Shown here: positions 1 to 64,000 of the stretch, in pieces | How the letters are laid out: each line of letters opens with the position of its first letter | Numbering within the stretch: the stretch's first letter is position 1 | Source: Patescibacteria group bacterium | GTDB taxonomy: Bacteria > Patescibacteriota > Patescibacteriia > UBA9934 > GWF2-40-263 | Assembly (NCBI GenBank): GCA_004297215.1 | Contig: SCUM01000002.1 | Span: 70,270 to 134,269, forward strand | Direction of reading: 5' to 3' | DNA length: 64,000 nt | Program-made: the position numbers and the translations under genes | The notes under the pieces: model-generated | The model's database searches: none | Told to the model about the DNA's origin: nothing | What the model saw: the letters and a program-made list of their open reading frames with translations, nothing else

Positions 1-461
1 TTCACCCCCTCGGCGCCGCTCTTCAGCACCCGCTCGATCGCCATCTTCATGCTGCGACGGAACGGCATGCGCTTCTCGATGTCGGCGGCGATCTGCTGGC
101 CGATCAGGGAGGCGGAGAGCGACGGCTGGGCGATCTCCTTCACGTTCACCGTGAGGTTCACCTTGCGGCCGCGGAAGAACTCTCCCTTGATCTTCTTCAC
201 GAGCTCCTCGATGCCGGCGCCGCCGCGGCCGATGACGATGCCGGGCTTCCCCGCATGGACGTTGACGGCAAGGATGCCGCGGCTGCGGTCGATCACGATG
301 CGGTCGACCAGCGCGTCCTTGAGCGCCTTCTTCAGGAAGCGGCGGATGGAGACGTCCTCGCGGAGGTTCTGGCGGAACGCGTCCTTGGACGCGAACCACG
401 TGGCGTCCCAGTCCTTGGTGACGGCGAGCCGGAAGGATTTCGGATGGACTTTGTGACCCAT
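1..461 (-). CDS. rpsC: 30S ribosomal protein S3 (partial, N-terminal part; continues beyond window start)
   Basis: Minus-strand reading from the ATG at 459-461 gives MGHKVHPKSFRLAVT..., a typical S3 N-terminus. It sits directly downstream of rplV in conserved S10-operon order. Confidence 0.85.
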   Translation of the reverse strand, partial: MGHKVHPKSFRLAVTKDWDATWFASKDAFRQNLREDVSIRRFLKKALKDALVDRIVIDRSRGILAVNVHAGKPGIVIGRGGAGIEELVKKIKGEFFRGRKVNLTVNVKEIAQPSLSASLIGQQIAADIEKRMPFRRSMKMAIERVLKSGAEGV

Positions 462-462
462 A

Positions 463-909
463 TCAGGTGGTGGCCTTGGCCTTCTTCATGGCCGCCGGCT
501 TTCCGACGGAGGCGGATCCGCCTTTGGCGGGCTTGGCGGGTTTCTTTTTCGTCTCCGGCGCCTTCCCTTCCATCCCCGCGATGGGCGCGAGCGTGACGCT
601 CACGTGGCTCATGCGCTTGCGGATGGGGGCCGCGCGGCCGAAGGCGCGGGCGCGCCAGCGGTGCAGGACCGGGCCGCCGTCGGCCATGATCGACTTCACG
701 TACAGGGAAGAGGCGTCGAGGCCGAAATTGTGCTGCGCGTTGGCGGCCGCGGAGTTGATGAGCTTGATCACGGGGAGCGCCGCCGCCTTTTTCATGAAGG
801 TAAGCTGCGCGATCGCGCGGGCGACCGGCATGCCGCGCACGAGATCGATAATGAGGCGCACCTTGCGGGGCGACACGCGGACGTAGCGGGCTTTTGCGTG
901 GACTTCCAT
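463..909 (-). CDS. rplV: 50S ribosomal protein L22
   Basis: 148-aa ORF beginning MEVHAKARYVRVSPRKVRLIIDLVRG, characteristic of L22. Its operon position (S19-L22-S3) is conserved. Confidence 0.93.
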   Translation of the reverse strand: MEVHAKARYVRVSPRKVRLIIDLVRGMPVARAIAQLTFMKKAAALPVIKLINSAAANAQHNFGLDASSLYVKSIMADGGPVLHRWRARAFGRAAPIRKRMSHVSVTLAPIAGMEGKAPETKKKPAKPAKGGSASVGKPAAMKKAKATT

Positions 910-915
910 AAGCGG

Positions 916-1248
916 TTACTTCTTCGCGGCCGGGGCGGCCGCAGCGGGCTTCGGCGTGCCGCCGGCTGCGGCGGCTTCGGTGTCCTTCTGGAGCTTGCCT
1001 CCGTGGCGGACGAACTTGCGGGTCGGGGAGAATTCGCCGAGCTTGTGCCCGACCATGTTCTCGACGACGCGCACCGGGACGTGGTCGCGGCCGTTATGCA
1101 CCGCGATGGTGAATCCCACCATCTCCGGCGTGATCGAGGAGGCGCGCGCCCAGGTCTTGATCACCGTCTTGTCGCCGGCCCGAAGCTTCCCCACTTTCTT
1201 GAGGAGCTTCTGGTCGACGTACGGGCCTTTCTTGGAACTGCGAGACAT
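916..1248 (-). CDS. rpsS: 30S ribosomal protein S19
   Basis: 110-aa [22 protein letters not shown]...[13 protein letters not shown], an S19 signature, with a Lys/Ala-rich C-terminal tail. Confidence 0.93.
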
Positions 1249-1260
1249 AGGGAGTACGGC

Positions 1261-2118
1261 TTAGGCGCCCACGAACCGGCCCTTCGGGCGGCGGGAGACG
1301 ATGAACTTGTCCGAGGCCTGCTTGCGGCGGGTCTTCACGCCCAGCGCGGGCTTCCCCTGAGGGGTCTTGGGATGGACGAGGCCGATGGAGTTCTTGGCCT
1401 CGCCGCCGCCGTGCGGGTGGTCGACCGGGTTCATCACCTTGCCGCGCACGCTCGGGCGGATGCCGCGATGGCGCATGCGTCCGGCCTTGCCCCAGCGGAC
1501 GAGGCGGCGGTCCTGGTTGGACGCGCTTCCGATCGTCGCCATGCACTCGCGCGCGACGAGGCGGACCTCGCCGGACGGGAGCTTGAGGGTGGCGTACGCG
1601 CCTTCGACGGCCATGAGGGCCACGGAGGCGCCGGCGCCGCGGGCGATCTGGCCGCCCTTGCCGGGCATGATCTCCACGTCGAACACGTTGATGCCGGCCG
1701 GGATGTGCTCGAGCGAGAAGCGGTTGCCCACCTTGATCTCGCCCTTCTGCTTGGAACACACGATCGTCTCGCCCACGGGGAGGTCCGCCGGGGCCACGAT
1801 GTAACGCTTCTCGCCGTCCTGGTACTGCAGCAGCGCGAGACGCGCGCCGCGGCTCGGATCGTACTCGATGGCGATCACGCGCGCGGGCACGTCGAACTTG
1901 TCGCGAACCGCGTCGACGACGCGCAGGCGGCGCTTGGCCCCGCCGCCCTGGTGACGGACGGTGATCTTGCCGCTTGCGTTGCGGCCGGCCTTGCGGCGGC
2001 GCGCCGTGGTGAGCTTCTTCTCCGGCCCCTTCTTCCCTTTCTTCGTAAGGTCGGCAAAGGCGTCGACGCTTGAGTGGCGGCGACCGGCGGTGGTCGGGTT
2101 GTATTGTTTCACGGGCAT
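1261..2118 (-). CDS. rplB: 50S ribosomal protein L2
   Basis: 285-aa ORF containing the conserved L2 segments ...GRNASGKITVRHQGGG... and ...HPHGGGEAK... Confidence 0.96.
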   Translation of the reverse strand: MPVKQYNPTTAGRRHSSVDAFADLTKKGKKGPEKKLTTARRRKAGRNASGKITVRHQGGGAKRRLRVVDAVRDKFDVPARVIAIEYDPSRGARLALLQYQDGEKRYIVAPADLPVGETIVCSKQKGEIKVGNRFSLEHIPAGINVFDVEIMPGKGGQIARGAGASVALMAVEGAYATLKLPSGEVRLVARECMATIGSASNQDRRLVRWGKAGRMRHRGIRPSVRGKVMNPVDHPHGGGEAKNSIGLVHPKTPQGKPALGVKTRRKQASDKFIVSRRPKGRFVGA

Positions 2119-2119
2119 A

Positions 2120-2548
2120 TCAGACTCCTTCGTACACGTCGATCGTCTTGCCCTTAGGCAGGGTCACGACCGCCTTCTTCCAGGTGCTGCGCATCCCTTC
2201 CCGGCCGCCGAAGCGGACCACCTTGCCGCGCACGCGCATGATGTTGACGCTCGTCGGCGTGACGCCGTACATCGCCTTCACCGCGTTGCGGACGTCCACG
2301 CGGGTGGCGTCCATGCTTACGACGAAGGAGTACTGGCCCGCATGCGCGATCGTCGCGGCCTTCTCGGTGACGAGCGGCGCGGTAATGACGTTCACCAGAT
2401 TCTCCGGGAGCGCCTTGCTCGTGGCCTTCGGCGATACGCCCTTGGCGGACGGCTTCCCTGCGGCCTTCTCGGCCTTCTTGGGAGCCGCGGCGACGTCGCC
2501 GGCGATCTCCTGTTCCTTCTTTGATTTGAATCGGTCAAGGATTCCCAT
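2120..2548 (-). CDS. rplW: 50S ribosomal protein L23 (with N-terminal Lys/Ala-rich extension, or a later non-ATG start)
   Basis: The C-terminal ~95 aa (...ITAPLVTEKAA...VVSMDATRVDVRNAVKAMYGV...) match L23 and the operon position fits. The 45-aa N-terminal extension is unverified. Confidence 0.8.
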   Translation of the reverse strand: MGILDRFKSKKEQEIAGDVAAAPKKAEKAAGKPSAKGVSPKATSKALPENLVNVITAPLVTEKAATIAHAGQYSFVVSMDATRVDVRNAVKAMYGVTPTSVNIMRVRGKVVRFGGREGMRSTWKKAVVTLPKGKTIDVYEGV

Positions 2549-2549
2549 A

Positions 2550-3185
2550 TCAGGCGCGCTTATAAGTCTTCACGAGCGCTTCGAGCGCGGCCTTGGAGGC
2601 GACGATCGTCTCGTGGGACAACAGGTCGACGACGTTGAGGCTCCCGACGGAGATGGTGGACACGCGCGGCAGGTTCTTGGCCGCGCGGGCCACGCCCCGG
2701 TTCTCGGCCTCGACCACGATGAGGGTCTTCGAGCCTGCAAGCGGAAGCTTGGCAAGCATGAAGGCCACGCGCTTGGTCTTCGCCTCCGGAAGCGCGAGCG
2801 AATCCACCGCCACGAGCCTCTCGCCGGCCACCTTGTCGGAAAGCACCATCGCGAGCGCCTTGCGGCGGGCGGCGCGGTTCATCTTCACCGAGAAATTGCG
2901 CTCGCTGGTGGGACCGAACGTGACGCCTCCGCCCACCCAGATCGGGGAGCGGCGCGACCCGTGGCGGGCACGACCGGTGCCTTTCTGCTTCCACGGCTTC
3001 TTGCCGGTGCCGGCGACCTCGCCGCGGTCCTTGGTGTGCGCCGTGACCACGCGGGAGTTGGCGGTCTGGGCCACCACCGCCTCGTGCACGAGCGCCGGGT
3101 TCGCCTTCACCTCGAAAAGCGCCGGGTCGAGCGCGAGCTCGCCCACCTTGGCGCCTTCCTGGTTATAGAGGGTTACTTTTGCCAT
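2550..3185 (-). CDS. rplD: 50S ribosomal protein L4
   Basis: 211-aa ORF with the L4-like motif ...[34 protein letters not shown]...; its operon position (L3-L4-L23) is conserved. Confidence 0.94.
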   Translation of the reverse strand: MAKVTLYNQEGAKVGELALDPALFEVKANPALVHEAVVAQTANSRVVTAHTKDRGEVAGTGKKPWKQKGTGRARHGSRRSPIWVGGGVTFGPTSERNFSVKMNRAARRKALAMVLSDKVAGERLVAVDSLALPEAKTKRVAFMLAKLPLAGSKTLIVVEAENRGVARAAKNLPRVSTISVGSLNVVDLLSHETIVASKAALEALVKTYKRA

Positions 3186-3808
3186 ACGGTCTTCCCTTCA
3201 CGGCCGACGATCATGAGCAGCGTCCCATGGGCTCCTGGCACCGCGCCTTTGATGGCGAGCGTGCCTTTCGCCGCATCGACGGCAACCACTTCGAGGTTCT
3301 TGACGGTCACGCGCGAGGCGCCCATGTGGCCGGCCATGCGCTGGCCCTTGCTGACCGGACCCTGGCGCTGCGAGGCGATGGATCCCGGCATGCGCATCTG
3401 GTCCTTCTGGCCGTGCGTAGCCGGACCGCCGGAGAACCCGTGGCGCTTCATCACGCCCTGGAACCCCTTTCCCTTGGAAATCCCCGTCACGTCGACCATG
3501 GTGCCGGGCACGAACGCGTCGACGGTCACCGCGTCGCCCCGCTTGAGGTCGGTCGCGGAAACGCGGAATTCGCGCAGGGTGCCGACCTGCGGCAGGTCCT
3601 TAAGGTGTCCCGCTTCTGACATGGGCAGGGCCTTCTTCACGCCGGTCCCGATCTGGACGGCAGAATACCCGTCAATCTCGGTGGTCTTCACCGCCGTGAC
3701 GACGTTGGGCTGCGTGGTGACGATCGTGACAGGCACGACGGTCCCGTCCTCCCTGAAATGTTGCGTCATTTCGAGCTTGCGCCCGATGATGAATGGCATA
3801 GCGTCCAT
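3173..3808 (-). CDS. rplC: 50S ribosomal protein L3 (start may be the second ATG at 3799)
   Basis: 211-aa ORF with L3-like ...GKGFQGVMKRHGFSGGPATHGQKDQMRMPGSIASQ...; it overlaps rplD by 13 nt. Confidence 0.92.
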   Translation of the reverse strand: MDAMPFIIGRKLEMTQHFREDGTVVPVTIVTTQPNVVTAVKTTEIDGYSAVQIGTGVKKALPMSEAGHLKDLPQVGTLREFRVSATDLKRGDAVTVDAFVPGTMVDVTGISKGKGFQGVMKRHGFSGGPATHGQKDQMRMPGSIASQRQGPVSKGQRMAGHMGASRVTVKNLEVVAVDAAKGTLAIKGAVPGAHGTLLMIVGREGKTVWQK

Positions 3809-4103
3809 GTATTGGTCCGTGGATGGTCACGGACATACCCCGGCTTCCTAAGCGAAAAGCCAGAAGTCGAGAGACATCCGCACGATGCATCCCGGCTTCT
3901 GACCCTTGTTTTCCCACAGACAGGCGCGGGAAAGGCAAGGTTGTATGGGGTCGATGGTAATGAGAGGGACTCCTGAATGCAGCCGTTTGAAGCTCCGGAA
4001 GGTTTTCCAATGGATCTTTCTTCCGTGTTCTTCGAGCTGTTCGCGGGATGGACCCACGGAACGGGCCGGGTCAACGACCTAGCCACATCCGTGGATCAAT
4101 CAC

Positions 4104-4439
4104 TTAGGTCTTTATCTCTACGTCCACTCCAGCCGGCAAGTTGAGGCTCATGAGCGAATCCATGGTGCGCTCGGTCCATTCGCTGATGTCGATGAGCCGC
4201 TTATGGATGCGCATCTCATACTGCTCGCGGCTGTCCTTGTCGATGAACGTCGACCGGTTCACCGTGAACTTGCGCTTCTCCGTGGGGAGAGGCACGGGCC
4301 CCAGGATCTTCGCTCCGGACCGCTCCGCCGTCTTGATGATGGTCTGGGTGGCCTGGTCAATGATCTTGTGGTCGTACGCGCGGATCTTGATGCGGATCCT
4401 CGACTTCTCCTCCTGGTCCTTTTTTGCTGGTTGCGCCAC
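4104..4439 (-). CDS. rpsJ: 30S ribosomal protein S10
   Basis: 111-aa ORF ...[49 protein letters not shown]..., a classic S10. Confidence 0.94.
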
Positions 4440-4470
4440 AGGGGAAGGAACGGTTAACCGGAACGGTGAG

Positions 4471-5664
<1,194 letters not shown>

Positions 5665-5793
5665 ACGCGTAATGAGGTCGAGCCCAATGGGCGAAAAGAG
5701 CTCTTTAATTAGCGAATTATTGATGTAGATGAAAGATGTGGCCAAGTATAGCAGGGCCCCCTGAACTGCGCAAGTTTGCTGGGGTCCCTGCGT

Positions 5794-6264
5794 TTATTCT
5801 ACCGGTTCGAGGTAAAACTGATCCTCATCGAAGGAGTCTTTCTTGGCTGAATTAAGGTTCATTCCAGGGCTCTTGGGGGCGTCTTTCTCCTCCTCGCCCT
5901 GATAGGCCATGAACTGGCGAAGCACGTCCTCCCGTTCGCCGTCGCTCATTTTGCCTATATCCCAGGTGTCTCCGGCCTCGTTTGCCGGTTTCATGAGGTC
6001 AAAAAGGTCCGGCGGAGGCGCATCTTCGTCCTTAGGCTGCAATGGTCGGATGTCCCGATCTTGACGTAGGCTCGGACCATCCATCCTCCCCGTCCTTTCC
6101 ACCTTTTCAGTATTTTCGACCCTTTCAACCTTTCCGGGCCCCAAAAGCCCTTCATACTGGTCCAAACCCATCACCACGAAGGCGTCCTCGCCTTCCGGAT
6201 CGGTGATAATCACCCGATCTCCGGTGCGTTTCGACAGTTCCAGGATGCGGCGGATATTCTTCAT
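5794..6264 (-). CDS. Hypothetical acidic protein (156 aa)
   Basis: Intact ORF with ordinary, non-repetitive composition. No recognisable motif. A plausible TTGACA-type promoter lies upstream on the minus strand. Confidence 0.5.
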   Translation of the reverse strand: MKNIRRILELSKRTGDRVIITDPEGEDAFVVMGLDQYEGLLGPGKVERVENTEKVERTGRMDGPSLRQDRDIRPLQPKDEDAPPPDLFDLMKPANEAGDTWDIGKMSDGEREDVLRQFMAYQGEEEKDAPKSPGMNLNSAKKDSFDEDQFYLEPVE

Positions 6265-6334
6265 AATGCGAGCATCTTACCGTTCGCATCTCCCCTGTCA
6301 ACCGACCAAATATTGGCTAACCTTGGCATAAGGG

Positions 6335-6363
6335 TTGACAAAATCCCCTCGGTATGGTATTCT
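6335..6363 (+). promoter_or_regulatory. Sigma70-like promoter: TTGACA -17 nt- TATTCT
   Basis: TTGACA at 6335-6340, a 17-nt spacer, then TATTCT at 6358-6363. The same architecture lies upstream of the tRNA-Glu (61986-62014) and tRNA-Arg (36995-37023) genes. Confidence 0.4.
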
Positions 6364-6369
6364 ACCCCT

Positions 6370-6526
6370 CGTGCTGAGTTATCTCAGGTCTGAGAGATCC
6401 TCCGAATACGAAGGAATCTACACAGGACTGGAAGAAACGACAGGAAATAGAAACATTGTTTTAGCCTGACTTACGAGCTTCCCTCTTAGACAACAAACCC
6501 CCGGCCTAGGCCGGGGGTTTTGTTTT
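6370..6526 (+). ncRNA. Candidate small non-coding RNA (orphan promoter-to-terminator unit, ~150 nt, no ATG-initiated ORF)
   Basis: The promoter at 6335-6363 and the intrinsic terminator at 6498-6526 bracket a segment that contains no ATG. It has internal hairpins, e.g. CTGAGTTATCTCAG. Confidence 0.3.
6498..6526. terminator. Bidirectional intrinsic terminator (CCCCCGGCC-TAG-GCCGGGGG + T-run), also ends recQ
   Basis: Perfect 9-bp stem with a 3-nt loop, followed by TTTTGTTTT on the plus strand. On the minus strand it lies immediately after the recQ stop codon. Confidence 0.6.
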
Positions 6527-8036
6527 ACGTCCTTGCGCGCCGCGGATGTATACGTTCAGCGAGTCGGTGCGAACGTGTGTACGTCTGGATGTGCCCGAGA
6601 AACGTCTCGCCATACTGCGCGAGCTTCCGAGAACCGACGCCGAACACCTGCGCGAGCGCGCCGAGGGTCTGCGGAAGGTAGTACGCCATCTCCTGCAGCG
6701 TCCTGTCGCCGAAGATGACGAACGGCGGGACGTTCTGCGCGTCGGCCAACGTTTTCCGTTCCCGGCGGAGGATCTGGAACAGGTCTGCCTCGAACGGAAG
6801 TCCTTCGGGAGATTTCGAGGGGGCGACGACGGCATCGATCGCCTGTTTTGGCGGAGGGACGCAGACATCGCACGAATCACACGTCGCGGATTCGCCGCGT
6901 TCACCGAAATATTCAAGAAGGAACTTGCGGCGACAGGTGCGCGTCTCGCAATACGAGATGACCTGGGCAAGTTTCTGGATCGCGAGCGCCTTTTCCGGCC
7001 CGTTCTCCATCATGTTGATGAAATAATCCTGCTTGCGCTTGTCACCATACGTGTAGAACAACACGCACTCGCTCGGGAGCCCGTCGCGGCCCGCGCGGCC
7101 GGTTTCCTGATAATACGACTCGATGGTCTTCGGCAAATCCATGTGCACGACCAGACGCACGTCGGGCTTGTCGATGCCCATGCCAAACGCGATGGTGGCG
7201 ACGATGACGGGAACCTCGTCGCGGATGAACTTGTCCTGCGTCTGCGCGCGCACGTCGCGATTCAATCCGGCATGATACGGAAGCGCCTGGAACCCGGCGC
7301 GACAGAGTTGCTCGGCGACCTCTTCCGTGTTCTTGCGGGAAAAGCAATATACGATCACCGGCTTTTCCTTATATGATTCCAAAAGCCCGACGAGCTGCCC
7401 GACCGCGTTCCTTTTTGGACGGACGGCATACCGAAGGTTCGGTCGGTTGAAACTCGACAGGAACACGGATGCATCTTCCATCCGGAGTTCCTTCAGGATG
7501 TCTTCCTTGACCCTCGGCGTGGCCGTTGCCGTAAGGGCGATTACCGGCACGCCGGGAAACACCCTCCGCAGCTCCTTCATGTTGCGGTAATCCGGCCGGA
7601 AATCGTGTCCCCACTCCGAAATGCAGTGCGCTTCGTCGATCGCGATGAGGGAGACGTTCAGATGCGACAAAAATACTTGGAACGCGGGCTGGGCCAACCG
7701 TTCCGGGGCTACGTACAGCAGCTTCAGCTCGCCTGACAGCGCACGCGCCTCCACGTCGTCTGACACGTCGCCATCCAACGTACTGTTCAGGCAGGCCGCA
7801 CTGATTCCGTTTGCCGTGAGGGCATCCACCTGGTCCTTCATGAGCGCGATGAGCGGCGAAACGACGAGGGTGATCCCTGGAAACTTGAGTGCCGGCAGCT
7901 GAAAACACAGCGACTTCCCTCCACCGGTCGGCATAAGCACCAACACGTCCTGCTTCTTAAGGACGGTGTCGATGATTTCTTCCTGCAATGGCCGAAATGC
8001 GTCGTAGCCAAAATGCGTCTTAAGCAACTCCCGCAT
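6525..8036 (-). CDS. recQ: ATP-dependent DNA helicase RecQ (503 aa, zinc-binding module present, no HRDC domain)
   Basis: RecQ N-terminus ...FGYDAFRPLQEEII..., Walker A LMPTGGGKSLCFQLPAL, DEAH-like IAIDEAHCISEWGHDFR, and a Cys cluster CDSCDVC. The start was trimmed to MRELL ('cat' at 8034-8036). Confidence 0.9.
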   Translation of the reverse strand: MRELLKTHFGYDAFRPLQEEIIDTVLKKQDVLVLMPTGGGKSLCFQLPALKFPGITLVVSPLIALMKDQVDALTANGISAACLNSTLDGDVSDDVEARALSGELKLLYVAPERLAQPAFQVFLSHLNVSLIAIDEAHCISEWGHDFRPDYRNMKELRRVFPGVPVIALTATATPRVKEDILKELRMEDASVFLSSFNRPNLRYAVRPKRNAVGQLVGLLESYKEKPVIVYCFSRKNTEEVAEQLCRAGFQALPYHAGLNRDVRAQTQDKFIRDEVPVIVATIAFGMGIDKPDVRLVVHMDLPKTIESYYQETGRAGRDGLPSECVLFYTYGDKRKQDYFINMMENGPEKALAIQKLAQVISYCETRTCRRKFLLEYFGERGESATCDSCDVCVPPPKQAIDAVVAPSKSPEGLPFEADLFQILRRERKTLADAQNVPPFVIFGDRTLQEMAYYLPQTLGALAQVFGVGSRKLAQYGETFLGHIQTYTRSHRLAERIHPRRART

Positions 8037-8140
8037 AAATAAAATTACTGGCCCGGTGAGCCAGAGTGTTTGAAAGCTTGATGAGACAAGCGTACCCGTT
8101 TTTTTCGTCGTTGTCAATCGAGATGTGTGGATATCCTGTA

Positions 8141-9142
8141 TCAGCGTAGCAGCTCCGCAACCCTTTCACTGAATTCGTCGCGATGCTTGGCGAGATACGG
8201 ATACAAGCGCGACCTTCGCTCGATGTTATCACGCATCTGGAACTGACCGCTCAGGTATTCCTTCTCGGCCCAGAGCGAAAACAACCCCTTACGGAACCCG
8301 CATTCGAACGCCAGCTCGCGTTCGAGATCGGTAAGCGCTGCTTGCTTTCGGTACGCGCCGAGATACGTCTTCACGCGATCCCAATCCAATGTTCCCCGGG
8401 CCATCCGGCAATTGAACATCACGGAACGCATCACCTCGAATCCGCGCCAGCCCCATCCGGCCTTTTCCCAGTCGAGCACAGCGGCCACCTTCCGTCCGCG
8501 CACGAGCACGTTCATGATGTGATAATCATTGTGGCAGACGCGGACCGGGAGGCGACGGAACGCTTCCTTGTCCCAGCCGCCGATCGCGACCGCGTTTTCG
8601 TGCGCGTCGAGGGAACGGGCGACCGTCTCCCGGACGACCTTCGGCTTCGACCTCAGCGAGCGCCGCATGGAGACGATTTCGGACAAGAATGATTCCGGAT
8701 TCCACGAAGCCATATCCTCGAATGCGGGCTTCTGCATTCGGAATTTGAACGTCTCGAGCGTCGCGTCGATGCGTCCAAGCATTTCTCCCATGGGCCGCAT
8801 GAGCGGCGCATTCCGATACCGTGACGGATGCGTCCCTTCGACGAAGGGGTACAGGGCGACGGCATGGCCGCCCACCTCTCCGCTTGCGACCGGCAACGGG
8901 ACCGGAATGCCCTTTCCGACGGCATGCGCCATCATCCGATGCATCTCGCGCATGGCCTTCAGCGAGACTTTCGGCCGATAAGCTTTCAAGACGTACCGTT
9001 CGCTCCCGACGCGAACGACAAGGTTCTGATTAAGAAGACCGCTCAGAAGCGGACGCATCGAAACGCGCCGTGCGGGAAACACGGCTTGAACGAATTCCTT
9101 GAGATGATCATTCGGGACAAAGGCGAGCATGGAACAAAGCAT
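8141..9142 (-). CDS. Aminoglycoside phosphotransferase (APH)/choline-kinase-like family protein kinase
   Basis: 333-aa ORF with the catalytic-loop motif VCHNDYHIMNVLV and a downstream D...DWEKAGWG, the family's HxDxxxxN...D signature. It sits between fusA and recQ. Confidence 0.8.
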   Translation of the reverse strand: MLCSMLAFVPNDHLKEFVQAVFPARRVSMRPLLSGLLNQNLVVRVGSERYVLKAYRPKVSLKAMREMHRMMAHAVGKGIPVPLPVASGEVGGHAVALYPFVEGTHPSRYRNAPLMRPMGEMLGRIDATLETFKFRMQKPAFEDMASWNPESFLSEIVSMRRSLRSKPKVVRETVARSLDAHENAVAIGGWDKEAFRRLPVRVCHNDYHIMNVLVRGRKVAAVLDWEKAGWGWRGFEVMRSVMFNCRMARGTLDWDRVKTYLGAYRKQAALTDLERELAFECGFRKGLFSLWAEKEYLSGQFQMRDNIERRSRLYPYLAKHRDEFSERVAELLR

Positions 9143-9146
9143 AACA

Positions 9147-9173
9147 AAAGGCCCCGCGATCAGCGAGGCCTTT
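9147..9173 (-). terminator. Hairpin AAAGGCC...GGCCTTT downstream of fusA
   Basis: A 7-bp stem with a 13-nt loop. On the minus strand it is followed by a U-containing run. The strength of the T-tract is moderate. Confidence 0.4.
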
Positions 9174-9183
9174 CCTCTTACGA

Positions 9184-11280
9184 TCAGGCGGCGCGACGCG
9201 TCACTCCCGAACGCTCCTCGATGATCTTCTTGCTCACGTTGCCGGGCACTTCCTCGTAGTGGTCGAATTCCATGGAGTAGCTGGCGCGGCCCTGGGTGTT
9301 GGAGCGCAGCGTGGTGACGTAGCCGAACATCTCGGCAAGCGGCACGAACGCGGTGACGATCTTCGCCCCCCCGACGCGGTCGCCCATCTCCTGGATCTGG
9401 CCGCGCTTGGCGTTCAAGTCGCCCACCACGGTGCCCATGAACTCCTCGGGCATCACCACTTCCACCTTCATCATGGGTTCAAGCAGCGAGATGCCGGCCT
9501 TCTTGCAGGCGTCCTGGAACGCCATGGACCCGGCGATCTTGAACGCCGCCTCGTTGGAGTCCACGTCGTGGTAGGAACCGTCGAACACGGTCACCTTCAC
9601 GTCGATGAGCGGGAAGCCGGCGAGCACGCCGCGGTCGGCCGCCTCCTCGGCGCCCTTGGCGATCGGCTTGATGAACTCGCGGGGGATGGCGCCGCCCTTG
9701 ATCTCCTCGACGAACTCGAACCCCTTGCCAGCCTCGTTCTTTTCCACGCGCAGCCAGCAGTGGCCGTATTGGCCGCGGCCGCCGGACTGGCGGATGTACT
9801 TCCCTTCGCTCTCGGCTTCGCCCTTGATGGACTCGCGGTAGGCCACTTGCGGCTTGCCCACGTTCGCTTCCACGTTGAACTCGCGCTTCATGCGGTCCAC
9901 GATGATGTCGAGGTGGAGCTCGCCCATGCCGGAGATGATGACCTGGTTGGTCTCCTCGTCGGTGCGCACGCGGAAGGTGGGATCTTCCTCGGCGAGCTTC
10001 TGCAGCGCCACGCCCATCTTCTCCTGGTCGGCCTTGGTCTTGGGCTCGATGGCGATGGAGATGACCGGCTCCGGGAACACGATGGACTCGAGCACGATCG
10101 GACGCTCCTGGTCGCACAGCGTGTGGCCGGTGAAGGTCTCCTTGAGGCCCACGGCCGCGGCGATCTCGCCGGCGTACACCTCGTCCACGTCCTCGCGGGT
10201 GTTGGCGTGCAGGCGCACGATGCGGCCGATGCGCTCCTTTCCGCCGGTGCTCGAGTTGAGCACGTAGGAGCCGGCGGCGATCTTGCCGGAGTACACGCGG
10301 AAGAAGGCGAGCTTGCCCACGAACGGGTCGGCGGCGATCTTGAACGCGAGCGCGGCGAACGGCTCGTCATCGGAGGCCTTGCGCTCGATGAGCTCCTCCG
10401 AATCCGGGGCGTGTCCCTTGACCGGAGGGATGTCAAGCGGGCTCGGCAGGAATTCCACCACGGCGTCGAGCACCTGCTGCACCCCCTTGTTCTTGAGCGC
10501 GGAGCCGGTGAGCACCGGGAAGATGTCATTCGCGATGGTGGCCTTGCGCAGTCCGGCCTTGAGCTCCGGGACGGGAATCTCCTCCCCGGCCAGATAGCGC
10601 TCCATGAGCGATTCGTCGGTCTCGGCGATCGCCTCGACCAGTTTCTTCCGCCACTCCTCCACCGATGCCTTCATGTCCTCCGGGCAGTCGGACACCTCGA
10701 TGTCCTTTCCGAGGTCATCCTTGAAGATGTAGGCCTTCTTGTCGAACAGGTCCACGATTCCCTGGAAATTGGATTCCGACCCGATCGGGAGCTGGATGGG
10801 GTGGGCCTTCCTCGACAGGCGGGTGTGGATGGACGCGAGGTCCTTGAAATAGTCCGCGCCGGTGCGGTCGAGCTTGTTGATGAAGCACACGCGCGGCACG
10901 GCGTAGCCGTCGGCGTAGCGCCAGTTGGTCTCGGACTGCGGCTCCACGCCGGCCACGCCGTCGAACACGACGAGCGCGCCGTCGAGCACGCGAAGGGAAC
11001 GCTTCACTTCCACGGTGAAGTCCACGTGCCCGGGGGTGTCGATGAGGTTCATCCGATGTCCCTTCCAAAAACAGGTGGTGGCGGCGGCCGTGATGGTGAT
11101 GCCGCGTTCCTGCTCCTGCGCCATCCAGTCCATGGTAGCTTCGCCCTCGTGCACCTCGCCGATCTTATGCTTTTTGCCCGTATAAAACAGGATGCGTTCG
11201 CTCGTGGTGGTCTTGCCCGCATCGATGTGGGCGATGACGCCGAAGTTGCGCGTCTTTTCCAGGGAATACTCGCGTGCCAT
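9184..11280 (-). CDS. fusA: Elongation factor G
   Basis: 698-aa ORF with [17 protein letters not shown] and the full EF-G domain order. Confidence 0.97.
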
Positions 11281-11301
11281 AGGAAAAAAGGGGCGTGGGG
11301 A

Positions 11302-11769
11302 TTAACGGGCGAAGTGCGCGAAGGCGCGGTTGGCCTCGGCCATGCGCTGCACGTCCATCTTCTTCTTGACCGCGTCGCCCTCGCCCTTGGCCGCGGCGAT
11401 GAGCTCGTCGGCGAGTTTCTGGGCCATCGGGCGGCCCTTCTTTGCGTTGGTGGCCGCGAGGATCCAACGGTAGGCCAGCTGGTAGCGGCGTTCGCCGCGC
11501 ACGGGCATCGGCACCTGGTAGTTGGCGCCGCCCACGCGCTTGCTTTTCACCTCGAGGCTCGGCATGGCGTTCTTGAGCGCCTTGTCGAGGGTGTCGACCG
11601 GGTCCTGCTTGGACTTTTCCTGGATGAGCTCGAACGCCTCGTACACGACCGCCTGCGCCGTGGCCTTCTTGCCCTTGCGCATGATCATGTTGATGAGCTT
11701 GGAAACGTAAATGTTCCCGAACTTGGGGTCGGGAATCTGTTCGCGCTTTGGTGCCTGCTTGCCACGCAT
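11302..11769 (-). CDS. rpsG: 30S ribosomal protein S7
   Basis: 155-aa ORF ...KFGNIYVSKLINMIMRKGKKATAQ...GGANYQVPMPVR..., S7-like, in the str operon context. Confidence 0.94.
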   Translation of the reverse strand: MRGKQAPKREQIPDPKFGNIYVSKLINMIMRKGKKATAQAVVYEAFELIQEKSKQDPVDTLDKALKNAMPSLEVKSKRVGGANYQVPMPVRGERRYQLAYRWILAATNAKKGRPMAQKLADELIAAAKGEGDAVKKKMDVQRMAEANRAFAHFAR

Positions 11770-11871
11770 AGTGTTATTCGTTTGGGCCGGTTATAAGGCT
11801 TCCCCCTGCGTAGAGGTACTCCGGCTTGATTCATTTTCACGAGATCCTTCGGACCTGATGGTCCTCAGGAT

Positions 11872-11892
11872 AATTCGGCCTAAGGCCGAATT
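11872..11892. repeat. Perfect palindrome AATTCGGCCTAAGGCCGAATT overlapping the rpsL stop codon
   Basis: The same TTCGGCCTAAGGCCGAA core recurs at 33876-33896, overlapping the rny stop. A related CCGGCCTAGGCCGG hairpin lies at 6498-6517. Confidence 0.55.
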
Positions 11893-12316
11893 ACTTCTTT
11901 TCCTTGGGCTTCTTTTGTCCGTACAGCGAGCGGCCGCGGCGGCGATCGGCGACGCCCTGGGTGTCGTAACGCCCGCGCACCACGTGGTAGCGCACGCCCG
12001 GAAGGTCCTTCACGCGGCCTCCGCGCAGCATCACGATGGAGTGCTCCTGCAGGTTGTGGCCTTCGCCCGGGATGTACGCCGTGACCTCGATGCCGTTTGA
12101 GAGACGCACGCGGGCGATCTTGCGGATCGCCGAGTTCGGCTTCTTCGGGGTCATCGTGGTGACCTTCACGCACACCCCGCGGCGGAACGGGCTCCCCTTG
12201 GCGAGTTCGGTGCGGCGGCGGTGGAGCGAATCGAGCCCGAACTGCATGGCGGGAGACTTGCTCTTCGCCTTTTGGGAGTGACGCCCCTTGCGGATGAGTT
12301 GAGAGATGGTGGGCAT
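11891..12316 (-). CDS. rpsL: 30S ribosomal protein S12
   Basis: [12 protein letters not shown]...[12 protein letters not shown]...[14 protein letters not shown], a classic S12. The start was trimmed to MPTIS. Confidence 0.93.
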
Positions 12317-12375
12317 ATCGAAATAAAGATGCGCGAAGGTTAGCATGGCATCCCCGGAGCGTCAACCTATGCCCG

Positions 12376-13065
12376 TCACCGGGAAACGGCGCTCAACATC
12401 GCCCCAAAGAAGCCGCGGCAGTCCTCGGACAGCAGGAAATCACAGGCGGCCTGGGTGGGGATGTCCACGAAGAAGAACGGGTTGAACGGGGTGACCAGCG
12501 ACAGGACGACGAGCGCCATGAGGATCTGGGACCCGTACGTCCCCACGATCCGACGAAGCTCGAAATGCTTCGGGTGGTTGAACAGGACGAAGAACATCTT
12601 CGACCCGTCGAGCGGATGCACCGGGATGAAGTTGAAGAACGCGAGTCCCAGGTTGATGAACACGAGCAGGAACAGGAAGATGACCAGAAGGTTGAGCGAT
12701 GAGACGATCCCGCTCCAAACGAGGAGCCGGAGGACGAGCGCGGCGACCGTCGCGAGGATGAGGTTCGAGACCGGGCCCATGAGCGCGACGGCCACCTGGT
12801 CCCACTTGGCGTCCTTCAGGTTGTTGGGGTTGTACGGCACGGGCTTGGCCCAGCCGAACCCGACGAGCAGCAGCGACAGGAAGCCGATCGGGTCGATGTG
12901 GGACAACGGGTTCAGCGTGAGGCGCCCTTCCCACTCGGCCGTGCGGTCGCCGCGGAACTTGGCCATGAGCGCATGGCTGAACTCATGCACCGTGAGCGCC
13001 GCGAGGATGGCGGCGACCCACGCGAGCGCGATGGCCGGAGCGGCGGCGAGGAGGGTGAAGAGCAT
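12376..13065 (-). CDS. Site-2 protease family (peptidase M50) membrane metalloprotease
   Basis: HEFSHA (HExxH) inside a TM helix; several hydrophobic helices; and a second motif ...FNFIPVHPLDGSK... carrying the LDG of M50. Confidence 0.8.
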   Translation of the reverse strand: MLFTLLAAAPAIALAWVAAILAALTVHEFSHALMAKFRGDRTAEWEGRLTLNPLSHIDPIGFLSLLLVGFGWAKPVPYNPNNLKDAKWDQVAVALMGPVSNLILATVAALVLRLLVWSGIVSSLNLLVIFLFLLVFINLGLAFFNFIPVHPLDGSKMFFVLFNHPKHFELRRIVGTYGSQILMALVVLSLVTPFNPFFFVDIPTQAACDFLLSEDCRGFFGAMLSAVSR

Positions 13066-13077
13066 AGGAAGGCTATT

Positions 13078-14382
13078 TTACATCTTCACGCGCTCGATGC
13101 GGGCCCCGATGCCCTCGAGCTTTTCCTGAAGTCGCTCATATCCGCGGTCGAGGTGCTCGATGCCGGTGAGCGTGGAAGTGCCTTTGGCCACCAACGCGGC
13201 CACGACGAAGGCGAGACCGGCGCGGATGTCGGGGATGTCGACCGTGGCCGATACGAGCTCGCGCGGCCCCTGGATGACGGCGCTGTGGCGGTAGTTGCGC
13301 CCCTTGAACCGGCACGGGATCTCGCCCAGGCAGTTGCTGAACAAGGTGACGTCCGCGCCCATGCGCTTGAGCGCGTCGGTGTAGCCGAACCGCTCTTCCC
13401 ACACGGTCTCGTGCACGATGGACGTGCCCTTGGCCTGCGTGAGCACGGCGACGAGCGGCTGCTGCCAGTCCGTCATGAATCCAGGATGCGTGTCCGTCTC
13501 CAATTCTATCCCGCGCAGGTCCGACGTCCCGCGAAACCGTATGCCGTCATCCTGCACCTCGTATTCCCCGCCGATCTTCCGTACGGTGTTGAGGAAGGTG
13601 ATGAGATGCTCGTGCTGGGCTTCTCGCACGAAGATGTCGCCACGGGTCCCGAGCGCCATGCACGCGTAGCTTGCCGCCTCGATGCGGTCGGGCATCACCC
13701 GTTCTCGGCATCCGTGCAGCTTCTCTACCCCCACGATCTCGATGGAACGGTCGGCGCCCACCTGGATGATCGCCCCCATCTTCTGGAGCATCATGATGAG
13801 CTGCTGAACTTCGGGTTCCACCGCCGCGTTCGTGATGGTGGTGCGGCCCTTGGCGAGAACGCCGGCGAGCAAGGCGGTCTCCGTGGCGCCCACCGACGGG
13901 TACGGGAGGTCGATGCGCACGCCTCGCAACTTCCCCTTCAGGGCAGCCCGATACCCTTCGGGCGTCTGCTCGACGGTCGCACCCATCATCTCGAGCGTAT
14001 CCAGATGGAAATTGACCGGTCGCGGGCCGATCGCGTCCCCGCCGACGCGAGGGAGATACGCCTCGCCGGCACGATGCAGCAGCGGCGCGAGAGCGAGCAC
14101 GGAAATCCTATTCTTGCGCGATTGGCCCATCACGGAAGTCGATCGGATGTCCGACGTCTTCAGGCGCAACTCGTGGTCCCCCGTCCACGACGCTTCCGCG
14201 CCGATGGTCGTCACGATCTCACGCGTCAGTCCGGTCTCGTGCTGGCGCGGGACGTTTTCCAGTTCGACGGCCTCGTCCGTAAGCAAAGACGCGACCATCA
14301 GCTTGCTGGCCGCGTTCTTGGCTCCGGAGAGCGTCACTTCGCCTGTGAGCGGCACCCCGCCCTCGATACGAAAAGCGTCCAT
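13078..14382 (-). CDS. murA: UDP-N-acetylglucosamine 1-carboxyvinyltransferase
   Basis: 434-aa ORF with the MurA-like N-terminus ...GGVPLTGEVTLSGAKNAASKLM... and the EPSP-synthase-fold length. Confidence 0.93.
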   Translation of the reverse strand: MDAFRIEGGVPLTGEVTLSGAKNAASKLMVASLLTDEAVELENVPRQHETGLTREIVTTIGAEASWTGDHELRLKTSDIRSTSVMGQSRKNRISVLALAPLLHRAGEAYLPRVGGDAIGPRPVNFHLDTLEMMGATVEQTPEGYRAALKGKLRGVRIDLPYPSVGATETALLAGVLAKGRTTITNAAVEPEVQQLIMMLQKMGAIIQVGADRSIEIVGVEKLHGCRERVMPDRIEAASYACMALGTRGDIFVREAQHEHLITFLNTVRKIGGEYEVQDDGIRFRGTSDLRGIELETDTHPGFMTDWQQPLVAVLTQAKGTSIVHETVWEERFGYTDALKRMGADVTLFSNCLGEIPCRFKGRNYRHSAVIQGPRELVSATVDIPDIRAGLAFVVAALVAKGTSTLTGIEHLDRGYERLQEKLEGIGARIERVKM

Positions 14383-14474
14383 ACAATGGACGCTATCGTA
14401 CTGTTTTTTGGCGATAGGTCAAGCCTCGCGTTCGTGATCGCCGCATGCGCCCTCCCCCGCTCCTTATCCATGAA

Positions 14475-15188
14475 TCACTTCCCGTGTCGACGTTCGCGGG
14501 AGCGGTAGTCCTTGAGGGCGGCGAGGAAATCCTCTTCGCCGAAATCCGGGAACATCTTCTCCGAGAAATGGAGCTGCGCGTCGGCGATGTCCCACATCAT
14601 GAACCCGCCGCTCAAGTGCGGCTCCCCGCCCGTGCGGATCAGCAGGTCGACGGGAGGGAGGTCCTTGGTGAGCAGGTGCCGCTTGATGGTCTCGACATCA
14701 ACGCGGAGCGACGGATCCTTGCGGCCTTCTTCTACGATCTGCTCCACCGCTTGCGTCATCTCGCTGATGCCGTCGTAGCCGTCGAAAATGTTCAGCAGGT
14801 GCCGGTCGTTGGATTTCGTCTTCTCAATGACGCCCTCGATCGCCTTCACGAGGCTCGCCGGCTGGGATTCACGCCAGGACCCGAACGCCTGCACTCTCAC
14901 GCCATATTCATGCACCTCCGGCATCTCCTGGAGATCCAGAAAAAATTCCTCAAGCACCTTATACAGGAAGTCGATCTCGATTTTCGGACGGTTCGTGAGA
15001 TTCGAGACGGAGGCGACCCAGGCGGATACGCAATATACGCCCTCCTTGAAGGCGGCGTTCAGGATCGGCCGGAACCGGCGCGCGCCGGCGTCATGGCCTT
15101 CCCACGGGTTGAGGCCGTGCGCCTTGGCCCACCGGCGGTTGCCGTCGGGGATGATCGCGACATGACGCGGGGTTTGGTCGTCTGGCAT
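14475..15188 (-). CDS. uppS: Isoprenyl transferase / undecaprenyl diphosphate synthase
   Basis: HVAIIPDGNRRWA..., the conserved UPP-synthase N-terminus, and a C-terminal ...RTGGEPHLSGGFMMW... Confidence 0.9.
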   Translation of the reverse strand: MPDDQTPRHVAIIPDGNRRWAKAHGLNPWEGHDAGARRFRPILNAAFKEGVYCVSAWVASVSNLTNRPKIEIDFLYKVLEEFFLDLQEMPEVHEYGVRVQAFGSWRESQPASLVKAIEGVIEKTKSNDRHLLNIFDGYDGISEMTQAVEQIVEEGRKDPSLRVDVETIKRHLLTKDLPPVDLLIRTGGEPHLSGGFMMWDIADAQLHFSEKMFPDFGEEDFLAALKDYRSRERRHGK

Positions 15189-15236
15189 ATCAGATTCATC
15201 GCGCGACCCTCCGCGTCGTTGCTCATCGAACGTTCT

Positions 15237-15264
15237 GTCGGGCTAGCGGGACTTGAACCCGCGG
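15237..15264 (-). repeat. Duplicated 3' portion of tRNA-Pro (T-arm + acceptor 3' strand, 28 nt)
   Basis: GCCGCGGGTTCAAGTCCCGCTAGCCCGA is identical to the 3' end of the complete tRNA-Pro about 85 nt upstream. A copy of the anticodon-loop segment GCATGGGGTGCAA precedes it at 15325-15337, with a ~58-nt GC-rich palindromic insert between. Confidence 0.6.
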
Positions 15265-15346
15265 CCTCCCCCGACGCCCCTGATGGGGGTCGGGGCTCCG
15301 ACCTCCCCTCCGGGAGCGTCGGAGTTGCACCCCATGCTTCAAAATT

Positions 15347-15422
15347 TGGTCGGGCTAGCGGGACTTGAACCCGCGGCCTCTTGCACCCCATGCAAGCGCG
15401 CTACCAACTGCGCCATAGCCCG
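15347..15422 (-). tRNA. tRNA-Pro (anticodon GGG)
   Basis: Cloverleaf read by eye: acceptor CGGGCTA/TAGCCCG, D-arm GCGC-AGTTGGTA-GCGC, anticodon arm CTTGC-ATGGGGT-GCAAG, T-arm GCGGG-TTCAAGT-CCCGC, and CCA encoded. Confidence 0.85.
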
Positions 15423-15528
15423 ACCAAATTTTTAAGCATCCCGAGCGCGTACCAGGTCCGACGCGCTGATGCGGTCGGACCCCCGACCTCCCCCGACGCT
15501 CCGCTGCGGCGGAGGTCGGGGGAGCGTC

Positions 15529-15543
15529 GGGGCTGCGCCATAG
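15529..15543 (-). repeat. Duplicated 5' portion of tRNA-Pro (CGGGCTATGGCGCAG)
   Basis: An exact copy of tRNA-Pro positions 1-15, lying ~110 nt upstream of the gene in the same orientation and embedded in GC-rich palindromes. Confidence 0.5.
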
Positions 15544-15876
15544 CCCGACACAAGGTTCGATGAGTCGCGTGAACTCTAGCCGAAAACGAAAAAATGGCCA
15601 AGGCCATGGCGCCTCGCCAGTCGATCGGACCATTCGCGGAAGGATCCGATACGGCTACGGCACGTCCGGGTCACGATGATGAGAGCTTGTCGGCCCACCA
15701 TGCACGTTCCCGTACGCCGGTTTCAGTCAGGGATGCGAAGTGATTCTGGAACGCATCCGATCGACTGGGAGACTCCTACACCGTACCAGACCATCGAAGG
15801 CTGGCAAGCGTCGGAGCCGGACCATTATCCCCGAACTGTCCACGGAGTTATCCACATGGCATTTCATCGCTAAGAC

Positions 15877-15906
15877 AAAGAAAAATCCCGACAGCTAGTG
15901 TCGGGA
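15877..15906 (-). terminator. Intrinsic terminator (TCCCGACA-GCTAGT-GTCGGGA + U-run) overlapping stop of the 15895-16419 gene
   Basis: An 8-bp stem followed on the minus strand by TTTTTCTTTGTC. Confidence 0.5.
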
Positions 15907-16419
15907 AAGCGGGATGGACGACTCGCTTAAGAGCGAGGAGAACGGGACGAGCATCACCGTGAGGCGCGCGGGCAGCCGTGCCGGATGGCCTTGCACGCGC
16001 GCGTACAGGTCGTCGAGCATTTCGGCGTGCGCGAGCATGCCCGGCAGGTCCTGGTCGTCCACCACCAGGTACACCGGATGTCCCGACTCGATCGCCTCGC
16101 ACAGGACGACGAGGAACAGGTCGAGGACGTCGCGACGCAGGCCGCTCCCGGCCGGGCTGACGGACTTCACGAGCTTGGCACGGGCACCGAGATACGCGCT
16201 GCGCGTGAAGGCCTGCGCCTTGGGGTACGCCTTGCGCAGGTCCGCGAGCGCCTGCTCCGACGTGGCGTCTGGACACAACAGGCGGAGGCCGGCTTTCGCG
16301 AGCGCGCGATCCGCGAGCAGCGACGCATCCTTCGCGATCCGGAGCACGCCGCGGCCGGACGCCTGCTCGTTCGTGAGGTCGCGCAACGAACAGCGCTTGG
16401 TAAAAAGGGCGATACGCAT
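15895..16419 (-). CDS. Hypothetical protein (174 aa)
   Basis: Coherent ORF with balanced composition. The longer overlapping ORF 15848-16519 looks like an Arg/Pro-rich artefact. No confident domain call. Confidence 0.55.
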   Translation of the reverse strand: MRIALFTKRCSLRDLTNEQASGRGVLRIAKDASLLADRALAKAGLRLLCPDATSEQALADLRKAYPKAQAFTRSAYLGARAKLVKSVSPAGSGLRRDVLDLFLVVLCEAIESGHPVYLVVDDQDLPGMLAHAEMLDDLYARVQGHPARLPARLTVMLVPFSSLLSESSIPLSRH

Positions 16420-16694
16420 GTGTTTCTCCGTCTTCAGAGGTAGGTCGCGGCTTCTCCCCTGTGGAGCAGCCGCGATGGAACATCTGAAAAGCCACCGCGC
16501 GAGACGGTGGCTTTTGCATGTCAGCGTAAGAGTCCGTGGGCTCTACCTGTCATGTGCCACCGCGCTTCCCTTCCAATCAAAGGAGACGCAAACGACGCCG
16601 AGGCAAATGCCCGTCGTCATCGTCGCGTACATGTTGCTGGCGGTGGTTGCCATAACGATATCCATGCTAATCCCGCCCCAGAAGGGCGTCAAAT

Positions 16695-16724
16695 GAAAAA
16701 CGACTTGCCTTGTGGACAAGTCGT
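16695..16724 (-). terminator. Hairpin ACGACTTG...CAAGTCGT + U-run downstream of the RelA/SpoT-like gene
   Basis: An 8-bp stem with a 9-nt loop, followed on the minus strand by TTTTTCATTT. Confidence 0.45.
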
Positions 16725-16734
16725 CGTGCCGTCT

Positions 16735-17871
16735 TCAGTCGTCCCACTCTACGTGCCGGCACACGTGCCGATACATCTTGCGCCGCACGCCGCGATCCCG
16801 GGTGTCCACGCCGTAGATGGACGCGGGGAGCAGCCGTTCGATGGGCCCGCCCTCCGCCACGCCGCTCATGAACTCGTACATGAGGTGGTTCACGGTATCG
16901 GAGGCGTAGAGGCTGGAGAGGCTTCCCTCGAACGTCATGATCTGGATCTCATAGCGCCGTTTCTGCCAGCGCAGGAGCATCTTGATCATGCGGTGGTCGG
17001 GCGAAGAATGCGGGTTGCTCGCGTCCGCCGGATTGCCGCCAGCGAGGTTGTTCTCGACCTTGTCCACCGTCGCGTCGATGCGACCGGCGAACCGCTTGAG
17101 CGCCTCGCACGCCCCTTCCGCCTCCGCGACGTCCGGACAGATGAACCGGAATCCGAGGTGGTCGGTGAGGTCGAAGGGGTTGCGTCCCTTCGCGTGGCGG
17201 CTCCATTGCTTGAGCACGACGCGGAACGCCTTCTTCACGCGCGCGTCCATCGATGCCCGGAACCCGCCGACGATCCGGCACGGGAACTCGGTGCGCATGT
17301 GCATCTGGGCGATGGACGGCTCAAGCTCGCGGTCGATCGCGAGCTCCACCACGTGATGCGCCCGATGGATGCCATGCAGCGAGTCCACCACGAGGTCGAC
17401 GCTGCGTTCCTCGAACAGGAGCTCGCGCATCTTGGCGATCATCGCGCGCAGGTCCGCCTTCTTCTCCCGCAGCGGATACCGGCTCTCCTCGGCCTGCATG
17501 TCCACGCCGATGTCCGTGAGCGAGATGGCCTCGAACCGGCCTTGCCGCTGCAGCGTGCTGTGGCCGTACGTACGGGCCCACTGATAGCGCTCCCGCACGT
17601 CGTCGATGCTCTCGACCTCGGACTCGAACCCGAGCGTGCGCCAGTACTGCGACGGGAAGAAGGTCTTCACGAGCTCCTCCCGCGACTCGTACGCCTTCAC
17701 GGCGTTCGTCGCCGCGCCGTCGAGGTCCGCTTCGTCCCAATCGGCGAGCAGCGCGGTGCGCCACTCGACGGCTTCCTCGAACTGCTCCTTCGATTCGGAC
17801 AACCAGTCGCTCGATCGCTTCAACAGCTGAAGCCGTGTGGCCTCATCGACCAATTCCTGCCTCTCGCTCAT
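16735..17871 (-). CDS. RelA/SpoT-domain (alarmone-synthetase-like nucleotidyltransferase) protein with ~200-aa N-terminal domain of unknown function
   Basis: The C-terminal half carries DLTDHLGFRFICPDVAEAEG (the D-x-x-G-x-R-h-i motif of RelA/SpoT synthetase folds) and RRYEIQIMTFEGSLSSLYASDTVNHLMYE (compare EhQIRT...h..YK). The start was trimmed to MSERQ ('cat' at 17869-17871) because the long ORF overlaps ndk. Confidence 0.7.
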   Translation of the reverse strand: MSERQELVDEATRLQLLKRSSDWLSESKEQFEEAVEWRTALLADWDEADLDGAATNAVKAYESREELVKTFFPSQYWRTLGFESEVESIDDVRERYQWARTYGHSTLQRQGRFEAISLTDIGVDMQAEESRYPLREKKADLRAMIAKMRELLFEERSVDLVVDSLHGIHRAHHVVELAIDRELEPSIAQMHMRTEFPCRIVGGFRASMDARVKKAFRVVLKQWSRHAKGRNPFDLTDHLGFRFICPDVAEAEGACEALKRFAGRIDATVDKVENNLAGGNPADASNPHSSPDHRMIKMLLRWQKRRYEIQIMTFEGSLSSLYASDTVNHLMYEFMSGVAEGGPIERLLPASIYGVDTRDRGVRRKMYRHVCRHVEWDD

Positions 17872-17966
17872 GCATCCTCCGCGAAACGGGAACCTACGGG
17901 CGGCCTGACGGTAGCGGACGAAACGAAAACGCGCAAGGCATGTTTCCCGCGCGTCCCGATGTCCCT

Positions 17967-18449
17967 TTAGACCCCCTCGCCGAACACGTAACGGTCGGTG
18001 ATCTTCTCGTAGCTGAACAGCTCGTCGTCCTTGAAGAAGCGCTTCACCTCGGCCAGGGCGGCCTCCGGGGAGTCGGAGGCATGCACCAGGTTGCTCGGCA
18101 CGTTCATGGACAGGTCGGCGCGGATGGTGCCGGCGTCGGCCTCGCGCGGGTTGGTGGAACCCACGATCTTGCGCACGCTCTCGATCGCGTCGAGCCCCTC
18201 GAGGATCATGGCGCACACCGGGGTCTGCATCATGAACTTCTTGAGCCCGGGGAAGAACCCCTTCTGCGCGAGGTGCGCGTAGTGCTCGTCGAGCAAATCG
18301 TCGGTAAGGTGGATGAACTTCATCGCGACGATCTTGAGCCCCTTGCGTTCGAAGCGCTGGATCACCTCGCCCAAGAGGTCGCGCTGGAGCGCGTCGGGCT
18401 TCACGAGGACGAGGGTTTTCTGGACAGCGGCCATAGCGCGGGAGTTCAT
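17967..18449 (-). CDS. ndk: Nucleoside diphosphate kinase
   Basis: ...TLVLVKPDALQRDLLGEVIQRFERKGLKIVAMK...NLVHASDS..., an NDK signature including the catalytic His region. Confidence 0.95.
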   Translation of the reverse strand: MNSRAMAAVQKTLVLVKPDALQRDLLGEVIQRFERKGLKIVAMKFIHLTDDLLDEHYAHLAQKGFFPGLKKFMMQTPVCAMILEGLDAIESVRKIVGSTNPREADAGTIRADLSMNVPSNLVHASDSPEAALAEVKRFFKDDELFSYEKITDRYVFGEGV

Positions 18450-18473
18450 TGCGCTGAAGCTACCACCCTGCGG

Positions 18474-19379
18474 CTAAAACGGCAAGGGGGCCGGTTCGAC
18501 GATCGGCTCGCCGCCGGAGCTGCGGATGAGGATGTCGCCTTGAAGGTCGGTGCGGAACGTCCCGATGCCGAGGTCGGCGAACCGCGCGAGCACTTCCTCG
18601 TGCGGGTGGCCATACGAATTCTTCGCACCGCAGGAGATGACCGCGACTTCCGGCGAAACGGCGGACAAAAGCGCGCGCGAAGACGAGGTGCGGCTACCGT
18701 GATGACCGGCCTTCAGCACGTCCACGTCGCCGACCTGCGCGGCATAGGCCACTTCCTCCTCGACTTCCGTGTCGGCGGTGAGCAGCACGCTCGTATCCCC
18801 GTAACGGACGAGCAGCACGATGCCGACGCGGTTCGTGTCGGAAACCGTCTTCCCGTCGAGCACGCCGTCGGGCCAGAGCACGTCGAACGTGACGCCGTCG
18901 ACCTTGAACGCGTCGCCGGCCTTCACGAGACGGCGCTGTGCCCCCTCGTCGCGGATTCCCTCCGAGAGCGCCGTCGCGACCCGCGTGTCCTTGATGAGCC
19001 CGGTCTCGTACACGGCCGCCACGTCGTAACGCGCGAGCACGGAAACGAGCCCGGCGACATGGTCGGAGTCCGGGTGCGTGGGGACGATCGCGTCGAGCGT
19101 GCGATCCGTGGGCGGCATCAGCTCCCCGAGCTTCGTGAGCACGGCGTTGCCCGGTCCGCCATCGACGAGGATTTGGCGCCCGTGCGGCGTCTCGATGAAG
19201 ACGGCGTCCCCTTGTCCCACGTCGAGCACCCATATGCGCAGATCGCCCGTCGAAGCCATGATCGGACGCCTGGCATCTGACACATACAATGCAAACGCGG
19301 CAGCACATGCGACGACGAGCGCACTAAACCCCGCGAGCGGAAACCATGTTGGGATCAAACGCTTCTCAAGCGACGCCAT
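18474..19379 (-). CDS. comEC: ComEC/Rec2 C-terminal metallo-beta-lactamase domain protein (separate ORF)
   Basis: An N-terminal TM helix, then WVLDVGQGDAVFIETPHG...PTHPDSDHVAG...GHHGS, which are MBL motifs. It overlaps the upstream ComEC membrane-domain ORF by 25 nt in a different frame. Confidence 0.8.
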   Translation of the reverse strand: MASLEKRLIPTWFPLAGFSALVVACAAAFALYVSDARRPIMASTGDLRIWVLDVGQGDAVFIETPHGRQILVDGGPGNAVLTKLGELMPPTDRTLDAIVPTHPDSDHVAGLVSVLARYDVAAVYETGLIKDTRVATALSEGIRDEGAQRRLVKAGDAFKVDGVTFDVLWPDGVLDGKTVSDTNRVGIVLLVRYGDTSVLLTADTEVEEEVAYAAQVGDVDVLKAGHHGSRTSSSRALLSAVSPEVAVISCGAKNSYGHPHEEVLARFADLGIGTFRTDLQGDILIRSSGGEPIVEPAPLPF

Positions 19380-20521
19380 AGGAAGAGGAGCGGAACCGTC
19401 GAGATGAGCGCGAGGACGCGCGCGTTGGGAACTGACACGCTCGCGTGCGGCACCGCATCAAGCCAAGAGACGACGTGGAGCATGAGGGAGGAAAGGGCCC
19501 AGGCGGGGAGAGCCAGAAGGGTGATAAGGGTCGGAAGGGTTTGAAGGGTGATGGAGGCGGCGAGGGCGATGATGCCGGAAGCGATGGCGTAGGGGACAAG
19601 TGGGAGGACGACGAGGTTCGCGATCGGGGCGATGAGGGAGACGGTGCCAAAGTGCCACAAGACGATGGGCATAGTGATCGCGATCGCGGCGAGGCTCCCC
19701 GCGAGCGACTCGCGCAACCCGAACCGTTCGGGAAGGAACGCGAGGCGTTCGCCGACGGGACCGGCCCAGGCCATCATCGCGTAGGTCGCCGCGATCGAGA
19801 GCTGGAACCCGATGTCTTCGCGCAGGAGCGTGGGATCGAACGCGAGCATGAGCGTGGCGGCAAGGAGAAGCGCGTTGTGCGGGCTGGCACGGCGGCGCAT
19901 GGTCTCGCCCAGGAGCACCACGCTCCCCATGATGGCCGCGCGCACGATGGCCGCTCCGGCTCCGGCAACGAAGACGTACAAGAGGAGCAGCGCCGCGGTC
20001 ACGCGCGTCCCCCACCGGCGGCCAAGCGGGGTGGTGATGACGAAGTTGAAGAAGATGAAGGTGGTGAGCGCCACGTTGCTCCCCGACGCGGATAGGATGT
20101 GGCTCAACCCCGTGGTGCGGAACGCCTCGCGCAACCCGTCCGGGAGCGCGGAGCTGCCGCCGAAGATGAGCCCGGTGAGGAATCCGGCGTACGGCTCGGG
20201 GAGTGCCGCGGCCATGCGTTGCCCGATCCATTCCCGCAGCGCCGCGGCCTCGGGCGGCACCGGGATCGCGAGCGCCGGCGCGAACGTGCGCGCGGCGCCG
20301 AATCCGAATGCCGCTGCCATGACGCACGCGAGCAAGGCGGAGCGCGAACGGACGGACAACGCGAACGCGGCGAGCAGGATCGCGACGATCCAGGTGAATG
20401 CCGGCGACACGACGGCCAGCAGCGGCCCGAGCGCGATGCCCAAGCAAAACGCGCTGAGGACCAGCGCGAGGCTTTTCGACGGAGACGAGGCGAGGGCCTC
20501 AAGCCTGGATGCCGACCCCAT
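19355..20521 (-). CDS. comEC: ComEC/Rec2 competence-domain polytopic membrane protein (N-terminal part)
   Basis: Multiple TM helices, with motifs ...LSHILSASGSNVALTTFIF... and ...ATLMLAFDPTLL... typical of the ComEC competence domain. The start was trimmed to MGSAS ('cat' at 20519-20521). Confidence 0.78.
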   Translation of the reverse strand: MGSASRLEALASSPSKSLALVLSAFCLGIALGPLLAVVSPAFTWIVAILLAAFALSVRSRSALLACVMAAAFGFGAARTFAPALAIPVPPEAAALREWIGQRMAAALPEPYAGFLTGLIFGGSSALPDGLREAFRTTGLSHILSASGSNVALTTFIFFNFVITTPLGRRWGTRVTAALLLLYVFVAGAGAAIVRAAIMGSVVLLGETMRRRASPHNALLLAATLMLAFDPTLLREDIGFQLSIAATYAMMAWAGPVGERLAFLPERFGLRESLAGSLAAIAITMPIVLWHFGTVSLIAPIANLVVLPLVPYAIASGIIALAASITLQTLPTLITLLALPAWALSSLMLHVVSWLDAVPHASVSVPNARVLALISTVPLLFLWRRLRSV

Positions 20522-21794
20522 AATAGGTGAATCCCTTTTTTGGCAAACCGAGGTCCGCCAGGAGGTTTCTCCCGTCGAACACGCATGGCCCGAGGAGGCG
20601 CTCGCGCACGGCGTCGAACGACACGTCGCGGAACTCGGCCCAGTCCGTGAGCACGACGAGCGCCTCGGCGCCGTCGCAGGCGTCCACCGCCGTGGGCGCC
20701 ATGATGATGCCGTCAGGCAACGCGTCGGCGGCCGCGCTCGTGGCCTGCGGGTCGTACGCGACGATTTCCGCGCCGCGGCCATGCAACGCACGCACCACGT
20801 CGACGGCCGCCGACGCGCGCGCGTCGCCCGTTCCGCCCTTGAACGCGAGCCCCCACACGGCCAGGCGGCGTCCCTTGACGCCGCCTAGCGTTCGTTCGAG
20901 TCTTTCCACGAACCGCTCGCGCTGACGATTATTCACGTCGATGGCCGCCGAGAGCAGTCGGAAGTCGTACCCGTTCGCTCCGGCCATGCGATGCAACGCG
21001 CCCACGTCCTTGGGAAAACAGGACCCGCCGTAGCCGATGCCTGGACGCAAGAAGTCCGCGCCGATGCGCGGGTCGGATCCGAGCACGTCTTCCACATCGC
21101 GCACGTCGGCGCCCGTGCGCTCGCACAGGTTCGCCATCTCGTTGATGAAAGAAACCTTCGTCGCGAGGAAAGCGTTCGCCGCGTACTTTGCGAGCTCGGC
21201 GCTCTCGTGGGACATGATGAGTCGCGGCGCCTCGATGCCGGCATGGAGTGAGTCCACGAGCGCGCGCGTCTCCCCGTCGTCGCTGCCGATCACGACGCGA
21301 TCGGGCTGGAAGAAATCCTTTAGCGCCTGCCCTTCGCGCAGGAACTCCGGCACGCTCGCGAGCCGCACCAGGTCACCCTTCCCCGCCCGCTCGAACCGTT
21401 CGCGCAGCGCCGCGGCCGTCCCGCACGGCACCGTGCTCTTCACGATGAGCAGCAGCGGGTGCGACAGGTGCTTGGCGATGTCGTCCGCCGCCGCATGCAC
21501 GAAGGAAAGGTCCGGCGCGCCGTCCTCGCTCGGCGGCGTGCCCACGCACAGGAGCGCCGCCTCCGCGCCGTTGATGACGCTCCCGAGGTCGCCCGTGAAC
21601 ACGACGCGCCCGGCCTCCTGCATGGAGCGCAACAGCTCCGGCATCCCCGGCTCGAAGAACGGCATCCGCCCCACGTCGAGCTTGGCCACCTTCCCCGCGT
21701 CCGCGTCCACGCACGCCACCCGATGCCCGAGCTTGGCAAAGCCCAGGGCATTGGCGAGTCCCACGTATCCGCACCCCACGACGACGAGGTTCAT
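20499..21794 (-). CDS. ugd: UDP-glucose/GDP-mannose 6-dehydrogenase family protein
   Basis: N-terminal Rossmann MNLVVVGCGYVGLANALGFA, the catalytic region ...GGSCFPKD..., and a C-terminal UDPG_MGDP_dh domain. The start was trimmed to MNLVV ('cat' at 21792-21794). Confidence 0.9.
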   Translation of the reverse strand: MNLVVVGCGYVGLANALGFAKLGHRVACVDADAGKVAKLDVGRMPFFEPGMPELLRSMQEAGRVVFTGDLGSVINGAEAALLCVGTPPSEDGAPDLSFVHAAADDIAKHLSHPLLLIVKSTVPCGTAAALRERFERAGKGDLVRLASVPEFLREGQALKDFFQPDRVVIGSDDGETRALVDSLHAGIEAPRLIMSHESAELAKYAANAFLATKVSFINEMANLCERTGADVRDVEDVLGSDPRIGADFLRPGIGYGGSCFPKDVGALHRMAGANGYDFRLLSAAIDVNNRQRERFVERLERTLGGVKGRRLAVWGLAFKGGTGDARASAAVDVVRALHGRGAEIVAYDPQATSAAADALPDGIIMAPTAVDACDGAEALVVLTDWAEFRDVSFDAVRERLLGPCVFDGRNLLADLGLPKKGFTYYGVGIQA

Positions 21795-21945
21795 ACGCGG
21801 TGAGATTAGCAAATGCGGCCCAAACGGCAAAGCCGCCCGATTCGGGCGGCTTTGGCGGTCCGGGCCCGAGCCTTTCGGCTCGCCAGCCGAAGCTCCGCAG
21901 AGCGAAGGATGGTGGACCCGACGGGAATCGAACTGACACATCAGT

Positions 21946-21985
21946 GTCATCCTGAGCGGAGGCCCTCAGGCCGGAGCGAAGGACC
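21946..21985 (+). repeat. Copy of GTCATCCTGAG-hairpin-(A)CGAAGGA repeat element
   Basis: GTCATCCTGAGCGGAGGCCCTCAGGCCGGAGCGAAGGACC. Related copies occur at 22044-22079 and 22397-22433 (opposite orientation) and at 28801-28839. Confidence 0.55.
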
Positions 21986-22043
21986 TTGGTCTGGAGGCCA
22001 CCGGACGTTTTTCTTCGGGATGACCATCTGGGGGGTCACCGAC

Positions 22044-22079
22044 GATGATCCTTCGTCAACCATTCAGACTCAGGATGAC
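22044..22079 (-). repeat. Copy of GTCATCCTGAG-hairpin-GACGAAGGATCATC element (downstream flank of GIY-YIG gene)
   Basis: The minus strand reads GTCATCCTGAGTCTGAATGGTTGACGAAGGATCATC. It lies 20 nt past the GIY-YIG stop codon. Confidence 0.55.
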
Positions 22080-22098
22080 AATGAAAAATCGGATGATA

Positions 22099-22395
22099 TC
22101 AATACAGATTACCACTCACGTCCGCCCAGATGGGATTCATCGAATCGATAAGGGCGATCTTTTTCCTTCGGACCCATCCTTTTATTTGTTTTTCCCTAGT
22201 GATTGCCTCGTAAGCCCCGGCGGATGCTTCGAAGTAGACCAGCTTGTTCACGTTATATTTAGCCGTGAAGCCCTTCACGACCTTCTGACGATGCTCGTAT
22301 ACGCGACGGACAAGATTATTCGTGATGCCCGTATACAGCACACGGTTGGTGACATTCGTGAGGATGTAGACGAAATATTGTCGGTCGTTTGCCAT
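22099..22395 (-). CDS. GIY-YIG nuclease family protein (98 aa, YhbQ/UPF0213-like)
   Basis: YFVYILTNVTNRVLYTGITNNLVRRVYEH is a GIY-YIG motif. The gene sits in a low-GC islet and is flanked by two direct copies of a 36-nt repeat. Confidence 0.85.
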   Translation of the reverse strand: MANDRQYFVYILTNVTNRVLYTGITNNLVRRVYEHRQKVVKGFTAKYNVNKLVYFEASAGAYEAITREKQIKGWVRRKKIALIDSMNPIWADVSGNLY

Positions 22396-22396
22396 A

Positions 22397-22433
22397 GATG
22401 ATCCTTCGTCGGCTGAGGCCTCCTCAGGACGAC
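22397..22433 (-). repeat. Copy of GTCGTCCTGAG-hairpin-GACGAAGGATCATC element (upstream flank of GIY-YIG gene, 2 nt from its start codon)
   Basis: The minus strand reads GTCGTCCTGAGGAGGCCTCAGCCGACGAAGGATCATC. Confidence 0.55.
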
Positions 22434-22478
22434 ATGAGTGTCGCCTTCATGGGCCCGTTTTCCAGGCCCGGGAAAACA

Positions 22479-22507
22479 AAAAAGACCCCCTCAATTTGAG
22501 AAGGTCG
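22479..22507 (-). terminator. Intrinsic terminator downstream of leuS
   Basis: On the minus strand, the GACCTTCTCAAATTGAGGGGGTC hairpin is followed by TCTTTTTTGTTTTCC. Confidence 0.5.
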
Positions 22508-22606
22508 TTTTTGTGACACCAGAGAAGTTCCCATGGAGGAACCCTTATCTGCTTAATGGCATTTCATCATGAAATCACCTTTCTGTCAACGGATGGCTGT
22601 GGATAG

Positions 22607-25030
22607 TTACACCACGATATTGATCATCCGGCCCGGGACGTAGATGACCTTCTTCGGCTTCGCGCCGGCGAGGTACTTTTCCACGTTCTCGGTGGCGAGG
22701 GCGCGAGCGACGGCTTCTTCCTGCGGCAAGTCGGGGGCAATGTCGATGGTGGCGCGCACCTTGCCGTTCACGGACACGGCTACCTTCACGATGGCGTCCT
22801 TGATGAGCGACGCGTCGGCAACGGGCCAGGACGCCTGGAACACGGACATCTTGTGCCCGAGATCCGTCCAGAGTTCTTCTGCGAGATGCGGGGCGAACGG
22901 GGCGAGGATCGTCACGAATGTCGCGAACAGACCACGCGGGACCGCCTCGACGGCGGCGAAGGCGTTCGTGCAGATCATCAGTTGGGAGATGGCCGTGTTG
23001 AACTTGAGCTGGTCGAGGTCGTCGCTCACCTTCTTGATCGTCTTGTGGACGACGCGCGAGAGCTCCGGGTCCGTCGCGTCCGCGAGCTTCGTGCGACACG
23101 CCCAGGCCTTGTCCAAGAACCGACGCACGCCAACGAGCCCTTTCGTGTCCCATGGCTTGGCATCTTCGAGCGGACCCATGAACATCTCGTACAGGCGCAA
23201 CGCGTCGGCACCATACTCGTGCACGATGTCATCCGGATTGATGACGTTCCCTTTGGACTTGCTCATCTTCTCCCCGTCGGGCCCGAGGATGAGTCCTTGG
23301 TTTCGCAGTTTGAGGAAGGGCTCGTCGAACTCCACGTAGCCGAGATCCCTGAGCGCGTAGCAGACGAATCGCGAGTACAACAAATGCAACACCGCGTGCT
23401 CGGCGCCGCCCACGTACAGGTCGACCGGCGACCAGTAGCGCAGCTTCGCCTCGTCGGCGAACACGGCGTCGTTGTGCGGATCGCAATAGCGCAGGAAATA
23501 CCACGAGGAGTCCACGAAGGTGTCCATGGTGTCGCTCTCGCGGCGCGCGGCCTTGCCGCACTTCGGGCAGTCCACATCCTGGAACGATGCCGACCGCTTG
23601 AGTGGCGACTCCCCTGTGGGCTTGAAATCCACATCGGTCGGGAGTTCGACCGGCAGCGATTTCGGCTCCACCGGCTGCGCGCCGCAGTCGTCGCACCAGA
23701 CGATCGGGATCGGCGCGCCCCAGTAGCGCTGGCGCGAGACGAGCCAGTCGCGCAGGCGGAAGAAGGTGATGCGTTTGCCACGGCCTTTCGACTCCAGTTC
23801 CGCCGCGATCGCGCCGACCGCCTCATGGCTTGTCAGGCCATTGAAACTGCCCGAGTTCGTGAGGACTCCCTCGTCGACATAGGCCTGGTCGGCCACCCGA
23901 TCGTCTTGGTTCGGACTGGCCACGACCCACTTCACCGGCAGGTCGTACTTCTTGGCGAAGGCGTAATCGCGGTCGTCGTGCGCCGGCACGCCCATCACGG
24001 CGCCGGTGCCGTAGGAGGTGAGGACGTAGTCGGAAACGTAGAGCGGCACGTCTTCGCCGGTGAGCGGATGCTTCGCGTAGGCGCCCAGGAACACGCCGCT
24101 CTTGTCACGCTCGAGCTGCGTGCGCTCGAGCTCGCTCTTCTTGCGCGCCTGGTCGCGATAGCGCACCAGCTCCTCGCGCTTCTCCTCGATGCACAACTCG
24201 TCCACGAGCGCGTGCTCGGGCGCGAGGACGACGTACGACACGCCGAACAGCGTATCCGCGCGCGTCGTGAACACCGGAATCGAAAATTCACAGTCGCCTT
24301 GCGTGCCATGGAACTCGATTTCGACCCCTTCGCTCTTGCCGATCCAGTTGCGCTGCATCGACTTGATGCGCTCGGGCCAGTCGAGCCTGTCGAGCCCCGC
24401 AAGCAGGCGGTCGGCGTACTTGGTGATGCGGAAGAACCACTGTTCCAATTCCTTTTGCACGACGACGGTCCCGCAACGGTCGCACGTCCCGTCCACCACC
24501 TGCTCGTTGGCGAGCACGGTGTGATCGGACGGGCACCAATTCACCGGCGCCTTGGCGCGATACGCCAGGTCGTTCTTGTAAAGCAGGAGGAACAGCCACT
24601 GCGTCCACTTGTAATATTCCGGATCGGCCGTCGAGATCTCGCGCGACCAGTCGAAGGAGAGCCCGAGCGACTTCATCTGCCGTCGGAAATTCTCGATGGC
24701 CGCCTTCGTGGTCTCGGCCGGATGCACGCCGGTCTTCACCGCGTAGTTCTCGGCCGGGAGCCCGAACGCGTCGTAGCCGATCGGGAACAGCACGTTCTTC
24801 CCCTGCATGCGCGCGCGGCGCGTGAGGATGTCGAGCGCGGCGTAGCTTTCCACGTGCCCCACGTGAAGCCCGGCGCCGGACGGGTACGGGAACATCACCA
24901 GGTGATAGAGCTTATCCTTCGCTCGTGCCGGATCCTCGGGAGCTTCCCCTGCCCGCCGAAGCCTTGGCGAAGGCGGGTCCCACTTCGCCTGCCATTTCTT
25001 CTCGATCGAACGATGGTCGTAGCTCGCCAT
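22607..25030 (-). CDS. leuS: Leucine--tRNA ligase
   Basis: 807-aa ORF with the HVGHVESY class I HIGH region, KMSKS, and the CP1 editing-domain length. Confidence 0.97.
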   Translation of the reverse strand: MASYDHRSIEKKWQAKWDPPSPRLRRAGEAPEDPARAKDKLYHLVMFPYPSGAGLHVGHVESYAALDILTRRARMQGKNVLFPIGYDAFGLPAENYAVKTGVHPAETTKAAIENFRRQMKSLGLSFDWSREISTADPEYYKWTQWLFLLLYKNDLAYRAKAPVNWCPSDHTVLANEQVVDGTCDRCGTVVVQKELEQWFFRITKYADRLLAGLDRLDWPERIKSMQRNWIGKSEGVEIEFHGTQGDCEFSIPVFTTRADTLFGVSYVVLAPEHALVDELCIEEKREELVRYRDQARKKSELERTQLERDKSGVFLGAYAKHPLTGEDVPLYVSDYVLTSYGTGAVMGVPAHDDRDYAFAKKYDLPVKWVVASPNQDDRVADQAYVDEGVLTNSGSFNGLTSHEAVGAIAAELESKGRGKRITFFRLRDWLVSRQRYWGAPIPIVWCDDCGAQPVEPKSLPVELPTDVDFKPTGESPLKRSASFQDVDCPKCGKAARRESDTMDTFVDSSWYFLRYCDPHNDAVFADEAKLRYWSPVDLYVGGAEHAVLHLLYSRFVCYALRDLGYVEFDEPFLKLRNQGLILGPDGEKMSKSKGNVINPDDIVHEYGADALRLYEMFMGPLEDAKPWDTKGLVGVRRFLDKAWACRTKLADATDPELSRVVHKTIKKVSDDLDQLKFNTAISQLMICTNAFAAVEAVPRGLFATFVTILAPFAPHLAEELWTDLGHKMSVFQASWPVADASLIKDAIVKVAVSVNGKVRATIDIAPDLPQEEAVARALATENVEKYLAGAKPKKVIYVPGRMINIVV

Positions 25031-25033
25031 AGG

Positions 25034-25375
25034 TCACGACTCCTGGCCGCCCTCTATCGTGCCGCCCGCTTCCATCCAGCCCATGAACCCGCCCATGAGA
25101 CAGCGCGCGTCGGCGTACCCGGCCTTGGTGGCAATCTCGCACAGCGTCTTCACGTGCGCGTCATCCGCCTCGTGGTCGGCGTAGAGCACCAGATGCGCGT
25201 CCGTGCCGAGGGCCGCCGCGGAAAGCGAGGTACCGAAATCGTCGGTCGCCGGGGCGTTGATGGCTCCGGGCACGTGCTTTTCGGCGTATCGCGCGGGCGG
25301 ACGCACGTCCAGGACGGTCAAGCCCCCGTCCTTGGCCATGATCTCCTTGAGCTGCGCAGCGGTGATGGTCTTCAT
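25034..25375 (-). CDS. Rhodanese-like domain protein (sulfurtransferase)
   Basis: ...LTVLDVRPPARYAEKHVPGAINAP... matches a single rhodanese-domain pattern, but no active-site Cys loop was evident, so the protein may be catalytically inactive. The start was trimmed to MKTIT, which has a GGAGG RBS 5 nt upstream. Confidence 0.7.
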   Translation of the reverse strand: MKTITAAQLKEIMAKDGGLTVLDVRPPARYAEKHVPGAINAPATDDFGTSLSAAALGTDAHLVLYADHEADDAHVKTLCEIATKAGYADARCLMGGFMGWMEAGGTIEGGQES

Positions 25376-25395
25376 ACCTCCGAAGGGTATCCCTT

Positions 25396-26322
25396 CTATC
25401 CCTTGCTTGCCAGCCACCGTTCGGCCTCGAGGGCGGCGGCGCAGCCGGTGCCGGCGGCGGTGATGGCCTGGCGGTACACGTAATCGGCCACGTCGCCTGA
25501 GGCGAATACGCCGTCGACGCTCGTCTGCCGCGTCCCCGGCTTGAGGACGACGTATCCTTTCTCGTCGAGCTCGACCTGGCCCTTGAAGATTTCGGTGTTG
25601 GGCTTGTGGCCGATCGCCACGAACAGGCCGTCGGCGGACAGGTCGCCGGCCGCCTTCGTCTTGTTGCCCATCGTCTTCACGCCGGTCATCTTCTTCCCGT
25701 CGCCGACGACCTCGGTGATGCTCGTGCCGAACAGGAACGCGACCTTGGGATTTTTCATCGCCCGCTCGGACATGATCTTGCTGGCGCGCAGCTCGCTCCC
25801 GCGCACGAGCACGGTGACGGAGCTCGCGAAGCGCGTCAGGAAATCCGCCTCCTCCATGGCCGCGTCCCCGCCGCCCGCCACCAGCACCTTCTTGTCACGG
25901 AAGAAGAACCCGTCGCAGGTGGCGCACGCGCTCACGCCGCGGCCGGAATATTCCGTTTCTCCAGGAATGCCGAGCCACTTGGCCGAAGCGCCGGTCGAGA
26001 TGATGACCGATTCGGCTTTCATCTCCTGGCCTGCCGTGCGCACGATGAACGGGCGCGCCGAGAAATCGACGGACACGACGTCGTCCGCGACGAGCTTGGT
26101 GCCGAACCGTTCGGCTTGTTTTCGAAAAAGCGGCATGAGCTCCGGACCTTGGATGCCGTCCGGAAACCCCGGGAAGTTCTCCACCTCGGTCGTGAGCATG
26201 AGCTGCCCGCCGGCCTTGAGCCCCTCGAACAAGACGGGCGCGAGCATGGCGCGGGCGGCATACATCGCGGCCGTGTACCCCGACGGCCCGCTGCCGATGA
26301 TGACAAGCTTCTCAGGAATCAC
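25396..26322 (-). CDS. trxB: Thioredoxin-disulfide reductase
   Basis: GSGPSGYTAAMYAAR FAD-binding motif, the CATCDG redox-active site, and an NADPH motif GGGDAAMEEA. Confidence 0.95.
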   Translation of the reverse strand: MIPEKLVIIGSGPSGYTAAMYAARAMLAPVLFEGLKAGGQLMLTTEVENFPGFPDGIQGPELMPLFRKQAERFGTKLVADDVVSVDFSARPFIVRTAGQEMKAESVIISTGASAKWLGIPGETEYSGRGVSACATCDGFFFRDKKVLVAGGGDAAMEEADFLTRFASSVTVLVRGSELRASKIMSERAMKNPKVAFLFGTSITEVVGDGKKMTGVKTMGNKTKAAGDLSADGLFVAIGHKPNTEIFKGQVELDEKGYVVLKPGTRQTSVDGVFASGDVADYVYRQAITAAGTGCAAALEAERWLASKG

Positions 26323-26392
26323 AGGGGGTAGGGGGTAGTGCGTAGGGGGTAGGCGAAAATTACCTACGCACTACCAACTACGGACTACGCAC

Positions 26393-26713
26393 TTAAAGGT
26401 GTTTCTGCAATCTCGCCTTCAATGCCTCTTTCGCCATGGTGCCGGAAAACTGGTCCACGGGCTGGCCGCCCTTGAAGATGATGAAGGTGGGGATGGAAAG
26501 CACGTTGAACCGCTGGGCGAGCGACGGATGCTCGTCCACGTTGAGCTTGGCCACGAGCGCGTCCGGCACCTCGCCGGCGACCGTATCCACGAGCGGGCTC
26601 ATGGTCTTGCACGGGCCGCACCAAGGGGCCCAGAAATCCACGAGCACCGGCTTGCCGCCCTGCAGCACGTTCTGGTCGAAGTTCTCCGCCGTGAGGATGA
26701 GTTCGTTGGACAT
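26393..26713 (-). CDS. trxA: Thioredoxin
   Basis: 106 aa with a WCGPC active site. Confidence 0.95.
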   Translation of the reverse strand: MSNELILTAENFDQNVLQGGKPVLVDFWAPWCGPCKTMSPLVDTVAGEVPDALVAKLNVDEHPSLAQRFNVLSIPTFIIFKGGQPVDQFSGTMAKEALKARLQKHL

Positions 26714-26716
26714 AGG

Positions 26717-28738
<2,022 letters not shown>

Positions 28739-28800
28739 GGCGGGGAGGATACGGGAACGAAGGGTTTCCGTCAACGAAAATGACCCCAAAATCACCTGGG

Positions 28801-28839
28801 GTCATCCTGAGCCCCGACGTGATGTCGGGACGAAGGAAC
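28801..28839 (+). repeat. Copy of GTCATCCTGAG-hairpin-ACGAAGGA repeat element (between infB start and pilin-like gene)
   Basis: GTCATCCTGAGCCCCGACGTGATGTCGGGACGAAGGAAC. It is preceded by the hairpin GACCCCAAAATCACCTGGGGTC. Confidence 0.5.
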
Positions 28840-28868
28840 TTCCCGTTTCCGGGCCGACTCTTCGATGC

Positions 28869-29324
28869 CTAGCGTTTCACGGAAATGCTCGCGGCGAGCT
28901 CCGGATCGCAAGCGACCACCTCGACCGCGCCGGAAACCTGGAGGTTGACCGCATACCGGGTGTTGCCAGATGAGCCGGTGAGCGGATCGAACGGCAATCG
29001 CCCGAGCGCTTCGCCGAGGTCGGCGCAGGCGCTTCCGGTGACGACCGTGCCGCAGGAGCGTTCGCATCCGGACCGATCGGTGCCCAATACCTGGAACCCG
29101 GACGGATCGGCATCGAAGGCGCCCGGATACGCGCCGCCGTGCTCCTGCGCGTAGGAGACCGCGGCCATGAGCACCTCGCGCACGTCTCGGCGGCGGGCAG
29201 CGTCGCGGGCCTGGCTCAAACGCCGGGCGGGGTCGATGGCGGCCACGACGGCAATGAACAGGACGGCGACCACCCCGACGATGACCAGGACCTCCTTATT
29301 CGTGAAGCCCCGCACGTCCTTCAT
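28869..29324 (-). CDS. Type IV pilin-like / prepilin-type N-terminal domain protein
   Basis: N-terminus MKDVRG|[22 protein letters not shown]: a Gly cleavage site with Glu at +5 and a hydrophobic helix. The motif is divergent from canonical GFTLIE. Confidence 0.65.
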
Positions 29325-29716
29325 AGGGCCGCGGCGTGCGACTTGATCTTCTTCACCATCTCGGAAAGCGAATAGTCGGCCTTCACCAGGTATTCGCGCA
29401 CGCCCAGCTTCTCGATCTGGTCGATGTCCTCCTGTTGTCCGAGGTTCGAGAGGACCACCACCGCGAGCTTGGCCGTGGACGCGTTCTTGCGGATCTCGGT
29501 GAGCACCTCGAACCCGCTCTTCTTGGGGAGGATGAGGTCGAGCAGCACCAGGACGGGCTTGAGGCTCCCGACCTGGTCGATGGCCGATTGCCCGTCGGAG
29601 GCCACGGTCACGTCGAACCCTTCGTCGGACAGGCGCTGGGACAGCACCTTGTAGAGGAAGGGGTCGTCCTCCACGAGGAGGATTTTCTGTTGTTTGGAGG
29701 CTGGCACACGGGTCAC
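29321..29716 (-). CDS. Response regulator, receiver (REC) domain only
   Basis: KILLVEDDPFL...LLDLILPKKSGFEVLTEIR...LSN...K is a CheY-like fold with the phospho-acceptor Asp context. Confidence 0.85.
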   Translation of the reverse strand: MTRVPASKQQKILLVEDDPFLYKVLSQRLSDEGFDVTVASDGQSAIDQVGSLKPVLVLLDLILPKKSGFEVLTEIRKNASTAKLAVVVLSNLGQQEDIDQIEKLGVREYLVKADYSLSEMVKKIKSHAAAL

Positions 29717-30111
29717 CCTTTCAATAATTTAGCGACGGCATCATACAGCGTTTCCGGCGAGATGGTGGTCTTCACCAGGTACATGTGGGCGCCCAGCGTG
29801 AGGCCGCGGCGCTGTTCGAAATCCTGGTCGAGGCTCGAGAGGATCACCACGGGAAGCTTCTCGGTCTTCGGGTTCCTCCGGATCTCGGTGAGCACCTCGA
29901 ACCCGTCCTTCTTGGGGAGCAGCACGTCGAGCACGAGGGCCGCGGGCGCCTCATGGAACGCCATCTGGATGCCCGTGAGGCCGTTGTCGGCCGTGATCAC
30001 CTCGTATCCCTTGGCCTTGAGCCAGGTCGCGTACATCTCGCGCAACGCCTGTTCGTCCTCGACGACGAGGATGCGGGTCTTGTGGTGGGTCGTTGGTTTC
30101 TTCAAGGCCAT
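29713..30111 (-). CDS. Response regulator, receiver (REC) domain only
   Basis: RILVVEDEQALREMY...VLDVLLPKKDGFEVLTEIRRN.... The start was trimmed to MALKK ('cat' at 30109-30111), because the upstream extension is Arg/Ser-rich junk. Confidence 0.85.
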   Translation of the reverse strand: MALKKPTTHHKTRILVVEDEQALREMYATWLKAKGYEVITADNGLTGIQMAFHEAPAALVLDVLLPKKDGFEVLTEIRRNPKTEKLPVVILSSLDQDFEQRRGLTLGAHMYLVKTTISPETLYDAVAKLLKG

Positions 30112-30133
30112 ACGTCGGCAAGTATATCCCAAG

Positions 30134-31318
30134 TCAGGCCCCTTTGCGAGGCGCGCGCGGATGCCCGGCCACCGGGAGGGAGAAGCACATGGTGGTGCCG
30201 TGCCCCGGACGGCTGGTGAACCACATCTGGCCGCCATGCGTGCCCACGATCGCGCGCGCGAGCGTGAGCCCGAGCCCTTTCCCGTCGACCCACACGTCGC
30301 GGGCGCGCTCCCCACGGAAGAACGGGCGGAAGACGCTGCGCGTTTCCGCGGCCGGGATGCCCATCCCCTGGTCGGACACGGAAACGACCACGCTATCCTT
30401 CACGCCATGGGGAATCGACCATTTCTTCACGGCCTCCGGCGACACCTTGGAACCCACCGCGATGGCGCGCACCGTGACCGTGCGCTTCTCCGGGGAGTAC
30501 TTCACGGTGTTGTCGATGAGCACGCCTAGCACCTGCTCGATGCGCTTGGGGTCGCCCAGCACCAGGGGAAGGCCTCCCGCGTCGGGGTGCCAGGCGAGCT
30601 TGAGGCTCTTGCGCCGCAGATCCACGGCCCAGGCCCCGGCAGCCGCGTCCACGATCGCGCCCACGTCGCAGGGCTGGGCGCGCATGTGCAGCGGGTCCTT
30701 GCGCAGCACGATGAAGGCGTCCTGCAGCTCGTCGGCGACGCTCGCGAGCTTCACGCTGGAGTACTCGAGCTTGTCGAGGAGCTCGCGCTGCCCTTCCGTG
30801 ACCTCCCCGCTCTCCTCGTTCTTGAGCGATTCCACGGTCCAACGGATGGCGTTCACGGGGGTGCGCAGCACGTGCGCCGTGTAGTACATGAAGTCCGACA
30901 GGATGCCGCCCGTCTCCGCGGCCTTGTCCCGGCAGAGGTCCGCCTCTTCCTCGACCGAGGCGCTCAAGGTGCGGATGCGCCAGCCGTACTCGGCGAGCGC
31001 TTCGGCGAGTTCGTGGGTCTCGCGCGTACGTGCCGCGAAGGAAGGGGGCGGGACGGGCGAAGGCGGCGTGGTCGCGTTCGCGTCCACGACCGCGCGCGAG
31101 AGCACGCGGATCTCGCGCGTGATCGCGCTCGACAGGTGCCAGGCGAACCCGAACACCAGCAGGCAGATGAGCGCCAAGAACGTGATGCCGACGGCCCATC
31201 CGTCGGACACGGCCATGACGAACGCGACGAGGACGACGAGGGCCAAGCCAAAAGCAAGAAAGGCCGAAAGGATCCTCCCCCGAATGCTCGGCAGTGGTGC
31301 CCGAGGCTTCTTGTTCAT
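30134..31318 (-). CDS. Sensor histidine kinase (HisKA + HATPase_c) with N-terminal TM segments
   Basis: An H-box ...AHVLRTPVNAIRW... and ATPase motifs DQGMGIP and GKGLGLTLARAIV. Confidence 0.85.
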   Translation of the reverse strand: MNKKPRAPLPSIRGRILSAFLAFGLALVVLVAFVMAVSDGWAVGITFLALICLLVFGFAWHLSSAITREIRVLSRAVVDANATTPPSPVPPPSFAARTRETHELAEALAEYGWRIRTLSASVEEEADLCRDKAAETGGILSDFMYYTAHVLRTPVNAIRWTVESLKNEESGEVTEGQRELLDKLEYSSVKLASVADELQDAFIVLRKDPLHMRAQPCDVGAIVDAAAGAWAVDLRRKSLKLAWHPDAGGLPLVLGDPKRIEQVLGVLIDNTVKYSPEKRTVTVRAIAVGSKVSPEAVKKWSIPHGVKDSVVVSVSDQGMGIPAAETRSVFRPFFRGERARDVWVDGKGLGLTLARAIVGTHGGQMWFTSRPGHGTTMCFSLPVAGHPRAPRKGA

Positions 31319-31347
31319 ATCCTCCTGTGCGCCTAGTATAGCACGAC

Positions 31348-32073
31348 ATGGTCGGTTTCCTCCTCATCGACAAGCCCGCCGGACCAACCAGCCACGACAT
31401 CGTGGACGCGGTTCGGCGCGTCACCGGTGAAAAACGGGTGGGGCATGCCGGCACGCTTGATCCGTTCGCGACAGGGCTGCTCATCGTCGGCGTCGGACGC
31501 GAGGCCACGCGCGAATTCCCGAAATTGGTCGGGCTCGACAAGACATACGAGGCCACGATGGTGCTGGGCGCGACGAGCGACACGCAGGACCGGACGGGAC
31601 GCATCGAGCCGACAGTCTTCGACTCCGAGGTCGCTCAGACTCGAGGAGCCGTCAGCCGTCAGCCGTCAGCGGACGAGCTGCGGGACGCGTTCATGCGCTT
31701 CACGGGCACGATCCGACAGACGCCGCCGATGTATTCCGCGAAAAAGGTCGGCGGACGAAAACTCTATGAACTGGCTCGTCAGGGCATCGAGGTCGCTCGC
31801 GAGCCTGTCGACGTCATCGTCCACGCGCTCGAACTCCTCTCCCATGACCCGCCGCGCGCCACGATCCGAGTCTCCTGCTCGAGCGGAACCTATATCCGTA
31901 CGCTCGCCCATGACATAGGCCAGGCGTTGGGGTGCGGCGCGTATCTCGAGACCCTCCGACGCACGAAGATCGGCCCATTCGACCTTTCGTCATCCGTTCC
32001 CCTTGCCACGCTCACCAAAGACGCCGTCTCCGCGCATCTTCAACCCGTTTCGACCATTCTCAGCCATATTTAG
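31348..32073 (+). CDS. truB: tRNA pseudouridine(55) synthase
   Basis: GFLLIDKPAGPTSHDIV...GHAGTLDPFATGLLIV is the TruB catalytic-Asp motif. Confidence 0.93.
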   Translation: MVGFLLIDKPAGPTSHDIVDAVRRVTGEKRVGHAGTLDPFATGLLIVGVGREATREFPKLVGLDKTYEATMVLGATSDTQDRTGRIEPTVFDSEVAQTRGAVSRQPSADELRDAFMRFTGTIRQTPPMYSAKKVGGRKLYELARQGIEVAREPVDVIVHALELLSHDPPRATIRVSCSSGTYIRTLAHDIGQALGCGAYLETLRRTKIGPFDLSSSVPLATLTKDAVSAHLQPVSTILSHI

Positions 32074-32323
32074 GCCATTCGGCCCCTTCTCCCCCTTCAG
32101 CCCCTTTCCACCCTCCCCGCTCCCTGCTACATTAGGGCTGTAACTCATGTCAGCGAATCCGAGCGGCGCGATGAGCGCGAGCGACTGGGTACGATTGGTT
32201 CCGATTTTCCCTGTGACTTCATCCAAAAAGACCGTTTCACGTCTGTTGGACTAGCCACAAACCCCGCCTGCGGCGGGGGTCGTTCGAATGTCCGTCGCGT
32301 TTCTCGGAGAGAGAAACGCCTTT

Positions 32324-33877
32324 ATGGTATTCATCTACGCGATCGCGGCCGCGCTCCTCGGGGCCGCCGCCGGATACGGCGCCCGGCAGGTGCTGGGCAA
32401 GCGTACCCAGGACAGCGCCGAGGCCAAGGCAGAGAGGATCCTTTCCGAGGCGAAGTCGAAGGCCGCCGAACTCGAAAGCAAGGCGAAGCAGCAGCAGGGC
32501 GAGATCCTGCTGGAGGCCAAGAACCAGTCGCTCAAGCTGGTGGAAGACGCCAAGCGCACCGAAGCGGAGATCCGCAAGGACCTCACGGAGACGCAGCGCC
32601 GATTGGAAAAGCGCGAGACGATGTTCGACCAGAAGCTCCTCGAGCTCGAGGACAAGAAGGCCGGGCTCGAGACGCAGGAGAAGGACGTAGCCGCGGTCAA
32701 GGAAAGCGTGCTGAGGATCAAGGAGGAAGAGACCGTCCGGCTGCAGGCGATCGCCTCGCTCACCAAGGAAGAGGCGCTCGCGCGGCTCATGGGCAACGTG
32801 GAACATGACCAGAAGGAAGCGCTCATGGCGCGCATCCGCAAGCTCGAGCAGGAAGGCGAGGAGGAGCTCGAACGCAAGAGCCGCAACGTGCTCGCGCTCG
32901 CCATGTCGCGCTTCGCCTCGAGCGTCTCCGTGGACGGCACCACCAGCTCGGTGGAGATCCCGAGCGACGACATGAAGGGCCGCATCATCGGCAAGGAAGG
33001 GCGCAACATCAAGGCGATCGAGCACCTCACCGGCACGGAAATCATCGTGGACGACACCCCCAACGCCATCACCGTGAGCGGCTTCTCCCCGATCCGCCGC
33101 CAGGTGGCCAAACGCGCCATCGAGGCGCTCGTGAAGGACGGCCGCATCCAGCCGGCCCGCATCGAGGAGGCGGTGAACGAGGCCAAGAAGAACCTGGCGA
33201 GCGACCTCAAGAAGGCCGGCGAGGAGGCGCTCTACGCGCTCGGCATCCCGGTGTCGTCCATCGATCCCAAGCTGATCTCGATCCTCGGGCGCATGAAATA
33301 CCGCACGAGTTACGGCCAGAATGCGCTCCAGCACTCGATCGAGGTGGGCCAGATCTCGGCCATGATCGCCGAAGAACTGGGCGCCGACGTGTTCACGTGC
33401 AAGAAGGGCGGATTGTTCCACGACATCGGCAAGGCCGTGGACCACGACATGCAGGGCGCGCACCCGGAGATCGGGTACAACATCATGAAGAAGTTCGGGT
33501 TCACGGAGGAGCTCGCCTATCAGTCGATCGCCCACCACGAGGACCGCCCGCGCACGATCGAGGGCGCCATCGTGAAAGCCGCCGACGCCATTTCCGGCGC
33601 CCGCCCCGGCGCGCGCAAGCAAAGCATCGAGCAGTTCATCCAGCGCATGGAGCAGCTCGAAGCCACCGCCACCAACTTCGACGGGGTCGAGAAGGCCTAC
33701 GCCATCCAGGCCGGCCGCGAGGTGCGCGTGTTCATCAAGCCGGAAACCATCGACGACCTCGGCGCCTACAAGCTCGCCCGCGACATCGCCAACAAGATCG
33801 AAGCCGAGCTGTCGTATCCTGGCGAAGTGAAGGTCACGGTGATCCGCGAGACGCGCGTGATAGAATTCGCGAAATGA
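32324..33877 (+). CDS. rny: Ribonuclease Y
   Basis: An N-terminal TM helix, a coiled-coil, a KH domain (...MKGRIIGKEGRNIKAIE...) and an HD domain (...HSIEVGQ...HDIGK...). Confidence 0.9.
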   Translation: MVFIYAIAAALLGAAAGYGARQVLGKRTQDSAEAKAERILSEAKSKAAELESKAKQQQGEILLEAKNQSLKLVEDAKRTEAEIRKDLTETQRRLEKRETMFDQKLLELEDKKAGLETQEKDVAAVKESVLRIKEEETVRLQAIASLTKEEALARLMGNVEHDQKEALMARIRKLEQEGEEELERKSRNVLALAMSRFASSVSVDGTTSSVEIPSDDMKGRIIGKEGRNIKAIEHLTGTEIIVDDTPNAITVSGFSPIRRQVAKRAIEALVKDGRIQPARIEEAVNEAKKNLASDLKKAGEEALYALGIPVSSIDPKLISILGRMKYRTSYGQNALQHSIEVGQISAMIAEELGADVFTCKKGGLFHDIGKAVDHDMQGAHPEIGYNIMKKFGFTEELAYQSIAHHEDRPRTIEGAIVKAADAISGARPGARKQSIEQFIQRMEQLEATATNFDGVEKAYAIQAGREVRVFIKPETIDDLGAYKLARDIANKIEAELSYPGEVKVTVIRETRVIEFAK

Positions 33878-33896
33878 TTCGGCCTAAGGCCGAATC
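33876..33896. repeat. Perfect palindrome GATTCGGCCTAAGGCCGAATC overlapping the rny stop codon
   Basis: A second copy of the TTCGGCCTAAGGCCGAA core seen at 11872-11892. Confidence 0.55.
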
Positions 33897-33979
33897 ACCC
33901 TGAGCGCCATCAGGCGCGAAGGGTCTCGTGCAAGAACATAAAGACGGCCCGCGAGGGCCGTCTTCTTGATGCTCATGGA

Positions 33980-34276
33980 CTAGCTCCCCGGCTGGCGCTT
34001 GCCCTTCAAGGCGTCCTTGAGCGCCTTGCCGGCCTTGAACTTGGGGACGATGACCGACGGAATCTGGATCTTCTCGGTGGGCTTTTGCGGGTTGACCCCC
34101 ATGCGGCCGGCGCGTTCGCGGGCCGAGAAGGTGCCGAATCCGGCGATGGTCACTTCCCCTTTCTCGACGAGCGTCCGGGTGACGATCTCCTCGAACGAGG
34201 CGATGAAATCCTCTCCCAGCTTCTTCGCGATTCCGAGCTTATCCGCGATCCTGCCGGCCAATTCCGCTTTGTTCAT
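33980..34276 (-). CDS. hup: DNA-binding protein HU
   Basis: MNKAELAGRIADKLGI...GFGTFSARERAGRMGVNPQ... matches the HU/IHF fold. The start was trimmed to MNKAEL. Confidence 0.9.
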   Translation of the reverse strand: MNKAELAGRIADKLGIAKKLGEDFIASFEEIVTRTLVEKGEVTIAGFGTFSARERAGRMGVNPQKPTEKIQIPSVIVPKFKAGKALKDALKGKRQPGS

Positions 34277-34355
34277 AGTCAGTGGATTGATGTCTTTGCC
34301 GTAAGCATAGCCACGAAACGCCTGTCGCGCAAGCCCGGTAGCTGCCGGGCAAGCC

Positions 34356-34865
34356 CTACGGCCGATACGCGCGGAAGGTCTCAAGGATGGGCGAAAACGC
34401 CTCGCCCTGCGTGAGGAACACCGAGACGATGATCGTCTTCCCGTCCCGGTCGAAGAGATAATGCGCCTTTTCTTCCCCGGACTCGGTGGTGCTCACGACC
34501 TTGGTCATCCGGATTCCCCCGCGCTTCTCGCTCTCGCGCGACGTGACCGCGATGCCCGCGCCGCTCCCCGTAAGCGCGGCCGCGAACGCGTCATCGGTGA
34601 GCCCGGGAACGGCGTAGAACGCGGCGATGTTGAGCGGTTTGGCTTCCTTCACGGTGTCGCGCAGCGTGGCGAAGAAATCCACGTCCAGGCCGAGGTACTG
34701 CGTCTCACGTACGTCATCGGGCCTCGTGCGCACTTCCATGTCGGACGGGTAATTGAACGCGAACCCGTACTCGGCGTTCTCGTATGCGGTCCCTTCGAAG
34801 GACGGCGCGAAACATCCGGCACCGGCAAGGACGATGAGCGAGAGGATGGGAAGAAGACGTTTCAT
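34356..34865 (-). CDS. Putative lipoprotein (hypothetical)
   Basis: A signal peptide with a lipobox-like LAGAGC. No other motif recognised. Confidence 0.55.
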   Translation of the reverse strand: MKRLLPILSLIVLAGAGCFAPSFEGTAYENAEYGFAFNYPSDMEVRTRPDDVRETQYLGLDVDFFATLRDTVKEAKPLNIAAFYAVPGLTDDAFAAALTGSGAGIAVTSRESEKRGGIRMTKVVSTTESGEEKAHYLFDRDGKTIIVSVFLTQGEAFSPILETFRAYRP

Positions 34866-34866
34866 A

Positions 34867-36144
34867 TCAGGAATTCATGAACGTTCGCACGTCCTCCAAG
34901 ACGTCCTCGGACTTCACGAGTCGCGACGCGCTCTCCTGTCGCACTTTCCACTCCACGGCTCCTTCCGCGGAGGTCTTCGGCGAAAGCACGAGGCGCAGCG
35001 GGCAGCCGATGAGGTCGGCGTCCGCGAATTTTTCTCCGGCCGAGGCGTTCGTCCGATCGTCCCAAAGCACGTCCGCGCCGGCGGCCTCCAGTTCCGCGAC
35101 CAGCCCTTCGGCCGCGGCGACCAGCTTCTCCTGCTCGGCCGGATCCTTGGCCGGGAGCGACACGAGGTGCACCAGGTACGGGGCGATCTCCTTGGGCCAC
35201 AGGATCCCCTTGCCATCATTGTGCACTTCAACCGCCGCGCCCATCACGCGGCTGGGCCCGATGCCGTAGCAGCCCATGAGCACGCGCACCGGCTTCCCTT
35301 CTTCGCCCGTGACGTCAAACGCGAACGCGTCGGTAAAGCGCGTCTTGAGTTGGAAGATGTTCCCTACCTCGATCGCCTTGACCTCCCTCACCTGGCCGCC
35401 GCAGCCGGGCGGGCAGGCATCGCCGTTTTTGAGCTGGCAGATCTCCTTATTCTGCGCCCAGTCGCACTTCACGCAAGAATACACCGTGTCCTCGCCGGCC
35501 TCCGTAGGCACCTGGAACTCGTGGCTATACTTGGAAAACGCGCCGCCCGAAGCCTCAACCATGAGGGCGTCGAGCCCGCAACGCTTGAACGCGCGCTTAT
35601 ACGCCTGTGCCGCCTTGGCGTAGAACGCCTCGAGGTCCGCTTCCGTGAGGTGGAAGCTGTACAGGTCCTTCATCGAAAATTCGCGGCCGCGCAGCAGGCC
35701 GGACTTCGCGCGCGGCTCGTTCCTGAACTTGTCCTGGATCTGGAACACGGAAAGCGGGAGGTCGCGATAGCTCTTCACGTATCTCTGCACGAGCGGGGTG
35801 ACGACCTCCTCATGCGTCCAGCCGAGGCCGAACGCCTTGTCGCCGCGCCCTTCGAATTGGAACATCACCTCTTTCCCCGGATCTTCCCAGCGGCCGGTCA
35901 CCTTCCACGGTTCCGCAGGCTGAAGCGCCGGCATGAGGATCTCATTCGCCCCGAGCGCGAGCATCTCCTCCCGGATGATCCCTTTCACCTTGTCGAGCAC
36001 CCGCAAGCCGAGCGGCAGGTAGGTATAGATGCCCGAGGCGAGCTGGTCCACGAACCCGCCCTGCACGAGCAGTTTGGCGTTCGCGCTGTCCGCGTCGTGC
36101 GGGGCGTTCTTGTTGGTTTTTCCGAACAGATGTGAGTACCTCAT
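34867..36144 (-). CDS. proS: Proline--tRNA ligase (short form lacking insertion/editing domain)
   Basis: Class II aaRS motifs with a ProRS-like N-terminus ...AKLLVQGGFVDQLASGIYTYLPLG.... The start was trimmed to MRYSHL ('cat' at 36142-36144). Confidence 0.92.
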   Translation of the reverse strand: MRYSHLFGKTNKNAPHDADSANAKLLVQGGFVDQLASGIYTYLPLGLRVLDKVKGIIREEMLALGANEILMPALQPAEPWKVTGRWEDPGKEVMFQFEGRGDKAFGLGWTHEEVVTPLVQRYVKSYRDLPLSVFQIQDKFRNEPRAKSGLLRGREFSMKDLYSFHLTEADLEAFYAKAAQAYKRAFKRCGLDALMVEASGGAFSKYSHEFQVPTEAGEDTVYSCVKCDWAQNKEICQLKNGDACPPGCGGQVREVKAIEVGNIFQLKTRFTDAFAFDVTGEEGKPVRVLMGCYGIGPSRVMGAAVEVHNDGKGILWPKEIAPYLVHLVSLPAKDPAEQEKLVAAAEGLVAELEAAGADVLWDDRTNASAGEKFADADLIGCPLRLVLSPKTSAEGAVEWKVRQESASRLVKSEDVLEDVRTFMNS

Positions 36145-36193
36145 ATACGCCGCGCAATGTAGCAATAAAAGACGGCGGGAGCAACCCACCGTG

Positions 36194-36781
36194 TCATTCG
36201 CCCTCTTCTTCGGACCAACGGGCCATGTCCGTGAGGGTCGACAGCCCGCACGCCTCCTCGATGTCCGCCCGGATCATCAGTTCGAGGTCGGTCCATGCGT
36301 CGGCCGTCCGCACCTCGGGACCGAGTTCCGGCACCGGCTTGCCTTCGGCAAGATACTTCATCTGCGCGTCGAGCGCCGGACGGAACAGATAGAGGTACAA
36401 TTCGCGCTTTCGCGGCATCGCGAGGAGCACCTCGCGGCGGTCATCCACGATGTGCGTCGCGCGCAAGACCTTGCACCACCAGCGTTTGTCATGACGCGAT
36501 CCGCAGAACTTGACGTTCGACCACGGGATGCCGGTGCGTCCCTCGAAATTCCGCGCCCGTAACCATCGGGTGCGCCGCCCGGTCGCTTCCGAGCCGCCGG
36601 AAGAGAGCATGTAAATGGTGATGCCCATGTCGGCGAGCTCGCGCAGCGCCTCGAACGCATGGGTCACCTCGGGCAGCTCCGGATCGCCGCGGGAGTACCG
36701 CATTCCTCTCAAGTCGGTCGCGTACTTGTCGATGACGACGCCCCCGAGGTCAACCACGAGGACGATCTGCTTGCGCAGCAT
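36194..36781 (-). CDS. HAD-superfamily hydrolase-like protein (5'(3')-deoxyribonucleotidase-like); motif I reads DLGGV rather than DxDG
   Basis: IVLVVDLGGVVID resembles HAD motif I with the second Asp replaced. ...IVDDRREVL resembles motif IV. Confidence 0.5.
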   Translation of the reverse strand: MLRKQIVLVVDLGGVVIDKYATDLRGMRYSRGDPELPEVTHAFEALRELADMGITIYMLSSGGSEATGRRTRWLRARNFEGRTGIPWSNVKFCGSRHDKRWWCKVLRATHIVDDRREVLLAMPRKRELYLYLFRPALDAQMKYLAEGKPVPELGPEVRTADAWTDLELMIRADIEEACGLSTLTDMARWSEEEGE

Positions 36782-36888
36782 GGTTCCTCCGTGGAAACAG
36801 GTGGGGGACCCTCAAACCCTGTCGGAAAAAGCGCGACCTGTCAAGGGATGGGGACAGCGCAAAACACCCCCGGGGCGGGAGTGTTTCA

Positions 36889-36964
36889 TGGTGCATCGGG
36901 TGGGACTCGAACCCACGACCAAGGGATTAAGAGTCCCCTGCTCTACCAGCTGAGCTACCGATGC
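36889..36964 (-). tRNA. tRNA-Lys (anticodon CTT)
   Basis: GCATCGGTAGCTCAGCTGGTAGAGCAGGGGACTCTTAATCCCTTGGTCGTGGGTTCGAGTCCCACCCGATGCACCA folds as a canonical cloverleaf with CCA encoded. Confidence 0.9.
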
Positions 36965-36994
36965 AAAAAGAATGTCGGAAGTATGCCAAGACGA

Positions 36995-37023
36995 TTGACG
37001 TGAGTCAAGAAATCGGGTATATT
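36995..37023 (+). promoter_or_regulatory. Promoter TTGACG -17 nt- TATATT upstream of tRNA-Arg
   Basis: The spacing is exact and the predicted transcription start is ~6-10 nt before the tRNA 5' end. A divergent TTGACT/CATACT arrangement for tRNA-Lys overlaps it. Confidence 0.45.
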
Positions 37024-37034
37024 CCTGCCCTGAC

Positions 37035-37111
37035 GCGGGCGTAGCTCATTTGGATAGAGCGCCTGGCTTCGAACCAGGAGGCAGGGGGTTCAAATCCCTC
37101 CGCCCGCACCA
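37035..37111 (+). tRNA. tRNA-Arg (anticodon TCG)
   Basis: GCGGGCGTAGCTCATTTGGATAGAGCGCCTGGCTTCGAACCAGGAGGCAGGGGGTTCAAATCCCTCCGCCCGCACCA folds as a canonical cloverleaf. Confidence 0.9.
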
Positions 37112-37173
37112 GAAAATCCATCGCTTCGCGCGATGGTTTTTCTTTGTCCCAAGTGCTACCATCCCGGCACCAT

Positions 37174-37725
37174 ATGTCCCTCTTTTCCTTCCTGAAATCC
37201 CTCATCCGTGACCCGCGCACCGTGGGGACGCTCTCCCCTGCCTCTCCCTTCACGGCGCGTCGCGTGGCCGATGCCATTCCTGCGGGAACGAAGAGCGTGC
37301 TCGAGCTGGGAGCCGGCGACGGCGCGCTCACGCGCGAATTGCTCAAGCGGCTCCCCTCGGACGGACGCGTGTACGCGGTGGAGGTGAAACCCGAGTTCGC
37401 CCGCGCGCTCGAGGCGATCGGCGACCCGCGGCTCGTGGTGTTCGAGGGCGATGCGCTCGACGTGCGTGCGGATGCGGCCAGGCACGGGGTGACCTCCTTC
37501 GACGCGGTGGTGAGCAGCCTCCCGTTCGCCCTTTTCGCCGAAGGGGCGCGCGACCGGATCATCGCCGACGTCCATGCGATGCTCGGCAGCGGCGGGACGT
37601 TCATCGTGTGCCAGCACCTCCCCACCTTGCTGCCCGCACTCAAGAAGCACTTCTCGGTGGACACTTCCTTCGAGCCCCTCAACCTCCCGCCCTACTTCAT
37701 CATCAAGGCCACGCATCAGGACTGA
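37174..37725 (+). CDS. Class I SAM-dependent methyltransferase
   Basis: VLELGAGDGALTRELL is the SAM-binding motif I, and VYAVEV is motif II. The start could instead be the ATG at 37144. Confidence 0.7.
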   Translation: MSLFSFLKSLIRDPRTVGTLSPASPFTARRVADAIPAGTKSVLELGAGDGALTRELLKRLPSDGRVYAVEVKPEFARALEAIGDPRLVVFEGDALDVRADAARHGVTSFDAVVSSLPFALFAEGARDRIIADVHAMLGSGGTFIVCQHLPTLLPALKKHFSVDTSFEPLNLPPYFIIKATHQD

Positions 37726-37772
37726 ACGGAAACGAAGACCGCCCGGAAGGGCGGTCTTTCGGTCGCGACGGC

Positions 37773-38228
37773 TTAGCGGGTGAGGCTGATGGTCGCGGAG
37801 AGCTCCGCGCCCGGGGCCGCGATGGTGATGCGGTCAGAGGCGTCCTCCGAGATGTCGTACCCGGTGTCGTAATCGGTCTCGCTGGTCCAGTGCGCGCCCG
37901 TGGCCGACGGGTCGTACGGCATGGTGGACATGTACTCCGTGACCAGGCACGGGGCGATGTCATAGTTCCCGACGCCATTGGCCATGTTCGTGGCCGTGGC
38001 CGGAATCGCGCCGGCGGCGCAGGTGAACACGCCGTTGTTCTCGGCCATGTTCGCGCTGATGGCGTTGCTGATCACGGTGACGTGCGCATACCGGGTGGAA
38101 TTGCGGGCGTTCGCGAACTGGCGGCCCGGGTTGAGGGCGGCGAGCGCGATGCCCACGAGGATGGCGATGAGCGCCATCACGATGAGGAGTTCAAGGAGCG
38201 TGAACCCCTTCTGCGAGGAACGTGTCAT
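37773..38228 (-). CDS. pilA: Type IV pilin (PilA-like major pilin)
   Basis: MTRSSQKG|FTLLELLIVMALIAILVGIALAAL is the canonical prepilin peptidase site with Glu+5. The start was trimmed to MTRSS ('cat' at 38226-38228). Confidence 0.85.
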   Translation of the reverse strand: MTRSSQKGFTLLELLIVMALIAILVGIALAALNPGRQFANARNSTRYAHVTVISNAISANMAENNGVFTCAAGAIPATATNMANGVGNYDIAPCLVTEYMSTMPYDPSATGAHWTSETDYDTGYDISEDASDRITIAAPGAELSATISLTR

Positions 38229-38421
38229 ACGGAAATCCAATTGGTTGGATTGATGAATAATTGTCCACATGATACCGCGAACATAATCTTCAGACAACTC
38301 CGACGCTCCGGTGAGCCGGAGGTCGGAGTCCGACCCGCCAACAGGCGGCGTCGGACCTGTCAATCCACAGGCCGAACGGCTATACTGTACGCGACCGGCC
38401 GCAACGGACGGAGGATCCGTT

Positions 38422-39723
38422 ATGCCAACCAGACTGAAACGCAAGCCAACCGCCGCCGAGGGGGATTCCGACGCGTCTTTCGAGTCCGTCGTGAAGGAGT
38501 CCGTCAAGCAATCGCAGCGCCTGCCGGACCTCAAGGGCCTGGAACGTTTGGCGTCGGCCTCGGCGCGCGACCTGGTGGACGGCATGGTGGCGTACGCCTA
38601 CCGTTCCGGTACCTCCGACATCCATGTGGACCCGTCCGAGACCACCGTGGTCATCCGCTTCCGCATCGACGGGATCCTCCACGACGCGCTCGCGATCCCG
38701 AAGAAGATGCACGCCATGGTGGTGACCCGCATCAAGGTGATGTCCGAGCTGCGCACCGACGAACACCAGACCCCGCAGGACGGGCGCTTCCGCGTGATCA
38801 TGGAATCGACCCCGGTGGACCTGCGCGTGTCCATCGTCCCCACCTTCTACGGCGAGAACGTGGTGATGCGCCTCCTCGTGGGCCAAGCTCGCGCGCTCGC
38901 GCTCGAGGAGCTCGGGTTCGGCGCGGCCGACCTCCCCAAGATCGAGGACAACATGCGGAAGTCGTACGGGATGATCCTCGCCACCGGCCCGACCGGATCG
39001 GGCAAGACCACCACCTTATATTCCATCCTGCGGATGCTCAACGCCCGCGAGCGCTCCATCATCACCATCGAGGACCCCATCGAGTACGCCATTCCCGGCC
39101 TCACGCAGATCCAGGCCAACCCGCAGGCCAACCTCACCTTCGCCAACGGGCTGCGGTCCATCGTGCGCCAGGACCCCAACATCATCATGGTGGGCGAGAT
39201 CCGCGACGAGGAGACCGCCGGCATCGCCACCAACGCGGCCATGACCGGCCACCTCCTGCTCTCCACGCTGCACACCAACGACGCGGCGGTCACCCTCCCG
39301 CGCCTGCTCGACATGGGGATCGAGCCGTTCCTCATCGCTTCCACCGTGAACATCGCCATCGGGCAGCGCCTCATCCGCCGCCTGTGCCCGGGGTGCGCCA
39401 CCACGCGCAAGCTCACGGCGCTCGAGCGCCAGAGCCTCAAGGGGCTGGTGCCCGCCGACGTGCTTTCCGAGTTCAAGGAGTTCGCCGAGCCCAAGGGCTG
39501 CGAGAAATGCAACAAGACCGGGTACGCCGGCCGTATCGGCATCTACGAGGTGCTCGAGGTCACCGAGCGGGTGCGTCACGCCATCATGCGCCGCGAGAAC
39601 GCGGACGGCATCCGCAAGGTGGCCATGGACGAGGGGATGACCACCATGCTCGCCGACGGCCTGCGCAAGGCCGGCACCGGCGCCACCTCCATCGCCGAGG
39701 TGCTGCGCGTGATCCACGAATAA
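38422..39723 (+). CDS. pilB: Type IV pilus assembly ATPase PilB/GspE family (short form)
   Basis: Walker A GPTGSGKTT, the Asp box, Walker B, His box, and a tetracysteine motif CPGC...CEKC. The start was trimmed to MPTRL (atg at 38422-38424). Confidence 0.9.
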   Translation: MPTRLKRKPTAAEGDSDASFESVVKESVKQSQRLPDLKGLERLASASARDLVDGMVAYAYRSGTSDIHVDPSETTVVIRFRIDGILHDALAIPKKMHAMVVTRIKVMSELRTDEHQTPQDGRFRVIMESTPVDLRVSIVPTFYGENVVMRLLVGQARALALEELGFGAADLPKIEDNMRKSYGMILATGPTGSGKTTTLYSILRMLNARERSIITIEDPIEYAIPGLTQIQANPQANLTFANGLRSIVRQDPNIIMVGEIRDEETAGIATNAAMTGHLLLSTLHTNDAAVTLPRLLDMGIEPFLIASTVNIAIGQRLIRRLCPGCATTRKLTALERQSLKGLVPADVLSEFKEFAEPKGCEKCNKTGYAGRIGIYEVLEVTERVRHAIMRRENADGIRKVAMDEGMTTMLADGLRKAGTGATSIAEVLRVIHE

Positions 39724-39726
39724 GCT

Positions 39727-40860
39727 ATGGCCGTTGGGAGAAAAAAGCGGCTGGACGTGGACCTCAGGGAAGAGCCGGGGCATTGGAGCACCCGGATGCC
39801 GCTGTTCGCGCGGCTGTCCGTGAAGGACAAGATCTCCTTCTTCAAGTACCTGGCCGTGATGACCGAGGCCGGGATCCCGCTCGAGAAGGCGCTCATCGCC
39901 ATCCACAACCAGGCGCGCAACGTGGTGATGCACCGCGTGCTGCACATCCTGCTCAACGACGTGGCCTCCGGCGAGTTCCTGTCCATGAGCCTGCGCAAGA
40001 TGCCAAAGATCTTCGAGCCGCTGCACACCGGGCTCGTGGAGGTGGGCGAGAACTCCGGCACGCTCCCCGGCTCGCTCTACCGCATCGCCGAGCAGCTGGA
40101 AAAAAGCAACGACCTCAAGGGCAAGGTGCGTTCCGCCATGCTCTATCCGGTCATCGTCCTGTTGGTCACCGGCGCGGTGGGCGCGTACCTGGTGTTCTTC
40201 CTGCTCCCGCAGATCACCCCGCTGTTCGCCTCGCTCGACGTGGAGCTCCCCTTCGCCACGCGCGCCGTGCTGTACCTGTCCGCCTTCGCGCTGGAGAACG
40301 CCATCCTCCTCTCGGCCCTTGCCGTGGCGTTCGCCGTGGGCTGCGCGCTGCTGCTGCGCGTGCGCTCCGTGCGCCGGGCCGCGGACCGCGCGCTCTTGCT
40401 CGTGCCGGTGCTCGGGCTCCTGATCAAGCGCGTGCAGATCACCCAGTTCGCGAGCGTCACCGGCACGCTCACCAAGTCCGGCATCACCATCGTGGAGGCG
40501 TTCCGCATCGCGAGCTCCACCATGACCAACCTCACGTACCAGGACGCGCTCGCGCGCATCTCCGACGGCCTCCAGGAAGGGGCCAGCATCGGCACCTACC
40601 TCGCCAAGCACCGGGAGCTGTTCCCGCCGTTCGTGACCCAGATGATCAGCGTGGGCGAGGAGACCGGCAAGCTCGACGACAGCTTCCTGTTCATCGCGCA
40701 GTTCTCCGAGAAGGAGGTGGACGAGCAGGTGAAGGCGCTCACCACCGTGCTCGAGCCCCTGCTCATGGTGGTGATCGGCGCCGTGGTGGGGTTCATCGCC
40801 GTGGCCATCATCTCCCCCATCTACGAGATCACCAAAGGCGTGCAGCCGGGCTCGGTATAG
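39727..40860 (+). CDS. pilC: Type IV pilus platform protein PilC (GspF family)
   Basis: Two T2SSF-like repeats and three TM segments. Confidence 0.9.
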   Translation: MAVGRKKRLDVDLREEPGHWSTRMPLFARLSVKDKISFFKYLAVMTEAGIPLEKALIAIHNQARNVVMHRVLHILLNDVASGEFLSMSLRKMPKIFEPLHTGLVEVGENSGTLPGSLYRIAEQLEKSNDLKGKVRSAMLYPVIVLLVTGAVGAYLVFFLLPQITPLFASLDVELPFATRAVLYLSAFALENAILLSALAVAFAVGCALLLRVRSVRRAADRALLLVPVLGLLIKRVQITQFASVTGTLTKSGITIVEAFRIASSTMTNLTYQDALARISDGLQEGASIGTYLAKHRELFPPFVTQMISVGEETGKLDDSFLFIAQFSEKEVDEQVKALTTVLEPLLMVVIGAVVGFIAVAIISPIYEITKGVQPGSV

Positions 40861-40861
40861 T

Positions 40862-41311
40862 ATGCCGAAGGGATTCAGCCTGGTGGAGACGATGATCACG
40901 GTCGCCCTGCTGCTTGCGCTCGTGGGCGGCGGCGGGATCCTTTCCGCGCGCTATCTGCGCGGGCGGTACGTGCGCGCGAGCGCCGAGACGCTCCTCTCCG
41001 AGCTGCGCGCGGCCCAGGGCGAGGCACGCGCCCAGCTGGGCGACGCCGCGCACGGGGTGAAGGCGTTCCCGGACCGCGTGGTGCGCTTCACGGGCGACTC
41101 CTACGCCGCGCGCGCGAGCGCGAGCGATGTCACCACCGCCTTGCCTGCCGCGATCGCGATCGAAGGCGCGGACGAGGCCGTCTTCCCCAAAGGCGGCGTC
41201 GCGCCCGCCTCCCCCGCCACCTTCACCTTCTCCGACCCGCATCTGACCGTCGACGTCGCCGTTTCCGCCTATGGACTCATCACGCTCACGCCGCGGCCAA
41301 TCAGCGATTGA
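40862..41311 (+). CDS. Pseudopilin / minor pilin (prepilin-type N-terminus)
   Basis: MPKG|FSLVETMITVALLLALV has Glu at +5. Confidence 0.75.
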   Translation: MPKGFSLVETMITVALLLALVGGGGILSARYLRGRYVRASAETLLSELRAAQGEARAQLGDAAHGVKAFPDRVVRFTGDSYAARASASDVTTALPAAIAIEGADEAVFPKGGVAPASPATFTFSDPHLTVDVAVSAYGLITLTPRPISD

Positions 41312-42701
41312 GGTGTTGGTGGCCCTCGCCTTGCTGGGCATCTTCGCCACGGCGAGCGCCGTGCTGCTTTCGACCGCCGCGTTCGAGAGCCGCGTCGCGG
41401 GGATGCGCGCGCGCGCGAACGCGCTCCTGCAGGAAGGGTTCGAGGCCGCGCGCCAGGTCCGCGACCAGGATTTCGACCTGCTTGCCGACGGCCCGCACGG
41501 GCTCGCGCTTTCCATGGGGATCTGGTCGTTCGCGGGCACGGAAGACGTGACCGACGGCCGCTTCCACCGCGCCGTGACGGTCGCCGACGCCGGAGCGGGC
41601 ATGAAGGACGTCACCGTGTCCGTATCCTGGACGCCCGTCTCCGGCCGCCCTCTTTCGCTCTCCGGCGTGACGCGCCTCACGGACTGGCGGCTCGCCGACA
41701 CGCCAACGGGCAGCAACTGCTACGATACGCTCGCCACCGGCGACTGGACGCATCCGGTCTCGATCGGGAGCGCGGACCTGGGTCCGGGCAACGCCGGGAC
41801 GGACGTGGTGGTGCGCTACCCGTACGCGTTCGTGAGCGGCGTGGCGTCGAGCGCGAACAAGCCCGACCTGTTCGTCTACGACGTGTCGAACCCGGCCTCT
41901 CCCCAGCTCATCAAGTCCCTCGACATCGGCTCGGACGGGATCAACGCCCTCTCGCTCTCCGGCGATTCCCTCTACGCCGCATCCAGCAACGACGCCAAGG
42001 AGCTGATGGTGTTCGATACCGCGACGCCAGCCACGACCGCGCTCATCGCCACGCTCAACCTTTCCGGCGACGCCGACGCCATCACCGTGCACGCGGTAGG
42101 CGACCTCCTGGTCGTGGGCCGTGCCTTGAGCTCCGCCTCCGAGGTGGTGTTCTACGACGTGGCGAACCCGGCCTCCCCGTCGGGCCTCGCGTCGTTCCAG
42201 GTGGCCGACGCGGTGAACGACTTCGCCAACAGCGAACAGTACCTGTTCGCCGTGAGCGACTCCGAAACCGAGGACGTGACCGTGTTCGACATCACGGACC
42301 CGCTCGTGCCGGCCTGGGCCGCCACCTACGACCTCCCGGACGGCAGCCCGGACTTCAGCGTGGCCTACGAACCGCCCGGCACCCTGTTCATCGGCAACGC
42401 GGCGAGCCAATTCGTCACCGTGGACGCCTCCGACCCGCTCGCCATGCAGATGCTCTCGGCCACCGGCACCGGCGGCGAAGTGCGCGACATGGCCTGCCTG
42501 ACCGGGAACCTCCTGTTCATCGGCACCAACAACTCCACGCAGGAGTTCATGATCCTCGACATCGAGGACCTGGAGGCGATCGGGCAGTATTCCAACCTCA
42601 ACTTCCCGCAGGTGGCAACGGGCGTGGACATCGCCAACGGCCTCGTATACGTGGCCGTGCGCAGCAACGACGCGCTGCGCATCATCGGCCCCGGGCCCTG
42701 A
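41271..42701 (+). CDS. Minor pilin with C-terminal LVIVD-repeat (beta-propeller) domain
   Basis: N-terminus ...RRG|QSAIEVLVALALLGIF has Glu+5. This is followed by five or more repeats of the form (L/F)hVhDhsNPasP (LFVYDVSNPASP, LMVFDTATPATT, VVFYDVANPASP, VTVFDITDPLVP, FMILDIEDLEAI). The ATG start overlaps the preceding gene by 41 nt, so an alternative start is possible. Confidence 0.7.
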   Translation: MDSSRSRRGQSAIEVLVALALLGIFATASAVLLSTAAFESRVAGMRARANALLQEGFEAARQVRDQDFDLLADGPHGLALSMGIWSFAGTEDVTDGRFHRAVTVADAGAGMKDVTVSVSWTPVSGRPLSLSGVTRLTDWRLADTPTGSNCYDTLATGDWTHPVSIGSADLGPGNAGTDVVVRYPYAFVSGVASSANKPDLFVYDVSNPASPQLIKSLDIGSDGINALSLSGDSLYAASSNDAKELMVFDTATPATTALIATLNLSGDADAITVHAVGDLLVVGRALSSASEVVFYDVANPASPSGLASFQVADAVNDFANSEQYLFAVSDSETEDVTVFDITDPLVPAWAATYDLPDGSPDFSVAYEPPGTLFIGNAASQFVTVDASDPLAMQMLSATGTGGEVRDMACLTGNLLFIGTNNSTQEFMILDIEDLEAIGQYSNLNFPQVATGVDIANGLVYVAVRSNDALRIIGPGP

Positions 42702-42702
42702 T

Positions 42703-43197
42703 ATGAAGGCCTCCACGAAAAACGGGGGGTATTCCCTCATCGGCGTCCTCCTCTACGTGGCCATCGCCTCGGCTTCGCTGTTCGCGCTCGCGAGCCTGTT
42801 CCGATCCGGGCTTGAGACCAGCCAAGACGTGCGGGGCGCGCTCGACCTGCGCGAGGCCATGTCGTTCGCGCTCGACCGCGTGCAGGAACGCCTCGAAGAG
42901 GCGGGTGCCGTCACCACGCCGGGCAGCGGCACGAGCGAGACCCTTTCCATGGACGCCCCGGATCCCTCCGACGCGCCCGTGACCTTCTTCGTCTCCGCCG
43001 GGCGGCTCATGCTGCAGCTGGGCGCGCAGGAAGCGCAGCCGGTGACCCCGGAGGACGTCACGGTCACGGCGTTCACGGCCGAACGCCTGGCCGGATCGCC
43101 CGCGTCCGTACGCGTCACCCTCTCGCTCTCGCGAGGGGCAATCCCGATCCCCGCCGCGCTCACCTCTTCGGTCATCGTCACCTTGCGCTATGACTAG
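42703..43197 (+). CDS. Minor pilin-like protein (hydrophobic N-terminal helix, no Glu+5)
   Basis: KNGG|YSLIGVLLYVAIASASLF has a pilin-like helix but a non-canonical motif. Confidence 0.5.
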   Translation: MKASTKNGGYSLIGVLLYVAIASASLFALASLFRSGLETSQDVRGALDLREAMSFALDRVQERLEEAGAVTTPGSGTSETLSMDAPDPSDAPVTFFVSAGRLMLQLGAQEAQPVTPEDVTVTAFTAERLAGSPASVRVTLSLSRGAIPIPAALTSSVIVTLRYD

Positions 43198-43579
43198 GCA
43201 GGACGGCTACGTGATGCTCATGAACGTGCTCGTGGTGTCGGTCACGCTCATCACCGTGTCCGCGGCCGTGGCGCTCGCGCTCGCGCGCGGCGGCACCCGC
43301 GGCCCCGTGACCGAACGCTCGCGCGCGGCGCAACGCCTGGCCGAGGCGTGCGCCGAAGTGGCGCTCTACGAGCTCCAACAGAGCCCTTCCTACGCCGGGA
43401 ACGAGACCGTGACGATCGGCGGGCTCCCCTGCACGATCCGGCCTGTCATCGCCGGGCCGCCCTTGCGCCTGCAGGCGGAGGCGACCGCCGACCAGGAAAC
43501 CTACCGCATCGAGATCCAGGTCGACGACCCGCAGGGCGTGGGCATCGGGTCGTGGAAACGCGTCGCGACCTTCGACTGA
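43190..43579 (+). CDS. Minor pilin-like / PilX-like protein
   Basis: The N-terminal hydrophobic helix MLMNVLVVSVTLITVSAAVALALA follows a QDG|Y site. The call rests mainly on context within the pilus cluster. Confidence 0.45.
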   Translation: MTRQDGYVMLMNVLVVSVTLITVSAAVALALARGGTRGPVTERSRAAQRLAEACAEVALYELQQSPSYAGNETVTIGGLPCTIRPVIAGPPLRLQAEATADQETYRIEIQVDDPQGVGIGSWKRVATFD

Positions 43580-43619
43580 AGACTCCCGCCCTCTTGGGCG
43601 GGAGTCTTTCCCTTGGGAT

Positions 43620-44663
43620 TCAGCGCCGGCGGCGCGTCCGGTCGCCCGTCCCGAGGTACGGCGCGACGGCTTCCTCCTCCACGAGCCCCTCGTCCACGAG
43701 GTCTCCGAGCGCCTTTTCCATGGAAATCATCCCGTCCGCGCGGCCGGTCTGGATGGCCGAGGCGATCTGCTCGACCTTGTTCTCCCTGATGAGGTTGCTT
43801 ACGGCCGCATTGTTGACCAGGATCTCGCGCGCGGCCACGAGCCCGCCCTTCTTGGCCGGCAACAGCGTCTGGGCCACCACGGCGCGCAAGGAGAGCGAAA
43901 GCTGCTGGCGCACCTGTTCCTGCTGCGGGCCGGAAAAGCTGTCCACGATGCGATGGACGGCCTGCGCCGCCGACGAGGTGTGCAGCGTGGAGAAGACGAG
44001 GTGCCCGGTCTCGGCCAACGTGAGCGCCGCGGCGATCGTCTCGGGATCGCGCATCTCGCCCACCATGATCACGTCCGGATCCTGGCGTAAGGCGCGCCGG
44101 AGCGCCTCGGCGAAGCTCGCGGTGTCGGTCCCCACCTCACGCTGCTTCACGAGCCCTTTCCCCTGCGGGAAGACGTATTCGATCGGGTCCTCCAGCGTGA
44201 CGATGTGGCCCCCGCGGCGCTCGTTGATGTCCTGCAGCATGGAGGCGAGCGTGGTGGACTTGCCCGTGCCGGCCGGCCCCGTGATGATGACCAGCCCGTT
44301 GGGAAGGTCCGTGAACGCCTGGATGCTCTCGGGCAATCCCAGCTCCTCGTAGCTCGGGATCTCGTGTGGGATGAGCCGCGCGGCGAAGGCCGGACGCCCC
44401 TGCTCCACGTGCAGGTTCACGCGGAAGCGCGCCTGCGCGGTGTCAAACGCGAAATCCTCCTCGTGGGAGGCCGTGAACCGCTTCCAATGCGCCTCGCCCG
44501 CGATCTCGCGCGCGAGCGTCTCCACCGCCTTGCCCGTGAGCTCCGGAGCCTTGAGCGGCACCAATTCCCCGTCCACGCGCAACATCGGCGGGTGCCCCGC
44601 CGCAAGATGCACGTCCGACGCTTTCCGCTTGACCGCCTCCTTGAGGAGAGCCTCCATCCCCAT
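43620..44663 (-). CDS. pilT: Twitching motility ATPase PilT
   Basis: 347 aa with GPAGTGKSTTLASM Walker A and the PilT-type AIRNLIRE-like motif (AVSNLIRENK). Confidence 0.92.
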   Translation of the reverse strand: MGMEALLKEAVKRKASDVHLAAGHPPMLRVDGELVPLKAPELTGKAVETLAREIAGEAHWKRFTASHEEDFAFDTAQARFRVNLHVEQGRPAFAARLIPHEIPSYEELGLPESIQAFTDLPNGLVIITGPAGTGKSTTLASMLQDINERRGGHIVTLEDPIEYVFPQGKGLVKQREVGTDTASFAEALRRALRQDPDVIMVGEMRDPETIAAALTLAETGHLVFSTLHTSSAAQAVHRIVDSFSGPQQEQVRQQLSLSLRAVVAQTLLPAKKGGLVAAREILVNNAAVSNLIRENKVEQIASAIQTGRADGMISMEKALGDLVDEGLVEEEAVAPYLGTGDRTRRRR

Positions 44664-44675
44664 ATCGGTCCCATC

Positions 44676-45365
44676 TTACCACCCTTTCGCCTTGATGGCC
44701 GCCTCGGCCGCGGCGACTTGGGCTTCTTGCTTGCTCGTGCCCATGCCGGAGGCGATCAGGTCTTTCCCCACGAACACGCCCACCTCGAAGTTCTTGGCGT
44801 GGTCGGGTCCCGCCTCGGAAATCACCTTATAGTTGGGCGTGACGCCCAGCTTTTCCTGCGCGGCCTCCTGGAACCGGCTCTTGGGGTCGACGTACAGGCG
44901 GTGCTCCAGGATGTTGGGGAGCTCGGAAAGCACCGTCTTGGTGACGAACGTCTTGGCCGACTCCCAGCCATGGTCGAGGTAGATGGCGCCGATGAGCGCC
45001 TCGAAGGCGTTCGCCAGGATGTAGCGCCGCGCCTTGCTGCCCGCGTCCTTGCTTTCGCCGCGCGAGAGGAACAGGTGCTCCTCCACGCCCAGGCGCGCGC
45101 AAATGCCGGAAAGCATGTCGGCGTTCACGAGCGCCGCGCGCCAGTTGGTGAGCTCCCCTTCGGGGTTCTCGTAATTGGCGTACAGGTATTCCGTGACGAC
45201 CAGCTCGAGCACGGCATCGCCCAAGAACTCCAGGCGTTCGTTCTGCCCGATCGGGAAATCCGGATGCTCGTTCAGGTAACTGCGGTGAACCAGCGCTTGG
45301 CGCAACGTGTCCTTGTCCTTGAACGTCACGCCCAAGGCTCGTTCGAGCTTTTCAAGTTCAGCCAT
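44676..45365 (-). CDS. rnc: Ribonuclease III
   Basis: The ERLEFLGDAVLELVV signature and a C-terminal dsRBD. The start was trimmed to MAELEK ('cat' at 45363-45365). Confidence 0.92.
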   Translation of the reverse strand: MAELEKLERALGVTFKDKDTLRQALVHRSYLNEHPDFPIGQNERLEFLGDAVLELVVTEYLYANYENPEGELTNWRAALVNADMLSGICARLGVEEHLFLSRGESKDAGSKARRYILANAFEALIGAIYLDHGWESAKTFVTKTVLSELPNILEHRLYVDPKSRFQEAAQEKLGVTPNYKVISEAGPDHAKNFEVGVFVGKDLIASGMGTSKQEAQVAAAEAAIKAKGW

Positions 45366-45384
45366 AGTCTCATCCAGTCGTCCA

Positions 45385-45888
45385 TTACTTTTCCTGACCA
45401 CCCGCCATAGCTCCATCAGGAGCGGCGGCGGGCTTCACCGGACTCGCCTTATCCACCTCCTTGATCTCCCCTTTGGCGATCATGTCCTTGTAGATCGCTC
45501 CGAGCACCCCGTTCACGAACCGTCCCGACGCTTCGCCGCCGAACCCCTTGGCAAGCTCGATCGCCTCGTTGATCGCCACCTTGCTCGGCACCGTCTTCGA
45601 GAACTTGAGCTCGTACACGCCTATGCGCAAGACGTTGCGGTCGACCACCGTGATGGTCTCCACCGGCCACTCCGGCGCGAAGGAAGTGATGATGCCGTCG
45701 ATGTCCGCGATGCGCGCGAGCACCCCTTCCACCAGTTCCCTGATGAACCCCTCGTCCTCGAAGTTGGGCGCGAACTCCCCCTTGCAGAACGCCATGATCT
45801 CCGGCACGCGTTCCATGGGCTTGCCGTTGAAATCCCACTGGTACAGGGTCTGCATGGCGATGGTCCGCGCGAGATGGCGATTGGACAT
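45385..45888 (-). CDS. nusB: Transcription antitermination factor NusB
   Basis: ...[14 protein letters not shown]... and ...[11 protein letters not shown]..., which is NusB-like. Confidence 0.88.
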
Positions 45889-45945
45889 AGGATGAGGGGA
45901 TTGTAACAGAAAGACGCTGATCCTGTCAGACCAGCGCCCTCTCCG

Positions 45946-46227
45946 TTACGTGTGATCGTGGCCTTCGTGCTCATCCTTGGCCTCGGCCTTGGCCGTCTTC
46001 TGGGCGGCCGGGGCGGCGGCGCGGGCCTTTTTGACGAGACGCTTTGCCGCGCGCGTCTTGTCGACGACGATGCGCCCGCCATAGCTGCCGCAGCCCTTGC
46101 AGGCGCGATGCGGGGCCACGGGCGCCTTGCAATTCGCACAGGTGGCAAGGGTCACCTTCTTCATCGCGAAATGCGCGGCGCGGCGGCGCTTATGCGATGA
46201 AGTCCGACGATGTCCAGGAAGGCCCAT
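45946..46227 (-). CDS. rpmF: 50S ribosomal protein L32
   Basis: RRTSSHKRRRAAHFA... with a CxxC...CxxC zinc ribbon (CANC...CKGC). Confidence 0.9.
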   Translation of the reverse strand: MGLPGHRRTSSHKRRRAAHFAMKKVTLATCANCKAPVAPHRACKGCGSYGGRIVVDKTRAAKRLVKKARAAAPAAQKTAKAEAKDEHEGHDHT

Positions 46228-46419
46228 AGGAAGGGAAAATCAATGCGCGGATGGTAACAAAGGCGTTCCCGTACGTCAACCCATCCTTTATAAAAACTTG
46301 AAAACTTGAAAACTTGAAGGACCAAAGGTCCATGAAAAGGACGAAGGGATAAAGGATGAAATATCAACCTTCATCCTTCAACCTTTCCGTCACCCTTTGG
46401 TTCTTCAAGATTTGGTTCT

Positions 46420-47433
46420 TCAAGTTTTCGTCTCAGACGGGGCCTTCCAGACCTCCCGGCAGAACGGCACCGGGTCGCTTCCCAAGGTCTCGATGCGCCG
46501 GGCGTTGCTTTCGAACAGCTTCATGTGGGTGGTGAGCCCGTGCAGCAGGTAATGCCGCTCGAGCCAGGTGGCGTGGAAGCAGTCGATCATGAACATGCGC
46601 ATCCCGTTCACGAACTCCTCGAAGGACATCGGGTATTTCGACCGGTACGCGGCGAGGAACAGCTGCGCGTGGCGGATGTTCCGTTCCTCCAACCCGTCGT
46701 CGCAGCAGTTGATGAGCACGCTGCGCGCGAGCTCGAACGCGCGCGGGCCGAAGCTGACGCGCTCGAAGTCGAACACCTGGCTCACGCGCCCGTCCGGGGC
46801 GAGGAACACGTTCGTGTAGATGAAATCGCCGTGCAGGAGATGGTAGGGGGACAGGGGAAAGTCCTGCGGGGTGAGCGTGTTGGTCGCGACGAACGCGGCT
46901 TTGCGTTCGAGCACGTCGGCCATGCGCCGCTCCACGCTCCCGAGCGGCTTGCGCCGGTTGAGCGCGTGCATGAGCTCGGCATACTCGAGCTCGAACGCGT
47001 CGCGGTCCCACATCCATCGCACCTGGAACGTCCGGCGCGCGACGTCGCGGCCGGAAAGGTGGATCTGCGCGAGCGTCTCCCCGAGCGACACGACGGTCGC
47101 GTCGCTCATGGTGGCGGGATCCGCCTTCGCCTCCTCGACGTAGGGGAACAGGCTGTACCAGTAGTTGTCGAACCAGAACGCCGTGCGCCCGAACGCGTCC
47201 TTTATGGGGAGCACGACCGGCACCCCGTGGCTCGAGAAATACCGCTCGGCGAACTTGATGTCCGGCACCCATTGGCGCAGGTGGTTCTGGTACTGCTTCA
47301 AAAAGAAACTTCCGGCGCTCGTTCGCAGCCGGAAGTTCTGGCACGTGTATCCGCCATGGACCGGTTCGCACGCAAGGACCGGCCCCAACGAGAACAGCTC
47401 ATGGAGCCGCTCAGAGAGTCCCTCCAGGCGCAT
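46420..47433 (-). CDS. Aminoglycoside phosphotransferase (APH)/choline-kinase-like family protein (second copy in window)
   Basis: The HLLHGDFIYTNVF catalytic loop (HGD) and a DFE motif. The start was trimmed to MRLEGL. Confidence 0.75.
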   Translation of the reverse strand: MRLEGLSERLHELFSLGPVLACEPVHGGYTCQNFRLRTSAGSFFLKQYQNHLRQWVPDIKFAERYFSSHGVPVVLPIKDAFGRTAFWFDNYWYSLFPYVEEAKADPATMSDATVVSLGETLAQIHLSGRDVARRTFQVRWMWDRDAFELEYAELMHALNRRKPLGSVERRMADVLERKAAFVATNTLTPQDFPLSPYHLLHGDFIYTNVFLAPDGRVSQVFDFERVSFGPRAFELARSVLINCCDDGLEERNIRHAQLFLAAYRSKYPMSFEEFVNGMRMFMIDCFHATWLERHYLLHGLTTHMKLFESNARRIETLGSDPVPFCREVWKAPSETKT

Positions 47434-47507
47434 TGGGGTTGATCCCGGCATACAGGTCGGGCCTGATGCAGCCATTAGGCCCGGCGTGCCCCGGACGTGT
47501 CAAGGGC

Positions 47508-49991
<2,484 letters not shown>

Positions 49992-49994
49992 AGC

Positions 49995-50381
49995 TTACGG
50001 GGTCGTCGTTGCGGGTGAATCATGCGTCGGTGCCGACGCGGCTTCCGCCGGGAGCGCCAAGGAATCCTTCATGGCTTGCGCCGCTTTCTGGAGGAGCGCG
50101 TCTTCCGGCGGAGGTTCCGTCGTCGCCGGCTCTGGCGCCGGAGCCGGCTTGAACGCCTGGCGCATCGCCTCGCGATCCGCGGCCGTCTTGTCGGCGATCT
50201 CCTGCGCCGCCCTAGAGGCCTGGACGAGCCCCTCCTGCGCCGCCGCGAACCCTTCCTGCAGCGAGCGCCCGACCGTCGCGACCCATCCCACGGCGATGGC
50301 CGCCGACACGAGCACGACGCAAGCCGCAATGATGCGGCGCGTCCTGGCAGGGATGGGGCGGACGTAGACGTGGTGAGGCAT
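49995..50381 (-). CDS. Hypothetical membrane-anchored protein (Ala/Pro-rich)
   Basis: One N-terminal TM helix. Its low-complexity tail lowers confidence. Confidence 0.4.
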   Translation of the reverse strand: MPHHVYVRPIPARTRRIIAACVVLVSAAIAVGWVATVGRSLQEGFAAAQEGLVQASRAAQEIADKTAADREAMRQAFKPAPAPEPATTEPPPEDALLQKAAQAMKDSLALPAEAASAPTHDSPATTTP

Positions 50382-50383
50382 AC

Positions 50384-51007
50384 CTATCTCGTCAGGACCA
50401 CAAGCAACATGTCCTCCTGCGGGAGGTCCTTCTTGGTCACCTTATACTTGCCGGTCTCCTCCTTGCGCGCGGCGCCGAGCGCCTTCACGAAGACCGAGAG
50501 GTCGTCGAGCTTCTCCTTGAGGCCGTCCACGGCATAGGTCATGGGAATCACCACGCGCGGTTCGACGGCCGCCACCAGCTCGGCCGCCTTCTTGCCGTCG
50601 AGCACGCGCCCTGCGCCCACCGGCACCATCAGGATGTCCACCTTCTGCAATTTCTCGAGCTCCTCATTGGTGAGCTCGCGGTCAAGGCTCCCGAGATGCG
50701 CCACGACCATATCCTCGCTCTCAAGCCGCGTGATGAGCGTTGTCCCGGACTTCGTCGGAGCCGCCGTACAATACGCGAACACCCCTTTCACCTCGAACTC
50801 GCCCGGCATGTCCACCACGAACGGATGGTTGCCAAGCGACGCCGTGTTATCCGCCCCCTTCCCGCTCACGGTAACCATGTGCGCCTCCATGCTGCGGGTA
50901 CGCAAACCCGTCGATGGATCGTACGGGTCCATCACGACGGTCACTTCGCCCACGCTCGTCTTCGTGACGATCTCAAAACAGCTCAATCCATGCCAGGAAA
51001 TCTGCAT
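50384..51007 (-). CDS. Metal-dependent hydrolase, beta-lactamase-fold (UPF0173-like)
   Basis: ISWHGLSCFEI at the N-terminus, with HxHxDH-type residues degenerate. The size and pattern resemble the YtkL/UPF0173 family. Confidence 0.6.
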   Translation of the reverse strand: MQISWHGLSCFEIVTKTSVGEVTVVMDPYDPSTGLRTRSMEAHMVTVSGKGADNTASLGNHPFVVDMPGEFEVKGVFAYCTAAPTKSGTTLITRLESEDMVVAHLGSLDRELTNEELEKLQKVDILMVPVGAGRVLDGKKAAELVAAVEPRVVIPMTYAVDGLKEKLDDLSVFVKALGAARKEETGKYKVTKKDLPQEDMLLVVLTR

Positions 51008-51074
51008 ATTTCAACCGAATCGGAGGGTCATTCCAGGCAAAATCTTACCATGGGGATGGTGTGGAAACAAGGGC

Positions 51075-51100
51075 AAAAACCCTCGGACGAACCGAGGGTT
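51075..51100. terminator. Bidirectional intrinsic terminator CCCTCGG-ACGAA-CCGAGGG flanked by A-run/T-run
   Basis: On the minus strand it follows the tRNA-like RNA as ...CCCTCGGTTCGTCCGAGGGTTTTTG. Confidence 0.55.
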
Positions 51101-51142
51101 TTTGCATCCCGGGCCCGAGCATATGCTCGGCCCCCTCTCAGG

Positions 51143-51330
51143 TGGTGGATCCAGCGGGAATCGAACCCGCATCTCGGGGTGGCAAACCTCGCGAGGTTAG
51201 CCATTACCTCCATGGACCCCTGATCCAGCCCGGGATTTTTCGTACAAAAAACTCCCCGATGGCCCGTTTAAGCCGGAAGGGAGTCCCTTGTTGCCACCCC
51301 GATGGGTCCTGACTCGGACCTCGCAAGGTT
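51143..51330 (-). ncRNA. Structured ~190-nt RNA with tRNA-like 3' domain (T-arm GCGGG-TTCGATT-CCCGC, acceptor strand, encoded CCA); identity unresolved (not a canonical tRNA or tmRNA)
   Basis: Its own TTGACA-17-TTAAAT promoter (51337-51365), a 3' tRNA-like T-arm plus CCA at 51143, a downstream terminator, and long-range complementarities. No canonical anticodon arm, and no tmRNA-like tag ORF ending in AA. Confidence 0.45.
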
Positions 51331-51336
51331 GCGTGT

Positions 51337-51365
51337 ATTTAATCACGGAAACGGCTTTTTGTCAA
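51337..51365 (-). promoter_or_regulatory. Sigma70-like promoter TTGACA -17 nt- TTAAAT for the tRNA-like RNA
   Basis: The minus strand reads TTGACAaaaagccgtttccgtgaTTAAAT. Confidence 0.5.
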
Positions 51366-51394
51366 AGCCTGTTCTGTGGAAAACTAGCGGGCGG

Positions 51395-51892
51395 TCAGGC
51401 CACTGCGGACCGCATTACCCAGTCGCTCCTCAACTTGATGCAGGCGGCCACAATGATGGCAATTTCCGCCAAGAACGTCCAATGAAGCAAGAAACTCCAT
51501 ACCCAGAATGCCTGCGTAGCTGGAACCGTTACGAGAAAAGACACCTTGTCTGAAAAAGGGTATAGCCAAGCGATACCGCCTACGAATGTGTCGAGAACAA
51601 AGTGGAGCATTATGTTTGAGAACACGATGCCAACAATCACCATCGCCTTCCGATTCCTCAAGAGGAGGGCGAGCGAGGCACAGACCCCCAAAATGGCGAG
51701 CCAGACGATCGGCACATGCGTCCAATATTCATGATGGAGCGTTTGACGATGATCGATAAAATAGAAATATAAGATGTCGATGTCGGGAAAAATGCTTGCC
51801 ACTAACCCGATCCAAAGGAACGAACGAACCTTTGTCCTATCCTGGATCCAACGTGTCAGCAAATAGCCGGCAGGCAAATGCGCGATGAACAT
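51395..51892 (-). CDS. Membrane-bound metal-dependent hydrolase family (YdjM/DUF457-like) protein
   Basis: A small polytopic membrane protein with an N-terminus FIAHLPAGYLL and His-rich positions typical of the family. It lies in a low-GC islet. Confidence 0.6.
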   Translation of the reverse strand: MFIAHLPAGYLLTRWIQDRTKVRSFLWIGLVASIFPDIDILYFYFIDHRQTLHHEYWTHVPIVWLAILGVCASLALLLRNRKAMVIVGIVFSNIMLHFVLDTFVGGIAWLYPFSDKVSFLVTVPATQAFWVWSFLLHWTFLAEIAIIVAACIKLRSDWVMRSAVA

Positions 51893-51895
51893 ACT

Positions 51896-52243
51896 TCAGC
51901 TGCGTCGCTGGTCCGACCTATACATCCAATATATCATCAGGACGATTGGATAGAGTGGAAAGAAAAGTACGAGCGCATCGAGAAGCTGGTTGCGAGGACT
52001 ACTTCTATCATTGAACAGGCTTAAGCAACCAATGCACGAATCCGTGTTTACTCCCGCATCAAAATAAAAAGGAAGCGGCCACCCCCATTGTCGTTGATCC
52101 TCCTCACAAAATTCAAAACGACATGGCTTTGGATATCGATGCTGCGAATCGACGCGCTGCTCGACCACCAACGTCGCATACGTTCCGAACCAGGCCAAAA
52201 CGGCTGTCAGCCCCAAAAGCCACCCGAGTTTTTTGAGTTTCAT
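51896..52243 (-). CDS. Hypothetical small membrane/secreted protein
   Basis: An N-terminal hydrophobic segment MKLKKLGWLLGLTAVLAW. It lies in the low-GC islet. The start is uncertain (52279 or 52243). Confidence 0.4.
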   Translation of the reverse strand: MKLKKLGWLLGLTAVLAWFGTYATLVVEQRVDSQHRYPKPCRFEFCEEDQRQWGWPLPFYFDAGVNTDSCIGCLSLFNDRSSPRNQLLDALVLFFPLYPIVLMIYWMYRSDQRRS

Positions 52244-52248
52244 TTTCG

Positions 52249-52926
52249 TCACAACCCCTCCCCGAACGTGTCCTTCCAATACTCGATTTCCTTCTTCACT
52301 TCCTCCAATTCCGGATCCTGCTCGGTGACCGAAAACCCTTCGCGAAAACGCTCCACCTTTGAGAGGATCTCATCCTTCCATTTGGGGTCCTTGTCCGCGA
52401 GCGCCTCGAGCTCGTCGATCTTCGCCTTGATCTCTTCGGCATGCTCCTGCCACTTCGCCACCAGCTTCTTGTACTTCTCCGACAAAGGATCGATCGCCTT
52501 CGCCATCTCCTCGCGCACGTGGTCGGCCGCGTCGAGCAACCCGTCTTCCACCTGATAGCGCTCCGGGCCCGTGAACTCGGTCTCGAACAGGTCGCTTCGG
52601 ACGATCTCGACGAGCGGGACGCCGGCGTCCAGATGCTTCTTGAGCTTCGTACGCACGTTCTCGTCCACATGCTCGAGCACGAGCGCGAGGCGCGTATCCT
52701 CCTCGAGCTTCCCGGCCATTTCCTGGCTGGCCTTGCGATGCGGATACTCGGCCATGCCCGTTTGCGCGAGCGCGGCCTCGATTTCCTCCTGGGAGGCGTT
52801 CTCGTTGCCGAGCAGCTCGGCATGCCGCTTGAGCGCCTGCGCCTTCACCTCCGGCGGGACGGAGGGGACGATGTGGTCGATGGCGATCTGGAACTCCTTG
52901 AGGATCGAGGCGTGAGGATGGGACAT
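52249..52926 (-). CDS. Hypothetical acidic coiled-coil protein (225 aa)
   Basis: Intact ORF that is Glu/Lys-rich and predicted helical. Confidence 0.5.
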   Translation of the reverse strand: MSHPHASILKEFQIAIDHIVPSVPPEVKAQALKRHAELLGNENASQEEIEAALAQTGMAEYPHRKASQEMAGKLEEDTRLALVLEHVDENVRTKLKKHLDAGVPLVEIVRSDLFETEFTGPERYQVEDGLLDAADHVREEMAKAIDPLSEKYKKLVAKWQEHAEEIKAKIDELEALADKDPKWKDEILSKVERFREGFSVTEQDPELEEVKKEIEYWKDTFGEGL

Positions 52927-52936
52927 AACGGATTGG

Positions 52937-53062
52937 TTTGAAGGGTGGGAAGGGTTTGAAGGGAAAAACGGAGACAGGAGGATTATCCACCACCCTTACG
53001 ACCCTTACAACCCTTCAGACCCTTCCCAATGAAAAAGCCGCCCATGTTCCCATGGACGGCCA
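52937..53062. repeat. Large imperfect inverted repeat built from GAAGGG/CCCTTC units
   Basis: GGTTTGAAGGGTGGGAAGGGTTTGAAGGG ...~30 nt... CCCTTACGACCCTTACAACCCTTCAGACCCTTCCC. Confidence 0.5.
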
Positions 53063-53069
53063 GACACAC

Positions 53070-54377
53070 TCACGCGGCGACGAGCGTCGAGCGCGGCAGC
53101 GGCTTGGCACGGACCACCGTCCCCCATTTCGGACGTGCCACCGCATCACGGTCTTGGATCAGGAGGTCCCCGTCGTCGGACCTGTACATCACGACCGGCG
53201 CCGGGGCGCCGAGCAGGTCCCACGCGCGCGCCGCGCCCTTCGGGAGCAACTCCGGGAACAGCGTGGCGAGAGCCAGCCCTTCGCGGGGGAACAGGGATTC
53301 CTCCATCGGCGACAACGACTCGATCGCGACCGAAGGGTCCACTCCCAGGTAATTTCCCCCGTCGTCACAGAAGATCCAGTACGGGTCCGACCCCTTCATC
53401 GGATACCCCTCTTCCAGGTCGTCTTCCCACATGTCGCTCAGCCAGTCCGCCTTCGCGGCCACCGCCGCGTCGATAAGCGGGACGTCCGGGAGCACGAGCG
53501 CCACGTACCGATACCGCAACATCCACGACAGCGGGATGTCCGGGATCGGCGGCACCTTGGCACGCAGCGCCTCCAGGCTGCCGCGCTCTCCCTGACGCAA
53601 GGCCTGCGGCGCGCACGCCGCGAACGCCGCATGCATCCGCCTGATCAACAGGTCGGACAGCTCCTTGTCGACGTACCATTCCCCGCCGCACAAGATGCCG
53701 CGCCGCTTTGGCATGAGCATCAATGGGCGTGCGACGGGCGGCGTTCGCGTCTTCGCCCGCTTGGGAGGCTTCCCGAGCGCGCTCACGACCGTCGGGCTGG
53801 CCACGGAGGGCGGGGCGACCGTCCTCCCCGGCTCCTTCTTCGTGGGCTCCGGAACGGTCGGGAGGCGGGACGCCACGGGGGGCGCGACGCGGGGGGGAAG
53901 CACCTGACTGATCATGATCGCGGGATCGGTGGGGACGTCGTCGAACCCATCGTCCAGCGACACATCGAATCCCTCATCCAGCGCCTGCATCTCAGGATCG
54001 GTTGGAACATCCTCGAATCCCTCATCCGGCTGGGACTCGGCGTGCGCGCTCACTCCCCGCGCCGTCGTCGGCTTGGGGTCGACATGGGGCGCCGAGTCAG
54101 CGGCGATGTCCGGCTCGGGCGCCGTGAAGCGGATCTGCGACGGAACGGGAGAGGGCGGCGTCTTTTCGTCAAACCCGTCCTCTTCGATCGGCTCCGTGTC
54201 CGTGACGGGTGCCGTGAAGCGGACGGGAACGGGCGGCTTCGGGACGATCGGGAACGCCGGAGGCGCCTTCGACTCCGCCTGCCGGTATCCCGCAAGAAGA
54301 CGCAGGTTCTTTCGCACGTCCCTCCAGATGAGGAGGAGCAACGTCGTGTGCATGAGAGCGATGAAATACAGTGACAT
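53070..54377 (-). CDS. Membrane-anchored protein with Pro-rich linker and C-terminal domain of possible SMI1/KNR4 (SUKH)-like type
   Basis: An N-terminal TM helix (MSLYFIALMHTTLLLLIW) follows a GAGGAG RBS. It has a long P-rich spacer and a C-terminal ...LSDMWEDDLEEGYPMKGSDPYWIFCDDGGNYLGVDPS.... The domain call is tentative. Confidence 0.5.
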   Translation of the reverse strand: MSLYFIALMHTTLLLLIWRDVRKNLRLLAGYRQAESKAPPAFPIVPKPPVPVRFTAPVTDTEPIEEDGFDEKTPPSPVPSQIRFTAPEPDIAADSAPHVDPKPTTARGVSAHAESQPDEGFEDVPTDPEMQALDEGFDVSLDDGFDDVPTDPAIMISQVLPPRVAPPVASRLPTVPEPTKKEPGRTVAPPSVASPTVVSALGKPPKRAKTRTPPVARPLMLMPKRRGILCGGEWYVDKELSDLLIRRMHAAFAACAPQALRQGERGSLEALRAKVPPIPDIPLSWMLRYRYVALVLPDVPLIDAAVAAKADWLSDMWEDDLEEGYPMKGSDPYWIFCDDGGNYLGVDPSVAIESLSPMEESLFPREGLALATLFPELLPKGAARAWDLLGAPAPVVMYRSDDGDLLIQDRDAVARPKWGTVVRAKPLPRSTLVAA

Positions 54378-54663
54378 GCGACTCCTCGATTGTGAAGGAA
54401 TGGGATACGGGGCCGCCGTATCGGGTTTTTCACGCGAAAAACATCTTAAGCTAGCCGATTTTGAGTGCCCTGTCAAGCGAAACACCTGAAAGAGGGCTGA
54501 TTCTTGCCTAATTCCGGCCCTTCCGCTACACTCGCCTCACTTATTAACTCTTAGCACCGATGGGACCAGAGGCATGAAGGCCGCAGGCGAGAAGGCATGA
54601 GGGTATTTCCCTGAAGCCTTGTCCGCCTAAAGCCTGAGGCCTTCGCTCCTCCCGGAACACGCT

Positions 54664-55788
54664 ATGTCCACGATGCAGAACGCCGCCTCCAAGTCCCCCG
54701 AGCTCGCCAAGCTCCTCGAGGAGGGGCCGTACTTGAACATTCCCGCCACCGGTGACGTGGTGAAGGGCAAGATCGTCACCGCCAGCCGCCGCGAGGTGAA
54801 GGTGGACCTTGGCGGCATCCTCACGGGCGTCGTGCGCGGGCGCGAGCTGTTCGCCGAGTCGTCCGACTACGCGAACCTCGCCGTCGGCTCCGAGGTGGAG
54901 GCCACGGTGATCGACCTCGAGAACGAGAACGGCGAGATCGAGCTTTCCTTCCGCTTCGCCGGCCAGAAGAAGGCGTGGGAGGAGCTGAAGCGCCTGTTCA
55001 CGACCGGCGAGCCGGTGGAAGGCCGCATCCTCGAGGCCAACAAGGGCGGATTGCTCGTGAAGGTGGGCCACGTGACCGGCTTCCTGCCCGTCTCCCAGCT
55101 CTCCCCGGAGCACTACCCGCGCGTGTCCGGCGGCGACAAGAACAAGATCCTCGAGAAGCTCAAGACCTACGTGGGCAACGGGCTCGACGTGAAGGTGATC
55201 GACGTGAACGAGGCCGACGAGAAGCTGATCGTCTCCGAGAAGGCCGTGTGGGAGGAGAAGCAGAAGAACGTGCTGGCCAAGTTCAAGGTGGGCAACCGGG
55301 TGACGGGCGAAGTGACCGCGCTCGCGGACTTCGGCGCGTTCGTGCGCTTCGACGCGCTCGAGGGCCTGGTGCACATCAGCGAGATCGCCTGGCAGCGCAT
55401 CGACCACCCGCGCGACGTGCTCAAGGTGGGAGCGCTCGTGGACGCCGAGATCATCGGCATCGAGGGAAGCAAGATCTTCCTGTCCATGAAGAAGCTGATC
55501 GAGGACCCCTGGAAGAACATCGGCGCCAAGTACAAGGTGGGCGACGCCGTCGAGGGCACCGTCCTCAAGGTGAACCCGTTCGGGTTCTTCGTGGAGCTGG
55601 ATCCGGAAATCCACGGCCTCGCGCACGTGAGCGAGCTGTCCGAGACCCCGGTCGCCGACATCAACGCGCTCGGGAAGCCCGGCGACAAGATGACCTTCAA
55701 GATCGTCTCCATCGAGCCCGCCGAGCACCGCCTCGGCCTCTCCATCAAGGCCCTCACGGCAAAGCCCGAGGAGAAACCGACCGAATAA
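54664..55788 (+). CDS. rpsA: 30S ribosomal protein S1 (short, four S1 domains)
   Basis: Repeated S1-domain patterns: G.VV.G.V, GF.AFLP, GG.DGLLHISEIAW-like segments. Confidence 0.9.
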   Translation: MSTMQNAASKSPELAKLLEEGPYLNIPATGDVVKGKIVTASRREVKVDLGGILTGVVRGRELFAESSDYANLAVGSEVEATVIDLENENGEIELSFRFAGQKKAWEELKRLFTTGEPVEGRILEANKGGLLVKVGHVTGFLPVSQLSPEHYPRVSGGDKNKILEKLKTYVGNGLDVKVIDVNEADEKLIVSEKAVWEEKQKNVLAKFKVGNRVTGEVTALADFGAFVRFDALEGLVHISEIAWQRIDHPRDVLKVGALVDAEIIGIEGSKIFLSMKKLIEDPWKNIGAKYKVGDAVEGTVLKVNPFGFFVELDPEIHGLAHVSELSETPVADINALGKPGDKMTFKIVSIEPAEHRLGLSIKALTAKPEEKPTE

Positions 55789-55827
55789 TTTGATCCTTCA
55801 AGTTTTGGTTCTTCAAGTTCTCATCGC

Positions 55828-57651
<1,824 letters not shown>

Positions 57652-57678
57652 CCAACCGACGACCCATAGTGGAGGACT

Positions 57679-58659
57679 ATGGCTGCCAAGCCCACCCCGA
57701 CGTATCGCCCCTTGCTGCGCGAGGCCCTTCGCCTCACGTGGGAGCGCAAGTCGCTGTGGGTTTTCGGTCTGTTCGCGAGCCTCCTTTCTACCGGCGGGAT
57801 CGTGGACGTGGGCGCGCGTGGCCTGCGCCGGGTAGAGGACGGGAGCGACCTGTTGCTGAACGTCGTGAACGATACCTTCACCGGGGCCGACACCTTCGGC
57901 GCGTGGATCCGCCAGGTGGAGCTGCTCGAGCCCGGTCGCGTCACCCTCACGGTGACCGCCGCGTTCGTGCTGGTCCTCGCCGCGCTCGTGGCCGCGTTCC
58001 TCTCCCAGGCCGCGCTCATCCGGGGTCTCGCCTGCACGGACCCGCAGCCGTTCCATCACCACATGCGCGAGGGCCGGCCATTCTTCTGGCGCCTGGTGTG
58101 CCTCACCCTCGCCGGCAAAGCCGCCCAGGGGGTGCTCCTGCTCATGGCGTCCCTCCCGCTCGTCCTCGTCGTCGCGCGCGGCACATACGCGGACGGGCTC
58201 CTGTTCGTCGCCTGCTTCCTGATCGCCTTCCCGCTGTCCATCATCGCGAACCTCGTCACGGCGCTCGCGGTGATTGACGTCGTGCGCGACGACCGGAGCG
58301 CGGCACATGCCCTCTTGCACGCTGCGGGCCGCTTTGCCGGCCACTGGCTCGCCGCGCTTGAGCTGGGCGCCGTGGCGTACCTCGCGATCACCGGCCTTTG
58401 GGTGATAGGCGGGGCGGCCATCATCCTCGCCTCCTTGCCCTACGGCGCGCTCGTGGCGCTTGCCCTCTATCTGGGTTCGCCCGTCCTGTTCGGCCTCGTG
58501 ACCGTGGCGTTCGGCATCGTCGTGGGCGCGATCGCCTTCGCGGCCATCGGGGCGGCCACCACGCTCCAATATGCCGTTTGGCTGCGATATTCCCTTCGCG
58601 CCGAAAACAGGCGATCCCCCCTGGTCGCGAAACTCGAGAGGCTCTGGCGGAAGTGGTAG
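57679..58659 (+). CDS. Hypothetical polytopic membrane protein
   Basis: At least six hydrophobic helices and a GGAGG RBS. No motif recognised. Confidence 0.6.
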   Translation: MAAKPTPTYRPLLREALRLTWERKSLWVFGLFASLLSTGGIVDVGARGLRRVEDGSDLLLNVVNDTFTGADTFGAWIRQVELLEPGRVTLTVTAAFVLVLAALVAAFLSQAALIRGLACTDPQPFHHHMREGRPFFWRLVCLTLAGKAAQGVLLLMASLPLVLVVARGTYADGLLFVACFLIAFPLSIIANLVTALAVIDVVRDDRSAAHALLHAAGRFAGHWLAALELGAVAYLAITGLWVIGGAAIILASLPYGALVALALYLGSPVLFGLVTVAFGIVVGAIAFAAIGAATTLQYAVWLRYSLRAENRRSPLVAKLERLWRKW

Positions 58660-58755
58660 CAAAGCCATAGAATGCAAGGCATTAGGCCGCAGGCGTGAAG
58701 GCCGCAGGAAGTCCCTGAAGCCTTGTCCGCCTGAGGCCTGAAGCCTTTTGTTGTT

Positions 58756-60468
58756 ATGGAGACACAAAGCATCGAATCCCTGCTGAAGAAGACCGGGGCC
58801 GCCACGGCCGCCGGTGGCGTCGTAGAGGGGAAATTCGAGGAGAAGATGCATGAGATCCGCCTGCGGGAAAAGGAAGAGGAAACGCAGAAAACTGCGGCGG
58901 CGACCGGCATCCCCTATGTGAACCTGAAAGGGTTCCCCATCTCCCCGGAGGCGATCTCCCTGATCCCGCGCGAACAGGCCAGCGCCCTCAAGGCCATCTG
59001 CTTCCTGTATACGGGCGCCGACGTGCGCCTCGCGAGCGTCACCCCCGAGGACCCGGCCGTGAAGGAACTGCTCTATCAGCTTGAGGAACGCCTCGACGCC
59101 AAGGGCGGCCTCTATCTCATCTCCGAGGAGAGCTTCCGCATGGCCGACAAGCTCTACGACGCGCTCCCCAAGGTGCGCGCCATCGTGAAGGGGGTGAAAG
59201 TGACGGATGAGGAGCTGGCGCGGTTCCAGTCCGAGCTCAAGGGCTATGCCGACATCGCGCGCGTGCTCGGGAAGGCCTCGGTCACCGACGTGCTTACGAT
59301 CGTGATGGCCGCGGCGTTCGCGTTCGGCACGAGCGACGTGCACATCGAGGCGGAGGAGAAGGGCGTGGCCGTGCGCCTGCGCATCGACGGCGAGCTGCAG
59401 GACGTGGCCACGCTCCCGCACGAGATGTGGAAGAAGCTCATCGCGCGCGTGAAGCTGGTGAGCGGGCTCAAGATCAACGTCACCGAACGGCCCCAGGACG
59501 GACGTTTCACCATCTTCCTCAAGGGGGGCGACACGGACGTGCGCGTATCGAGCATCCCCACCAATTGGGGGGAATCGGTCGTGATGCGCCTGCTGAAGCC
59601 CACCTCCATCGCGGTCGATTTCGCCGCGCTCGGGTTCCGCGCGCCGGTGGGCGCCAAGCTCGAGCGCGAGATCGGGAAGCCGCACGGCATGGTGATCACC
59701 ACGGGCCCCACCGGAAGCGGCAAGACCACCACGCTCTACGCCATCCTGCGCAAGCTCAACACCGCGGACGTGAAGATCATCACGCTCGAGGACCCGATCG
59801 AATACAAGCTCGAGGGGATCAACCAGTCGCAGATCGACCAGTCGAAGAACTACACCTTCGCCTCGGGGCTGCGAAGCATCCTGCGCCAGGACCCCGACGT
59901 GGTGATGGTGGGCGAAATCCGCGACCTCGAGACGGCCGAGGTGGCGATCAATGCCGCGCTCACCGGCCACCTGATGCTCTCCACCCTGCACACCAACGAC
60001 GCCTCCGGCGCGCTCCCCCGTTTCATCTCCATGGGCGTGAAGCCGTTCCTCATCGCCCCGGCGCTCAACGCCATCATCGGCCAACGCTTGGTGCGCAAGA
60101 TCCACGAGGCGTGCAAGGAGCCGTTCACGCCTCCGAGCGAGCAGATCGAGACGGCCAAGAGGATCCTCGCGAACCTCCCGGCCGCTTCCGGAGAAACCGT
60201 CCCTCCACCGGAACAATGGAAATTCTTCCACGGCAAGGGGTGCGACGCGTGCAACGGCTCGGGCTTCAAAGGTCGCGTGGGCGCCTACGAAGTGCTCGTG
60301 ATGGACGACACGATCCGCGAAGCGCTCACGGAGACGCTCTCGGAATACAAGGTGCGCGAGCTCGCCAAGACGCAAGGGATGGTGACGATGCCCCAAGACG
60401 GGATGCTGAAGGCGCTCGACGGGCTCACCACCATCGAAGAGGTGCTGCGCAACGTGGGCGAAGGATAG
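58756..60468 (+). CDS. pilB: Type IV pilus assembly ATPase PilB/GspE (full-length, with N-terminal GSPII_E domain)
   Basis: An N-terminal T2SSE_N-like domain, GPTGSGKTT Walker A, and a tetracysteine motif C...C...CDAC. Confidence 0.9.
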   Translation: METQSIESLLKKTGAATAAGGVVEGKFEEKMHEIRLREKEEETQKTAAATGIPYVNLKGFPISPEAISLIPREQASALKAICFLYTGADVRLASVTPEDPAVKELLYQLEERLDAKGGLYLISEESFRMADKLYDALPKVRAIVKGVKVTDEELARFQSELKGYADIARVLGKASVTDVLTIVMAAAFAFGTSDVHIEAEEKGVAVRLRIDGELQDVATLPHEMWKKLIARVKLVSGLKINVTERPQDGRFTIFLKGGDTDVRVSSIPTNWGESVVMRLLKPTSIAVDFAALGFRAPVGAKLEREIGKPHGMVITTGPTGSGKTTTLYAILRKLNTADVKIITLEDPIEYKLEGINQSQIDQSKNYTFASGLRSILRQDPDVVMVGEIRDLETAEVAINAALTGHLMLSTLHTNDASGALPRFISMGVKPFLIAPALNAIIGQRLVRKIHEACKEPFTPPSEQIETAKRILANLPAASGETVPPPEQWKFFHGKGCDACNGSGFKGRVGAYEVLVMDDTIREALTETLSEYKVRELAKTQGMVTMPQDGMLKALDGLTTIEEVLRNVGEG

Positions 60469-60488
60469 GGAACGAAAAACGACCGCGA

Positions 60489-60935
60489 TCAGGCGGTCGT
60501 CTTTTCGACGGTGATTTCCCGCGGATCCGTCCCCGTCCCACGGATCGCCACGCGGACGACCGGCGTGCCGGGCGATACGGGCAGCGTCTCGGGCGGCCAC
60601 TCGGCGGCCACCACCGCGTCGGCGCGGCCGAGCCAGTCCTCAAGGCCGAGCGCGTGCACCTCTTCGGGCTTCGCAAGGCGATAGAAATCGAGGTGGACGA
60701 GCTGCTTCACGGACGGATGGTCCGTCGGATAGATGTTCATGACGGTGAACGTTGGCGAACGGGCGGACGTTTTCGCGCCAAGCGCCTCGGCGAGCCCCTG
60801 GACGAACGTCGTCTTGCCGGCCCCGAGCGCGCCGTCGAGCAAGACGAGTTCGCCGCCCGTGAGCGTCAACGCAAGGTCCTTCGCGACCCGCTTCGTCTCA
60901 TCGGCCGTCCGACAAATCTTTTCCATACCCTTCAA
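60489..60935 (-). CDS. tsaE: tRNA threonylcarbamoyladenosine biosynthesis protein TsaE
   Basis: P-loop LDGALGAGKTTF and a small (~145 aa) YjeE-like size. It is adjacent to tsaD. Confidence 0.85.
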   Translation of the reverse strand: MKGMEKICRTADETKRVAKDLALTLTGGELVLLDGALGAGKTTFVQGLAEALGAKTSARSPTFTVMNIYPTDHPSVKQLVHLDFYRLAKPEEVHALGLEDWLGRADAVVAAEWPPETLPVSPGTPVVRVAIRGTGTDPREITVEKTTA

Positions 60936-61954
60936 ACCCTTTTCGCTAACCGCATGTTCGGGTCCGCCGCGAGCGTGAGCGGGTCCGTGAAATCCTTGGC
61001 GAGCGCGCGGAACGACCCGGCGGCCGCGATCATCGCCGCGTTGTCGCCGGTGAACGCGAGGTCGGGAACATGATACGTCGCGTCAGGCCGCGCCGAGGCG
61101 ACGGCATCGCCAAGGCGCGCGCGCAACGACGCGTTGGCGGCCACGCCGCCGACGAGGCTGACGGACGCCGGATGATGTTTCATGACCGCCGCGACCGTCT
61201 TCGTCACAAGCGTATCCACGACCGCTTCCTGGAACGAGGCGGACACGTCAGCGACCGACGCGTCAGGGTGCTGCTCAAGATAGACGGCAACGGCCGTCTT
61301 CAATCCGGAAAAGCTGAAGTCCAGGTCCCCGCTCTCGAGCATCGGCCGCGGGAACGCGATGGTGGACGGGTCGCCTTCTTTCGCAAGCTTGGAAATCGCC
61401 GGCCCGCCCGGATACGGGAGCCCGAGCAGTTTCGCCACCTTATCAAACGCCTCGCCGGCCGCATCATCGCGCGTGGCGCCGAGCAGCTCGTACTGCCCGT
61501 GACCCGTCATCAGGATGAGTTCCGTATGTCCGCCGCTGACGAGCAGCGCAAGGCAGGGAAACGCCGGATCCATTTCAGCCCCCCCTCGAAGCCACACGCT
61601 ATACAGATGCCCTTCCAAGTGGTTCACGGCCACCAGAGGCTTTTTCCACGCCCAGGCGAGCGTCTTTGCCGCTTCGACGCCCACGCGCAGCGCCGGGACG
61701 AGCCCGGGGCCGGCCGTGACCGCAATCGCGTCAATCCCCTTCCCGTCGCGCGGCACGCCCAGCTGCTCAAGGAGCGGGAACAGGACGTCCACATGGCTGC
61801 GCGCCGCCACCTCGGGGACGACCCCGCCATACTTCACGTGGATGTCGACTTGCGAAGAGACGAGGCTTGAGACGACGCGAACCTTGCCGTCCTCGTTGTC
61901 CACGAGGGCGACCGCGGTCTCGTCGCAACTGGTCTCGATGCCGAGGATGCGCAT
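60932..61954 (-). CDS. tsaD: tRNA N6-adenosine threonylcarbamoyltransferase TsaD (Kae1/YgjD)
   Basis: MRILGIETSCDETAVAL and the VAVNHLEGH metal-binding motif. Confidence 0.95.
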   Translation of the reverse strand: MRILGIETSCDETAVALVDNEDGKVRVVSSLVSSQVDIHVKYGGVVPEVAARSHVDVLFPLLEQLGVPRDGKGIDAIAVTAGPGLVPALRVGVEAAKTLAWAWKKPLVAVNHLEGHLYSVWLRGGAEMDPAFPCLALLVSGGHTELILMTGHGQYELLGATRDDAAGEAFDKVAKLLGLPYPGGPAISKLAKEGDPSTIAFPRPMLESGDLDFSFSGLKTAVAVYLEQHPDASVADVSASFQEAVVDTLVTKTVAAVMKHHPASVSLVGGVAANASLRARLGDAVASARPDATYHVPDLAFTGDNAAMIAAAGSFRALAKDFTDPLTLAADPNMRLAKRV

Positions 61955-61985
61955 ATCGACGCGTCATCCTATGATACCAAGAGGC

Positions 61986-62014
61986 TTGACGCAAGGGTGT
62001 TTTCTTCGTATTCT
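61986..62014 (+). promoter_or_regulatory. Promoter TTGACG -17 nt- TATTCT upstream of tRNA-Glu
   Basis: Exact 17-nt spacing, with the -10 element ending 12 nt before the tRNA 5' end. Confidence 0.5.
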
Positions 62015-62026
62015 CCCCGCATTGCC

Positions 62027-62101
62027 GGCCCCATCGTCTAGCGGTTAGGACATCGCCCTTTCAAGGCGGTAATGCGGGTTCGACTCCCGCTGGGGTCACC
62101 A
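62027..62101 (+). tRNA. tRNA-Glu (anticodon TTC)
   Basis: GGCCCCATCGTCTAGCGGTTAGGACATCGCCCTTTCAAGGCGGTAATGCGGGTTCGACTCCCGCTGGGGTCACCA folds as a canonical cloverleaf with CCA encoded. Confidence 0.9.
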
Positions 62102-62102
62102 C

Positions 62103-62134
62103 CAAAAAACCGTCCTCCACGAGGACGGTTTTTT
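62103..62134. terminator. Bidirectional intrinsic terminator ACCGTCCTC-CACG-AGGACGGT + T-run
   Basis: It immediately follows the tRNA-Glu CCA. On the other strand it lies at the stop of the 62139-63944 gene. Confidence 0.65.
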
Positions 62135-62138
62135 GCCG

Positions 62139-63944
62139 TCAGGCCGTCGGCGGCTTCTTTTTCGCCTTTCGCTTTTGCACGGCGGTCTGCACGAGGCGCA
62201 CCACCTTGGGGCGGCGAACCTCGCCGCGCTCCTTGTCGCGCTCGATGCGCTGCACCTCCATCTCGAGCTCTTCCTCGTTTTCCTTGATGTCCTTCTTCAG
62301 TTCCGCCAGGGTCTCGTCGCGGCGGAGGATCTCGGCGGTGCGCTCCACGTGCGCATGGCTCACGCGGCTTTCGGTGACCAGGAGGCTCGAGAGCCACAGG
62401 AGCTTGCGCCAGATGAAGGCGAGCAGCCAGCCGGCGGTGAACAGGAGCGAGAGCAGCACCACCATGGTGACGAGCAGGCGCACGGCCATGTTGCCGATCT
62501 CCTCCACCGACGCGGCCACCACGCGCAGCGGCTTCTCCTCGGACGGGAGGGTCTGCGCGCCCAGCTCGTCCACGGCCGTCACCCAGATGCGGTAGTCGTC
62601 GCCCTTTTCCAGGTCGCGGTCGTACACGATGGTGTAGAGCCCGCGCACGTCGGCCTGGTCCTGCGCGGTGTCCATCACGCCGGACTCCCCGCGCTGCACC
62701 CACACGTTCACGCGCGCGTTGGGGAACGCCCCGCCGCGAACGATGAGCGGCTCGTCGGAGCGGATGAGCGCGGTGTAGGAATGGATGCTTGGCGCGGGCA
62801 GGGCCGTGACCGTGGCCTGCGCCTCGCGTTCGAGGGAGTTCCCGGCGAGGTCGACGGCGCGGATCGTGAGCGTGTGCGAGCCGGGCGGGAGCGGCGGCGA
62901 ACGGTACTGGTGCGTTCCCGGATCGACCCAGCGGTCGAACTCGCGCCCTTCCACGAAGATCTCGTAGTGCGAAATGCCGGACGTCGCGTCGTAGGCCGAG
63001 AGCTTGAACCGCGCGAGCGGGTCGTTGGCGCTCACGCTCGGGAGCGCGGTCGCCGTGAAGCTCGACGGGGAGGTGCCGTCCACCTGCACGCGGAAATGCG
63101 AGATGCCGCCCCAGCCGTATTGGTTCTTGGTACGCACGTGGAAATACCAGGCGCCGTCCGTGAGGACCCCCGAAACGAACGAGGATGGGGTCCCGTCGGC
63201 GGCGCTTGCCGGAGTCGAGTTCGGACGACGGTCGAGCAGGTACGCCACGGCGGTCGTCTCGGGCGGGACGTTCCAGGTGAAGGTCGCCACGCGGCCCGGA
63301 TACCACGCCGTGGGACTCGGGTGCGACGGGGAGGCGACCTGCGGCCCGCCCGGGGCGCCTGGAGTCTCTACGGGCGTGGTGGCTTCCGGGACCGGCGGGG
63401 CGACGGAAGGCGCGTTGACGGTGTACGTCCCTTTCGAGAGCCCGGTGATCACGTTCGTCCCCATGCCGTCGTTTGCCAGGATGGCGCCGGAGGAAAACGC
63501 GACGTCGGCGTTGCCGTTCCCCTTGCCGCGCAAGGTGACGGTGAACAATCGCGCGCCCGGCCCTTGATAGCCGGGGTTGAGCACGACCCCTTCGAACCTG
63601 ATGGTCCCGTTCTCGTTGGAATACTCCGGCTGCTGGAGCCACAGCGAGATGACCGAACCGTTGACGGAAACGCCGGACACTTCCAAAAGCTCGGTCGGGA
63701 ACCGGATCGTCCCGTTCACGGCGTTCACGGCCTGGTCCGGGCTCGACAGGAGGACCTCGAGCGTGATCGGGTCATTGATCTCGATTTCGCCGCTGGGCGG
63801 ATTGACGTACATGCTCGCCGCCTGCGCCGCGTGTGCCGCCGACAGGAACGCGCATGACAAGACGAGGCCGAACAGGGCGGCCATCAGCCGGATCAGCGGG
63901 AACGAGGGGTGTTCTTGGGAGGTTTCCTCCATACGAGGCGCCAA
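62139..63944 (-). CDS. Cell-surface protein with N-terminal cohesin-like domain, Ig/FN3-like middle region, TM anchor and charged C-terminal coiled-coil tail
   Basis: Signal peptide; a cohesin-like segment (YVNPPSGEIEINDPITLEVLLSS...VNAVNGTIRFPTELLEV...GTIRFEGV); beta-rich repeats; a TM helix (MAVRLLVTMVVLLSLLFTAGWLLAFIW); then a KE-rich tail. Confidence 0.6.
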   Translation of the reverse strand: MAPRMEETSQEHPSFPLIRLMAALFGLVLSCAFLSAAHAAQAASMYVNPPSGEIEINDPITLEVLLSSPDQAVNAVNGTIRFPTELLEVSGVSVNGSVISLWLQQPEYSNENGTIRFEGVVLNPGYQGPGARLFTVTLRGKGNGNADVAFSSGAILANDGMGTNVITGLSKGTYTVNAPSVAPPVPEATTPVETPGAPGGPQVASPSHPSPTAWYPGRVATFTWNVPPETTAVAYLLDRRPNSTPASAADGTPSSFVSGVLTDGAWYFHVRTKNQYGWGGISHFRVQVDGTSPSSFTATALPSVSANDPLARFKLSAYDATSGISHYEIFVEGREFDRWVDPGTHQYRSPPLPPGSHTLTIRAVDLAGNSLEREAQATVTALPAPSIHSYTALIRSDEPLIVRGGAFPNARVNVWVQRGESGVMDTAQDQADVRGLYTIVYDRDLEKGDDYRIWVTAVDELGAQTLPSEEKPLRVVAASVEEIGNMAVRLLVTMVVLLSLLFTAGWLLAFIWRKLLWLSSLLVTESRVSHAHVERTAEILRRDETLAELKKDIKENEEELEMEVQRIERDKERGEVRRPKVVRLVQTAVQKRKAKKKPPTA

Positions 63945-64000
63945 GCCAAGAGGCCGGCAATGATAAGGACAAGTATACCGTAAAGGAGAGCGGGGCGGAA

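Follow-up and report, generated by a model that had tools for sequence, protein, structure and literature searches.

The intergenic segment between the gene for a hypothetical 156-aa protein (hyp156) and recQ, in a Patescibacteria (CPR) metagenome-assembled genome close to Candidatus Uhrbacteria, is best explained as the gene for a stand-alone structured non-coding RNA of ~155 nt. We give a probability of roughly 0.6 to the full reading, in which the RNA would represent a new family and act in trans as a scaffold with a protein-binding apical hairpin. That the unit is a real RNA gene under selection is highly probable: conservation with covariation extends over ~24 loci, and in many of these recQ is not a neighbour. 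The family belongs to Uhrbacteria-like Patescibacteria, is without match to described RNA families and is previously undescribed; a full-text literature search found no paper on it and none describing CPR non-coding RNAs. All positions below refer to the stretch of 64 kb that was analysed (the window), and L numbers denote related loci.

Promoter, terminator and neighbouring genes

The features of the locus are listed in Table 1. In a promoter scan, the RNA promoter matched the consensus at 10/12 positions and carried the TG. Promoter-like sites in the 2-kb region around the RNA numbered 7, against 0.7 expected, and a stricter pattern, TTGAC-N15-TGNTANNNT, occurred three times in the window and 0 times in 100 shuffles. 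The promoters of tRNA-Arg and tRNA-Glu share the layout of the RNA promoter (TTGACG-17-TAT(A/T)(T/C)T) and end 12-13 nt 5' of the tRNA. The RNA is predicted to begin 5-8 nt past the -10 hexamer, at a conserved C(U/C)(U/C)GUGC, and probably ends within the T-run of the terminator.

Table 1. Features of the RNA locus and its neighbours, with positions in the window
Feature	Positions	Strand	Description and basis
hyp156 gene, 156 aa	5794-6264	-	Phd/YefM-like N-terminus, acidic tail ending EEQFYLEPVE; followed by tuf
hyp156 divergent promoter	6274-6301	-	TTGACA-16-TAAGAT; promoter scan, kept in close relatives
RNA promoter	6335-6363	+	-35 TTGACA 6335-6340, 17-nt spacer, extended -10 TGgTATTCT 6355-6363 (hexamer TATTCT 6358-6363, extended by TG at 6355-6356)
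Predicted transcript, ~155-159 nt	6368-6526	+	Ends predicted from promoter and terminator positions
P1 5' strand, CCU[C]GUG	6367-6373	+	Pairs with 6421-6426; family complementarity CUUGUGC/GCACA(A/G)G
Variable hairpin H1, CUGAG-UUAU-CUCAG	6374-6387	+	MFE folds
Px 5' strand, GUCUGAGAG	6388-6396	+	Pairs with 6483-6491
Variable hairpin H2, UCCUCCG-AAUA-CGAAGGA	6398-6415	+	MFE folds, A4; absent from subfamily B
P1 3' strand, CACAGG	6421-6426	+	Inside the span enclosed by Px
P3 5' strand, GGAAG	6430-6434	+	Pairs with 6478-6482
Core hairpin	6440-6469	+	A-CAGG, apical loop, CCUG-A (P4 strands CAGG 6441-6444 and CCUG 6465-6468); invariant columns in A5
P3 3' strand, CUUCC	6478-6482	+	Pairs with 6430-6434
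Px 3' strand, CUCUUAGAC	6483-6491	+	Anchored complementarity test
Intrinsic terminator, AAACCCCCGGCC-UAGG-CCGGGGGUUU + UGUUUU	6495-6526	+	Hairpin scan; conserved in family; stem 6495-6520 with 11 pairs (8 G-C), loop CUAG, T-run to 6526
recQ	6525-8117	-	Neighbour on the other side of the RNA

The terminator is bidirectional in the window and also ends recQ, the stop codon of which lies at 6525-6527 on the minus strand. A lax terminator scan found 2 hairpins against 2.4 expected; without overall enrichment, this count is no evidence, and the evidence lies in the strength and conservation of the 6495-6520 hairpin. The RNA and hyp156 promoters stand back to back, 33 nt apart, with palindromes between them, and the hyp156 promoter leaves only ~9 nt between its -10 hexamer and the ATG at 6264. 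GC content was 45-48% at the RNA locus and ~60-65% in the flanks.

These observations bear out the preliminary description of the segment, which had noted a TTGACA-17-TATTCT promoter built like those of tRNA-Glu and tRNA-Arg, a perfect intrinsic terminator, the absence of an ATG, an internal CTGAG-TTAT-CTCAG stem-loop, neighbours on the opposite strand and a GC content below that of the surroundings. The promoter has an extended -10 besides, no ATG occurs between 6364 and 6526, the stem-loop is H1, and both neighbouring genes are on the minus strand.

Conservation of the unit in related genomes

Searches with nhmmer and covariance models (CM) identified ~24 distinct loci, with members of 141 to ~335 nt from genomes spanning ~41 to 63% GC (figures from MAG record names). 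Family-wide features are a TTGAC-N17-TGnTAnnnT promoter, a CUUGUGC 5' end and an intrinsic terminator of variable sequence. The preliminary description had named two possible objections to an orphan sRNA of ~150 nt, namely that the promoter might be unconserved and that the terminator might serve recQ alone. Neither objection holds: 22 related loci and also L010 retain the promoter 5' of the RNA, 86-208 nt from the conserved core, and the terminator is kept even where recQ is not its neighbour. It is present in every full-length member, its structure kept while its sequence differs, with double changes present. At the level of sequence, the orphan-sRNA reading is thus supported by the conserved promoter and terminator, by frame-breaking indels and by compensatory changes.

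Between related genomes, DNA identity was 75-78% over the ~260-nt unit and 75-77% over the transcribed segment; for hyp156 in the same comparisons it was 68-72% (63-70% for the protein). With the CM R1, typical members scored 57-75 bits, compared with 21-24 bits for chance pattern matches. Most members were collected by a pattern built on the core hairpin, so the invariance of this hairpin is partly due to ascertainment. Pattern matches in IMG/VR were rejected as members, all 17 of them scoring 22 bits or less by CM, like known chance matches. As for a phage or plasmid origin, blastn gave no match to the RNA in the phage collection, and the sole plasmid match spans the terminator alone.

Rfam 15 gave no accepted family match for the 2-kb region at E<=10 or for 7 other members at E<=1, and scans at gathering score of the window and of 146 kb of related loci returned tRNAs only, in line with the earlier judgement by eye that neither 6S nor SRP is matched. 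Sub-threshold matches to c-di-GMP-I-UAU, the rnk leader and sX6 were driven by the terminator and were rejected. The c-di-GMP-I-UAU riboswitch match (RF03168; 30.8 bits, gathering score 65.9) lies on the minus strand at 6485-6561, where it covers the terminator hairpin and the 3'-terminal part of recQ, and it is absent from the gathering-level scan.

Predicted fold and compensatory changes

With an ordinary MAFFT alignment of the core domain as input, RNAalifold recovered P4 only, since the flanking sequences were not in register. Two further tests of the helices followed, one of anchored complementarity against shuffles and one on the natural subfamily alignments A6 and A4. The results showed that P1, Px and P3 are supported, on sequence evidence, by compensatory changes. 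In the anchored test, combined p values against shuffles were 1.5e-10 for Px and 7.5e-8 for P1, values that overstate independence because the sequences are related. In A6, 92.8% of cells were paired, compared with 27-43% when the partner was slid, and 10 double-change pairs were present, compared with 4.2 in shuffles (0/500 shuffles reached 10). In A4, 87.1% of cells were paired, compared with 29-53% when slid.

P1 had 100% of its cells paired in A6 and reads CUUCUGU/ACAGAAG in L012, which amounts to two double changes. It is weak in the window member, where its length ranges from 3 to 6 pairs according to where transcription starts; GUG/CAC is certain, and the outer pairs can form only if the start is early and C6370 is bulged. 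Px is very variable in sequence (UCUGGGAG/CUCCCAGA in L002, CUCUGGGAG/CUCCCAGAG in L006) and has 3 double-change pairs in A6; its best complement begins 12-16 nt past the core in 10/13 members tested. Since the P1 3' strand lies inside the span of Px, P1 and Px cross, forming a predicted pseudoknot. P3 varies across the family as GAGAG/CUCUC, CGAAG/CUUCG, GAGGUU/AAUCUC and GAAGA/UCUUC. H1, paired in 84% of cells in A4 with 2 double-change pairs, is replaced by different hairpins in other subfamilies.

P3 and P4 appeared together in the MFE fold of 6/6 members tested, and whether the MFE fold contained Px or P1 depended on the member. Folding energy computed without the terminator was mildly better than in shuffles (z from -1.1 to -2.1; +0.5 in L007).

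The core hairpin as a module

The family core consists of the CAGG/CCUG stem and a loop A-nnn-AG-n-AACAYUG, both nearly unchanging; in the window the apical loop has 20 nt (A-AAU-AG-A-AACAUUG-UUUUA-G). P4 and the loop never vary and therefore supply no covariation support. Two core modules stand in tandem in L032, L033 and L038, and L010 has an insertion of ~225 nt inside P1. The duplication and this insertion indicate that the functional unit is the P3-P4 arm. Several likenesses seen by eye, to the 16S h24 790-loop (ACAGGAUUAGAUACCCUG), the 16S 3' end (GAAGUCGUAACAAGG), the CR-V region of RNase P, CsrA sites and k-turn/T-loop motifs, were dropped, since the positions that match are variable in the family or differ in spacing.

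Genomic context and hyp156

The RNA gene belongs to the fusA-tuf region, where hyp156 is in most cases its divergent neighbour. In some loci it lies 1-4 kb from hyp156 or occurs without it. Downstream neighbours are heterogeneous between genomes: in Uhrbacteria L002 a Bro-N gene lies between the RNA terminator and recQ, in L006 recQ is absent, and in L007, L024 and L029 the RNA is found kilobases away in other contexts.

hyp156 is the only recurrent neighbour, and it is missing near the two-module members. Its match to Phd/YefM reached 24.9 bits, under the Pfam threshold of 29.8, and it has no NCBIfam match and no PDB sequence match. Its C-terminal EEQFYLEPVE is invariant. Most of the protein looks disordered. 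A role of hyp156 as partner or regulator of the RNA is possible, judging from this neighbourhood. A conserved operator between the divergent promoters was rejected, since the palindromes there are kept only among close relatives.

Alternative explanations

An alternative that we consider unlikely is a base-pairing regulatory sRNA, in which the single-stranded AACAYUG loop would be the seed and the rest a scaffold. Such a seed would pair with 5'-CARUGUU-3' in an mRNA, and a start codon can form part of this site. The unit stands alone with its own promoter and terminator, its loop is conserved and exposed, and the RNA is divergent from a gene with a Phd/YefM-like, putatively DNA-binding N-terminus, all of which would suit a regulatory sRNA. 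Many bacterial sRNA genes are divergent from a regulator gene, as in oxyS-oxyR and gcvB-gcvA. The arrangement here resembles oxyS-oxyR, gcvB-gcvA and sgrS-sgrR in placing an RNA gene and a gene for a putative DNA-binding protein divergently with back-to-back promoters. It differs in that the Phd/YefM match is sub-threshold, in that the RNA-hyp156 pairing is broken in several genomes, and in that the inter-promoter palindromes do not extend beyond close relatives, the last of which also counts against a base-pairing regulator. When the apical loop was compared with 50 gene starts in the window by RNAduplex, the best energy was -11.3 kcal/mol, compared with a shuffle mean of -12.4, and none of these gene starts showed complementarity above shuffles. 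In addition, a seed-type sRNA would not typically be so elaborate as to have a covarying pseudoknot, an invariant helix beside the loop and an entire arm duplicated in tandem.

It is improbable that the RNA is a highly divergent housekeeping RNA (6S or SRP/4.5S) escaping the Rfam models in CPR. Three properties would fit such an RNA: it is 141-335 nt long, it has a strong tRNA-like promoter, and it appears to be present in a single copy. No match to 6S, SRP, tmRNA or RNase P was found in the window or in the 146 kb of related loci, which leaves room for a divergent form but says little, because the searched sequence is a small part of each genome. The 6S and SRP models themselves gave no match to positions 5500-7500 of the window at E<=10, nor to the 7 other members at E<=1. 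6S RNA mimics an open promoter and binds RNA polymerase. The RNA described here shares with 6S RNA (RF00013 and related families) its size, its non-coding nature, a strong housekeeping-type promoter and, probably, abundance, but it differs in having a pseudoknot and a conserved sequence-specific hairpin loop, and no CM matches it. Its ends do not close a rod around a central bubble: the partner of the 5' end is the internal GCACA(A/G)G, in a helix that crosses Px, and the 3' end is a separate terminator hairpin. As to SRP RNA, a GNRA-capped helix 8 with symmetric and asymmetric loops is lacking, and the apical loop is instead ~20 nt long with AACAYUG. Tandem duplication of the core and insertions of more than 200 nt occur in the family; to our knowledge, neither has been seen in the 6S or SRP families.

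A cis-acting element, either a riboswitch or attenuator leader or regulatory DNA of the divergent hyp156-tuf promoter, is very improbable, and gene orientation already refutes most of it. A pseudoknot that looks like an aptamer and has a terminator after it, together with tandem modules, does resemble riboswitch architecture, a same-strand ORF follows the terminator in L007, L029 and L006, and the promoter region shared with hyp156 is conserved. However, the gene that follows the RNA points towards it in the window and, likewise, in at least 9 further loci (L002, L017, L018, L020, L021, L024, L033, L034 and L036), and the same-strand ORFs share no family, two being without Pfam match and the third having a weak match to DUF7310. 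Conservation and compensatory changes also reach 160 nt away from the hyp156 promoter, and the RNA is found in loci where hyp156 is distant or missing.

A small protein can be given very little credence. A 32-codon GTG ORF exists at 6371-6469 as part of a 44-aa TTG ORF at 6335-6469, but it lacks both an ATG and a Shine-Dalgarno sequence, the window differs from L002 and L006 by five frame-shifting indels inside the ORF, and the longest ORFs in 21 members (7-42 aa) are in different frames and of unrelated sequence. Chance adjacency of promoter-like hexamers and a recQ terminator, with nothing functional between them, is hardly credible: lax terminator-like hairpins are as frequent as in shuffles and the terminator in the window does follow the recQ stop codon, but the whole unit is conserved with covariation also where recQ is elsewhere.

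Proposed function and significance

In the stand-alone, trans-acting reading that we prefer, transcription would start at the strong sigma-70-type extended -10 promoter, of the build seen at tRNA genes, and stop at the intrinsic terminator. The 5'-terminal P1 and the long-range Px would cross and hold an arm in which an internal loop joins P3 to P4 (CAGG/CCUG). P4 would bear the ~20-nt loop with its near-invariant A..AG.AACAYUG, while peripheral hairpins vary freely. With the pseudoknot and the terminator shielding its ends and displaying the hairpin, the RNA may be a stable scaffold that acts in trans, as a component of an RNP or as a protein decoy. The apical hairpin would be the functional site, with protein binding as its most probable role; we hold action by protein binding through this hairpin at somewhat less than an even chance.

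Two kinds of known RNA offer comparisons. The raiA motif and OLE are orphan structured bacterial ncRNAs that came from comparative genomics (the Breaker/Weinberg motif surveys). Like them, the present RNA is a stand-alone RNA of one lineage with covarying helices including a pseudoknot, conserved loop nucleotides and variable peripheral hairpins. It differs from both in showing no sequence or CM similarity (Rfam 15 includes both), in its Patescibacteria host, in having its own consensus promoter and terminator and in not being associated with a raiA gene; it is also smaller than OLE RNA and not beside OLE-associated protein genes. With CsrB/RsmY/RsmZ it shares a duplicable hairpin module with A-CAGGA, present in two copies in some variants. 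By this analogy, the duplicable module suggests a protein-binding unit of changeable copy number. In contrast to those RNAs, however, it has 1-2 modules rather than 5-20, its GGA is paired within P4 rather than placed in a hairpin loop, and its AACAYUG loop is unrelated to the CsrA consensus.

As a tentative extension, the RNA could be a CPR-specific, housekeeping-grade pseudoknotted RNA that serves as subunit or antagonist of a protein linked to the translation-factor region, with the co-located, lineage-specific hyp156 as the candidate. If this were true, it would constitute a new RNP or regulatory circuit in minimal-genome bacteria rather than another form of 6S, SRP, Csr or seed-type sRNA.

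CPR bacteria, nearly all of them uncultured and with very small genomes, account for a large part of bacterial diversity. A covariance model could annotate the RNA in thousands of MAGs, metatranscriptomes could confirm it, and the conserved hairpin is an evident bait for a partner search. The case also shows that it is worthwhile to mine CPR genomes for intergenic promoter-terminator pairs. The retention of promoter, terminator, pseudoknot and near-invariant hairpin over ~41-63% GC points strongly to an important function specific to this lineage.

Promoter, terminator and interval

We located TTGACA at 6335-6340 and TATTCT at 6358-6363, separated by a 17-nt spacer and giving 10 of 12 sigma-70-type matches, which bears out the promoter proposed in the preliminary description. 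A TG one base 5' of the -10 hexamer makes it an extended -10 promoter. The strict pattern TTGAC-N15-TGNTANNNT occurred three times in the 64-kb window and in none of 100 shuffles; the other two exact matches lay at 12337-12365 (-) and 46251-46279 (-), and there were no further ones. The proposed likeness to the tRNA promoters also held, since TTGACG-17-TATATT and TTGACG-17-TATTCT, the same 17-nt-spacer TTGAC-type layout, precede tRNA-Arg and tRNA-Glu, respectively, with 12-13 nt from promoter end to mature tRNA.

The intrinsic terminator that had been described was found at 6495-6520, with 11 pairs (8 G-C), a CUAG loop and a T-run reaching 6526. Terminator-like hairpins under a lax definition were no more frequent here than in shuffles. 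On the opposite strand this terminator lies 3' of the recQ stop codon (6525-6527) as well, and is thus bidirectional in the window. As first described, the interval had no ATG, carried the CUGAG-UUAU-CUCAG stem-loop and was lower in GC (45-48%) than its flanks (~60-65%), and both neighbours, a 156-aa protein (hyp156) whose Phd/YefM match falls below threshold and RecQ helicase, were encoded on the minus strand.

Homologues and conservation

The intergenic unit was 77-79% identical over ~260 nt to L006 and to an Uhrbacteria contig (L002-L005; L numbers denote related loci in other genomes and metagenomes). The RNA segment was 74-77% identical, versus 68-72% (DNA) and 63-70% (protein) for the adjacent hyp156. 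A Bro-N gene separates the terminator from recQ in the Uhrbacteria contig, and L006 lacks both recQ and APH, indicating that the terminator does not serve recQ alone. The homologue at L007 lies 3 kb from hyp156 and adjoins an aminotransferase gene.

The most conserved stretch was turned into one search pattern, ACAGGANNNAGNAACAYTGN{2,7}GCCTGA, and scanned against each large collection. The results showed 10 loci in GTDB species genomes (with Uhrbacteria or Patescibacteria labels, plus evidently mistitled MAGs) and 15 in JGI metagenomes. L027 and L030 were rejected as chance hits, having no promoter or terminator and scoring 21-24 bits with the covariance model R1, versus 57-75 bits for typical members. 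R1 also recovered a divergent member missed by the pattern (L010/L011; 40.9 bits, E = 4e-8). Viral contigs gave pattern matches at chance level only, and no phage or plasmid homologues were found. In total there were ~24 distinct versions of the RNA, from 141 nt (L019) to ~335 nt (L010). Because most members were gathered with the core pattern, part of the core's invariance reflects ascertainment; among the seven pattern-independent members (the window, L002, L006, L007, L008, L012 (synteny) and L010 (covariance model)), the pattern was exact in six, and L010 departed at three positions.

All members with sufficient 5' flank except L028 kept TTGAC(A/G/T)-N17-TGnTAnnnT, 86-208 nt upstream of the core, so the promoter hexamers are conserved in relatives. 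The -10 hexamer is followed by 5-7 pyrimidine-rich bases and then C(U/C)UGUGC. All full-length members terminate in a G+C-rich hairpin and T-run, the hairpin sequence varying among them.

Two taxonomic labels deserve comment. L019 (JBDRGA010000023.1), 2.3 kb long and assigned to a 'Woesearchaeota archaeon' bin, is probably mis-binned because its RNA sequence is the same as that of L016 (JBDRLV010000042.1), a Patescibacteria contig of the same study. Several TPA MAGs titled 'uncultured Gammaproteobacteria' (L015, L020, L021 and L023) carry the CPR-type locus, so these titles are unreliable.

Fold of the RNA

Four helices (P1, Px, P3 and P4) recurred across members. In P1, the 5' end (CUUGUGC) is paired with GCACA(A/G)G directly 5' of the core arm; the L012 version is CUUCUGU/ACAGAAG, with two double changes, and L021, L006, L002 and L020 have substitutions compatible with wobble pairs. 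In the window member P1 is weak, with GUG/CAC certain and extra pairs only with an early transcription start. Px, a long-range helix, spans 6-11 bp; of the 13 sequences tested, 10 have its 3' strand starting 12-16 nt past the core. The helix is highly variable in sequence (GUCUGAGAG, UCUGGGAG, GUCUCUGAG, ACGUCUGAG, ACAUCUGAA, AUAUCUGGAU, GUUUGAGAC, GUCGAAAG, GAUUCA). Since the 3' strand of P1 falls between the two Px strands, the two helices cross, making the fold a pseudoknot. P3 is of the purine/pyrimidine type (GGAAG/CUUCC, GAGAG/CUCUC, CGAAG/CUUCG, GAGGUU/AAUCUC). P4 is an invariant CAGG/CCUG stem with an A flanking each side and a loop of 19-24 nt, A-nnn-AG-n-AACAYUG-n(2-7)-G. This sequence-specific hairpin is the most constrained part of the RNA.

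Predicted helices and terminator of the RNA (window coordinates)
Feature	Position	Strand	Remark
P1	6367-6373 with 6421-6426	+	
H1	6374-6387	+	CUGAG-UUAU-CUCAG hairpin
Px	6388-6396 with 6483-6491	+	
H2	6398-6415	+	
P3	6430-6434 with 6478-6482	+	
P4	6441-6444 with 6465-6468	+	
Terminator	6495-6526	+	

For 13 sequences, the best ungapped helix joining fixed windows anchored by homology was compared with 2000 shuffles of the 3' window. The combined p was 1.5e-10 for Px and 7.5e-8 for P1, values that are optimistic because the sequences are related. Two natural MAFFT alignments were also assessed: A6 (subfamily B, seven full-length members) and A4 (subfamily A, five members including the window). 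In A6, 92.8% of cells were paired versus 27-43% with the partner slid, P1 was 100% paired, and there were 10 double-change pairs, three of them in Px, versus 4.2 ± 1.4 in shuffles (0/500 reached 10). In A4, 87.1% of cells were paired versus 29-53% with the partner slid, and its 6 double-change pairs were reached by 16/500 shuffles.

P3 and P4 appeared in every single-sequence MFE fold. Px was chosen in the window, L002, L018 and L012, and P1 in L007 and L020, a split expected if both helices exist because a nested-only algorithm drops one. Folding-energy z-scores without the terminator were modest (-1.1 to -2.1; +0.5 for L007), so the case for structure depends on comparative evidence, not thermodynamics.

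Structural variants

The peripheral hairpins are free to vary, as seen in H1, H2 and the insertions in L010 and L017. L010:4513-4848 (-), at ~335 nt, carries ~225 nt of inserted sequence between the two strands of P1, and its core is a variant, ACAGGAAGAAACAACAUGUUACGCCUGA; the 68-aa ORF called on the opposite strand across part of this RNA is probably spurious. L017:6902-7130 (-) has a 36-nt G+C-rich hairpin within the Px 3' strand compared with its close relatives L015 and L039. In the variable region of subfamily B (L015, L017, L024, L035, L039; RNA nt ~33-80), GUGAUGA is followed ~35 nt on by CUGA; by eye, the two look like boxes C and D of a possible kink-turn.

Two-module RNAs of ~280 nt were found at L032:848-1131 (-), L033:4760-5044 (+) and L038:2514-2793 (-), in each of which a second, entire arm (closing helix, P3, P4, loop) is inserted within P1. 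The L033 RNA is flanked by a Maf gene and a dCTP deaminase-like gene. None of these three loci had hyp156 or tuf matches. L028:11700-11920 (+) retains the core, Px 3' strand and terminator, with unrelated G+C-rich sequence in place of the promoter and P1 5' strand. This copy looks 5'-truncated and could be rearranged, decaying or an assembly chimera.

Genomic context and hyp156

The minus-strand order is fusA, APH-family kinase, recQ, [RNA, plus strand], hyp156, tuf, rpsJ, rplC and onward, placing the unit within an interrupted str/S10 region. The fusA-tuf interval (window 4471-11280 (-); L002, L010, L012, L020, L034) is interrupted by variable genes (APH-type kinase, recQ, Bro-N, AAA ATPase, aminotransferase, lumazine synthase) a pattern resembling an insertion or rearrangement hotspot.

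The 156-aa protein has the same sequence as NCBI TAK03311.1 (a 'Patescibacteria group bacterium' MAG); the nearest named relative belongs to Candidatus Uhrbacteria RIFCSPHIGHO2_01_FULL_63_20. It is annotated as a Phd/YefM antitoxin, with a Pfam score of 24.9 bits versus a cutoff of 29.8; no toxin partner gene was evident, and NCBIfam and PDB sequences gave no match. Homologues (L002, L006-L012, L018, L021, L024, L036) form a lineage-specific family, always immediately upstream of tuf, whose ~42-aa N-terminus is conserved; the mid motif D(I/L)WDxMKPA..G.TWD..K(M/L) follows, then an acidic linker that varies, and finally an invariant C-terminal EEQFYLEP(V/I)E. The hyp156 promoter, in the stretch 6262-6301 (-), is TTGACA-16-TAAGAT, with ~9 nt from -10 hexamer to ATG and no Shine-Dalgarno, and the mRNA probably has little or no leader.

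hyp156 is the only recurrent genomic partner of the RNA, usually divergent from it with back-to-back promoters. The 33 nt between the -35 boxes hold operator-like palindromes (CCAAATATTGG, CCTTGGCATAAGG) kept only in close relatives, and hyp156 is missing near the two-module members. hyp156 could be a regulator or partner of the RNA, or the link may be mere co-residence in the fusA-tuf region.

Identity and possible role of the RNA

Five 1- or 2-base indels within the transcribed segment, relative to L006 and the Uhrbacteria contig, break any reading frame, and the longest ORFs in 21 members (7-42 aa) are unrelated and in differing frames, which argues against coding. A leader or riboswitch is contradicted by the convergent next downstream gene in the window, L002, L017, L018, L020, L021, L024, L033, L034 and L036; the neighbours also differ from locus to locus (APH, recQ, Bro-N, AAA ATPase, aminotransferase, lumazine synthase, Maf, dCTP deaminase). 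Nor is the segment mere regulatory DNA for hyp156, since conservation and compensatory change reach 160 nt from its promoter and, in some loci, the RNA stands kilobases away from hyp156 or hyp156 is missing. These results support the candidate small RNA of the preliminary description: the predicted transcript has its own promoter and terminator, is non-coding and under structural constraint, and is a member of a conserved pseudoknotted family.

The Rfam search suggested earlier returned no known family, as no Rfam 15 model reached threshold in the window, seven other members or 146 kb of related loci. The best hit, a c-di-GMP-I-UAU riboswitch at 6485-6561 (-) (30.8 bits versus a gathering score of 65.9; E = 4e-4 in a 2-kb search), was rejected because the terminator hairpin and recQ 3' end explain it.

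The tRNA-class promoter would suggest an abundant, stable RNA, and both its ends would be protected, the one by 5' pairing and the other by the terminator hairpin. The P3-P4 arm is duplicated whole, with its own closing helix, in L032, L033 and L038; a self-contained arm duplicated with invariant loop nucleotides is what would be expected of a binding module. Apical-loop complementarity to mRNAs did not stand out for any of the 50 genes in the window, which counts against a seed-type base-pairing regulator, a rather unlikely reading. Based on the tRNA-class promoter, the predicted end protection, the variable peripheral hairpins, the arm duplication and the lack of a standout loop match among those 50 genes, we tentatively favour protein binding, as an RNP subunit or decoy (probability about 0.4), over seed-type base-pairing. 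A divergent 6S- or SRP-like RNA is very improbable, as the fold shows neither a 6S-type rod and central bubble nor SRP helix 8.

The unit belongs to a conserved family of predicted pseudoknotted RNAs in Uhrbacteria-like CPR bacteria, with no counterpart found in Rfam 15 or the searched literature. Lineage-restricted, stand-alone structured non-coding RNAs have precedents; this family and its fold appear to be new.

Follow-up and report, generated by a model that had tools for sequence, protein, structure and literature searches.

The systems closest to the DNA analyzed here are the REP/REPIN-RAYT elements. Their repeats are short, G+C-rich intergenic hairpins that often lie immediately 3' of stop codons and are co-transcribed; they occur both as singlets and as inverted doublets, and their stems are preserved by compensatory change. 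One small nuclease- or transposase-type gene is found inside inverted copies, and solo copies far outnumber this gene. Each REP family is specific to a lineage, and inheritance is mostly vertical. For instance, a REP between malE and malF of E. coli stabilizes the upstream cistron by blocking exonucleases, and REPs within ~15 nt of a stop codon reportedly slow the terminating ribosome. The bacterial MITEs (Correia/NEMIS, RUP, BOX, ERIC and RPE) are likewise small, non-coding, structured, multi-copy and co-transcribed; they insert within gene ends or beside them, and their presence varies between close relatives. The IS200/IS605-derived PATEs have hairpin-bearing ends and insert directly 3' of a short specific sequence, with no target duplication. 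Finally, intrinsic terminators also place a stable, G+C-rich stem-loop just past a stop codon, and the GIY-YIG catalytic domain is known from homing endonucleases of the I-TevI type and from YhbQ/Slx1-like proteins.

Here, we analyze a stretch of 64,000 nucleotides from a Patescibacteria group bacterium, referred to as the window in the following, in which the stop codons of rpsL and rny coincide with near-identical palindromes. We consider these palindromes to be, more likely than not, parts of solo copies of a bipartite hairpin module, which belongs to a non-autonomous REP/REPIN-like family found across phyla and brackets genes for GIY-YIG proteins of ~95-100 aa. The family shares all the structural traits listed above for REP/REPIN-RAYT systems, inverted doublets included, but differs from them in three respects. 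The bracketed gene, in the window as well as in five further loci (L141, L151, L161, L162 and L163), encodes a GIY-YIG protein (PF01541) and not an HUH/Y1 transposase; the flank is GTCA, combined with an invariant tandem G·A in the stem, and not a GTAG-type tetranucleotide; and the core is common to Patescibacteria, Acidobacteriota, Alpha- and Gammaproteobacteria and IMG/VR contigs. The resemblance to MITEs comprises the features named above, yet terminal inverted repeats are absent from the solo module, as are a clear target-site duplication and an IS-type transposase partner. A PATE-like target would here be a T-R-A stop codon that pairs with T-Y-A of the element, as judged from two or three sites, but no TnpA(Y1) or TnpB gene is associated with it. 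Unlike terminators, the copies at rpsL and rny lack a U-tract on the gene strand, and the former lies inside the rpsL-rpsG-fusA cluster. The 98-aa protein of the window belongs to the same catalytic domain family as the GIY-YIG homing endonucleases, but it has no DNA-binding extension and its gene no intron or intein context. Neither the repeat sequence nor a link between GIY-YIG proteins and REP- or MITE-like repeats was found in the literature covered, from which subscription journals were mostly missing, so that an earlier description is possible.

The base composition of the window is ~64% G+C, and its S12 and RNase Y are identical to proteins of a Patescibacteria MAG that resembles Candidatus Uhrbacteria. 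As checked by translation, the minus strand encodes rpsL, rpsG and fusA in this order, and the plus strand rny. The original prediction, that an identical 17-nt palindrome is present at the ends of rpsL and rny, is borne out: TTCGGCCTAAGGCCGAA occurs exactly at 11874-11890 and at 33878-33894, whereas 0.18 matches with up to three mismatches are expected, and the observed count was reached in none of 100 shuffles. The two palindromes are real and not due to chance. Each of them extends to a stem of 10 bp that is free of mismatches and closed by a loop of 3 nt (11871-11893 and 33875-33897), and it is in the outermost three base pairs of this stem, rather than in the loop where a stop triplet had been proposed, that the real stop codons are found. 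The TAA of rpsL (11893-11891, minus strand) pairs with TTA at the stem base, and the TGA of rny (33875-33877) with TCA; the loop triplets, TTA on the coding strand of rpsL and TAA in rny, are out of frame and of no relevance. The likeness of the two sites does not end there, but runs ~35 bases further and includes another hairpin as well as the tail TCTCGTG, both of which had been missed. The parts of the two copies, A at rpsL and B at rny, are as follows:

11871-11893, minus strand: hairpin 1 of copy A, with the gene-strand sequence TAATTCGGCC-TTA-GGCCGAATTA and the rpsL stop as its outermost 3 bp
11845-11870, minus strand: hairpin 2 of copy A, TCCTGAG-GACC-ATCA-GGTC-CGAAGGA, with basal CCU/AGG pairs, tandem G·A and closing G-C
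11838-11844, minus strand: 3' tail of copy A, TCTCGTG, common to copy B
33875-33897, plus strand: hairpin 1 of copy B, TGATTCGGCC-TAA-GGCCGAATCA; the outer 3 bp of the stem are the rny stop
33898-33923, plus strand: hairpin 2 of copy B, CCCTGAG-CGCC-ATCA-GGCG-CGAAGGG, with three base pairs differing from copy A, all of them compensated
33924-33930, plus strand: 3' tail of copy B, TCTCGTG

Oriented along the upstream gene, the two sites align over 56-59 nt, and the whole module reads TAATTCGGCCTTAGGCCGAATTA-TCCTGAGGACCATCAGGTCCGAAGGA-TCTCGTG in the rpsL copy and TGATTCGGCCTAAGGCCGAATCA-CCCTGAGCGCCATCAGGCGCGAAGGG-TCTCGTG in the rny copy. Each palindrome is thus hairpin 1 of a ~56-nt module, which continues with hairpin 2 (YCCUGAG-stem/loop-CGAAGGR) and ends in TCTCGTG; identical or closely similar tails are found on repeats beside the GIY-YIG genes of other phyla. 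Copies A and B differ at nine of 56 nucleotides. Eight of these differences form four compensatory pairs, one of which includes the middle base of the stop codon, and the remaining one falls in the hairpin 1 loop. None of the 19 predicted pairs is lost, and four of them are altered on both sides. When nine substitutions were placed at random, all 19 pairs remained standard in 0.14% of the trials, and at least four compensated pairs arose in 0 of 200,000. The folding energies of copies A and B are -30.8 and -37.7 kcal/mol, corresponding to z = -5.4 and -6.5 relative to shuffled sequences. No U-tract follows either copy on the gene strand, and a scan for intrinsic terminators flagged site A only antisense to rpsL and did not flag site B. 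Two coding-level readings were rejected: stop codons in all three frames are provided by copy B only, and the differences between the copies track base pairing and not codon positions, as they would in a read-through peptide (FGLRPN…).

The base of hairpin 2 occurs repeatedly in the window. The pattern CCTGAG-N6-36-CGAAGG has seven matches, compared with 0.57 expected, of which six are clearly homologous; these six copies lie within 64 kb, none of them in coding sequence. A covariance model of hairpin 2 (R2) scores them at 30.5-38.9 bits (copy A at 31.9, copy B at 35.0) and the next match at 14.7 bits. Since R2 was built from 23 copies that include all six from the window, A and B among them, only the gap to the next match is informative, and the pattern count constitutes the independent evidence. 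The four further copies, together with the gene that three of them surround, are:

28781-28837, plus strand: copy C; hairpin 1 TGACCCCA..TGGGGTCA (28781-28804) and hairpin 2 TCCTGAG..CGAAGGA (28805-28837)
21934-21983, plus strand: copy D; hairpin 1 TGACAC-ATCA-GTGTCA (21934-21949) and hairpin 2 TCCTGAG..CGAAGGA (21950-21983)
22402-22443, minus strand: copy E; hairpin 1 CGACA-CTCA-TGTCG (22443-22430) and hairpin 2 (22429-22402)
22099-22395, minus strand: GIY-YIG nuclease gene, 98 aa (PF01541, E=1e-16)
22049-22075, minus strand: copy F; hairpin 2 only, TCCTGAG..CGAAGGA, 23 nt past the GIY-YIG stop

Copy C lies in the gap between the infB start codon (ATG at 28740 on the minus strand) and an upstream gene of 151 aa and is antisense to both; read on the minus strand, its hairpin 1 is followed by TTTT. 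Copy D adjoins a 3' remnant of tRNA-Thr (21910-21933). A tmRNA or tRNA at 21900-22050 was considered and rejected, as neither ARAGORN nor Rfam detects one; the region holds the said remnant, the intact form of which is present in L121, a locus whose RNase Y is 91% identical to that of the window. In copies C and D, the preceding hairpin begins with TGA and ends with TCA, and this TGA is not the stop codon of a real gene. Copies A, B, E and F are in sense and copy C in antisense orientation relative to local transcription, and this occurrence in both orientations favors an element that acts at the DNA level over one that acts at the RNA level. The original description of a dispersed, REP-like hairpin family is right in outline, given the six copies in the window and their relatives in other phyla; the part that defines the family is, however, hairpin 2, which had gone unseen, and a hairpin at recQ that had been counted as related does not belong to it.

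This recQ hairpin, as well as a second one downstream of rny, can be set apart from the family:

6495-6520, no strand assigned: recQ hairpin, AAACCCCCGGCC-TAGG-CCGGGGGTTT, followed by a T-rich tail; not a family member
33941-33964, no strand assigned: terminator-like hairpin, AAGACGGCCC-GCGA-GGGCCGTCTT, between the convergent rny and HU-type genes; not a family member

Both are stem-loops of the kind seen in intrinsic terminators. The former lies 4 nt past the recQ stop (6525-6527) and has an 11-bp, G+C-rich stem with an A-run on one side and a T-run on the other; the covariance model of both hairpins gives it no more than a noise-level score, and the family model of hairpin 2 does not match it. 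It is an ordinary bidirectional intrinsic terminator, unrelated to the repeat. The latter is likely to be the real 3' end signal of rny.

Across the family, the repeat can be summarized by the signature GTCA-YCYGAG…CGARGR-ATC, in which an invariant tandem G·A is combined with a variable intervening stem-loop. The tandem GA/GA is present in all 24 copies, and the closing G-C pair in 23 of them, replaced in the remaining one by a compensated A-T. Each of the 96 cells that these 24 copies provide for the four basal pairs is standard, with swaps between TA and CG. GTC(A) stands 5' of the stem in 18 of the 24 copies; copies A and B carry ATTA/ATCA instead. In an alignment of 23 sequences, five of the six pairs tested vary on both sides, and the observed covariation score was not reached in any of 500 shuffles. 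Perfectly compensated stems and an invariant G·A core are signs of selection on structure or sequence, for which a function in the host is an equally possible source. The repeat matches no family of Rfam 15: over the whole window, only five tRNAs are found at gathering score, and permissive scans of 11700-11950, 21700-22700 and seven repeat-bearing loci gave no relevant match. Hammerhead ribozymes, which the CUGA..GAA core brings to mind, have CUGANGA and GAAA cores flanking helix II, together with helices I and III and a NUH cleavage site; in the arrangement CUGAG-stem-CGAAG, N7-G8-A9 are missing and no helix I stands between GUC and CUGA, and no Rfam hammerhead model matches it. Other ribozymes and a K-turn were likewise rejected for the CUGAG/CGAAG core, with the core nucleotides and the bulge missing and no match in Rfam.

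The strict pattern of the repeat is absent from ~0.9 Mb of unrelated bacterial loci and, among 140 loci, matches only L121, at a position orthologous to copy C. This orthologue (L121:6577-6630) has kept the conserved core, while its hairpin 1 is wholly different and its apical stem differs as well, which implies turnover at a fixed site. Composites of a TTCGGCC…GGCCGAA hairpin 1 with hairpin 2 are also found in a Holophagae MAG, in Sphingomonas and in Sphingobium. In the Holophagae composite, which reads TGAcc…ggTCA, the TGA ends a real-looking upstream ORF. A total of 64 IMG/VR stretches, with a G+C content of 43-70%, carry the minimal hairpin 2, GTCATCCTGAGCGNAGCGAAGGATC, in some cases as inverted doublets. 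Across the family, inverted doublets were seen at L163:9903-9976 and in L174, L198, L212, L215 and L226. The exact 19-mer of the palindrome has no match in the GTDB representative genomes, a collection that does not contain the source genome, and about 14 single matches in metagenome contigs, none of them with hairpin 2. The 17-mer TTCGGCCTNAGGCCGAA has more than 120 matches over many phyla, of which only those in L002, L070 and L113 form the composite; the others were rejected as family members, being mostly due to chance or to other families, such as a REP-like repeat of Solirubrobacteraceae.

Comparison with close relatives indicates that copies A and B are young. At the rny stop, L121 reads AAATGA^TCTCGCAAGG, with no module, and the window carries an insertion of 46 nt precisely at the position marked ^. 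Between this empty and this filled site, we detected no target-site duplication beyond one ambiguous T, and no terminal inverted repeats bound the solo copies, the two ends of the module being different. Likewise, no module is present in the rpsL-rpsG spacer of L122, L124 and L126, whose S12 proteins are 94, 87 and 89% identical; a conserved block further downstream, beside rpsG, is kept in all three, and in one of them a long hairpin of another kind occupies this position. The GIY-YIG cassette is also absent from the orthologous place in L121, where the intact tRNA-Thr is found instead. The evidence for mobility consists of differences in presence and absence only. Since the closest relatives available lack the module at both rpsL and rny, both copies are recent, lineage-specific insertions directly after the native stop codons.

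These empty sites weigh on the alternative that survives best, even though we judge it unlikely: that the modules are host-selected RNA elements of 3' UTRs and spacers, in which a double stem-loop starting at the stop codon blocks 3'->5' exonucleases or slows the terminating ribosome. The great stability of the hairpins, the compensation of every stem difference between copies A and B, and the sense orientation of copies A, B and Holophagae, with the stop as stem base in each, speak for such an element. Its absence from both sites in the nearest relatives, the antisense position of copy C relative to both of its neighbors and the missing U-tract on the gene strand are harder to reconcile with it, and the spread of the signature over unrelated genes and phyla, as well as its place beside GIY-YIG genes, is more readily explained by a selfish repeat than by a regulator of S12 or RNase Y. 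The narrower proposal of an attenuator or stability element within the rpsL-rpsG spacer finds no support in conservation: three relatives with 87-94% identical S12 lack the module there, the relative with 91% identical RNase Y lacks it after rny, and no U-tract follows either copy on the gene strand.

The GIY-YIG gene of the window has copy E on its upstream side, and copy F and the inverted copy D on its downstream side; D and F face each other at a distance of 65 nt. Homologues with ~65% identity are distributed over many phyla and are often found on short contigs or on many contigs. Six loci with such homologues were examined outside the window, of which L161 and L162 are close relatives within the Patescibacteria. 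The canonical signature flanks the gene in five of them, often as inverted copies, and the sixth carries a variant. L161 and L162 have the same arrangement as the window, with hairpin 1, hairpin 2, 6 nt and the ATG upstream, and an inverted hairpin 2 and hairpin 1 downstream. In L141-150, where the NCBI name of the protein refers to candidate division WWE3, the gene is flanked by the signature and its TGA stop lies within CATCCTGAG; in L151-160, it is bounded by the same signature; and in the gammaproteobacterium Porticoccus (L163), inverted doublets stand on either side. A Cloacimonetes locus of 34% G+C has an AT-rich, divergent variant by its GIY-YIG gene. In the reverse direction, no GIY-YIG homologue was found near the minimal hairpin 2 in any of the 64 IMG/VR loci that had been selected by this motif. 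The link between gene and repeat is therefore one-directional and a role of the nuclease a conjecture: judged from adjacency only, it possibly mobilizes the repeats.

The same neighborhood suggests another origin, namely that hairpin 2 is the leader of the GIY-YIG mRNA, which sequesters the ribosome-binding site, and that solo copies are the decayed remnants of GIY-YIG genes. Indeed, hairpin 2 of copy E leads via TCATCT into the ATG of the gene, with its AGGA at the position expected for a ribosome-binding site, and in L161 and L162, as in the window, this AGGA is found 6-7 nt before the start codon. In Porticoccus, by contrast, the hairpin is situated ~35 nt upstream, and before the ATG there is a separate AAGGAAG; moreover, inverted copies are found downstream of the genes, and in relatives the sites of the solo copies A and B are cleanly empty and contain no gene remnant. 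We regard this origin as improbable. Still less credit is due to the idea that the palindromes are binding sites, on double-stranded DNA, of a dimeric protein, be it an operator or, as on the BIMEs of E. coli, a site for a nucleoid or topology factor. A perfect dyad symmetry of 17-23 bp and a core sequence that is invariant across copies speak for it, but site A is located within an operon, directly past a stop codon, and site B between convergent genes, where no promoter-like site was found; hairpin 2 is not a dyad of hairpin 1, and compensatory changes keep the pairing and not the sequence, which a dimer that reads sequence would not bring about. Chance in combination with ordinary terminators, the null hypothesis of the original prediction, is hardly credible: the exact 19-mer is indeed absent from GTDB representatives and rare in metagenome contigs, and most 17-mer matches elsewhere look like chance or other families, but two exact copies versus 0.18 expected, six family copies in the window, a 56-nt likeness with compensated stems, the missing U-tract and the separate terminator-like hairpin after rny refute it.

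If the modules are, as we think, solo copies of a REP/REPIN-like family, their biology may be pictured as follows. They would be DNA elements of a non-autonomous kind, with the GIY-YIG nuclease assisting in their copying or movement; this nuclease would recognize the invariant GTCA/tandem G·A core, probably when the hairpin is extruded or single-stranded. Just 3' of stop codons, copies would persist because this is the least harmful site in a compact genome. The TGA or TAA at the base of hairpin 1 would follow from the conserved (G)TCA 5' of hairpin 2, whose complement, TGA(C), would form the other arm; an inverted or truncated doublet necessarily creates TGAC…GTCA. An effect on the expression of S12 or RNase Y, as a barrier to 3' exonucleases or through interference with terminating ribosomes, would be a by-product and not the cause of their presence. 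By likeness to the REPs of E. coli, side effects on mRNA decay or translation termination are plausible, and the presence of the element does not require them.

The position of the stop codon calls for more than this. In three independent solo copies (A, B and Holophagae), the base of the stem is the native stop, and tolerance of insertions is by itself insufficient to account for it; the coincidence possibly stems from a choice of target by base pairing, or from selection for the stem after insertion. A more specific version of the preferred reading, which we put forward only tentatively and consider rather doubtful as a whole, is an as yet undescribed, horizontally spreading counterpart of REPIN-RAYT, in which the ~95-aa GIY-YIG protein mobilizes the hairpins and these integrate at T-R-A, typically at stop codons, by pairing with T-Y-A of the element. 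Such pairing would turn the native stop into the base of hairpin 1, as TAA/TTA at rpsL, TGA/TCA at rny and TGA/TCA in the Holophagae MAG.

For annotation, it follows that the hairpins at the stops of rpsL and rny should not be regarded as operon-specific attenuators, but as recently inserted repeat DNA. The repeat also explains recurrent spurious ORFs and assembly breaks, with many GIY-YIG homologues lying on very short contigs. The interest of the finding rests on the level of the family and not on the two palindromes alone: a repeat whose strikingly conserved core is common to distant phyla is consistently seen to bracket the gene of a small and very common GIY-YIG nuclease. Should this nuclease mobilize the hairpins, a second class of enzymes would run a REP-like system, and a large, uncharacterized protein family would be given a function. 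In the ultra-small genomes of Patescibacteria, such elements are among the few visible sources of intergenic turnover.

In each of the four Uhrbacteria-type rpsL-rpsG spacers (those of the window and of the relatives L122, L124 and L126), a conserved block, GCCGGAGTACCTCTACGCAGGGGGAAG…ACCGGC, is found 25-60 nt before the rpsG start:

window 11775-11825, minus strand: conserved block
L122:1035-1085: conserved block
L124:10440-10490: conserved block
L126:10450-10495: conserved block

We regard this block as a candidate S7 autoregulatory (rRNA-mimic) site; its predicted consensus helix is weak, with only 6 bp, and Rfam returned no match for it. At L122, where S12 is 94% identical, the rpsL stop codon is immediately followed on its 3' side by an imperfect hairpin of ~75 nt (L122:945-1025; -36.9 kcal/mol, z = -3.3), which is unlike the repeat module of the window. 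Therefore, the site 3' of rpsL tolerates or attracts insertions of unrelated hairpins.

Hairpin 1 of copy C, the module copy next to infB (window 28781-28804), is followed by TTTT when read on the minus strand, and by TTTTTT in the close relative L121. It probably also serves the 151-aa gene upstream of infB as an intrinsic terminator.

The GIY-YIG cassette, i.e. the nuclease gene with copies D, E and F, lies within the remains of a tRNA-Thr(UGU) gene, which is whole in L121 (L121:154-230) and of which the window retains only the 5' end (~13 nt) and the 3' end (~24 nt):

window 21910-21933: tRNA-Thr(UGU) fragment
window 22444-22456: tRNA-Thr(UGU) fragment

The cassettes of L161 and L162 are bounded by similar ends, GGGCC..GGAGG and GTCCACCA. 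Either the cassette targets the tRNA-Thr gene, or it brings the tRNA fragments along.

Two ORFs on the minus strand each overlap at their 3' end with a direct repeat of 2-3 units, TTTGGTTCTTCAAG, which may encode a C-terminal peptide repeat (LEEPK-like) common to both:

window 46381-46450: direct repeat
window 55789-55828: direct repeat

The 17-mer palindrome core of copies A and B also underlies a separate REP-like repeat that is present in multiple copies in MAGs of the Solirubrobacteraceae and Acidimicrobiales; this repeat, GAGTTG-TTCGGCCTSAGGCCGAA-CAACTCCGGACTC, lacks hairpin 2 (loci L001, L006, L009, L013, L017, L023, L029, L030, L033, L051, L064, L072, L084, L086, L098, L101, L103 and L106).

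The minimal form of hairpin 2, GTCATCCTGAGCGNAGCGAAGGATC, occurs in 64 IMG/VR viral-contig stretches (L173-L236) that vary widely in G+C; a run rich in pyrimidines usually precedes it. Several copies lie, on the opposite strand, just 5' of a GGAGG + ATG gene start, and some form inverted doublets spaced by 20-40 nt. Finally, a Cloacimonetes GIY-YIG gene (L164, 34% G+C) has an AT-rich version of the repeat, GTCATTGCGAG…GTGGCAATC, on either side:

L164:2860-3000: AT-rich counterpart
L164:3290-3420: AT-rich counterpart

This AT-rich form suggests that the hairpin repeat drifts with genome composition.

Follow-up and report, generated by a model that had tools for sequence, protein, structure and literature searches.

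The minus strand between positions 15222 and 15564 of the window (the whole 64-kb stretch of DNA analysed) comprises one ancestral tRNA-Pro(GGG) gene with its 17-nt leader and trailer, split by three insertions into four collinear, non-overlapping pieces. Our overall best explanation, which we regard as likely, is that this ancestral gene was broken by the three insertions and replaced in place by a copy nested inside it. The anatomy of the locus and the direction of events, taken by themselves, can be assigned with good confidence. The locus would then be a record of a small gene broken and replaced in place in a candidate-phyla-radiation (CPR) bacterium. It counters the annotation habit of equating tRNA fragments with an integrase island, pointing instead to a tRNA gene disrupted and replaced at its own site by tiny insertions.

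Anatomy of the tRNA-Pro(GGG) locus

The old gene persists as nucleotides 1–15, 16–28, 30–42 and 43–73, with the ancestral leader and trailer still attached (Table 1). The first piece comprises the 5' strands of the acceptor and D stems and the start of the D loop, the third the anticodon loop and most of its stem, and the last the variable loop, the T arm, the 3' strand of the acceptor stem and the discriminator. Three exact repeats link the pieces to the nested copy: one of 32 nt (15237–15268 = 15349–15380), one of 13 nt (15325–15337 = 15381–15393) and one of 17 nt (15533–15549 = 15408–15424). The blastn-short E-values of the three repeated pieces are 5e-13, 0.007 and 0.1. That the pieces are not a product of chance follows chiefly from their being collinear and non-overlapping and jointly rebuilding a whole tRNA gene, with the E-values playing a secondary part.

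Table 1. Features of the tRNA-Pro(GGG) locus and of the related hairpin doublet, in window coordinates
Feature	Position	Strand	Basis and remarks
Putative promoter of the ancestral tRNA gene	15573..15601	-	TTGGCC (15596-15601), 17-nt spacer, TAGAGT (15573-15578); read from the sequence
Outer leader, 17 nt, CTCATCGAACCTTGTGT	15548..15564	-	5' arm of the outer leader-trailer helix; inverted repeat I2
Old tRNA-Pro(GGG), nt 1-15	15533..15547	-	Exact 15-nt match; collinear with L002
Insert 1 (77 nt; D loop, nt 15/16 junction)	15456..15532	.	Missing from L002 and L044; hairpin scan
Old tRNA, nt 16-28 (CTGGTACGCGCT)	15444..15455	-	Alignment of the rebuilt gene to L002; one D-stem G lost
Cassette 5' flank CGGGATGCTTAAAAATTTGGT	15423..15443	-	Inner helix: 5' arm ATGCTTAAAAATTTGGT; inverted repeat I1
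Complete tRNA-Pro(GGG) with encoded CCA, presumed working gene	15347..15422	-	ARAGORN; Rfam RF00005
Cassette 3' flank AATTTTGAA	15338..15346	-	Inverted repeat I1
Old tRNA, nt 30-42 (GCATGGGGTGCAA)	15325..15337	-	Exact 13-nt match; collinear with L002
Insert 2 (56 nt; nt 42/43 junction)	15269..15324	.	Missing from L002, L044 and L043; hairpin scan
Old tRNA, nt 43-73	15238..15268	-	Within the 32-nt repeat; collinear with L002
Ancestral trailer CAGAACGTTCGATGAG	15222..15237	-	3' arm of the outer helix; inverted repeat I2; identical in L002
uppS (undecaprenyl diphosphate synthase)	14475..15188	-	Pfam PF01255, 4.5e-55; downstream on the same strand, synteny anchor
Third REP-like doublet	38298..38357	+	Intergenic, between the divergently oriented pilin-like ORF and pilB; hairpin scan

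The intact gene and the copy of its anticodon-loop segment stand as described in the initial annotation, and the further palindromes it noted upstream correspond to insert 1. Other parts of that description needed adjusting: the copy of the 3' portion is an exact repeat but runs to 32 nt rather than the 28 nt given (15237–15264), and the palindromic insert put at about 58 nt measures 56. The copy of tRNA nucleotides 1–15 is likewise exact, but lies 4 nt away from the 15529–15543 reported. The annotated region ended at 15545 and thereby cuts this copy.

In silico deletion of 15456–15532, 15338–15443 and 15269–15324 leaves 176 nt collinear with the sequence of L002, a related Uhrbacteria genome in which an uninterrupted orthologous gene lies upstream of the same uppS. 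The rebuilt sequence differs from L002 by four substitutions and two one-nucleotide deletions and is called tRNA-Pro(GGG) by ARAGORN. It is short of two bases—one in the D stem and one in the anticodon stem—and carries C16 as in L002, the nested gene having T16. Because removal of the inserts restores a gene collinear with that of a relative, what the initial annotation termed partial duplicates are remains of the old gene and not att-site duplications.

The initial annotation would have taken relatives with the same arrangement and no sign of mobile DNA as a refutation of its reading; the arrangement is not common to relatives. L002/L016 (UppS 78% identical) and L044 (76%), the two relatives from which the uninterrupted state is known, each hold one uninterrupted gene at the syntenic site, and gene order on either side of the locus agrees with that in L002/L016. 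The uppS orthologues lie directly downstream of tRNA-Pro in L002/L016, L043 and L044; L043 is uninformative on the uninterrupted gene, since its contig starts at the anticodon. No closer relatives with intermediate states were found, UppS homologues above 60% identity numbering three only, and next to more distant uppS homologues other tRNAs are found. Besides uppS, the locus has murA, ndk and two ORFs without a family match as neighbours; a neighbouring 371-aa ORF has homologues on short contigs only.

The outer leader CTCATCGAACCTTGTGT also precedes the uninterrupted gene in L002/L016. The ancestral trailer CAGAACGTTCGATGAG does not encode CCA, and the uppS start lies 34 nt beyond it. Upstream, the putative-promoter block is kept in L002 and L044, as seen in the alignment. 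A scan for the sigma-70 consensus returned nothing at threshold, because the putative promoter scores 8/12 and so falls below it. Two inverted repeats of 24 nt, absent from the initial annotation, frame the locus: I1 (15334–15357/15416–15439, 96% complementary) is nested within I2 (15222–15245/15541–15564, 92% complementary). Each adds 17 bp to an acceptor stem, I1 to that of the inner gene and I2 to that of the outer fragments. The whole region is predicted to fold into nested cloverleaves (-233 kcal/mol, z = -11.9).

The nested gene and the leader-trailer helix

ARAGORN made a single tRNA call at the locus, the nested tRNA-Pro(GGG), and its intron mode did not bring out any of the extra complete tRNAs that, according to the initial annotation, would have undone its reading. 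The old gene is no longer called, leaving the nested copy as the only intact tRNA-Pro(GGG) here. It is a canonical proline tRNA, scoring 67.4 bits against RF00005 over model positions 1–71 of 71, and an Rfam search of 14900–15900 at E<=10 gave no further tRNA and no intron family.

The inserted unit, a cassette of 106 nt (15338–15443), sits in the 5' strand of the anticodon stem, where one T has been replaced. It consists of the 76-nt tRNA gene and 30 nt of flanks, without cargo DNA, and belongs to the same helix subtype as the resident gene. Its leader pairs with its trailer at 16 of 17 positions (null mean 4.7, maximum 11), the 3' arm being made up of AATTTTGAA, A73-CCA and the GCAT of the old gene. 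This AT-rich inner helix has diverged from the resident helix, to which it is apparently homologous. Counted by eye, the cassette flanks match those of the resident gene at 8/17 positions on either side. With the flanks of the cassette in L020, a locus of another lineage, they have 17 of 24 compared positions in common, against a background of 7.6 +/- 2.8. The tRNA body itself differs from the resident type at a single position (T16 versus C16), so that it is the flanks that speak for a foreign origin. Gene conversion may have blurred the record of where the cassette came from, and no donor was found.

Several simpler origins were considered and rejected. A local tandem duplication does not fit an inner leader and trailer that differ from the outer ones; in its simple form it is ruled out because the cassette flanks are unlike the resident flanks and like those of the L020 cassette. 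Moreover, the spacer that follows the 5' fragment at other loci does not repeat the upstream flank, which again argues against tandem duplication. Campbell-type homologous recombination with a foreign tRNA predicts two hybrid full copies rather than nesting, and was set aside by this reasoning. A retro-copy of a mature tRNA, hinted at by the encoded CCA that is missing from the ancestral gene, is unsupported: the CCA belongs to the helix, and other helix-type cassettes occur without an encoded CCA.

The features above define a subtype of tRNA-Pro(GGG) gene in which a 17-nt leader and trailer pair with one another and continue the acceptor stem as a covarying 17-bp helix. Flank complementarity reaches 13–16 of 17 positions in six loci (null 4.7 +/- 2.0, maximum 11); L002, whose gene is the uninterrupted counterpart of the outer one, has 14/17. 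Compensatory changes separate the helix of L044 from that of L002; across eight helix-type genes, 14 of the 17 flank pairs have changed on both sides, and pairing holds in 88% of cells versus 26–43% in slid controls, for a set of sequences chosen partly by their complementarity, L044 excepted. None of the other four tRNAs in the window has such a helix. Judged from these sequence comparisons, the leader-trailer helix is a selected feature, and it occurs also in stable resident genes free of debris (L002, L044 and L025).

Comparable combinations of an old fragment, a hairpin and a new gene are found again at tRNA-Pro(GGG) loci of other CPR bacteria, and helix-type genes lie in or beside old tRNA-Pro fragments at four independent loci (the window, L004, L020 and L040). 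In L020, anchored on both sides, the old gene (nucleotides 1–35, a hairpin, nucleotides 36–50) is followed by a new helix-type gene and the old 3' part has also been lost; L015 and L028, with the same flanks, carry a plain gene.

REP-like hairpin doublets

Insert 1, insert 2 and a third element of the window are each built from hairpins, which were located by an explicit foot-stem-loop scan with a Markov null; a covariance model was dropped because the MAFFT alignment was not structure-consistent. In insert 1, a hairpin at 15481–15532 holds a second hairpin in its loop (core 15493–15519) and is followed by another at 15456–15480 (DNA fold -40.5 kcal/mol, z = -8.2). Insert 2 is composed of two oppositely oriented hairpins, 15296–15324 and 15269–15295 (-25 kcal/mol, z = -5.5). 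The third doublet (-27.5 kcal/mol, z = -6.3), beside a pilB with a T2SSE match, corresponds to the related palindromes that the initial annotation had placed, with somewhat wider bounds, at 38297–38365. Altogether the window contains six canonical hairpins and one split by a nested copy, all within these three doublets, where about one would be expected. In each doublet the two hairpins bear a bulged base on opposite arms.

The three doublets are imperfect palindromes that form stable hairpins in inverted pairs, as in REP/REPIN sequences, and we conclude that they are REP/REPIN-like mobile palindromes. In support of movement, the 25 nt at 15456–15480 are identical to a hairpin of L048, a distant relative whose UppS is only 59% identical. 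REP/REPIN elements are typically scattered outside genes in many copies; all three doublets of the 64-kb window are extragenic, and one doublet is present in L048/L049. Two of the three lie within the 74-nt old gene, with P ~4e-4 in a post-hoc test that assumes an even spread over non-coding DNA. PATEs of the IS200/IS605 type insert 3' of a fixed tetra- or pentanucleotide. The left flanks of the insertion sites here read GCAG, GCAA and ACAA, too few for a target definition, and no target duplication is seen at the two sites with a known empty state. A hairpin scan of viral contigs gave no match, nor did a search for Y1_Tnp-type (RAYT) proteins among the 42 ORFs of the window, which is only part of the genome.

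These elements resemble the RAYT-mobilised REP/BIME/REPIN sequences and the IS200/IS605-derived PATEs in several respects: GC-rich imperfect palindromes of ~25–30 nt with a single bulged base, two oppositely oriented hairpins, an extragenic position, no target duplication at the sites with a known empty state, presence/absence polymorphism among relatives and near-identical copies in divergent genomes. The differences lie in their number (three doublets in 64 kb, with no RAYT or Y1 transposase in the window), in the presence of two of the three copies inside a tRNA remnant with one hairpin within another's loop, and in a CCGAC...GTCGG foot motif instead of a GTAG-type head. Enterobacterial and pseudomonad REPs have a GTAG-type head. 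A further parallel is provided by Rickettsia palindromic elements (RPEs) and repeats like them, which insert into genes, RNA genes included. In both cases small palindromic repeats sit within otherwise conserved genes in a reduced genome. Genes that bear an RPE usually remain functional, whereas the host gene here is no longer called as a tRNA and has an intact copy inside it. Our findings show that mobile hairpin elements of REP-like type occur in CPR/Patescibacteria, with an apparent preference for the loops of a tRNA gene; searches of open-access literature text gave no account of nested tRNA genes or of REP-like elements in CPR.

Proposed course of events and alternative readings

On our preferred reading, the REP-like doublets would have moved as hairpin-forming single-stranded DNA, in a manner akin to REPIN or IS200/IS605-type elements, and entered exposed loops of a cloverleaf-prone gene. 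The cassette, most likely from another CPR lineage with a helix-type gene, would have entered a break at the anticodon-hairpin tip, either copied in or ligated, through non-homologous joining guided by microhomology; a GCAT is common to the end of the cassette trailer and nucleotides 30–33 of the old gene. It may have been retained because it restored the supply of tRNA-Pro(GGG), or because that supply was never interrupted. The nested gene would be transcribed from the old promoter in a highly structured precursor, from which ordinary tRNA-end processing would free the tRNA, perhaps after RNase III cleavage of the 24-bp helices. The old pieces would be pseudogene debris, retained for the promoter and leader they carry or just because little time has passed since the events.

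For the entry of the cassette, two routes were weighed: capture of foreign DNA at a break, or transposition as a hairpin element. Microhomology-guided capture is a tentative choice that we place somewhat short of an even chance. A tRNA-Pro(GGG) cassette lying precisely in a tRNA-Pro(GGG) gene is very unlikely to result from an untargeted event unless selection or homology guides it, which favours a targeted mechanism. The alternative shares the anatomy and differs in the route of entry alone. Here the 106-nt unit is taken to be a tRNA-Pro(GGG) minigene that is mobile and active but non-autonomous, with the helix as its terminal structure. It would be moved in trans by an enzyme specific for hairpins in single-stranded DNA, perhaps that of the doublets, would enter the resident cognate tRNA gene and would offset the damage by supplying the tRNA. 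We give this a modest chance. The ends of the cassette do coincide with those of the helix, its flanks are alike across lineages, all three insertions fall in the apical part of a cruciform-prone gene where the REP doublets are concentrated, insert 1 is itself a hairpin within a hairpin loop, and helix-type genes sit in or beside old fragments at the four independent loci. However, the same helix is found in the debris-free resident genes and evolves by compensatory change, like a functional RNA helix; the junction with the old gene varies by lineage (after nucleotide 13, 28, about 42 or 50), and in L020 the old 3' part is gone. Neither a target-site duplication nor a conserved end motif is present, the cassette ends are unlike the CCGAC/GTCGG feet of the hairpins, and the scan of the 42 window ORFs found no transposase or other enzyme able to move hairpins or cassette. 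Extended to a whole CPR family of self-compensating mobile units of ~105 nt, each a tRNA-Pro(GGG) gene with its helix that destroys and then replaces the cognate gene, the idea seems rather unlikely. Such units would enter at loops exposed by cloverleaf extrusion in single-stranded DNA, may be moved by the hairpin-specific enzyme of the REP-like doublets and would become indispensable to the host. If the cassette is mobile, it would represent a new class of self-compensating selfish element, one that addicts its host by replacing a tRNA-sized gene, and would help to account for the remnants of tRNA genes that complicate tRNA annotation in metagenome-assembled genomes. Group I introns, inteins and IStrons are comparable in that the inserted DNA itself makes the insertion harmless; here this would be achieved by a replacement gene copy rather than splicing, with no endonuclease or ribozyme, and homing is only conjectural.

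The remaining alternatives concern the breakage itself, which our preferred reading attributes to three insertions into one gene. The initial annotation had seen remnants of integration and excision cycles, i.e., attL/attR-type scars left in the anticodon region of tRNA-Pro(GGG) by tyrosine-integrase elements that were later deleted. tRNA-Pro(GGG) is a real integrase target in other phyla: IMG/VR contigs carry an integrase gene directly 3' of tRNA-Pro(GGG) (L056) or 3' of a tRNA fragment starting at the D arm (L060) or the anticodon stem (L059). The downstream fragment at our locus also starts in the anticodon stem, and a partial tRNA copy likewise adjoins an intact gene with a break in the anticodon arm; repeats of the 3' end also exist at other CPR loci (L013, L029, L030 and L032). 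Yet the pieces here do not overlap and sum to exactly one gene—complementary parts, not duplicated cores—and the inserted unit is a whole tRNA gene with its flanks, whose leader and trailer pair mutually, which is unexpected for remnants of two unrelated elements. The 5' piece lies upstream with its ancestral leader, a piece that integrase footprints reportedly (Williams 2002) normally lack. Flanking synteny with L002/L016 is unbroken on both sides, and no integrase or transposase was detected among the 42 window ORFs, although the positive controls L056 and L060 did yield their integrases. There is no bounded island: direct repeats of one tRNA segment around a cargo were not seen, as only the tRNA gene and hairpins lie between the outer pieces; the distal copy of the 3' repeat that the initial annotation envisaged as an island boundary does not occur in the window; and a scan of viral contigs for the tRNA 3' end gave no match. 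The collinear reconstruction largely refutes the scar reading, which we judge very unlikely. Less credible still is that the outer gene remains functional as an intron-containing, split or permuted tRNA from which the intervening RNA is removed. The outer gene still has an intact acceptor stem, T arm and leader-trailer helix, and its pieces come together in the predicted fold. The breaks fall in or close to loops, one in the D loop, one in the anticodon arm and one by the variable loop, which is reminiscent of archaeal multi-intron, split and permuted tRNAs and of bacterial tRNA genes with group I introns in the anticodon loop; the leaders of split tRNA halves pair, as do the flanking sequences here. 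Against this, a D-stem and an anticodon-stem base are gone, the relatives are uninterrupted, the inserts belong to a dispersed hairpin family found also outside tRNAs (38298–38357; L048) and a redundant intact copy lies inside. We know of no tRNA splicing endonuclease pathway for such inserts in bacteria. Since ARAGORN in intron mode finds the inner gene only, a search at E<=10 detects no intron family, group I and group II included, and one of the interrupters is itself the presumed working tRNA, the intervening-sequence arrangement suggested in the initial annotation holds at the DNA level, where the old gene is interrupted three times, and not as an intron, split or permuted tRNA. Finally, an assembly artefact, with nested repeats arising from mis-joined metagenome reads, is highly improbable. 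The window does come from a MAG, and short-read contigs break at the locus (L001, L043), but the repeats are at most 32 nt, under the usual assembly k-mers by our own assessment, the outer and inner copies differ (C16 versus T16, and in their flanks), the insert boundaries are clean at single tRNA positions, and comparable nesting appears in the independent assemblies L004, L020 and L040. Logan's independent assembly of the sample, L001, has its first base at the third position of the 32-nt repeat, which we read as an assembly break at a real repeat with a k that we take to be 31.

Architecture of the tRNA-Pro(GGG) locus

At this locus, which lies 49 nt upstream of uppS-murA on the same strand, REP-like hairpins have broken a tRNA gene, and a nested copy of the gene has taken its place. 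ARAGORN called a single tRNA-Pro(GGG) at 15347-15422 on the minus strand, scoring 67.4 bits over the whole Rfam tRNA model, and Rfam searches of 14900-15900 returned no second tRNA and no intron family, even at E ≤ 10. The partial tRNA copies that the initial annotation had described around this gene are real, being exact repeats of 32 nt (15237-15268 = 15349-15380), 13 nt (15325-15337 = 15381-15393) and 17 nt (15533-15549 = 15408-15424)—although the 3' copy spans 32 nt rather than 28, and the 5' copy had been placed 4 nt off. Two inverted repeats of 24 nt, one nested within the other and both overlooked in the initial annotation, prolong acceptor stems by 17 bp: I1 (15334-15357 / 15416-15439) that of the intact gene, and I2 (15222-15245 / 15541-15564) that of the outermost fragments.

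The window, with a G+C content of ~64%, comes from a genome of the CPR/Patescibacteria, near Candidatus Uhrbacteria. Searching one genome per species with the tRNA 3' end yielded 8 loci. One of them, Ca. Uhrbacteria RIFCSPHIGHO2_01_FULL_63_20 (L002; UppS 78% identical), shares synteny with the window (72-88% DNA identity) and has a single uninterrupted tRNA-Pro(GGG) between the same leader, CTCATCGAACCTTGTG, and the same trailer, ACAGAACGTTCGATGAG; L016, from a metagenome, has the same sequence. L044 (UppS 76%) likewise carries one uninterrupted tRNA gene upstream of uppS, so that neither of these two relatives shares the broken arrangement, which the initial annotation had named as a refuting outcome. 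The contig of a third relative, L043, begins at the anticodon and is hence uninformative on gene state.

When the three inserts were excised in silico, the remaining 176 nt aligned with L002 over their full length, differing by 4 substitutions and two one-base deletions, and ARAGORN called them as tRNA-Pro(GGG). All partial copies thus derive from a single ancestral gene, with no duplication inside the outer gene. The outer gene and L002 have C16, the inner gene T16, and CCA is encoded by the inner gene but not by the ancestral one. The old gene is disrupted, and the nested gene is the sole intact tRNA-Pro(GGG) at the locus, which as a whole is a variation on two familiar phenomena, debris of tRNA genes and REP-like elements.

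Pieces of the ancestral gene and its inserts, in tRNA-sense order
Feature	Window positions	Remarks
Old leader	15564-15548	read on tRNA-sense strand
Old tRNA nt 1-15	15547-15533	tRNA-sense
Insert 1	15532-15456	77 nt
Old tRNA nt 16-28	15455-15444	tRNA-sense; one G lost
Cassette	15443-15338	106 nt: CGGGATGCTTAAAAATTTGGT + 76-nt tRNA with CCA + AATTTTGAA
Old tRNA nt 30-42	15337-15325	tRNA-sense
Insert 2	15324-15269	56 nt
Old tRNA nt 43-73 and trailer	15268-15222	tRNA-sense

The initial annotation had favoured remnants of integrase-mediated integration and excision. Classical att footprints do occur at tRNA-Pro(GGG), as in our positive controls, the IMG/VR contigs L054-L060, which are proviruses of other phyla integrated at this gene: in L056 the tRNA, and in L060 a 3' tRNA fragment beginning at the D arm, is followed immediately on its 3' side by a Pfam-confirmed tyrosine integrase gene, and 3' fragments running from the anticodon stem or D arm onward occur in L059 and L060. 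At the window locus, an integrase origin is not supported: the pieces together make up a single gene, one of them, a 5' piece, is located upstream, the flanks of the inner gene pair mutually, and no integrase, transposase or RAYT was found among the 42 window ORFs scanned; nor does any repeat segment recur elsewhere in the 64-kb window, including the distal 3' copy proposed as an island boundary. The alternative suggestion of an intervening-sequence arrangement holds at the DNA level only. An intron-bearing, split or permuted tRNA is opposed by the lack of an intron family, by collinearity with L002 and by the intron mode of ARAGORN, which, run on the native sequence as had been advised, reports the inner gene alone. 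Tandem duplication was rejected because inner and outer flanks differ. An assembly artefact was rejected as well: no repeat is longer than 32 nt, the two copies differ, analogous structures occur in other assemblies, and an independent assembly of the same sample (L001) begins at base 3 of the 32-nt repeat.

REP-like hairpins and the leader-trailer helix

The GC-rich palindromes form a REP/REPIN-like family, in which a doublet comprises two hairpins with CCGAC...GTCGG feet, a variable stem of 3-6 bp and a loop of 4 nt. The bulge, a single base, lies on opposite arms in the two hairpins, which are therefore mutually inverted. As DNA, the doublets fold at -25 to -40.5 kcal/mol (z -5.5 to -8.2). 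A scan of the window detected six canonical hairpins and one more that is interrupted by a nested hairpin; all of them belong to three doublets, where ~1 hit was expected by chance. Insert 1 has one hairpin nested within the loop of a second. The two doublets in the tRNA gene inserted precisely and without target duplication, and two of the three doublets fall inside the 74-nt old gene (post-hoc P ~4e-4 for an even distribution across the 6.5 kb of non-coding DNA in the window). In L048/L049, with UppS just 59% identical, an unrelated intergenic region holds a doublet whose first hairpin matches 15456-15480 at all 25 nt.

The pairing of leader and trailer is a selected feature of a tRNA-Pro(GGG) gene subtype, here called helix-type. 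Among 29 distinct tRNA-Pro(GGG) genes from fetched loci, flank complementarity reached at least 13 of 17 in the window inner gene (16), L002, L020 and L040 (14 each), and L004 and L025 (13 each); mismatched flank pairs gave a mean of 4.7 (sd 2.0, maximum 11). L044 retains the helix with a different sequence. Across eight helix-type genes—chosen partly for complementarity, L044 excepted—14 of 17 flank pairs are altered on both sides, and 88% of cells pair versus 26-43% with a slid partner. The helix is absent from the window's other four tRNAs. Leaders and trailers of this type are alike between lineages, L020 matching the inner and outer flanks of the window at 17 of 24 compared positions each against a background of 7.6 ± 2.8. 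Within the window, inner and outer flanks are identical at just 8/17 and 8/17 positions (counted by eye), which argues that the cassette is a diverged relative of the resident gene rather than a fresh local copy with its flanks.

Comparable loci in other CPR genomes

Breakage and replacement are not confined to the window. A metagenome scan with the tRNA 3' end gave 33 loci, among them a second case anchored on both sides: L020 has old nt 1-35, a CCCGCC...GGCGGG hairpin in the anticodon, old nt 36-50 and, after these, a new gene of the helix type, while in L015 and L028 the flanks found on both sides of L020 surround a plain gene. L004, which came from the genome scan, also has a hairpin at this anticodon position, in an old 5' part; a new helix-type gene and then old 3' pieces with more hairpins follow. 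L040 and L005 have in common an old 13-nt 5' fragment with its hairpin, and their new genes differ; L017 and L041 retain 5' fragments of 9 nt, and L022 and L029 hairpin-bearing 3' portions. The old-gene junction varies between loci, falling after nt 9, 13, 28, about 42 or 50.

Further details concern the dead copies and other tRNA-Pro loci. In L004 and L020, CCCGCC...GGCGGG follows nt 35/36 (depending on D-loop length), mid-anticodon at GG^GG, and is followed by TAAA/TATA; the shared position in two lineages suggests site-specific insertion. Hairpins starting TCC(C)GCC directly after GTT, in the D loop (CAGTT^) of L022, L005 and L040 and the T loop (GGTT^) of L004, may form a GTT-directed element family in AT-richer CPR genomes. 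The related genomes L005 and L040 also share the upstream flank, and the leaders, trailers and downstream DNA of their new genes differ, suggesting repeated turnover or a synteny break at tRNA-Pro. In L030 and L032, from different genomes, a conserved element of ~130-190 nt (gaacgccggagcgat...gcgaggcggtggctagYccgagc...gaggcgaagcc) separates a tRNA-Pro(CGG)-like gene from a duplicate of that gene's last ~20 nt, and looks like a small element targeting tRNA 3' ends. In L013, the last 14-17 nt of tRNA-Pro recur 35 nt downstream, followed by a second spacer copy; the arrangement resembles an att-like mini-repeat that encloses no element.

Expression, origin of the inserts and neighbouring features

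Fold prediction for the whole region of 356 nt gives nested cloverleaves (-233 kcal/mol, z = -11.9). Transcription would start at a conserved upstream block, TTGGCC-17-TAGAGT (15601-15573), which is kept in L002 and L044 and scores under the consensus-scan threshold; the hairpins carry no U-tracts, so transcription should read through. The nested tRNA could then be freed by normal end-processing, perhaps following RNase III cleavage of the 24-bp helices.

The doublets would have entered exposed loops, as REPIN or IS200/IS605-type single-strand elements do. For the cassette, we favour a break in the anticodon hairpin at which a helix-type gene of another CPR lineage was captured: GCAT is common to the end of the cassette trailer and old nt 30-33, the sole loss being one T, and genes for type IV pili and for a metallo-beta-lactamase-fold protein of the ComEC kind are also present in the window, proteins which in CPR bacteria are associated with the uptake of DNA. 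It is very unlikely that untargeted capture would strike the cognate gene, and the capture route would require either selection—a promoter-less tRNA works there only and harms nothing—or some further targeting step. The main rival is that the 106-nt unit is itself a mobile hairpin element; there is a modest chance that, with this cassette, a mobile and self-compensating tRNA minigene of a new type has come to light.

Upstream of the tRNA, two ORFs have no family match in Pfam, PHROGs or NCBIfam. One of 174 aa directly upstream of the locus (15895-16419, minus strand), without a match in these databases, ends at a terminator-like hairpin (15886-15906) and is missing from the syntenic region of L002/L016. 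At 19380-20498, the GC3-based gene picker chose no ORF over 1.1 kb, unusual in a genome ~90% coding. A free-standing 98-aa GIY-YIG nuclease-domain ORF (22099-22395, minus strand; Pfam 1e-16), of low GC3 and in a low-GC patch, could be a homing-type nuclease; no connection to the tRNA-Pro locus was found, and the syntenic position in L002 holds a tRNA-Thr gene instead. Finally, a 156-aa ORF of low GC3 (5794-6264, minus strand) weakly resembles the Phd/YefM antitoxin family at its N-terminus (24.9 bits, under the Pfam cutoff).

Follow-up and report, generated by a model that had tools for sequence, protein, structure and literature searches.

Described RelA/SpoT synthetase-domain proteins

RSH proteins have been classified into 30 small alarmone synthetase (SAS), 11 small alarmone hydrolase (SAH) and 13 long-RSH subfamilies in a study whose text does not mention CPR (PMC7229694), and a search of the literature on alarmone synthetases in CPR/Patescibacteria returned nothing relevant. 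Housekeeping SAS are RSH/Pfam-recognised single-domain proteins of ~200–230 aa, RelQ (SAS1/YjbM) and RelP (SAS2/YwaC) having ~210–230 aa. Long RSH (Rel, RelA, SpoT) carry an HD hydrolase or pseudo-hydrolase at the N-terminus and TGS/ACT at the C-terminus of the RelA/SpoT synthetase domain (RSD). The toxSAS enzymes (CapRel, FaRel, FaRel2, PhRel, Tas1) are paired with antitoxins of known families and have a patchy, mobile distribution; their loci, as described, are conserved two-gene operons in which the genes often overlap (PMC7229694). In fused CapRel, an N-terminal RSD is followed by a C-terminal pseudo-zinc-finger domain that serves as antitoxin and sensor.

The locus analysed here lies in a 64,000-nt stretch of DNA from a Patescibacteria group bacterium (the window). 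It contains two genes, which we call X and Y, flanked by ndk and a tRNA-Pro(GGG) gene (see the table). The original prediction placed both open reading frames and their neighbours correctly, and the two peptides that it quoted as hallmarks of the synthetase fold are found in X at residues 234 and 305. Its interpretation is partly supported: the RSD assignment, the lack of relatives for the N-terminal domain and the mismatch with fused CapRel are borne out, but the central idea, that X and Y form an acquired toxSAS-like toxin–antitoxin (TA) or defence islet, is not supported.

X differs from each of the described systems. Compared with RelQ and RelP, it is longer, falls below the PF04607 threshold, carries an N-terminal extension made of a helical domain of 152 residues and a beta-meander of three strands, is fixed beside ndk and is confined to Uhrbacteria/CPR; it is thus not a single-domain, RSH/Pfam-recognised SAS, and it does not cluster with RelP/RelQ. 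The synthetase domain of long RSH is among its closest known relatives, but X does not have the long-RSH domain arrangement. In contrast to toxSAS, X has no conserved adjacent or overlapping antitoxin, matches no PADLOC model, occupies a core position after ndk and is distributed in a manner neither mobile nor patchy. Its domain order is the opposite of that in fused CapRel, as the original prediction had already remarked. It also differs in N-terminal architecture and taxon from Streptomyces SaSAS (PDB 8vx3), which is exported according to the title of the entry.

Features of the locus. Positions are those of the window unless residues of X are given
Feature	Position	Strand	Description
tRNA-Pro(GGG) locus	15222..15564	minus	complete tRNA (15347-15422) nested within two halves of an older copy
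3′ fragment of older tRNA-Pro	15237-15268		32 nt
5′ fragment of older tRNA-Pro	15533-15549		17 nt
Terminator-like hairpin of Y	15886..15906	minus	overlaps the Y stop codon
Y	15895..16419	minus	174-aa basic orphan protein, EPO34_04630
Second conserved hairpin and T-run	16487..16515	minus	AAAAGCCACCG...CGGTGGCTTTT, between small ORF and Y
Conserved small ORF	16543..16653	minus	36 aa in the window: MATTASNMYATMTTGICLGVVCVSFDWKGSAVAHDR
Promoter-like site	16664-16692	minus	TTGACG-17-TAGCAT, 5′ of the small ORF
Terminator-like hairpin and T-run of X	16699..16725	minus	directly 3′ of the X stop codon
X	16735..17871	minus	378 aa; divergent RelA/SpoT-synthetase-domain protein; NCBI hypothetical protein EPO34_04635, Patescibacteria group bacterium
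X residues 204-378	16738..17262	minus	RSD core, motifs syn1-syn5
X residues 153-203	17263..17415	minus	three extra long beta-strands (beta-meander) linking helical domain and RSD core; DSSP of the pLDDT-96 model
X residues 1-152	17416..17871	minus	acidic all-helical N-terminal domain, family-specific
syn1	X core		R211-x-K213-(7)-K221
syn2	X core		D237-x-x-G240
syn3	X core		[F/Y/H]293-[R/K]294-x-x-K297
syn4	X core		E308-x-Q310-x-x-T313
syn5	X core		H329-x-x-Y332
ndk (nucleoside diphosphate kinase)	17967..18449	minus	PF00334, E 3e-50; immediately upstream of X, 95-nt spacer

X carries a very divergent RelA/SpoT synthetase domain

The RSD signal of X rises above chance only when several lines of evidence are combined. 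The profile search proposed in the original prediction gave a sub-threshold score for X against PF04607 (RelA_SpoT; E 0.014, 16.1 bits, GA 27). The same family was nevertheless the top one for all five X homologues tried, close and distant. Sub-threshold matches to it were obtained for 25 of the 78 members of the X family (best E 2e-4), none of which reached the Pfam gathering score, and searches of NCBIfam, PADLOC and PHROGs with X gave no match. Neither X alone nor a 5-sequence profile found anything in PDB sequences; only the 78-sequence profile reached RSDs, matching RelSeq at E 7.5e-4 and also Rel, RelA and RelP. When the family was aligned by hhalign with residues 243–360 of E. coli RelA (E 3e-5), all five synthetase motifs were in register, as they were in the profile match to RelSeq.

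The predicted fold points in the same direction. An AF2 model made with the three closest sequences was unusable (pLDDT 37.5), whereas the model built on a 76-sequence alignment reached a pLDDT of 95.9 and a pTM of 0.91. Its nearest structural neighbours are RSD enzymes: the best 46 Foldseek matches in the PDB were all RSD proteins, and the top matches in a BFVD fold search were annotated RelA/SpoT. Taken together, profile, hhalign and structure-search evidence bears out the assignment of the C-terminal half of X to the RSD. As judged from sequence and model, X is truly related to (p)ppGpp-making enzymes, though very divergent, and it founds an unannotated branch within the superfamily of RelA/SpoT synthetase domains.

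The start codon of X is preceded by GGAGG 6 nt 5′ of the ATG. The protein is sharply divided in charge: residues 1–200 are acidic (pI 4.9) and residues 201–378 basic (pI 9.2). That the acidic part lacks a recognisable motif had been noted before, and it indeed matched nothing in Pfam, NCBIfam, PADLOC, PHROG or PDB sequences; by these searches, the N-terminal domain is without relatives outside the X family. Within the family, R-F-E114-A forms a conserved motif of the domain (E114 in 69 of 76 sequences, F113 and A115 also strongly conserved), and F153, H166 and R199 are conserved in the beta-meander. The N-terminal helical domain most likely serves in regulation or oligomerisation.

Synthetase motifs and predicted activity

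We compared the family with the RSD motif standard (R-x-K-(7)-K; D-x-x-G-x-R; aromatic-R-x-x-H; E-x-Q-x-R-T; H-x-x-Y-K). All five motifs are present, including the metal-binding D and E. K213, D237 and E308 occur in every one of the 76 sequences, and most other motif positions are highly conserved: R211 (70/76), K221 (75/76) and G240 (64/76) in syn1 and syn2; an aromatic residue at 293 (68/76) and K297 (62/76) in syn3; Q310 (60/76) and T313 (50/76) in syn4; H329 (71/76) and Y332 (74/76) in syn5. The family has variants of its own in two motifs. Unlike in RelQ and RelP, K replaces H in syn3 (F/Y-R/K-x-x-K), and the R of EIQIRT in syn4 is replaced by a hydrophobic residue or Q. X of the window further departs from the family consensus at H293 (F/Y in the family) and E333 (R/K in the family).

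The core thus described retains the ATP-phosphate-binding R-x-K...K, both metal-binding carboxylates (D237 and E308), at the acceptor site an aromatic platform with a basic residue after it and a lysine, and H-x-x-Y. On the best reading X would be a catalytically competent housekeeping nucleotide 3′-pyrophosphokinase, and probably an alarmone synthetase. It would most likely move the beta,gamma-pyrophosphate of ATP onto the 3′-OH of a purine nucleotide, and the product would be an alarmone of the (p)ppGpp or (pp)pApp type.

The acceptor substrate itself is not readable from sequence, and other acceptors have to be weighed. X might be a housekeeping pyrophosphokinase of RNA or tRNA 3′-ends that reversibly blocks tRNA CCA ends and thereby tunes translation. 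Several RSD enzymes are described as pyrophosphorylating tRNA (PMC11245113, PMC11782079), the RSD half of X is basic, and its surroundings are rich in translation genes, with tRNA-Pro and rpsL-rpsG-fusA close by; we nonetheless regard this alternative as unlikely. Decidedly unlikely, in our estimate, is that X is a Pol-beta-superfamily nucleotidyltransferase of a different chemistry (nucleotidylation of protein, RNA or a small molecule) whose resemblance to the RSD is superficial, or a catalytically dead scaffold.

X is a core gene of Candidatus Uhrbacteria fixed after ndk

The X family comprises ~77 clusters, nearly all of 360–400 aa and matched over their full length. Named members come only from Ca. 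Uhrbacteria or Patescibacteria, and all of these are listed as hypothetical proteins. When the family was used for an exhaustive profile search, no canonical SAS was retrieved. Scans with narrow peptide patterns gave two loci in genome contigs, three in metagenome contigs and none in viral contigs, counts that are no measure of prevalence. A tblastn search with E. coli RelA, confined to the window and the fetched loci, revealed no canonical RSH, and no hydrolase partner of X was identified within the window.

In each of the 12 loci whose sequence extends beyond the start of X, the next gene upstream is ndk, in the same orientation, even where X identity falls to ~20%. The two genes are part of a conserved core gene order, ugd-comEC-MBL-ndk-X-tRNA-Pro-uppS-murA and onward M50-rpsL. 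X is a vertically inherited, conserved core gene of Ca. Uhrbacteria. The proximity of ndk, mentioned in the original prediction as compatible with a nucleotide-metabolic role, turned out to be the stronger of its leads.

A scan for terminator-like sites found none in the ndk-X interval of the window and one directly after X. X is most likely co-transcribed with ndk, and Ndk would interconvert the NDP and NTP substrates and products of an alarmone cycle; the (p)ppGpp cycle is known to include the conversion of GDP to GTP by Ndk (PMC7552824, PMC7581866). Our preferred reading, which we consider reasonably probable as a whole, is that X is a core Uhrbacteria alarmone-type 3′-pyrophosphokinase expressed with Ndk, to which Y and the small ORF were added later. 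Homology, fold, retention of the catalytic residues, synteny and distribution are observed, whereas enzymatic activity, the acceptor, co-transcription with ndk and the N-terminal function are predictions. The adjacency of ndk and X may owe something to frozen synteny in small genomes instead of to a functional link.

The spacer between ndk and X is variable, with 3 nt in locus L009, 402 nt in L005 and 619 nt in L011, where it contains an antisense ORF; the latter two count against co-transcription.

The fixed position also bears on the idea that X is a single-chain, auto-inhibited immune sensor of the toxSAS type, analogous to fused CapRel, whose helical N-terminal domain would serve both as an internal antitoxin and as the sensor of phage, and would free a tRNA- or ATP-pyrophosphorylating RSD upon infection. 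The domain order is reversed and nothing in X resembles the pseudo-zinc-finger domain; across the lineages X sits at a single core position and not in variable islands; and the narrow-pattern scan of viral contigs returned no relatives. The strong conservation of N-terminal positions such as E114 suggests a conserved ligand or partner and not a fast-evolving phage sensor. We consider such a sensor highly improbable.

RSH are catalogued by profile HMMs, and the X family lies below the Pfam threshold with all named members called hypothetical; it is therefore probably outside current RSH classifications. If X is active, at least one CPR lineage would retain nucleotide-alarmone chemistry in an unusual form. 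The family would then also provide a regulatory domain new to RSDs and, in its Ndk-RSD gene pair, a rare case of strict conservation that is open to tests of metabolic coupling. A bolder version, which we put forward tentatively and think rather doubtful, is that the X family is a previously unclassified RSH subfamily and the principal, perhaps only, alarmone synthetase of Uhrbacteria, forming a functional unit with Ndk and sensing a non-ribosomal signal through its N-terminal domain. Were this so, an episymbiotic CPR lineage with reduced genomes would have a stringent control of its own, or a new 3′-pyrophosphorylated nucleotide.

Gene Y is not an obligate partner of X

The ~315 bp between X and Y contain the terminator of X, the small ORF with the promoter-like site before it, and the second hairpin; Y, with its own hairpin, is separately terminated, as had been predicted. 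An in-frame homologue of the small ORF, of 33–38 aa, occurs in all four Y-bearing lineages and is called as a 33-aa gene in L003. Relatives of Y form five clusters among 5.8 billion proteins. We found Y only in the window, L001–L004, L016 and L019/L020, always after X and the small ORF, and did not find it within 6–8 kb of X in five other X-bearing lineages (L005, L008, L009, L011, L015). The comparison of relatives suggested in the original prediction has a divided outcome: X is always present after ndk, while Y is present in four lineages and absent from five and so is no core gene of the relatives as a whole. As X does not cluster with RelP/RelQ either, neither outcome that the original prediction had named as refuting it was obtained to the letter. 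Searches of Y against Pfam, NCBIfam, PADLOC, PHROG and PDB sequences gave no significant match and no defence, phage or antitoxin family, including Panacea/DUF4065, which had been proposed for it, small alarmone hydrolase, ATfaRel2-like and others. As part of the preferred reading, and with the same reasonable probability, Y and the small ORF would have been inserted later, in one subclade only, between X and tRNA-Pro.

The att-like repeats reported at the tRNA gene are real in so far as fragments of tRNA-Pro are repeated. All of them lie beyond Y, towards uppS, with none towards ndk; thus, they do not bracket the X-Y pair. They are also absent from L001, a Y-bearing locus.

That X is a toxSAS and Y its antitoxin, the two forming a TA or defence islet acquired at tRNA-Pro, would fit the RSD of X, the constant place of orphan Y after X where it occurs and the duplication of tRNA fragments, which is known from integration events. 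This is very improbable given the family-wide synteny of X after ndk, the absence of Y from five X-bearing lineages, a gap unlike the operons of described toxSAS, the placement of the fragments, the lack of database matches for Y and of relatives in the scan of viral contigs, and GC and GC3 that are the same as in neighbouring genes. An RSD beside an orphan gene and a tRNA is insufficient for a toxSAS call; synteny across relatives decides.

The locus contains several further structured elements. An Rfam search of positions 15000–18600 identified tRNA only, the matches to RNAI (E 0.2) and Plastid-ycf2 being due to chance. The 3′ arm of the second hairpin has an upstream repeat, GCGCGGTGG, which would allow two alternative pairings; an attenuator upstream of Y is a candidate from 3–4 sequences and not established. 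The helix of the X terminator is retained with different bases in L001, L016 and L019, and the outer leader and trailer arms of the tRNA-Pro locus are the same as those flanking the intact tRNA-Pro in L009.

The C-terminal half of X is a distant RelA/SpoT synthetase domain

The original prediction placed a RelA/SpoT synthetase domain (RSD) in the C-terminal half of X, the 378-aa protein, below an acidic N-terminal part. Both peptides quoted in its favour were found in X, and the charge contrast is real (residues 1–200 have a pI of 4.9; the remainder is basic, with a pI of 9.2). Taken alone, the match of X to PF04607 is not significant (E 0.014, 16.1 bits, below the cut-off of 27), and X had no match in NCBIfam, PADLOC or a PDB sequence search. 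We searched 1.84 billion representative proteins exhaustively with HMMER, using a profile built from X and its two close homologues. This returned 77 proteins, nearly all 360–400 aa long and aligned over their full length, with no canonical RSH or small alarmone synthetase among them.

K213, D237 and E308 are invariant in alignments of this family (76–78 sequences), and conservation is 90% or higher at R211, K221, N286, S289, H329, Y332, P349 and Y353. These positions spell out all five RSD motifs: R211-x-K213-(7)-K221 (syn1), D237-x-x-G240-x-[K/R] (syn2), [F/Y/H]293-[R/K]-x-x-K297 (syn3), E308-x-Q310-x-x-T313 (syn4) and H329-x-x-Y332-[R/K] (syn5). RelA_SpoT is the sole Pfam family matched repeatedly (25 of 78 members, every score sub-threshold). 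Against the PDB, the family profile matches RelSeq (E 7.5e-4), M. tuberculosis Rel, E. coli RelA and RelP; hhalign placed family columns 196–331 on residues 243–360 of the single E. coli RelA sequence with all five motifs in register (E 3e-5, probability 73%). For the AlphaFold2 model built from a deep alignment (pLDDT 95.9, pTM 0.91), all of the top 46 Foldseek matches in the PDB were RSD proteins, and the best matches in BFVD were phage proteins annotated as RelA/SpoT. Motifs, family profile, hhalign and predicted fold uphold the domain call: we regard X as a true RSD, though a very distant one, with its catalytic constellation intact.

X has the motifs and fold of the RSD superfamily but scores below its Pfam threshold, and it belongs neither to RelP/RelQ nor to the long RSH enzymes, toxSAS modules or fused CapRel. 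Small alarmone synthetases are closest to it in predicted mode of working. A literature search turned up no account of RSH enzymes from CPR bacteria, which are unmentioned in the text of the 2020 RSH census (PMC7229694).

X is linked to ndk in the Uhrbacteria lineage

All named members of the X family belong to Candidatus Uhrbacteria or to unclassified Patescibacteria. Loci were gathered by exact-protein look-ups and narrow pattern scans. Twelve distinct loci that encode an X of the ~380-aa type include sequence upstream of it (the window and the relatives' loci L001, L005, L006, L008, L009, L011, L015, L017, L019, L022 and L023), and in all of them an ndk homologue lies immediately upstream of X on the same strand. 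The spacer is usually 65–95 nt but differs in L009 (3 nt), L005 (402 nt) and L011 (619 nt). In L011, as in L012, the gene calls place an antisense ORF of 121 aa between ndk and X (L011 5429–5794). In the window the order by Pfam is ugd, comEC, a metallo-beta-lactamase-fold (MBL) gene, ndk, X, Y (the 174-aa gene), tRNA-Pro(GGG), uppS, murA, M50 peptidase and rpsL, all on the minus strand; in NCBI, both are listed as hypothetical proteins from a 'Patescibacteria group bacterium' (X and Y alike). The order ugd-comEC-MBL-ndk-X...uppS-murA-M50-rpsL-rpsG-fusA is kept even at only ~20–25% X identity. X and Y equal their neighbours in GC and GC3, and the narrow pattern scan found no X relatives on viral contigs. 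The fixed ndk synteny, the neighbour-like composition and the negative viral scan mark X as a core gene passed down vertically in the Uhrbacteria lineage.

The terminator scan found no terminator-like site between ndk and X, and the two are most likely transcribed together. The spacer holds a weak hairpin (ACGCGC...GCGCGT) with TTTTCGTTTCG after it. At 14 nt, the loop of this hairpin exceeds the length that the scan can detect; the hairpin could cause partial termination or attenuation between the genes. The start codon of X is an ATG, 6 nt downstream of GGAGG; a longer GTG-initiated ORF overlapping ndk was rejected as an artefact. In one low-GC member of the Uhrbacteria, 630 bp without an ORF of at least 100 aa follow X (L005 9143–9773).

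A minority of more distant relatives (~450–540 aa; P0063, P0071, P0073, P0077 and P0079–P0082 of the profile search, and L013 5878–7320) have only the RSD-like C-terminal half in common with X; their N-termini are different and have no Pfam matches. P0077 does not adjoin ndk and sits in a different core context, with an aspS/asnS-type synthetase on one side, small ORFs on the other, and recJ and a CCA-adding enzyme nearby.

Features around X and Y in the window and related loci
Feature	Position	Strand	Remark
ugd		minus	UDP-glucose dehydrogenase; Pfam
ndk	17967–18449	minus	Pfam
ndk-X spacer	17871–17966	minus	weak hairpin
X	16735–17871	minus	378 aa
Hairpin directly after X	16699–16725	minus	terminator-like; terminator scan
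Small ORF region	16487–16692	minus	window
Small ORF region, L001	7757–7879
Small ORF region, L016
Small ORF region, L019	4966–5290
Y	15895–16419	minus	174 aa
Y's own hairpin	15886–15906	minus	terminator-like; terminator scan
Stretch after Y	15599–15886	minus	~290 nt
Further hairpin	15599–15616	minus	terminator-like
Nested tRNA-Pro(GGG) locus	15222–15564	minus
Older tRNA-Pro, 5′ fragment	15533–15549	minus	17 nt
Complete tRNA-Pro(GGG)	15347–15422	minus
Older tRNA-Pro, 3′ fragment	15237–15268	minus	32 nt

Predicted function of X

X combines a modelled RSD fold with invariant carboxylates for metal binding and basic residues for binding the ATP phosphates. In the family alignment an aromatic platform is conserved at the acceptor site, and the linkage to ndk is strict. 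The predicted activity would transfer pyrophosphate from ATP to the 3′-OH of a purine nucleotide, yielding a (p)ppGpp- or (pp)pApp-type product. Ndk, a recognised step in the (p)ppGpp cycle (PMC7552824, PMC7581866), may supply or recycle the NDP/NTP pool for X, and the N-terminal domain may regulate activity or mediate oligomerisation. Sequence alone cannot decide the acceptor; the window protein carries H293 and E333 where most family members have F/Y and R/K. Less likely than such a nucleotide pyrophosphokinase are a housekeeping tRNA 3′-pyrophosphokinase, a CapRel-like auto-inhibited sensor, or an enzyme of different nucleotidyltransferase chemistry.

Y and the X-Y interval

Among 5.8 billion proteins, Y has no more than five clusters, even with a profile as the query, and it has no match in Pfam, NCBIfam, PADLOC, PHROG or PDB sequences. 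It occurs in four lineages (the window, L001–L004, L016 and L019/L020), always downstream of X, and is absent within 6–8 kb of X in L005, L008, L009, L011 and L015. The L009 order, ndk-X-tRNA-Pro(GGG)-uppS, points to an insertion of Y between X and tRNA-Pro in a single subclade.

From X to Y, the interval contains the X terminator, a promoter-like TTGACG-17-TAGCAT, an ORF of 33–38 aa and a second hairpin with a T-run. The ORF (consensus MAxRASN...VVCVSFxWKGSAVxHG) is conserved in frame in all four Y-bearing lineages; the second hairpin, between ORF and Y, is also conserved. A hairpin spans the ORF's stop codon. The 3′ arm of the terminator-like hairpin 3′ of the ORF, CGGTGG, is repeated upstream within the ORF's end (GCGCGGTGG), so that alternative pairing is possible. 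The region could hold a small gene of its own or act on Y as a leader-peptide attenuator.

This interval is unlike the conserved bicistronic, often overlapping architecture by which toxSAS modules are defined (PMC7229694). With Y missing from five X-bearing loci and X fixed after ndk, the toxSAS-like islet originally proposed for X and Y is not supported, and a toxin-antitoxin pair is the least supported of the alternatives.

The tRNA-Pro locus and its surroundings

The ~290-nt stretch between the Y terminator and a further terminator-like hairpin holds no convincing ORF and has no Rfam match; it is missing from L001, in which a gap of only ~117 bp separates Y from tRNA-Pro. Beyond it, a complete tRNA-Pro(GGG) with its own 24-nt complementary leader and trailer arms is nested within a split older copy. 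The outer arms (CTCATCGAAC.../...GTTCGATGAG) are those around the intact tRNA-Pro in L009, and GC-rich palindromes (CCCCCGACCTCCCCCG) fill the insert. The arrangement, absent in L001, looks like the scar of a ~265-bp insertion or duplication. In that related Uhrbacteria genome (L001 8725–12097; also L002), a carotenoid-like gene set lies between tRNA-Pro and uppS: a polyprenyl synthase, a squalene/phytoene synthase and an amine-oxidase/phytoene-desaturase-like gene, then DUF488 and UbiA genes, an unexpected cargo in a CPR genome.
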